From: Leptospirales bacterium
GTDB taxonomy: Bacteria > Spirochaetota > Leptospiria > Turneriellales > JAOUFE01
DNA length: 22,612 nt
Reading direction: 5' to 3'
Assembly: GCA_040326155.1 (NCBI GenBank)
Contig: JBEQLE010000072.1
Location: forward strand, 1 to 22,612
The stretch's first letter is position 1. Each line of letters starts with the position of its first letter. This document shows positions 1 through 22,612 of this stretch, one piece after another. The notes under the pieces were generated by a model. It made no database searches. It was not told the origin of the DNA and saw nothing but the letters and a program-made list of their open reading frames with translations. The translations under genes were made by a program, and so were the position numbers.

Positions 1-939
1 GTTACAGATGGAACACAAAGTCGGATGATGGAAAAAGCGGGGAAATATAAATATGGCGATGATGCGATAGAAAAACTTGAGAAGAAATTACCAAGTAAAA
101 TAATATCAAAGAATTTACGTACTGAACTTATCAATTCGTTAAATAACAAAGCATTACAAGAACATGAAGTTAACAAAATATCGGTAAAAATTATAGGCAA
201 AAAGAATACTGCTCGTTATAAGCATATAATATTAAACTGCGCCAAATACCAAGTTTTAATTCCAGAGATTACAAATAGCATAAAAGCACTAAAATATCAG
301 TTTTTTAAATCAATCAATGAGATAACAGATAAGCTGCACGCTTCCACAACCGATAAGCATAAAGAAAGAATCATAGAATACCTACTTAAACAAAATGATA
401 AGTTTATAGCATTTCCTTATTTAAATCCGAACTATCTCCCAAGGCAGTATATGTTTGAAGGAATAAGTATGATTGATGATGAATGGGAGGAATGGCGGGA
501 TGCTGTGATGAAGGGATTAAAATACAATATGACCGAGATAATAGCAGAAGACGTTTACATTCATTATACTTTTGGTAATCCAGATCTTGGATACTTTGCC
601 ATTATCAACATTAATGAAACCGACAAGACATTTAATGTTGGTATACATTTTCTTCACAACAAAGGTGCAAAAGGTAAAGACACTTATTTTGATGGGTATG
701 TCGACTGGTTTATTGATGGAACAGCTAAAAGTGGAATTGAGCAAGGAAGAATCAAAATTCCAGCTAAGGATAAAAAGAAAGTTGGTTCAGGCAAAAAAAA
801 CGAAATGGATAAAGTAATTATTAGGTTAAAGGATAGAAAAATAAATATCGGGGTATTGCTTGAAGATAAAAAGAAAAATATTGAGGTAATAACCAATGGG
901 TGGCTTAACTTAAATGGCAACATTTATGAAGAAAATTAA
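1..939 (+). CDS. Hypothetical protein, probably 5'-truncated by the window edge
   Basis: Frame is open from base 1 (VTDGTQSR-MMEK...) to TAA at 937-939. AT-rich and Lys-rich. No family motif recognised. Confidence 0.6.
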   Translation, partial: VTDGTQSRMMEKAGKYKYGDDAIEKLEKKLPSKIISKNLRTELINSLNNKALQEHEVNKISVKIIGKKNTARYKHIILNCAKYQVLIPEITNSIKALKYQFFKSINEITDKLHASTTDKHKERIIEYLLKQNDKFIAFPYLNPNYLPRQYMFEGISMIDDEWEEWRDAVMKGLKYNMTEIIAEDVYIHYTFGNPDLGYFAIININETDKTFNVGIHFLHNKGAKGKDTYFDGYVDWFIDGTAKSGIEQGRIKIPAKDKKKVGSGKKNEMDKVIIRLKDRKINIGVLLEDKKKNIEVITNGWLNLNGNIYEEN

Positions 940-1032
940 TAAACAAAGTAATCTTAATTATGCTTAGAACCATAGAAAATAGAACAATGCAAGGTCATAA
1001 TTAATTGAAAAATTGAACATTTATTATACGTA

Positions 1033-3645
1033 ATGAAAAACAAATCCACCACATCACCACCCAACGCCTTCACAACCGACGGCCTGCTCTTCCCCGCAGA
1101 AGATCTGATCAGTATTCCTGATCTCATCTCGGGCAGCATCGACGCAAACGGTAAGATACGTCTAAGCGCAGAGGACATTACCCTCAACGCAGGCGGTCTT
1201 TCGTTGACCGGGGCGTCGGCTCTTTTGACCAACGACAAAATCGAAATGATCGGCCAGTGGCTTGGCTTGTCGCTGGCGCTCAGGGCGCAGATCGAAGAGA
1301 ACTCCTTCTCGCTTGTGGGTGATACGAGCTTTGAAACCGGCATCAATACCATTCAAAAAATGGCGCTACCGGCCACCCCTGTAACCTCCGAAATCGACTT
1401 GGGCGAGATTCACATTGAAAGCGCTATCGGCGTCGATGTTCAAATCGGGATGTCCCTCGATACCCTTTCGGTCAAACTCAACGTGGCTTTTAGTTGTTTG
1501 GGCGATCACTCCATCAGCTTTGAGGTCGATAAGTTGCCCGATACCATCGAGGGTTTTGCCAACCTCATCAGAGAGCAGGTCACCGACTGGGTGAGCGACA
1601 ACGTCTTGCCCGACACTTTTATTCCCAAGGATGGCGAGTTGCTGCCAGCCAACGACTTTGTGAGCGTCACCGGAAAACTCGCGGGCAACCTCACCCCGGA
1701 GGGCAAAATCTACCTCAGTGCAAGCAATGTCTCTCTGTCGGCTTTAAGGGGGACCTTCACCGTCGGTGAGGCCGATGCTCTTTTGACCAACGACACCATC
1801 GATGTCTCGGGAAAATGGCTGAACACCTTAGATATTGCCCTGGCCATAGAGGTTACTCAAGGCCACATCACCTTAATTGGAGATACCCAGATCGAGATCA
1901 GCACCTTCGACATTGACCTGACCTTTAGTAAACTGCCTGACCCCCTCGCAAAAATGATGGCGAATTTAACTAGAGAAATCACATGCTCAGGTTCGGGCGA
2001 TATACATGTCGAAATTGATAACGCCGATCTCAGCATTGGCATTGATCTCAAAATCATTTGCATGGGAAATCACTCCTTGCCCACATTTTCGATATCAGCT
2101 TCGCCGAGCAGTCTTACCGATCTTATCACCACAATCAAAAACGAGATCAACAATTGGGTTCTCGACAAGCTCTCGCCCGATACTTTTCTTCTTCTGGGGG
2201 CGTTTAAATTTCCATCGAGCCTGCCGGTGAAACTCACAGGAACGCTCGCCGGCTATTTTGACAAGTCAGGCGATTTTTCCATTGGAATCATGGATGCAGG
2301 GTTTACCATCGGGAGTTTTAATTTTGGAACTGTTACCCTGACGTTTGAAAACAGAAAGGTCGAATTTATCGGAAGCTTTCTTGCCGTCAAACTGACCGTA
2401 AATTTATTGCAGGAGGACAACCAACTTATACTCAAAGGGGATTGCGCCACCAAGACAATCAATTTTGGCGTCAACCTGGGAGCCCTCAGCTTTCCCATTC
2501 CCGTCATCAATTACAACTTAAACATCGGACCGCTCAGCATCAATATTGGCTCGCTGGATGTCGCTCTCGGTTTCGTTTTGCGTTTAACGTCATTTTCGTT
2601 TACGATAGCCTGCACCATTGTATTTTTTGGACTTACGAAAAGCATCTCCTTCACCTTATCGGTCGCTCCGTTAAACCTCGCGGCGCTCGTAACTGCCATT
2701 GGAACTGAGATTGCCAAACATGCCTGGAACTGGATTAAAGAGGTGATGGGAACGAACCCGTTTACCGTGGTCATCGCCATTGTGAATAAGGTGAACAATC
2801 CCTTGATCAGTATACAACTAAAGGGGTCTAAAATAGACAACCTCAACTTAAACAACGCTTTTGAAAGTATGATGACCATGGACCTCAACATCAAAATTGC
2901 AGGCGTTCAATTTCTTTCCGGTTCTCTAAAGAAAGAAGGTAGCGGGTATCGACTTAACGGTACAATTGGGTTTTCGACCAACCTGATCGGGCTCACCGGA
3001 ACCGTCTCGGGATATGTCGATTCCAGCGGAAATATTGAACTGACGGGTACGAACAACCTGACATTCAACGGCACTACCCTGCTGAGCGTCTCGACTACCC
3101 TGACAAATACCTCCCTTACATTTTCAGCAAGCTTTATGGGAGAAAACCGCACCTTGCGATTCGACGCAAATGCCAAAACAATCAGCATGGATGATTTTGA
3201 CCTGTCGACAAGTATCAGTAATATCCCCATTCCAACTGTCAAAAAAGGCGGCGCCCCCGGTGGATTCGGGCCTATTTTTACTACCTTAAACGACGGTGTC
3301 ACCCTGCCCAGCGCCCGTGTCTCTTTTACAATAGGAGGCACATTTTATCTTAAAATCTCTTCCAGTTTTACAGTGCCTAATTTTAACTTAAGCGCCTCTG
3401 TCACCCTTATCATTGCCAGCCCGGGTTCTATTCAAGATATCTTTACACAGATGCCAACATTGCTGGCCAACAAAGTAGCTGAAAACATCCAAGGTCTTTG
3501 TAGTTTTCCCCGAATCAATTTTGACTACTCCTGGAACAGTCCCCATGCAGATCGCTACATCGACACCCGCTGGTACGGGGATCACAGTTTGAACGTAGCC
3601 TCATACCATGTCGATGCGCCCCATGTGGATGGGAATCTTTTCTGA
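1033..3645 (+). CDS. Large beta-strand-rich repeat protein (4 x ~186 aa) with a C-terminal aromatic-x-Asp motif tail; candidate radical SAM substrate
   Basis: 870-aa ORF. Repeats share G-x-(I/L/F/V)-x-x-x-G early and end in a P..(I/L)..(F/L/I) amphipathic helix. Identical 19-mer gctcttttgaccaacgaca at 1219 and 1777 (558 nt apart). Tail is WNSPHADRYIDTRWYGDHSLNVASYHVDAPHVDGNLF. No signal peptide evident. Confidence 0.85.
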   Translation: MKNKSTTSPPNAFTTDGLLFPAEDLISIPDLISGSIDANGKIRLSAEDITLNAGGLSLTGASALLTNDKIEMIGQWLGLSLALRAQIEENSFSLVGDTSFETGINTIQKMALPATPVTSEIDLGEIHIESAIGVDVQIGMSLDTLSVKLNVAFSCLGDHSISFEVDKLPDTIEGFANLIREQVTDWVSDNVLPDTFIPKDGELLPANDFVSVTGKLAGNLTPEGKIYLSASNVSLSALRGTFTVGEADALLTNDTIDVSGKWLNTLDIALAIEVTQGHITLIGDTQIEISTFDIDLTFSKLPDPLAKMMANLTREITCSGSGDIHVEIDNADLSIGIDLKIICMGNHSLPTFSISASPSSLTDLITTIKNEINNWVLDKLSPDTFLLLGAFKFPSSLPVKLTGTLAGYFDKSGDFSIGIMDAGFTIGSFNFGTVTLTFENRKVEFIGSFLAVKLTVNLLQEDNQLILKGDCATKTINFGVNLGALSFPIPVINYNLNIGPLSINIGSLDVALGFVLRLTSFSFTIACTIVFFGLTKSISFTLSVAPLNLAALVTAIGTEIAKHAWNWIKEVMGTNPFTVVIAIVNKVNNPLISIQLKGSKIDNLNLNNAFESMMTMDLNIKIAGVQFLSGSLKKEGSGYRLNGTIGFSTNLIGLTGTVSGYVDSSGNIELTGTNNLTFNGTTLLSVSTTLTNTSLTFSASFMGENRTLRFDANAKTISMDDFDLSTSISNIPIPTVKKGGAPGGFGPIFTTLNDGVTLPSARVSFTIGGTFYLKISSSFTVPNFNLSASVTLIIASPGSIQDIFTQMPTLLANKVAENIQGLCSFPRINFDYSWNSPHADRYIDTRWYGDHSLNVASYHVDAPHVDGNLF

Positions 3646-3657
3646 GGAAATATCAAG

Positions 3658-5661
3658 ATGAGCGCAGAGATACGACCACTCGGAACAAAATGCAACCTGC
3701 AATGTAGCTATTGCTACCAGGACCACCAAAGAGAAGCAGAGCGTTCTTTCGCTACAAAACCAGAGTCATATAATTTCGAAAATATAAAACCGACCCTCGA
3801 AAAGATGGGAAGAGAGTTTACTCTTTTTGGCGGCGAACCTTTGCTCTTGCCGCTTAGAGAACTCGAAAAGATATTTCACTGGGGGTTTGAGAAATTTGGC
3901 AAAAATGCAATACAGACAAACGGCACCTTGATCACCGATGAACACATCGAGCTTTTCAAAAAGTATAAAGTCGGCGTCGGAATATCGATCGACGGTCCGG
4001 GAGAACTCAACGACTTGCGATGGGCGGGTACACAAGAGAAGACTCGCAGCTTGACTCGGCGTACTATTCAATCTATAGAACGCCTTTGCAAAGAGGACCA
4101 GCGCCCATGTCTGATCATCACCTTGCACAAAAACAACGCCTCCGCCGAAAAACTACCGCTATTAATAGATTGGTTGAAGAGTTTAGACAAAATGGGATTA
4201 CCCGCAGCGAGACTCCATATTCTGGAAAACAACAACGACACCATTCGAGAAAAACATGCGTTATCGAATCGGGAAAACATTCATACGTTTTCTGAATTAT
4301 ATAAATTACAAGAAAAGTGTAGCAACCTGCGCTTTGATGTTTTCGATGATATTAATTCTTTACTCAAAGGCGACGACACAAAAACCACCTGCGTTTGGGG
4401 CGGCTGCGACCCCTACACCACACGGGCGTTAACCGCAGTCGAAGCAAACGGCGAGATCACCCATTGTGGGAAATTAACGAAAGAAGGAATCAGCTTTACG
4501 AAAGCCAATCAAGAGGGGTTCGAACGCTATATCTCTTTATACTTTACGCCCCAAGAAAACGGAGGCTGTAACGGTTGCCGCTTCTTTTTGATGTGCAAAG
4601 GGCAGTGCCCCGGAACGTCCATCGACAGCGACTGGCGAAACAAAACCGAATACTGCGAAGTCTGGAAAGCTCTATTGGAAAGGGCAGAAAAACGGATGGT
4701 TGAAAATGGCGAGACTCCGCTATCACTTTTACCCGAAAGAGAAGAACTCGAAAATCGAATGCTCTTTGCCTGGACTTTCGGAAGCAACCCTCCGATCCAT
4801 TATCAATTCGAAAAACTCAAAAAAGAACAATACGGACAACATGACAAAGAAGAAAGTGGAAATTTTACGATGACACTTGATCACGGCGTTACGAAATTGA
4901 ACGGTAAAAACAACGATCAAATTACAGGTCCCGGTTTTACGTTGCACAATTTTATGCGTATCCAATGGGTAGGCGAAAAAGCCCGTGAAACCTGGGGGGA
5001 ACGTTTTGAAAAAATACAAGCGTGGTTGGCCCAAAACAAGGAGCGCTTCAATGTGCCGGAGTGTTGCCGGGAGTTCCAGAAAAGTCTAGAGCAAAACAAG
5101 CTTGATCCGTTATGGTATATCATAAACAACACAGATAACGAAGCGCCCGGAAAAAACAAAAATCAAAACGAATATACCATGGACCAACATGGCGGTTTGA
5201 ATATTCTTGTATGGACGCTTGGGTTAGACCTTCTCGGATATTGGCCCTGTAGCTGCGAGTGCGAAGAGTCACAAGAAAAAGTACGAACACTTTTGTCGCT
5301 AACTGGCGCTAACGAAGAGGAAGATTCAGATTCCCAAATTTTGCACTGGCTAAAAGAGATACTCACTTGGCCGATGGAGTGGTCATCCTTGCATGGCATT
5401 ACCGAGATCAAAACACCGGTGATGAAGGTCATCACCAACACCGTCGCGACTCTGGAAAAACTAACCGTGATTTTTCAAGGCAATCACTACCCGCAAGAGG
5501 GGGCAACCGGTCTTTCGTTCCCGTATAACGCCAGGCGGGATGCTCCAGAAGATTACCCGGTGAACGGCAAACGACTCCGAGACACTCAAAAGGGTCATTT
5601 GCAGAAGAACGAATATGACAATACGGTAAAACATTTTGAAAAAGCGACTCAAACCGTATGA
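3658..5661 (+). CDS. Radical SAM/SPASM-domain maturase-like enzyme with a fused C-terminal Cys/Trp-rich domain
   Basis: CNLQCSYC (CxxxCxxC, aa 12-19), FGGEPLL, IQTNGTL, GISIDGP. SPASM-type cysteines CVWGGC...HC...CNGCRFFLMCKGQCPG...YC. Extra domain at aa ~427-623. Starts 12 nt after the upstream gene, with gagga SD. Confidence 0.92.
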   Translation: MSAEIRPLGTKCNLQCSYCYQDHQREAERSFATKPESYNFENIKPTLEKMGREFTLFGGEPLLLPLRELEKIFHWGFEKFGKNAIQTNGTLITDEHIELFKKYKVGVGISIDGPGELNDLRWAGTQEKTRSLTRRTIQSIERLCKEDQRPCLIITLHKNNASAEKLPLLIDWLKSLDKMGLPAARLHILENNNDTIREKHALSNRENIHTFSELYKLQEKCSNLRFDVFDDINSLLKGDDTKTTCVWGGCDPYTTRALTAVEANGEITHCGKLTKEGISFTKANQEGFERYISLYFTPQENGGCNGCRFFLMCKGQCPGTSIDSDWRNKTEYCEVWKALLERAEKRMVENGETPLSLLPEREELENRMLFAWTFGSNPPIHYQFEKLKKEQYGQHDKEESGNFTMTLDHGVTKLNGKNNDQITGPGFTLHNFMRIQWVGEKARETWGERFEKIQAWLAQNKERFNVPECCREFQKSLEQNKLDPLWYIINNTDNEAPGKNKNQNEYTMDQHGGLNILVWTLGLDLLGYWPCSCECEESQEKVRTLLSLTGANEEEDSDSQILHWLKEILTWPMEWSSLHGITEIKTPVMKVITNTVATLEKLTVIFQGNHYPQEGATGLSFPYNARRDAPEDYPVNGKRLRDTQKGHLQKNEYDNTVKHFEKATQTV

Positions 5662-5718
5662 AAAATTTGAAATAGTAGATGTATAAATGAAACATGCGAA
5701 TTACATAAGGAGAAAACG

Positions 5719-8280
5719 ATGCAACTAAAAGATTCTGAACTAATCGTAAACGATGAGGACGGTAAAACGGAACCATCCCTGAAAAAAACTGTCCGAAAAA
5801 ACGAAAAGGGCGAGGTGGTTGAAGATGGGCTAGAGATCATTACCCCGTTTATCGCCATCGGGAAAAACGTCAAGGCGACCGGGCAAAACGCCATGGCCAT
5901 CGGAAACAACAACGATGCTACAGGGAATTCCTCTTTCGCCCTGGGCAGCAACACGCAAGCCGGCGGACAATCTGCGCTCTCAATGGGTTTCGATACAAAA
6001 GCCACAGGAGATTTCTCGACGGCCATCGGCCACACCACCGAAGCCGCAGGCGATACCTCTACGGCGATGGGTGTAGCTACAAAAGCTCTTGCAAAATTCT
6101 CAACAGCCATGGGCGGCAATACTCAAGCCGAAGGCACCTATTCAACGGCAATGGGAATGGCAAGCAAGGCAACCGGTACAGGCTCCACCTCACTGGGCAA
6201 TATAACCATAGCCGAAGGTGAGGCGTCCGTATCTATGGGAAGCAATACAAAGGCCACCGGCGAGAATTCGGCCTCCATGGGAAAGGAAAGCATAGCTTCC
6301 GGTGCGCAATCGCTGGCCGCCGGAGAGGCGAGCGCCGCGACGGGCATGGATGGCGTTGCGCTTGGCAAAGCAACTGCGGCTAACGGGAGTTATTCAACCT
6401 CCATAGGAAATGCTACCATTGCCGATGGTGATTCTTCTTTGGCTGCGGGCCGGGGAACAAAAGCTGAAGGGCAAATCTCGATGGCAATGGGTAACGCAAC
6501 CGAAGCCAAGGGTTATGCCTCGACGGCGCTCGGAAAAAACACCGTGGCCGAAGGGCAGGCGTCGACAGCCATGGGTGTTTCCACATCGGCTTCCGGGGAT
6601 GGCGCGACGTCAATGGGCTATATGACAAAAGCGACCGGAAACAACTCGCTGGCATCGGGCCTTTTAACCGAAGCTGGTGGAAGTTCTGCCACTGCCATGG
6701 GAAAAGAGTCAAAAGCTACCGGCAACGGCGCAACATCGATGGGGGCATTTACCGAAGCCGCCGGAGACTCTTCGTTGGCGACCGGAAAAGAAACCAAAGC
6801 CACGGGCAACGGCGCAACCTCAATGGGTATAACCACCAAAGCCGAAGGGCTTGCGTCGTTATCGACGGGAACCGAAACCAAAGCCTCGGGCGAAGCCAGC
6901 GTAGCTATGGGGGACGAAACACAAGCAACCGGGGTAAACTCCGTAGCGATGGGCAAAGCCACACAGGCTACCGGCATATCATCCCTCTCGACCGGAGACG
7001 AAACAATCGCCGCAGGCGATCACGCGATATCGGCCGGCGCACAGACCAACGCGCAAGCTTATGGCTCCGTGGCTCTGGGGCAGTACAACAAGAGAGAAGG
7101 CAACCCGACCCAATGGGATTTAAACGATCCACTGATAAGCGTCGGAAACGGAAATAACGGATATCAAGAACCTCCCCCTGAGCCGGGAGATGATTATCAG
7201 CCGCCGCCTGTCAATGTCGATCGAAACAACGCCATGACTCTCTCTAAAAACGGAGATCTATCGATTGCGGGAAAATTTACCCCTGACGGAAATTGTTATG
7301 CGGAGTATTTTGAGGCTGGCAATGATATGCCAACCCAATTCACGAACGTCGAATTTGATGGAATCATCGCAGGGTTAACACCCGCAACAGATGCGCAACC
7401 GGAAGCGGTAGCCGAGGCGGAAGCAAATCAAGAGGTCATGCGGACCAATTACTCAGCCGACACGGATAACACACTGTACGTACTTGCCGATCCAATTACA
7501 GTCGAAGAAAAAATAAAAATATTTCATATTTTAGAGGCGACCGGTAATGATCAGATCGATACGAAATTAGAAACCGGAAAGTCTGTTGTCTTATTGGAAA
7601 ACGGAAAGATCAGACCGGCGCAAGATGGGGAAATTCCCTTTGGCATTATTTCAGCCAACGCGGGTACGGTCGGGGGCGATTACACAGAGTGGCCCAAAAA
7701 ATATGCACGAGATGACTTTGGGAGTATCATTACAGAAACGTATCAAACACCCGTTATGAAACCTAGCACGATATTTCAACAAGTAATGAAACCGCAAATG
7801 CAAGATCCCGATCCAGACAACCCCAAAACAAAAAAAGTCACCACCTACGAATATGAACCCTTCTTTTTCGATAATAATGAAGTGAAACATTATCGAAGAA
7901 TACCAATCACCACGGATGTACCCGACACCGCGCCAAGACCGGTTTTCAACACCTTCGTTTTGTATGATGAGTTAAAAACCAAAGAGATCGGACAGCATAT
8001 TATTCCGGCACTTGTTGAGGGAACGGTGAGCGTCCCGGTGGTTGATGACAACGGAGACCCTGTCATGGTCAAATCCACAGAAGTTATCACCGCAGAGCGC
8101 AAAAAGATCAGCGGCGATTATAACCCGGAACAAGAGTACAGCCCGCGAAGCGCACGCCCGGAATGGAACGCTGTAGGATTGGTCGGTAAAATTCCACTTA
8201 TCAAGGGACAACCCGTTGCGCCAACATGGATCAAAATCAGAGACATCTCAAATGAAGTGGAACTCTGGTTGGTCAAGTAG
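5719..8280 (+). CDS. Tailspike/adhesin-like protein: YadA-head (Hep_Hag-like) 14-aa repeats plus C-terminal Peptidase_G2-like intramolecular chaperone/autocleavage domain
   Basis: 29 consecutive 14-aa repeats A-x-G-x-x-S-x-A-(M/L)-G-x-x-T-x. C-terminal motifs YAEYFE, GKSVVLLENGKIRPA, PFGIIS, WPKKYARDDFG, YNPEQEYSPRSARPEWNAVGLVGK, WIKIRDISNEVELWLVK match the phi29 gp12-type Peptidase_G2 domain. aggag SD upstream. Confidence 0.88.
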   Translation: MQLKDSELIVNDEDGKTEPSLKKTVRKNEKGEVVEDGLEIITPFIAIGKNVKATGQNAMAIGNNNDATGNSSFALGSNTQAGGQSALSMGFDTKATGDFSTAIGHTTEAAGDTSTAMGVATKALAKFSTAMGGNTQAEGTYSTAMGMASKATGTGSTSLGNITIAEGEASVSMGSNTKATGENSASMGKESIASGAQSLAAGEASAATGMDGVALGKATAANGSYSTSIGNATIADGDSSLAAGRGTKAEGQISMAMGNATEAKGYASTALGKNTVAEGQASTAMGVSTSASGDGATSMGYMTKATGNNSLASGLLTEAGGSSATAMGKESKATGNGATSMGAFTEAAGDSSLATGKETKATGNGATSMGITTKAEGLASLSTGTETKASGEASVAMGDETQATGVNSVAMGKATQATGISSLSTGDETIAAGDHAISAGAQTNAQAYGSVALGQYNKREGNPTQWDLNDPLISVGNGNNGYQEPPPEPGDDYQPPPVNVDRNNAMTLSKNGDLSIAGKFTPDGNCYAEYFEAGNDMPTQFTNVEFDGIIAGLTPATDAQPEAVAEAEANQEVMRTNYSADTDNTLYVLADPITVEEKIKIFHILEATGNDQIDTKLETGKSVVLLENGKIRPAQDGEIPFGIISANAGTVGGDYTEWPKKYARDDFGSIITETYQTPVMKPSTIFQQVMKPQMQDPDPDNPKTKKVTTYEYEPFFFDNNEVKHYRRIPITTDVPDTAPRPVFNTFVLYDELKTKEIGQHIIPALVEGTVSVPVVDDNGDPVMVKSTEVITAERKKISGDYNPEQEYSPRSARPEWNAVGLVGKIPLIKGQPVAPTWIKIRDISNEVELWLVK
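5875..7092 (+). repeat. Coding tandem array of 29 x 42-nt (14-aa) beta-roll repeats
   Basis: Runs from ATGQNAMAIGNNND to AQAYGSVALGQYNK with no indels. Confidence 0.9.
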
Positions 8281-8372
8281 AAGAAGTTCAAGAATAAAGA
8301 AAATATGGCCGACGAAGACTGCGGTAATCTCGATGGGGAAATCCACAAGCGGCGGCGGGTAGACAGACCGCG

Positions 8373-8391
8373 TTGGGGAATTCCCCGGCAT
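8373..8391. repeat. 19-bp palindrome-containing repeat, copy 1
   Basis: ttggggaattccccggcat; 18/19 identical to 10193-10211. A degenerate copy tggggaaatccac lies at 8334-8346. Confidence 0.75.
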
Positions 8392-8507
8392 AGGGGGGAC
8401 ATATATTATTTTAAAGACCTTTTTTACTTGAAAGTCCAAGCCCCGCCCCTGAAATGAGACATCGCCGCACCAACCGACGCCAACGACAATGATTACAAGA
8501 GAAAAAT

Positions 8508-10172
8508 ATGAACCTGAAAAAAATCGTACCACTACCTATTTTGTTTGGCCTTTTCACTTTGCTCTCCTTCAGCTCCACCTTCGCAGAGCCCTCCTCCAAC
8601 TCAGTTCTGGAAGAACGAATTGAGGGGGTGAAGGAACTAAACAAGGACCAAATAGAACGCCTGGAAGAAAAAATTGATTTATACGGAAAGTTTGGCGCCA
8701 CTATTCTGGCTTTATTAGGGGTTATCGGTTTTGCCACGATTGCTACGATCATACGACTGGATATTAATAACAGAATAGACAAAAGATTGAAACAGATTTT
8801 CAAACAAGAAAAAGTCGAAAAGAAAATTAAAGAGAGAATCGCAGCAGCCGAAGACGAAGCCCTGAATAACTTTGGGGATGATTTGGATGAAAGAGCCAAT
8901 GAAAAGCTTACATTGCTCGATCAAAAAATAGCAGAGCTGGACGACCTGAAAAGCAAAGCCAATGAGAAATTGAATTTACTGGATAAAAAAATTGAAGAAC
9001 TCGATTTAAAAGCTAAAGAGAATTTAAATTCTCTGCGTACAAAGTATATCACTTATAACGATGAACTCGTAAAGAAGATGGAAAAAACATATGTAACAGA
9101 ACTAAATATATTGAAAGAAAAAACAAAAGACCTGAATATCAACGAACCCATCCCGGAAGAGACAAGAAAAGAGCTGGAAGAGTTTTCTGACACTCTCGAA
9201 AAAGCAAAAGAGAAAAAAGAGTATTCTGCATGGGACTGGCACTTCAAAGGTATCTCTTATTATAAAAAAGAGCAATACCAAAAAGCAGTCGATGCATTTT
9301 CAGAGGCGATTAGATTAGACCCTGATGATGAAGATAATTATCTAAACCGGGGAGCATCGTATTATAATTTAGATAAACATAATAAAGCGATCAAAGATTA
9401 TAACAAAGCTATTGAACTGAAACCTGATTATGCAGAGGCATACAACAACCGAGGAGCTGTATATGACGATCTTAAAAAATATGATAAAGCGGTCAAAGAT
9501 TATAACAAAGCAATTGAACTTAAACCTGATTATGCAAATGCATACAACAACAGAGGAATAGCATACAATAACCTGGAAGAATACGATAAAGCGGTCAAAG
9601 ATTATGACAAAGCGATTGAGTTGAAGCCTGATTATGCAGATGCATACAACAACCGAGGAAATACCTACAAAAACCTGAAAAAATACGATGAAGCGATCAA
9701 AGATTATGACAAAGCAATTAAACTTAAACCTGATTATGAAAACGCGTATTTCAACCGGGCATATAGCTACAGCCAACTCAAGCAACATGACATGGCCATT
9801 GAAGATTACAAAAAGGCTCTTGAACTCGATTCAAAGGATACAACCTCTTCCCAGAATCTCGCTGAGGCCTACTTTGTCACCGGGCAACCTGAACAAGCTC
9901 TGGACACTGTTCAACAAGGCTGGCGTGATGAGCTCTCTGACGACGAACGGGCTACGTTTCTATTATTGCGTCTGATGGCCCAACAAGTTCTGGGGCAAGG
10001 CAGAACCGAAACCGAAAAGCAGTTCAGCGAAATTCTCCAAAACGAATTTACCATCACCTGGAGTTTTGATATAATCGATAACTGGCTCGATACATCTGAC
10101 ATCGACGAGGCGGGTAAAACGGCCATCCGGGGCTGGGCGGAGCAATTCAAGGAACGACGGGATCCGAACTAA
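8508..10172 (+). CDS. Membrane-anchored tetratricopeptide repeat protein
   Basis: Signal-peptide-like N-terminus (..SSTFA/EP), TM segment FGATILALLGVIGFATIATII, long coiled coil, and about 7 TPRs (AYNNRG...A.KDY.KAI.LKPDY). Confidence 0.92.
   Translation: MNLKKIVPLPILFGLFTLLSFSSTFAEPSSNSVLEERIEGVKELNKDQIERLEEKIDLYGKFGATILALLGVIGFATIATIIRLDINNRIDKRLKQIFKQEKVEKKIKERIAAAEDEALNNFGDDLDERANEKLTLLDQKIAELDDLKSKANEKLNLLDKKIEELDLKAKENLNSLRTKYITYNDELVKKMEKTYVTELNILKEKTKDLNINEPIPEETRKELEEFSDTLEKAKEKKEYSAWDWHFKGISYYKKEQYQKAVDAFSEAIRLDPDDEDNYLNRGASYYNLDKHNKAIKDYNKAIELKPDYAEAYNNRGAVYDDLKKYDKAVKDYNKAIELKPDYANAYNNRGIAYNNLEEYDKAVKDYDKAIELKPDYADAYNNRGNTYKNLKKYDEAIKDYDKAIKLKPDYENAYFNRAYSYSQLKQHDMAIEDYKKALELDSKDTTSSQNLAEAYFVTGQPEQALDTVQQGWRDELSDDERATFLLLRLMAQQVLGQGRTETEKQFSEILQNEFTITWSFDIIDNWLDTSDIDEAGKTAIRGWAEQFKERRDPN
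9370..9770 (+). repeat. Near-identical 102-nt TPR-coding tandem repeats
   Basis: Recurrent aaagcgatcaaagattat...aaacctgattatgca...gcatacaacaac units with a 34-aa period. Boundaries approximate. Confidence 0.85.
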
Positions 10173-10192
10173 ACATGGCAGGCACTCCTGCA

Positions 10193-10211
10193 TTGGGGAA
10201 ATCCCCGGCAT
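10193..10211. repeat. 19-bp palindrome-containing repeat, copy 2
   Basis: ttggggaaatccccggcat, 20 nt after the TPR gene stop. Confidence 0.75.
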
Positions 10212-10323
10212 GGTGGGGAAAAAACCACCCTGGACCGGGGACCTGACTTTAACCGGCAAATCCCCTCCCCCCGAAGATATCGTGGGGTTAAGCGCAGGAT
10301 CGCCCGCAGGGCAGCCGTAGCGG

Positions 10324-10437
10324 AAGGGGAGACTTCCCCTTTTTAGGTCATAAAAAAATCCTGCGGTTTTTTTATGCCGCTTCGTCCGATTTTAGTTTAA
10401 AGTTTATAGCTGTCAAAAAGCGTCGTTTTTGACAGCT
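10324..10437. terminator. Cluster of three hairpins, including a probable intrinsic terminator
   Basis: aagggga-gact-tcccctt followed by a T-run (from 10324); cataaaaaaa-tcctgcgg-tttttttatg (10349-10376); agctgtcaaaaa-gcgtcg-tttttgacagct (10408-10437). Confidence 0.65.
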
Positions 10438-10486
10438 CGCTCCGTGGTATTATTCACAAAAAATCCTCTCCCCTCCTCACAAAAAT

Positions 10487-10529
10487 TTGCCGACATTCAG
10501 TATATTCAGTATATTCTGATTCTACTGAA
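10487..10529 (+). promoter_or_regulatory. Sigma70-type promoter with overlapping operator-like repeats upstream of the hgc cluster
   Basis: TTGCCG (10487-10492), 17 nt spacer, TATATT (10510-10515). Direct repeat attcagtat x2 (10495-10512) and inverted half-site tactgaa (10523-10529). Confidence 0.6.
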
Positions 10530-10552
10530 ATTTCACAATAGGATGCCATCAT

Positions 10553-10846
10553 ATGAAAAAAAATAGTTCAAACAAGTCCAGCGCGCCCGAACAATGCGAC
10601 CCCTCTTCGGGGTGTTGCAAAGTGGAGTCGATGGTGACCGTTGATGAGCGGGGCCAGATGGTTCTGCCCAAAGAGATACGAGACAAGGCTAAAATTGCGC
10701 CGGGCGACAAGCTCGTTCTGGTCACCTGGGAAGACGAAAACGAGGTGTGTTGCATTTCGCTCGTAAAAAGCGAGCAGATTATGGGGATGGTCAAACGCAG
10801 CCTCGCCCCAATGGCCAAAGAGATGCTAAATGTTTCAACCGATTAA
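10553..10846 (+). CDS. AbrB/MazE/SpoVT-family DNA-binding protein, HgcAB-associated type
   Basis: CCKVESMVTVDERGQMVLPKEIRDKAKIAPGDKL is the swapped-hairpin AbrB signature. Two CC pairs. Overlaps the hgcA start. Confidence 0.85.
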   Translation: MKKNSSNKSSAPEQCDPSSGCCKVESMVTVDERGQMVLPKEIRDKAKIAPGDKLVLVTWEDENEVCCISLVKSEQIMGMVKRSLAPMAKEMLNVSTD

Positions 10847-12002
10847 GAGTCAAACTTTGCCCGATTTTTCCGGGTTGGGTTCTACGGTGGGTGCTACGGC
10901 GAATTCCGGTCCCGGTCAAAATTACGTTTTGAACCCACCCAAAAAAATTACCCAAAACTCGCCAAAACCGTTGCCAAGGGTCGACCACAAATGGAACGTT
11001 CGCGATTATCTCGGTGCATTTTTGGCCAGAACAACTTCGAGACGAAACGACTATACAGTGTTTCCGGGGCTTTACCGGTTTGGCGAGGCCGATAAAGATT
11101 CCGAGGTTCTGGTCAGCGCCAATTATAAACTGACTTTCGATAAACTTCGTCAAAAACTCGAAGGGCGTAATGTATGGATTTTGGTTTTAGACACAAAAGG
11201 GATAAACGTCTGGTGCGCAGCGGGTAAGGGAACTTTCGGAACCACAGAACTCATCAAAAAAATTCAAGCTGTGAACCTTGGCGAGGTGGTAAAACACCGT
11301 CGAGTCATTGTGCCTCAACTGGGGGCGGTTGGTATGGCAGCTCATGAAATAAAACTGCGAACGGGTTTTCGAGTTTCGTATGGACCCGTCGACGCCAGGG
11401 ACCTGCCCGAATATCTCGACAATGCTCGGCGCACAACCCCACAAATGAGACGAGTGAGGTTCAACTGGCGAGACCGTCTGGTGTTAACTCCCATGGAAAT
11501 TATTCCTTCTTTTAAACACTTCTGGAAATACACCGCCATAATCGCCATTTTGTTCGGGGTGCAACGTGAAGGGATTTTATTTCAAAACATAATACAAGAC
11601 GGCGGCGCCTACATTTTCGCAGGAGTTTCAGCCCTTTTCGCCGGTGCCTTAATGACACCGTTACTCTTACCCCTGATGCCCTTTCGATCTTTTGCGCTCA
11701 AAGGGTTTATAGCCGGTGTCGCAGTTTGCGCCGCTTTGTTTGGAATTTCTCAGTATCAGGAATCGTCTTTTTTCTGGAGTAACAACCCCTGGTTTCTTGC
11801 ATTTGCTTTCATATTTATTCCCTCTGCAAGTTCTTTCCTTGCTCTGCAATTTACCGGCTCTAGCACCTTTACAAATATGACAGGTGTATACAAAGAGCAT
11901 AAATATGCACTTCCACTTTATATAGTCGCTGTGGTCCTATCGGTTATATTGGCGCTGGCTCATAAAGTTACACTTTGGATGAACGCTGGAGGGTCCCTGT
12001 GA
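10830..12002 (+). CDS. hgcA: Mercury methylation corrinoid protein HgcA
   Basis: Diagnostic cap-helix motif GINVWCAAGKGTFGT, plus VSANYKLTFD and PQLGA. C-terminal multi-TM domain with FLALQFTGSSTFT. Adjacent to hgcB. Confidence 0.97.
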   Translation: MFQPIKSQTLPDFSGLGSTVGATANSGPGQNYVLNPPKKITQNSPKPLPRVDHKWNVRDYLGAFLARTTSRRNDYTVFPGLYRFGEADKDSEVLVSANYKLTFDKLRQKLEGRNVWILVLDTKGINVWCAAGKGTFGTTELIKKIQAVNLGEVVKHRRVIVPQLGAVGMAAHEIKLRTGFRVSYGPVDARDLPEYLDNARRTTPQMRRVRFNWRDRLVLTPMEIIPSFKHFWKYTAIIAILFGVQREGILFQNIIQDGGAYIFAGVSALFAGALMTPLLLPLMPFRSFALKGFIAGVAVCAALFGISQYQESSFFWSNNPWFLAFAFIFIPSASSFLALQFTGSSTFTNMTGVYKEHKYALPLYIVAVVLSVILALAHKVTLWMNAGGSL

Positions 12003-12301
12003 AATACCTTTTAAACGTAGCAAAATTAGAATACAACGAAACACTCTGCACGGGATGTCGGCGTTGCACCGAAGTCTGCCCCCACGGCGTCTTCGACCTC
12101 AAAAACAAAAAAGCCTTTATTACCGACAAAGACCGTTGCATCGAATGCGGAGCCTGCCAGAAAAACTGCGAATCAAACGCCATCAAAGTGCAAACCGGCG
12201 TCGGATGCTCCTCGGCCATTCTCTACAGTATTTTCACCGGCAACGAAGCCACCTGCGGCTGCGACGACGAAACCGGTTCCTCGGCTGCTTCGTGCTGCTG
12301 A
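11999..12301 (+). CDS. hgcB: Mercury methylation 2[4Fe-4S] ferredoxin HgcB
   Basis: Likely GTG start at 11999 overlapping the hgcA TGA (GTGA), with ggagg SD. CTGCRRCTEVCPHGVF, CIECGACQKNC, GVGC and terminal CC. Confidence 0.96.
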   Translation: MKYLLNVAKLEYNETLCTGCRRCTEVCPHGVFDLKNKKAFITDKDRCIECGACQKNCESNAIKVQTGVGCSSAILYSIFTGNEATCGCDDETGSSAASCC

Positions 12302-12306
12302 TGTAC

Positions 12307-12326
12307 GTGTCGCATATATGCGACAC
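12307..12326. other. Perfect 20-bp palindrome just after hgcB
   Basis: gtgtcgcata|tatgcgacac. Confidence 0.7.
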
Positions 12327-12601
12327 CGACTATCAGCAGCAGGGATTACCGTTTGAAGTTGTTACCAGGACCACCGGTGAGGTAAATTTCATAAGAGGCC
12401 ATCCATCAAAACAATGACAACCCACGATAAGTATGCATAATACATACAGCAAAAAGCGGCAAAATAGTTTATTATTTAACTTTTTATAAGTTAACTTACA
12501 TAATTTGGTCTCTGACTGAAGTTGTGTACAAGTAATAGCCGATAGGATTCCCAAACCATCAATACGGTACGCGATGATAAAACAAAACAAGGGTAACAAT
12601 A

Positions 12602-13546
12602 GTGGAAAAAACGATCGATGAAGCCATAAAGAATTTCTTATTTCACTGTGAATTCGAAAAAAATCTGAGTCCAAAAACCATCAAGGCATACAAAATAGAC
12701 TTAAGTCAATTTAGCTTATACATTACAAAAAACCACAGTAATACACTTAATATCGAAGACGTCGATAAAGACATTATTCGATATTACGTAAAGAATTTAT
12801 TCTTAAGTTATAAAGAAAGATCCATTCGCAGAAAGGTTAACGTTATAAAGGCCTTTTTTAATTTCCTGGAACGAGATGAGGCCGTAGAGAAAAATCCATT
12901 TCGCAAATTGCAGATACGAATAAAACAGACTAAAAGTCTACCCAAAATTATAGACCTCTCTATCATTGAATCTCTCCTGAAATACATGTACGGAGAAAAA
13001 ACCAGGCTGGCCTCGCATGGTGCCTACTCTCGATTTTCTCTTTTGCGGGATGTCTGTATTGTCGAGCTACTTTTTATGACCGGAGCGAGGGTCTCAGAAA
13101 TTGCTTCTCTGAAAACTGAAAATATTTCATTCAAAGACTCGGTAATTAAAATTATGGGTAAAGGTAAAAGAGAGAGAATGGCCCACATGTTCAGCGCGCA
13201 ACTCCAGGCGATGGTAAAAGAGTATGACACAATGAAAAACACCCTCTTCCCCGAACAACCTCACTACTTCATAAACCGCCTGGGCGGACGCATCTCCGAA
13301 CAATCCGTCCGGTTTATGTTGCGTAAATACTTCCGAAAAGCCGGTATTAATTTACATATAACACCGCACATGTTTCGACACACCTTCGCAACGTCGCTTC
13401 TTGAACAAGGAGTCGACATCCGACATATTCAGGAACTACTTGGGCACTCGTCAATACTGACAACACAAATTTATACCCATGTCGCGACGGCGAGCCAGTG
13501 TAAGATTCTAGCGGCGAAACATCCGAGAAATGGGTTTTCGATATAA
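12602..13546 (+). CDS. Tyrosine recombinase, XerC/XerD-like
   Basis: N-terminal SAM-like core-binding domain ([12 protein letters not shown]). Catalytic motifs [45 protein letters not shown] start. Confidence 0.93.
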
Positions 13547-13749
13547 ATTATATCTGCGTGAGTATTATTAGACCGGCGCTTCTTTTATCGTTATTTCGCC
13601 AAAGGGGACGAAATAACATGAACTGCTCGACCTGTAATAAGCTCTTTATACAATTGTGATTCATGAACCTCTTTAGACATCTTTTCTGCATAATCAGATA
13701 AACTTAAATGCTTATTTTTTTCATATTCTAAATTCCTAATATTCCGAAC

Positions 13750-13962
13750 CCAGTGCCGTGTCTTTTTAATTTGTTCCGCTAGCCTTCGGCTAGCCAACGG
13801 CTAGCGCTTCACAAATTCAAGTGGAAACGCCACTCGAAGTGCCTTTTGCACTCAGAGTCTATGACCGGTTGGTCTATGACCGGTTGGTCTATGACTTAAG
13901 CTGTGAATAGATAGATTATATTAAAATAAGCTAATGTAACATCTATCCAGTCACAGCACTAG
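13750..13962. mobile_element. Non-autonomous MITE-like insertion (209 bp plus CCAG/CTAG junction)
   Basis: Imperfect terminal inverted repeats ccagtgccgtgtc (13750-13762) and gtcacagcactag (13950-13962), 10/13 match. No transposase ORF. Excision restores a reading frame. Confidence 0.65.
13857..13895. repeat. 15-bp tandem repeat (2.6 copies) inside the MITE-like element
   Basis: gtctatgaccggttg gtctatgaccggttg gtctatgac. Confidence 0.9.
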
Positions 13963-14223
13963 TCGACACAATCGAATTTTTTATTCGTCATAGATTACCT
14001 CTTTGGGACTTCTTATTTCCAGAGTTTTATACCCCTCTCTAAGATTTACGCTATTATAACCCATAATACGAGTTACATTAACAATATGTTTAAAATTCCA
14101 ACTCAGCAACAAACCCAAATACAGCATTAAAATTTGTCATCTAATGAAAGCGCTGGGAATATCCAGTACATTAATTATCTCCTATACTAATAAAAATAAT
14201 GTTCTATTTAAAATAGAAAAACA

Positions 14224-14379
14224 CTATCGATTAGGTGGTTTCCGGGGTTGGCTCGGTGGAGTTGCTCTGTTTTGTGGGGGGGTTGGTGCCGGTGGAGGTT
14301 TTATTGGGTGAACTGGCGGTTTTTCACCTGGTTTAGTTTGGCCCTTTGTAGTTCCTTCCGTTAAAGGTTTATGTGACAT
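14224..14379 (-). CDS. Unannotated 51-aa proline-rich peptide
   Basis: aggaga SD upstream of the ATG at 14379. MSHKPLTEGTTKGQTKPGEKPPVHPIKPPPAPTPPQNRATPPSQPRKPPNR* has 16 Pro in 51 aa. Overlaps the upstream gene end by 11 nt. Confidence 0.75.
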   Translation of the reverse strand: MSHKPLTEGTTKGQTKPGEKPPVHPIKPPPAPTPPQNRATPPSQPRKPPNR

Positions 14380-15031
14380 TTTGTTCTCCTAATGAATCTT
14401 CTGGTATTATTTCAATAATAAAGTTTCCAATTGTGCTTGAAAGGTATAAGGATGGAATAGTGTATAGTTCAATGGAGTCCGAGTAATTATAAACGGTAAC
14501 TTCTGACATAACTACTTCTTGAATATTATCGTTTTCAGAAAAAGATTCGATGCGTCCCTGGTAAGTGAACCCTCTGTTCGGATCACGAACATAGACCCAA
14601 TCAATTTCTTTTGAATTCAAAAAATAGGAAAATAGATTTTCATCTCCATACTTATTGGTTATATGGAGTAACTTTCCAACTTTGTTAAATAATTTAAAAT
14701 TAATCGTCCATGATGCAAATAAGGCCACAGGTACTGACAGTAAAATGGCGAGACCTACTTCCCAAATCGGGATTGCCGGTTTTTTTATAAAAGCGATGTT
14801 CCAGATATCTAAATGGCTCCAGGTTATACTAGAACCATCGCATGAATGTAAGATATCATATATATACACAAACGATTGCAGAAGAGCGTATGTAAAAATT
14901 CCCAAAACAAGAGAGTAAAGGCCAAACTTGAACGAACTCCACTTAGAATGATACGCTATTTTATCACTGATAATAGTGGCAATAATGCCAGGAAATAATA
15001 TTATAATAATAGTTACTATTAATTCATTCAT
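14369..15031 (-). CDS. Membrane protein, DUF6338-like
   Basis: N-terminal ILFPG hydrophobic helix and about 3 TM segments. Soluble C-terminal beta domain WVYVRD...YQGRIESFS..., an architecture I recall for DUF6338. Confidence 0.65.
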   Translation of the reverse strand: MNELIVTIIIILFPGIIATIISDKIAYHSKWSSFKFGLYSLVLGIFTYALLQSFVYIYDILHSCDGSSITWSHLDIWNIAFIKKPAIPIWEVGLAILLSVPVALFASWTINFKLFNKVGKLLHITNKYGDENLFSYFLNSKEIDWVYVRDPNRGFTYQGRIESFSENDNIQEVVMSEVTVYNYSDSIELYTIPSLYLSSTIGNFIIEIIPEDSLGEQNVT

Positions 15032-15371
15032 AGGATTAAGCGATCACTTGCCTTTAAAAGCGTTTATTTAAACTGCCTAATTGACAGTAAGGACTATAGA
15101 AACAAAAATACAAGAATTTAATTCTGCCATCCACAAATATTACATGTATCGAAGGTCCTAAATACGCAAATCGATAAATCCAGAAAAATATATACGGATA
15201 GCGAGTTTTAAAGGAGAATTTGCGTTTATTCCACCTAAAAGTACCCATGTAAAATAACTACTCCCCTGTATAATTGTCCTTTCGTCAATTTTGTTGATTA
15301 CCGCCGAACCAAAAGTTCTATTTATTTCATGATCAAAGAAACCGAATGCAGATCGGCAATTCAGGCCATGT

Positions 15372-16115
15372 CTAATTCGACTCTTTCTTGCCCTGCACTT
15401 TCAGAGTGGCTTCATGAATGGACCACCCGATGTAGGCATAAGACTTTATTGCGTCCGGAATCAATGAGTGCATTAGTTGTGCAAATTTTTTGAAGTTTGT
15501 TTTTTCAACTTCTTTCATAAAAGCTTCAGCCAGCGACTTTTCGGAAAACACAGATAAAACCATAGAAGTACTGCCCAACTCTGCCCTGAAATCAAGTTCT
15601 TCCAGAATTTCACTATCCCAACAATCCTCAATAAATAAACACCCAGTGACAAACCCACTGGCCCAGAAAGAGAGTGGATGATCATCGGTTTCGAAAATTT
15701 GAACAGGATCATCCTTATCGTCGTAGCCGAGAGGCAGCTGTGGTTCGTTCTTTCTAACACCGGAAAGTATATCGTTGAAACAATCCGTAACTGCCCCAAA
15801 AAATTCTTTAGCTTCTTTTTCGCTGCCAAGGCTTTCGGCACATTCTTCCATGTCTTCAGCGTTGAAAATTACAGGAATAAACTCAAAAGGGTGAACAGTT
15901 TCTGGAGCGCTGGCGATAACAAACAAAAATCCGCATAGCGTTTCATAATTCATCATCTCTACATCTTGATTACTAAACGCATTATAAAAATTATTATATC
16001 GAATTTTGTAAAGCGGTACAACCTTCGGCGTACCCTTTGGTACAACCTTCGGCGTACCCTTTGGTACAACCTTCGGCACTACCTTTCGTCTTTGCGATTT
16101 TCTTTTTGAACCCAT
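15372..16115 (-). CDS. UPF0149/YecA-like protein with an N-terminal basic repeat
   Basis: ETLCGFLFVIASAPETVHPFEFIPVIF and WASGFVTG resemble UPF0149 motifs. No SEC-C tail. Confidence 0.75.
   Translation of the reverse strand: MGSKRKSQRRKVVPKVVPKGTPKVVPKGTPKVVPLYKIRYNNFYNAFSNQDVEMMNYETLCGFLFVIASAPETVHPFEFIPVIFNAEDMEECAESLGSEKEAKEFFGAVTDCFNDILSGVRKNEPQLPLGYDDKDDPVQIFETDDHPLSFWASGFVTGCLFIEDCWDSEILEELDFRAELGSTSMVLSVFSEKSLAEAFMKEVEKTNFKKFAQLMHSLIPDAIKSYAYIGWSIHEATLKVQGKKESN
16015..16086. repeat. 24-bp in-frame tandem repeat x3 (VNTR)
   Basis: ggtacaaccttcggcgtacccttt x2 plus ggtacaaccttcggcactaccttt, encoding KVVPKVVP/KGTPKVVP on the minus strand. Confidence 0.9.
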
Positions 16116-16386
16116 TTGTCATAATCAAATTTATGTAAAAACTGTCAAAGATTATTACGCAAATCGGAATATTCACCGGTTCCTGGTGGGTAAATTCTCA
16201 TCTACCGCTAGATCGATGTTCGGTAGCACTGCGAACTCTTGGAATATTATGCCTTTACGCTTCGTGTTTTCTTCGGGACTTCGCCTGCCTGATTTTATTG
16301 TATTTCTGCGCTTTATAATGCCGAAAAACACTTGTCACGTTGTGTCAGTTCAGGAAATCGTCAGGGATATATTATCAGGAGATTAT

Positions 16387-16677
16387 ATGGCTTCGACAGA
16401 AAATTATGAACTAGTACTGATTTTTTCAGAATTGGACGCTACGGCTCTAGAAAAGGCCCGTGAAGGCGTGAAGGCTTCGTTTGAAAAACGAAAAGCTGCC
16501 GTTACCGAAGCCAAAGAGCTTGGTAACCGTCCTTTGTTTCATGAAAAAAATCACTTTAAAAGAGCAAACTTTAATACTTGGAAATTTAATGCGCCATCTG
16601 AAAATGTCACGTTGTTAACGAACGACTTAAATGTAAATTCAGATGTACTTAAATCAATGATTGTTAAGGCAGGATAA
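16387..16677 (+). CDS. rpsF: 30S ribosomal protein S6
   Basis: aggag SD before the ATG at 16387. NYELVLIF...ELGNRPL...VLKSMIVK. Immediately upstream of ssb. The 16186 start in the ORF track is too long. Confidence 0.88.
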   Translation: MASTENYELVLIFSELDATALEKAREGVKASFEKRKAAVTEAKELGNRPLFHEKNHFKRANFNTWKFNAPSENVTLLTNDLNVNSDVLKSMIVKAG

Positions 16678-16680
16678 ATT

Positions 16681-17121
16681 TTGGCTAATGATTTAAATAG
16701 AGTCCTGTTGGTTGGTCGCTTGACGCGCGATCCAGAATTGAAATCCACGAATTCCGGCGCTTACCTGTGCCGTTTTTCGCTGGCCTCGAATCGTACTATA
16801 TACCAAAAAGATGCTGAAAACCGCGAAGAAGTCGGTTTTTTTGATTGCACAGCCTGGGGTAAACTTGCTGAAGTAATCAGTAAATACGCCCGAAAAGGTG
16901 TTCGAGTTGGAATAGATGGCTCCCTGCGTTGGTCTTCCTGGGAAGGAAACGAGGGTAAAAAACAGAGTAAAGTTGATATTCACGTTGAAAACTTTCAATT
17001 TTTAGACTCAAAAGGCGCGCAGCAACAAGACGCTAGTGAGAAGCCCCCCGTGCAAGAACCCACCCCGTCGGACTTTGGCGATTCCCAACCGGAACCCTTT
17101 AGCGACGACATACCATTTTAA
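16681..17121 (+). CDS. ssb: Single-stranded DNA-binding protein
   Basis: LNRVLLVGRLTRDPEL and C-terminal DDIPF. TTG start. Confidence 0.97.
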   Translation: MANDLNRVLLVGRLTRDPELKSTNSGAYLCRFSLASNRTIYQKDAENREEVGFFDCTAWGKLAEVISKYARKGVRVGIDGSLRWSSWEGNEGKKQSKVDIHVENFQFLDSKGAQQQDASEKPPVQEPTPSDFGDSQPEPFSDDIPF

Positions 17122-17136
17122 ATACCGGAGAACCTT

Positions 17137-17427
17137 ATGGAAAACACAAGATCAGATTCACAACATAGAGACAACGACCGACGACCCCATGGTGGTGGAC
17201 GCGGCGGTGGCGGTGGAAGATTCCGCAAAAGAGTATGTAGACTTTGCACGGATACAAATTTCACCCTCGACTTTAAAAACGGCGAACAGCTTATACGATT
17301 TGTTTCAAACAAAGGTAAAATTTTACCTCGCAGACTTTCCGGAAGCTGTGCGAAACACCAAAGATCAATTGCTAAAACTATCAAGAGATCCAGAGCTGCG
17401 GGATTCCTTCCCTACTCAACAAAGTAA
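17137..17427 (+). CDS. rpsR: 30S ribosomal protein S18
   Basis: RKRVCRLC...GKILPRRLSGSCAKHQR..IKRSR..GFLPY (Zn-ligand-retaining form). Confidence 0.97.
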   Translation: MENTRSDSQHRDNDRRPHGGGRGGGGGRFRKRVCRLCTDTNFTLDFKNGEQLIRFVSNKGKILPRRLSGSCAKHQRSIAKTIKRSRAAGFLPYSTK

Positions 17428-17435
17428 AGTAAATT

Positions 17436-18485
17436 ATGCCTATAATAGGCTTACCTTTATTAAATTTTGCAATAGCGATATTTCTGGTATTTGTTTTTAT
17501 TAAACTACATCAGATTAACTACCTACTTGCGCCATTAGTAATCATTTTTCTGCTCGCTGGAAGCTCTTTTTTAGGGAACCACGCGAGCATTGAATTCTGG
17601 CTACCGATGAGTTCATCGACCTTTATTTTAGCCATTTTTGCCTGTTACTCACTGCTGGCCCACCCCTCTCTTTTTCTCGAAGAATTTGCCAAACCCATGC
17701 CAACCAGGCAAGAACTTCGCGCATCGTTTTCTCAGACCGCTTCGCTTCAAGACCGTCAGGAATTTTATATTAATATTGTCGAGAATCTAAGCAAGATTTA
17801 TACACTGCGTGAAAACAAAGTTACCAAACTAAATACCAGCCTTATTTTACTCTGCCTCGGCATCATCTTTCTTGTAAATTATTTAGTTTTTCAGATCTTC
17901 TTTATTAATACCGGGGTGTTTCACGAATATACTTCGGCTTCTTTTTCTGCACTACCTGTGAACTCCACTGTAAAAAAAGAAGATATTGACAGCCTTTTCA
18001 ATTTGTTTTCAACATATTACGGATTCGTAACCTTCGTTTGCTCCAGCTTAATCTTTTTCGTCATGCATCCCATTGCTCGTCGCCTTATTTTACACCGCAA
18101 AGGTAAGGTGAATCAGTTTGGAAATATTCATTTTTTTAAACTACCTGACCAGGCCGTCTGGGGATATATCCTTTTACTGGTCGTATTTGTGTATTTAAAA
18201 ATGAGTGGTGTTGAGGCTGGTTGGACAATTCTTCCGTTTAACCTCTTTCTTATTTTTTCCTTTATTTATTTACTCCAGGCTGTGGGTACCCTACTGCTTT
18301 ATTTTCAAATTCGTATGCTTCCCGGCGTCTTAATTCTTTCTGGAATCTTTATAATCGGTTTGTTATTAATTGAATTGCTGGTGTTTATTGTTATGCTGCT
18401 GGTACTTTTCGGGGTATTTGAGTTTTGGTTCTCCTTTCGAAAAAAGGCTTTACAACCCAAACTTATTTCGAACGATGCTCCCTGA
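17436..18485 (+). CDS. Polytopic membrane protein, DUF2232/YybS-like
   Basis: Many TM helices with FKLPDQAVW, N...YLLQA and GVFEFWFSFRK motifs. Located between rpsR and rplI. Confidence 0.7.
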   Translation: MPIIGLPLLNFAIAIFLVFVFIKLHQINYLLAPLVIIFLLAGSSFLGNHASIEFWLPMSSSTFILAIFACYSLLAHPSLFLEEFAKPMPTRQELRASFSQTASLQDRQEFYINIVENLSKIYTLRENKVTKLNTSLILLCLGIIFLVNYLVFQIFFINTGVFHEYTSASFSALPVNSTVKKEDIDSLFNLFSTYYGFVTFVCSSLIFFVMHPIARRLILHRKGKVNQFGNIHFFKLPDQAVWGYILLLVVFVYLKMSGVEAGWTILPFNLFLIFSFIYLLQAVGTLLLYFQIRMLPGVLILSGIFIIGLLLIELLVFIVMLLVLFGVFEFWFSFRKKALQPKLISNDAP

Positions 18486-18490
18486 TTGAG

Positions 18491-18511
18491 AATATCCAGC
18501 TTCTGGATATT
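18491..18511. other. Intergenic hairpin
   Basis: aatatccag-ctt-ctggatatt between the DUF2232-like gene and rplI. Confidence 0.5.
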
Positions 18512-18550
18512 AAAATCAAATAAAAAACGATATCATTATTAACGGAAAAT

Positions 18551-19189
18551 ATGCAAGTAATACTAAAACAAGACGTACCTAACCTCGGTTCTGCAGGCGA
18601 CATCAAAGACGTAAAAAGAGGTTATGCAAGAAACTTTTTGTTCCCACGCGGTCTGGTAATGGCAGCAACGGCAAAATCCAAAAAAGAACAAGACTTTCTT
18701 GATCAGGTCAGGAAACAAAAAATTGTAAAACGGAAAAAAACTGCCGGTGAAATGGCAGCGCAAATCAGTGATTTCGAAGTTTCCATTACAATGAAAACTG
18801 GCGAAGAAGGGAAACTATTCGGTAGCGTCACAAACCTGCATATTCAAAAAGAACTTGAAAAAGCCGGTCATACTCTAGACAAAAGAGCCATTATATTAGA
18901 CGAACCAATTAAAAGTCTTGGTATCTATACTGTAGCCTTAAAACTACATGAAGGCGTAAGCGCCCAAATTAAAGTTCGAGTGCAAGATGAACAAGGCAAT
19001 GTTGAATTTATAGCTGACGAGCCTGAGAGTGAAACCGCTGAAGTCTCCGCAGAGTCAACAGAAGCTGAAGCAGCAACCGAAGAAACAGCGGTAGCCGAAG
19101 CAGAAGTTGCTGAAGAAACTGTAGAAGCTCAAGCCGGTGCAGATGACGAAGATTCTACACCAAAATCTGAAGATACTGAAAGCGAATAA
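18551..19189 (+). CDS. rplI: 50S ribosomal protein L9 with acidic C-terminal extension
   Basis: MQVILKQDVPNLG..GD...VKRGYARNFLFP, GKLFGSVT, PIKSLG. Confidence 0.97.
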   Translation: MQVILKQDVPNLGSAGDIKDVKRGYARNFLFPRGLVMAATAKSKKEQDFLDQVRKQKIVKRKKTAGEMAAQISDFEVSITMKTGEEGKLFGSVTNLHIQKELEKAGHTLDKRAIILDEPIKSLGIYTVALKLHEGVSAQIKVRVQDEQGNVEFIADEPESETAEVSAESTEAEAATEETAVAEAEVAEETVEAQAGADDEDSTPKSEDTESE

Positions 19190-19227
19190 TCCACTCACCC
19201 ATTCGTTTCAGGCCGGGGGAACATTGT

Positions 19228-20592
19228 ATGGGCCTATTTGATTCAGAAACAGAACAGATTGTTCTTGGTTCTATTTTACAAAGTCCCGATTTATTCCACG
19301 ATATAAGCCAGGTTCTTCGCGAAGAAGATTTCTATTTCGAGCCCCACCGTATTATTTACGAAACCATCGCCGAAGAATTTGACAAGCAAAACACGCCCGA
19401 TGTTATGCTCGTCATTTCCTCGCTCAAAACCAAAGAGCTGCTCGAAAAATCAGGCAATCGAAGCGCCATCATGGAAATTGCCAGTCTGGGCTCTCCCGTC
19501 AGCGCGCTCTCTTATGCTCGCCAGGTAAAAGAGTACTCCCTTCGCCGAGGGTTCTTAACCGCCATCAAAGAGATGGAACGCGACATCCAGGACAAGCAAA
19601 CCGATCTCGATACCGTACTCTCCGAAGCTGAAAAAGCAGTCACAGTAGTCTCTAACAGGCATACGCAATATAACATCCGACATATACGTGAAGTCAAAGA
19701 CGAATTTTTGCTCTTTTTGCAAAAACTCAAAGAGTCCAAGGGTGGTATTACAGGGCTACAAACATTTTTTTCTAAATTCGATCAAATTACAACGGGTTTG
19801 AAAGGAGGGCAACTGATCGTTTTAGCAGCCCGCCCCGGAGCCGGTAAAACAACGTTTGCTTTAAACGTTGCCCAGAATGCTGCCATTCGCGGCGGTGAAC
19901 CCGTTTTGGTGTTTTCCCTGGAGATGACCCGCCTTGAGTTATTGCTCAGATTAGTCTGCGCAGACGCTTATCTCGATTCGGGTAAAATTCAAAGAGGTTA
20001 TATTAACGACAAAGAGGGCGACAAGATATTAGAGTCCATACAAAGAATTAACGGTTCTGAACTCTACATTGACGATTCTGCTGAACTTACCTCCTGGGAT
20101 TTTCGCCAGCGCAGTCGTAGACTTTCGAACCAGCTGATTGCTCGAAACAAAAAAATCGGTCTTATTATTGTCGACTACCTGCAACTGATGACCGATAAAT
20201 CGCGCAACTCTGACAGTCGCCAGATTGAGGTCGCCAATATTTCTCGTTCTCTTAAAATGATAGCCAAAGAGCTTGACGTACCAATTATTGCTGTCAGCCA
20301 GATGAACCGTTCGATTGAACAACGCGGTAAAGACCCCCGCCCCCAACTTTCTGACCTTCGTGAATCGGGTGCCATTGAGCAAGACGCCGATATTGTTATG
20401 TTTATACACAGGGAGGAGATGTTTAATAAAGACATTCCACCCGAACTTGCCGGGCAGGCCGAAGTCATTATTGCCAAACACCGTGCTGGCGCGCAAGGTA
20501 CTTTTAAGCTTGCCTTTGTGAAAGAAAAAAACCTTTTTATGGATCTCGAAACCATCGACGAACCCGACAACCCCCCTTCCGAGTATATTTAA
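19228..20592 (+). CDS. dnaB: Replicative DNA helicase DnaB
   Basis: AARPGAGKT Walker A, FSLEM, IVDYLQLM, SQMNR, SDLRESGAIEQDAD, IAKHR. Confidence 0.98.
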   Translation: MGLFDSETEQIVLGSILQSPDLFHDISQVLREEDFYFEPHRIIYETIAEEFDKQNTPDVMLVISSLKTKELLEKSGNRSAIMEIASLGSPVSALSYARQVKEYSLRRGFLTAIKEMERDIQDKQTDLDTVLSEAEKAVTVVSNRHTQYNIRHIREVKDEFLLFLQKLKESKGGITGLQTFFSKFDQITTGLKGGQLIVLAARPGAGKTTFALNVAQNAAIRGGEPVLVFSLEMTRLELLLRLVCADAYLDSGKIQRGYINDKEGDKILESIQRINGSELYIDDSAELTSWDFRQRSRRLSNQLIARNKKIGLIIVDYLQLMTDKSRNSDSRQIEVANISRSLKMIAKELDVPIIAVSQMNRSIEQRGKDPRPQLSDLRESGAIEQDADIVMFIHREEMFNKDIPPELAGQAEVIIAKHRAGAQGTFKLAFVKEKNLFMDLETIDEPDNPPSEYI

Positions 20593-20598
20593 AACAGA

Positions 20599-22611
20599 TT
20601 ACTCTTCAATTAAGTCGACCTCAAAAGTGCTACGGACAAACAAAATGGCAGGCAACTCGTGATACTTTTTCAAGTCACGATCAAAGAAAAATTCATCGAT
20701 ACTGAAACTAAAAAAATGGGGATCTTCATCTTCAATATAAGTGCCCGGCAAACCCGCTAAGACCAGATCTTTATCATTAGAATATTCCTCGATTAGAGCA
20801 TGCAATGGACGGTCCGTCTTCTCCAGGATGACAATTTCACCAGAAAGTCTGGCCTTCGTCAAAAGGTTTTCAATTTTCAGCTTAGCGCTACCTTGTGTTT
20901 CAGCGCTTTCGGGCATGTGCAATATACGTACATTCGGTCTGCCTTCTCTCTTCTCTCGCGATGAATTAATAATATATGCAAGTAACAACATCAAGTTGCC
21001 ATTTTTCTCAGAACTCCACCAGATATCGATATTTTCATGTTTATGGAAGCGCTCCGCATTTTTCAAAATCAGTATGTGAAGCTTGTTCGAAAGCATCTGC
21101 CTTACAACTTCTGCGCTGTCAATGGTCGAAGTGTATTCCATTAACACCGTATTTGGAACAATACCCGCAGGATGCGCAGACTGGGTAAGCGTCATTAAAG
21201 TCGAAGTTTTATTTTCAGTATGAATAACACTGGATGGAATTCCAAATGAATCTGTATTTACCTGGTTCAGACTTTCATTTTTTCCAATAATGATATTTAA
21301 GTGCACCAACCCTTTGTGTTCGGCAATCAACCTTCCAAGATAGGCAATATGCTCAACTTTGTTTTCTTTTCCCGAAAAAGCGACCGCAGCAACAATCGGC
21401 CTGAAGTTTTTGGAACCCTGAACCACTCTGCCCATCGACTTCAAGCCACGGGTAAGCAGGGTAAAAAGAACCCCCCACCAGACACCCTCCAGTCGCCCCT
21501 GCGTTTTATATTTTAAAATCAACCGAAAAATAATGTACTGAACCACCACAATGGCGATACCCGCCTGCCAGCTAAATAGAACAATAGCAAAAAGACAGGT
21601 TAAAAAACCATACAAAGAAACAGACCAGTGATTTTTGGACGTAGGCCGAAAGGTAGGATTATTGCTGACCCTTTCGAGAAAAGCCGCCCCATTTACCCAT
21701 CCATATACAATTAAAAAGCAGATGCCAACAACCATGGCTGCGAAGTTGATGTTACCAGCCCATATTAACAATAGAGCAATAAAAAACGTAGGCAAGGCTG
21801 CAAAGCGAGGTTCATTCCCGTCACGGGTAAAATCATTTTTTAAAAATAAAAATTTTCCGGGTAATATTTTATCTCTAGCCAATGATTGCAAAGTGCGCGG
21901 AGCCGTCATAAAAACGCTTAGAGCTGACGAACCCGTCGCAAATAAAATTCCCCCAAAAACCAGGGCTCCCGGTATATTATACGGAAACGACTCATTAAAC
22001 CCGAGTAAATTCGTTAATAAAATACCAGTCGGGCTTTCGTTTTCATAACCGGTTACCAGAAATTCTTTACCAATGGCAGAGAATATCAACATCACCAGCA
22101 GATAAATACAGAAAGTAAAACCAATGGCGAAAAAAGTTCCCCGCACCAGGCTTCGCTGGGGATTTTTCAAATCGCCGCTCATTCCAACCCCGGCGTCAAT
22201 ACCGGTTACGGCTGGAAAAAACTGTGTAAAAATAAGTAAAAACAGGGGCAGAGTCAGCGCTCGGTTGCCGCTCAGATTAAATTCCCCTGTAAATATTTCC
22301 ACTCCTTCGTAGGAGGTACCAATAAAAGGGGCCGCAAAAATAGCCCCAATCGAAAAAAGTAAAATAATAAATATAACGGTTTGTAGTTTCAACGTGAAGT
22401 TGGCCCCGACCATTACGACAGTAAAAAAGACCAGAAAACAGGACGTCGCTATAATCTGCTTTTGAACTAAAATGTTTTCAGCTATTGCAGAATATCCCAG
22501 GCTTTGAAAAAACGGCGACAGTAAAGGCTGCAATGGTTCGGCAAAACCGATGCAATAAAAACTTATAGAGGCAGACTGAGCAATGTAAAGCTGAATACCT
22601 ATAGACCCCCC
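20599..22611 (-). CDS. APC-superfamily permease, SLC12/cation-chloride cotransporter-like; 5'-truncated
   Basis: Frame is open to the window end (GGSIGIQLYIAQ...YCIGFAE). FFPAVTGIDAGVGMSGDLKNP, APRTLQSLARD, PTFRPT, KNFRP, IDIWW match SLC12-family motifs. Confidence 0.88.
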   Translation of the reverse strand, partial: GGSIGIQLYIAQSASISFYCIGFAEPLQPLLSPFFQSLGYSAIAENILVQKQIIATSCFLVFFTVVMVGANFTLKLQTVIFIILLFSIGAIFAAPFIGTSYEGVEIFTGEFNLSGNRALTLPLFLLIFTQFFPAVTGIDAGVGMSGDLKNPQRSLVRGTFFAIGFTFCIYLLVMLIFSAIGKEFLVTGYENESPTGILLTNLLGFNESFPYNIPGALVFGGILFATGSSALSVFMTAPRTLQSLARDKILPGKFLFLKNDFTRDGNEPRFAALPTFFIALLLIWAGNINFAAMVVGICFLIVYGWVNGAAFLERVSNNPTFRPTSKNHWSVSLYGFLTCLFAIVLFSWQAGIAIVVVQYIIFRLILKYKTQGRLEGVWWGVLFTLLTRGLKSMGRVVQGSKNFRPIVAAVAFSGKENKVEHIAYLGRLIAEHKGLVHLNIIIGKNESLNQVNTDSFGIPSSVIHTENKTSTLMTLTQSAHPAGIVPNTVLMEYTSTIDSAEVVRQMLSNKLHILILKNAERFHKHENIDIWWSSEKNGNLMLLLAYIINSSREKREGRPNVRILHMPESAETQGSAKLKIENLLTKARLSGEIVILEKTDRPLHALIEEYSNDKDLVLAGLPGTYIEDEDPHFFSFSIDEFFFDRDLKKYHELPAILFVRSTFEVDLIEE

Positions 22612-22612
22612 C

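Follow-up and report, generated by a model that had tools for sequence, protein, structure and literature searches.

A candidate radical SAM/SPASM maturase of His/Tyr-x-Asp tails on large bacterial and phage proteins

Giant bacterial proteins and the proteins of phage fibre modules may be decorated at their C-terminal tails by an undescribed but widespread system, in which a radical SAM (rSAM)/SPASM enzyme and a partner domain would install arrays of three-residue rings joining His or Tyr to Asp (or to Lys/Arg). We consider this reading about evenly balanced between right and wrong, including the suggestion that the enzyme of our window, the whole 22,612-nucleotide stretch of DNA analysed here, accepts Tyr as well as His. 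Radical SAM 'stapling' is established in short antibiotic-like peptides. Here the same motif grammar is found on whole proteins, with candidate substrates of 136 to more than 1600 aa in the rSAM loci, across many phyla, an archaeon and hundreds of phage contigs. No curated NCBIfam model fits the enzyme family and, in the literature searched (subscription-only papers lay outside its scope), we found no paper that describes it or that reports HxD tails together with an rSAM enzyme, the nearest being one on a Thermus phage 'rSAM module'.

If the proposed chemistry is true, it would add a new post-translational crosslink to protein biology and offer a function for phage fibre-module genes and for a large family of giant proteins that lack annotation. 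RiPP-type chemistry would then be used for a structural or binding element of large proteins, and the varied enzymes (Asp-type, Lys-type, fused and split) would form a set for engineering site-specific protein rings.

The closest model for such a reaction is provided by triceptide synthases, the three-residue cyclophane-forming rSAM/SPASM enzymes, among which we take YxdB, XyeB and GrrM to belong; YxdB and HaaB are said to have been the subject of a study by Sugiyama et al. in 2022, and ChlB reportedly of one by Morishita et al. in 2024. The grammar of these enzymes is that of a triad: HtkB joins His-C2 to Lys-C-beta on HTK, while HaaB acts on HAA, YhhB on HNR and ChlB on YDR (PMC11499958).

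A triad-rich tail at the end of a large protein

The candidate substrate, P0001, and its tail lie on the + strand of the window:

1033..3645, + strand: P0001, predicted substrate protein, 870 aa, no known family (translation)
3544..3642, + strand: P0001 tail, residues 838-870, predicted modification site with five [H/Y]-x-D triads
3544-3552, + strand: triad HAD, residue 838 (P0001 translation)
3556-3564, + strand: triad YID, residue 842 (P0001 translation)
3574-3582, + strand: triad YGD, residue 848 (P0001 translation)
3607-3615, + strand: triad HVD, residue 859 (P0001 translation)
3622-3630, + strand: triad HVD, residue 864 (P0001 translation)

Translation of positions 1033-3645 gives a C-terminus that reads ...SFPRINFDYSWNSPHADRYIDTRWYGDHSLNVASYHVDAPHVDGNLF. 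Its last 33 aa hold five [H/Y]-x-D triads, at the very residues named in a sequence-only reading of the window. Outside the tail the [HY]xD pattern occurs twice, as YFD 408 and YVD 661, and HxD is absent from the remaining 837 aa. Shuffling the whole protein placed five triads in the last 35 aa in 0 of 20000 trials, and shuffling the tail alone recovered five in 4 of 100000 (mean 0.97); since the triads are so rarely recreated, chance is not the explanation. The genome has 6041 open frames of 100 aa or more, and P0001 alone among them has at least four [HY]xD in its last 40 aa. With three HxD and two YxD the tail is nevertheless atypical of the system, falling below the rule of at least four Hx[DN] per 60 aa that we applied to other loci. 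It contains no Cys.

P0001 has no match in Pfam, NCBIfam, PHROG or PADLOC. Its AlphaFold model is poor (pLDDT 47.5), was read for secondary-structure pattern only and is unfit for a fold search; the pattern suggests four modules rich in beta structure, a long helix after each, and a disordered tail at the end. A short precursor, which the sequence-only reading had looked for in vain, was also missing from our six-frame scan of the window, where the only other [HY]x[DN]-dense stretches are TPR consensus repeats.

An rSAM/SPASM enzyme encoded directly downstream

The gene that follows encodes P0002, for which these features can be given:

3644..3657, + strand: ribosome-binding site GAGGA (3644-3648) and spacer, overlapping the P0001 stop codon
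3658..5661, + strand: P0002, rSAM/SPASM enzyme fused to a partner domain, 667 aa
3682..4125, + strand: radical SAM core, P0002 residues 9-156 (Pfam PF04055, E 6.5e-16)
4390..4656, + strand: SPASM region, P0002 residues 245-333, with eight invariant cysteines (alignment of relatives)
4471-4479, + strand: K272/T274 in the CG(R/K)xxK motif of P0002, differing between Asp-type and Lys-type enzymes
4843..5658, + strand: partner domain, P0002 residues 396-667, Cys- and Trp-rich

The stop codon of P0001 (3643-3645) and the ATG of P0002 (3658) are separated by 12 nt, the spacing claimed beforehand, and the two genes are probably co-transcribed and tightly coupled. The CX3CX2C motif (C12/C16/C19) stands directly at the start of the protein. 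In the SPASM region, C245, C250, C270, C304, C307, C313, C317 and C333 are invariant in 29 relatives and include the arrangement C304-x2-C307-x5-C313-x3-C317. NCBIfam models of SPASM enzymes align over residues 5-349, and in a PDB search the core best matches the anaerobic sulfatase maturase anSME (4k36, E 1.6e-12), followed by ChlB (9gm3, E 1.7e-9).

P0002 scores below every NCBIfam cut-off. The models of YhhB (81.6 bits, cut-off 445), AmcB (78.9, cut-off 425), GrrM/OscB (57.3, cut-off 310), XyeB (53, cut-off 450), FxsB (51.4, cut-off 370) and HxsB (38.7, cut-off 370) are all outscored by that of anaerobic sulfatase maturase (TIGR03942; 98.2 bits, cut-off 349.45). With every score far under its cut-off and anSME the highest, sequence gives no reason to group P0002 with cyclophane synthases rather than with other SPASM enzymes; as it reaches the cut-off of no named cyclophane synthase, it would resemble one in action and is not a member.

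A search of genome contigs with P0002 as a single sequence gave no matches, and an alignment query then found the loci described below. Of 8000 candidates scored, at least 2556 proved to be relatives. One of them, P0061, is fused to an aKG-HExxH peptide beta-hydroxylase domain (72.7 bits, cut-off 40), and others to methyltransferase or 2OG-oxygenase domains. A complex prediction of P0002 with P0001 residues 806-870 scored 0.00; run without controls, it speaks neither way on binding.

Triad proteins accompany the enzyme in bacteria and phages

In more than 100 bacterial and phage loci, relatives of P0002 lie beside proteins with the same triplets. In 22 of 80 genome loci, the last 60 aa of the ORF immediately upstream of the rSAM gene hold at least three HxD; in another 5 of the 80 this ORF carries [HYF][VIL][KR] repeats. 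These loci contain 937 other ORFs of 130 aa or more, of which 19 have such tails; most of the 19 belong to the same cassettes, being additional HxD proteins or rSAMs that themselves carry a tail. Counting Hx[DN]-dense ORFs on the + strand gave 53 of the 80 genome loci, or about 50 once 3 were discounted as out-of-frame artefacts; in viral contigs the figure was 54 of the 58 loci of strong relatives, and in unrelated rSAM loci 3 of 18. The sequence-only reading had staked its proposal on homologous rSAM loci not lacking aromatic-x-Asp tails, and these counts bear it out. About 25 of the 80 loci have no HxD or HxK ORF, some 9 of them forming a subfamily paired with a second rSAM instead. The association spans many bacterial phyla, one archaeon and phages. 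For 4330 His in the motif regions of 151 ORFs, the residue at +2 is Asp in 79% and Asn in 9%, and that at +1 is Asp in 4%, a count that is circular in part because the regions were picked by motif density.

The phage members include the 'rSAM module' of Thermus phages Cumys and phiMa (bioRxiv 10.1101/2024.08.14.607894, also PMC11437467). P0002 spans Cumys_12 (rSAM) and Cumys_11 (DUF483), with 44.6% identity over 86% of its length (tblastn). Enzyme family and gene order (HxD protein, rSAM, partner) are the same. The window differs in having a single 667-aa protein for rSAM plus partner, a large substrate with a short, sparse tail of five triads (the HxD repeat of Cumys_13 covers most of its length), and a bacterial chromosome as its context.

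The authors of that paper propose that the module modifies DNA, having seen relatives near cyanobacterial deazapurine DNA-modification genes. Applied to the window, the rSAM and its DUF483-like module would act on DNA or another non-protein target, the HxD proteins being unrelated neighbours such as metal-binding fibre tips. The HxD repeats receive 0 mentions in the paper, but the third gene of the phage module, Cumys_13, encodes a 343-aa HxD-repeat protein. The HxD association moreover persists through bacteria, an archaeon and phages, the NCBIfam profile matches of P0002 are all to peptide- or protein-modifying SPASM enzymes, and residues in the active-site region vary with the charge of the substrate, as detailed below. 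We therefore regard action on DNA as highly improbable. The His/Asp repeats could also be simply metal-binding.

Enzyme residues that follow the third triad position

Of 52 Asp-type enzymes, 50 have Arg at position 272, where the window enzyme has Lys; all 5 enzymes of the Lys/Arg type have Leu, Asn or Ala there. Position 274 is Asn in 48 of the 52 and Asp in the 5, with Thr in the window. As the Lys/Arg-type enzymes form a single clade (support 0.994), this residue swap counts as one evolutionary event and not as a statistical correlation. Arg272 loss and Asp274 gain in the K/R-tailed clade amount to a charge swap that parallels the switch in specificity for the third triad residue (X3) between D214 and H204 of HtkB/HaaB (PMC11499958). 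The fused enzyme of the window is the sister of the Lys-type clade in this sample; if it does accept both Tyr and His, it would be a natural entry to the X3 code at positions 272/274.

Proposed reaction

P0002 very probably modifies the P0001 tail chemically. From sequence we infer that the tail is the substrate, what the reaction is and what becomes of the product. The reading that we prefer, and that we rate slightly better than even, is that P0002 and its partner form a maturase making triceptide-like aromatic-to-C-beta staples on the P0001 tail, which stays attached. P0002 would thus be an rSAM/SPASM protein maturase, fused to an obligate partner domain, that targets the disordered C-terminus of the upstream-encoded P0001 and recognises a triad of His or Tyr, any residue and Asp. 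The 5'-deoxyadenosyl radical would strip a hydrogen off the C-beta of residue three, leaving a carbon radical to attack the aromatic ring (C2 of His); a small ring would close with a change of -2 Da per triad, and up to five rings would form on P0001. The modified tail would be kept on the large protein, neither cut off nor exported. As the purpose of a stapled tail one can only guess at rigidity, protease resistance or metal binding.

A different radical SAM chemistry on the same triads is clearly less probable, while deserving serious consideration. The enzyme might form C-O or C-N crosslinks, oxidise or hydroxylate Asp at C-beta, act as an epimerase or cause the net +C/-4H change reported for HxsA; it might also prepare the triads for methylation by the methyltransferase that many partner proteins carry. 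The top profile match, anSME, is indeed an oxidising and not a crosslinking enzyme, methyltransferase fusions are frequent among partner proteins, one relative carries a beta-hydroxylase, and the HxS motif of the HXS-system protein gains +8 Da, not -2 Da (PMC13128918). However, an aromatic residue at i and, strictly at i+2, a residue with a C-beta hydrogen make up the exact grammar of a three-residue cyclophane. X3 also changes from Asp to Lys/Arg while His/Tyr is kept, as expected if the role of X3 is to provide a carbon and a charge for recognition and not to engage in carboxylate chemistry.

Substrate bodies and the fate of the tail

The sequence-only reading had offered two options for the tail, a structural modification of a protein or a RiPP core with a giant leader. 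In the second, the stapled tail would be released as a small bioactive peptide and the ~830-aa body would be no more than a leader or scaffold. Loci L001, L023, L038 and L051 do have short substrates, of 136-231 aa, and the HExxH domain of one relative might recall a protease, though NCBIfam names it a beta-hydroxylase. In the window, however, no leader peptidase or exporter gene was matched among the genes scanned against Pfam and NCBIfam, as the earlier reading had held; the sole peptidase match is the autoproteolytic Peptidase_G2/IMC domain of the neighbour P0003, and no ABC exporter is present. Nor did 55 neighbouring genes scanned in 16 bacterial cassettes contain a peptidase or exporter, the lone transporter-like match being an FtsX permease on the opposite strand in L013. 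Furthermore, 27 giant substrates have in common a conserved body of ~750 aa, which shows selection on the body itself, and the HxD protein of Thermus phage Cumys follows baseplate and tail collar fibre genes. On these three grounds, the missing peptidase and exporter, the conserved giant bodies and the fibre-gene context, the structural option fits better, and we judge release as a peptide unlikely.

The earlier expectation that bodies vary while tails persist held in part, as many of the bacterial substrates are homologous to one another. Homologues of P0001 itself are few, but four of them (P0125, P0127, P0129 and P0134) keep related Hx[DN] tails, which finish in PH(V/Y)(D/N)G, so the concern that the tail might not be conserved in homologues of the 870-aa protein falls away. 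A distant homologue measures 5343 aa. P0127 and the rSAM relative P0061 are both listed with a contig of 22492 nt, no more than a hint that an rSAM accompanies P0127. Metagenome scans with A2 and with P0127 gave no matches, the P0001 body had no tblastn match among 50,697 phage records, and an HMM of the P0001 family found no relative among the ORFs of the rSAM loci examined. A profile-profile comparison of the P0001 family with the giant-substrate family gave one local match (117 columns, 88% probability), which is a lead only. In the ESM Atlas, P0001 and the L036 giant both matched one unnamed 1234-aa cluster (scores 0.86 and 0.90), a weak lead, and the same two queries retrieved AsmA/TamB/YhdP-like and DUF6603 models at TM 0.15-0.40, which assign no family.

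The partner domain

The ~270-aa partner domain is fused to the rSAM or encoded by the next gene in 74 of 80 loci, and is a separate gene in most relatives. Phage annotators label it 'DUF483'. The window domain has no match to Pfam DUF483 at E up to 1, and among relatives two alone match it, at 16-18 bits against a cut-off of 25 (E 0.004-0.011). Its model (pLDDT 72.6) had no Foldseek match in the PDB at E <=0.001 (best 0.067), and a VIA-align comparison with 48161 chains reached a best Z of 2.7. The model thus resembles no known fold that we could recognise, which is not proof of a new one.

Comparison with known systems

The system shares with triceptide synthases an rSAM plus SPASM enzyme, an adjacent substrate gene, repeated aromatic-x-X3 triads (X3 being Asp, Asn, Lys or Arg, and His motifs included), an acidic enzyme residue where X3 is basic, and relatives with a fused aKG-HExxH beta-hydroxylase domain of the ChlB/FxsB type. 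It departs from them in the 51-82 bits of P0002 against cut-offs of 310-450, in substrates that are proteins (870 aa for P0001) and not short precursor peptides with a leader, in an obligate ~270-aa partner domain with no clear fold match, in having no associated protease or exporter, and in its many phage-encoded members; its chemistry, too, is read from sequence.

Other rSAM systems resemble it in single respects. In the antiphage HXS system, HxsA-D, rSAMs mature a protein with repeated His-x-small-residue triads and the modification falls on the His triad; unlike the window system, it has two rSAM enzymes plus HxsD, and HxS repeats where the window triads end in Asp, and HxsA is cleaved and exported with a mass shift of +8 Da (PMC13128918). 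No defence role is implied for the window system, and a defence reading was dropped when PADLOC gave weak viperin-type rSAM matches only. CrpC of Methanococcus voltae is a SPASM rSAM that crosslinks a protein substrate of its own cluster, CrpA, in RiPP-like fashion, but the links are thioethers (ranthionine) on Cys-rich proteins and an RRE is present (PMC13692751), whereas P0002 starts at its CX3CX2C motif and its tail substrate is Cys-free. The best sequence match, anSME (PDB 4k36), is likewise of the rSAM/SPASM type, lacks an N-terminal RRE and takes whole proteins as substrates; P0002, in contrast, has no sulfatase neighbour, no Cys/Ser target motif in the tail and an extra partner domain.

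Genomic context

The genome has one rSAM of the P0002 family, and 40 related genomes searched contain no P0002 relative at E <=1e-30. The cassette looks horizontally acquired. The contig begins inside the gene preceding P0001. Downstream lies a fibre-like neighbour:

5719..8280, + strand: P0003, with YadA-head repeats and a Peptidase_G2 intramolecular-chaperone domain

Its membership in the system is uncertain. The two Pfam matches of P0003 have E-values of 2.9e-46 and 4.7e-20, and it also has a PHROG match to a pre-neck appendage protein and weak matches to phage tail spike and fibre genes.

A triad-rich tail ahead of a radical SAM gene

The predicted substrate P0001 ends in ...SFPRINFDYSWNSPHADRYIDTRWYGDHSLNVASYHVDAPHVDGNLF, and its translation places five H/Y-x-D triads at the very residues named in a sequence-only reading of this DNA: HAD at 838, YID at 842, YGD at 848, HVD at 859 and HVD at 864 (first residue of each). 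That reading had also put the radical SAM (rSAM)/SPASM gene 12 nt downstream, as the sequence bears out: the P0002 gene begins 12 nt past the P0001 stop codon, with a GAGGA ribosome-binding site in front. The genes concerned are:

1033-3645, + strand: P0001, predicted substrate of 870 aa (tail, residues 838-870)
3658-5661, + strand: P0002, rSAM/SPASM enzyme of 667 aa, fused to a partner domain (residues 396-667)
5719-8280, + strand: P0003, fibre-like neighbour

The triad cluster is not due to chance, since shuffled sequences rarely or never reach five: with the entire protein shuffled 20000 times, no sequence showed five or more [HY]xD among its 35 C-terminal residues, and when the tail was shuffled by itself, five triads arose 4 times in 100000. 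The 837 residues outside the tail contain no HxD and two YxD. TPR consensus repeats aside, a six-frame scan of the window, a whole contig of 22,612 nt, found no comparable cluster in other frames; the sequence-only reading had seen no short precursor ORF in the flanking gaps. Of the 6041 open frames of 100 aa or longer in the 4.26-Mb genome, P0001 alone has four or more [HY]xD within its 40 C-terminal residues, and P0002 is the genome's sole member of its enzyme family. The genome's only further noteworthy His-x-Asp repeat lies in a 131-aa open frame on the minus strand of contig C95 (genome G000), with four AHKDG/AHKDD repeats.

Motif-bearing neighbours of related enzymes

Relatives of P0002 were collected by an enzyme-alignment query from 80 genome loci, spanning many phyla and one archaeon, and the longest same-strand ORF ending directly before each rSAM gene was tested. 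The expectation that neighbours of homologous enzymes carry aromatic-x-Asp tails was borne out: at 22 of the 80 loci this ORF has at least three HxD in its last 60 residues (for example ...PHGDTKVVPHVDKKPHGDIPVHLDA and ...TPHGDTQSHVDHVTPPHSDSDIHVDTGNH). At about 25 loci no HxD- or HxK-type ORF was seen. Five further upstream ORFs of the 80 end in [H/Y/F]-[V/I/L]-[K/R] repeats (such as ...PHIKIPYIKAPHVKAPHVKGW). Of the 937 remaining ORFs of 130 aa or more at these loci, 19 have such tails, most of them within the same cassettes of substrate, rSAM and partner, as extra HxD proteins or on the rSAM itself.

Under a looser rule (at least four Hx[DN] within 60 residues of a + strand ORF, anywhere in the locus), 53 of the 80 loci have a dense ORF, three of which are discounted as out-of-frame artefacts. 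In IMG/VR, 54 of 58 loci with a strong rSAM relative contain an ORF of this kind, which in most cases ends where the rSAM gene starts, against 3 of 18 control IMG/VR loci with only distant rSAMs of other families. In the motif regions of 151 ORFs (4330 His), position +2 is Asp in 79% and Asn in 9% of cases, and position +1 is Asp in just 4%, percentages that describe the grammar and are not an independent test, because the regions were picked by motif density. The predicted link between enzyme and tail is, from these gene neighbourhoods, strongly supported.

The loci without an HxD- or HxK-type ORF include a subfamily of about nine in Bradyrhizobium-, Paraburkholderia- and Xanthomonadales-type genomes (L061, L064-L067, L069, L071, L075 and L079), where a second rSAM gene takes the upstream position and no HxD protein is present. 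This second enzyme has 640-780 aa and a conserved end, ADFP(L/W)G(F/Y/H), with a B12-binding domain in L061; the subfamily probably follows a different substrate logic.

The enzyme and its partner domain

P0002 has a CX3CX2C motif at residues 12-19 (Pfam Radical_SAM, E 6.5e-16) and eight more cysteines in a SPASM pattern that is invariant across 29 relatives. At least 2556 of 8000 candidates scored are relatives at E <=0.001, with a typical length of 660-720 aa and identity of 40-50%; their source names include Bacillus, Paenibacillus, Cohnella, Ktedonobacteraceae, Pirellulales and Acidimicrobiia. No curated NCBIfam family matched near its cut-off.

NCBIfam scores of P0002 (bits, with cut-off)
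Anaerobic sulfatase maturase: 98 (349)
DynA: 85 (450)
YhhB: 82 (445)
AmcB: 79 (425)
XyeB: 53 (450)
HxsB: 39 (370)

Among solved structures anSME matches best (E 1.6e-12), with ChlB, a cyclophane synthase, next at E 1.7e-9.

The partner domain is fused to the rSAM or encoded by the next gene at 74 of the 80 related loci, and in some relatives it carries an added methyltransferase or DUF364 domain. Phage annotations name it 'DUF483'; with E values up to 1 allowed, the P0002 domain matches nothing in Pfam, and two of its relatives score 16-18 bits for DUF483, under the cut-off of 25. Its structure model (pLDDT 72.6, above 90 across most of region 81-270) has no clear fold match in the PDB (best Foldseek E 0.067, best VIA Z 2.7).

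The relative P0061 (1158 aa) joins rSAM and partner domain to an aKG-HExxH peptide beta-hydroxylase domain (TIGR04267, 72.7 bits, cut-off 40) and a P-loop region, and other relatives are fused to methyltransferases and a 2OG oxygenase; these tailoring-domain fusions likewise suggest that the chemistry takes place on the side chains of a polypeptide. P0061 and P0127, a P0001 homologue, list contigs of equal length and may be neighbours. Split-form rSAMs often end in short HGDxPHGD tails of their own that resemble the substrate (the ~410-aa ORFs of L011, L017, L019, L023 and L025, and many viral loci, e.g. L098 8001-9260); the fused P0002 lacks such a linker.

Predicted chemistry and specificity

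In triceptides, an rSAM/SPASM enzyme links a ring carbon to the C-beta of the third residue (X3), as in the HTK motif, where HtkB forms a bond between His-C2 and Lys-C-beta; the motif is HAA for HaaB, HNR for YhhB and YDR for ChlB (PMC11499958). The triad grammar of P0001-type tails is the same: the recognised unit would be an aromatic residue and any residue, followed by a third whose C-beta bears a hydrogen and whose head group is charged or polar. Cyclophane chemistry on the tail triads is thus, by analogy, the best-fitting inference, and P0002 may work like a triceptide synthase while belonging to no named family.

In HtkB, Asp214 lies near the substrate Lys, HaaB has His204 in the matching position, and exchanging these residues shifts X3 specificity (PMC11499958). 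A comparable swap separates enzymes whose neighbouring substrate has HxD motifs (Asp-type) from those with [HYF]x[KR] motifs (Lys/Arg-type). The motif that follows SPASM Cys270 is C-G-R-T-N-K in Asp-type enzymes (Arg272 in 50 of 52, Asn274 in 48 of 52), whereas all five Lys/Arg-type enzymes have lost Arg272 (L/N/A) and have Asp274; His157 and Thr155 differ likewise. The direction of charge at 272/274 is what direct contact with X3 would predict. All five Lys/Arg-type enzymes fall into a single clade (support 0.994), and the swap therefore counts as one evolutionary event and not as a correlation. P0002, sister of that clade in this sample, reads C-G-K-L-T-K and retains the positive charge as Lys272, and the P0001 tail mixes Tyr with His, as do Lys-type tails.

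Relatives of P0001 and the predicted giant substrates

Few relatives of P0001 were found. Those that retain the C-terminus have also kept Hx[DN] motifs and finish in PH(V/Y)(D/N)G, so that conservation of the tail, on which the sequence-only reading depended, was recovered in P0125 (52% identical), P0127 (45%), P0129 (5343 aa, P0001-like in its last 386 residues) and P0134 (291 aa). The exceptions are P0126, with another C-terminus, and P0128, which is shortened.

The bodies had been expected to vary, which applies to N-terminal additions (tectonin, crystallin and PKD domains) but not to the core: 27 giant bacterial substrates from many phyla, both Asp-type and Lys-type, share a homologous ~750-aa body of no known family (among the upstream ORFs of L004-L070, e.g. 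L036 7289-9982 and L005 206-2803). Neither BLAST nor HMM searches detected kinship of P0001 to this family; profile-profile comparison gave a single local match (117 columns, 88% probability, E 3e-6), a lead that P0001 may be a remote relative made of repeats of the giant-substrate module. Its structure model is poor (pLDDT 47.5), and the predicted secondary structure suggests four beta-meander modules, each with a long closing helix, followed by a disordered tail.

At L013, L026, L036, L037 and L050, a fourth conserved gene of ~480 aa without Pfam match follows the partner gene. A delta-endotoxin N-terminal (pore-forming) domain (E 2e-10) was seen at one locus only, in the gene downstream of the fused rSAM of Cohnella faecalis (L007 12044-13333).

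Fate of the tail and genomic setting

Among rSAM enzymes, anSME is a precedent for action on whole proteins. Two further reports describe others: the HXS system, in which HxsA with its HxS repeats gains +8 Da (PMC13128918), and CrpC/CrpA (PMC13692751). Our literature search turned up no account of an rSAM that is paired with HxD tails. The sole printed mention found of this enzyme-partner-HxD cassette is the 'rSAM module' of Thermus phages Cumys and phiMa, comprising an unknown protein besides the rSAM and a DUF483 protein; its authors report similar loci in prophages and guess at DNA modification, with no mention of HxD repeats (bioRxiv 10.1101/2024.08.14.607894). The unknown protein of the Cumys module is a 343-aa HxD array.

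Release of the tail as a peptide product is disfavoured. Profile searches matched no exporter or leader peptidase among the scanned window genes, as the sequence-only reading had noted, nor among 55 neighbour genes of 16 bacterial cassettes; the giant-substrate bodies are conserved; and the HxD protein of Cumys is encoded after genes for baseplate and tail collar fibre. We favour a modified protein that keeps its tail. The gene after P0002 recalls the phage arrangement: its fibre-like product P0003 has YadA-head repeats and an intramolecular-chaperone domain (Peptidase_G2), and it weakly matches tail spikes of phages. The 16 cassettes are compact inserts of 2-4 genes among varied, often housekeeping genes. 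No rSAM of the P0002 type was found in 40 related genomes, which suggests horizontal acquisition. Other elements of the window are:

1-939: AT-rich gene of unknown family (31% GC against 45-57% in the cassette)
8370-8399 and 10190-10219: 30-nt direct repeat
8508-10172: TPR gene, flanked by the repeat
10553-12301: hgcC-hgcA-hgcB, complete mercury-methylation cluster adjoining the cassette

The contig begins inside the gene at 1-939, so the window does not show where the cassette or island ends on its upstream side. HgcC, HgcA and HgcB score 113.7, 391.6 and 111 bits, all exceeding their NCBIfam cut-offs, HgcB being a TTG-start ORF (11975-12301) with a C-terminal Cys-Cys. The repeat copies are 87% identical, GC-rich and part-palindromic (GGGGAAxTCCCC), and may represent a REP-like element or the scar of an insertion.
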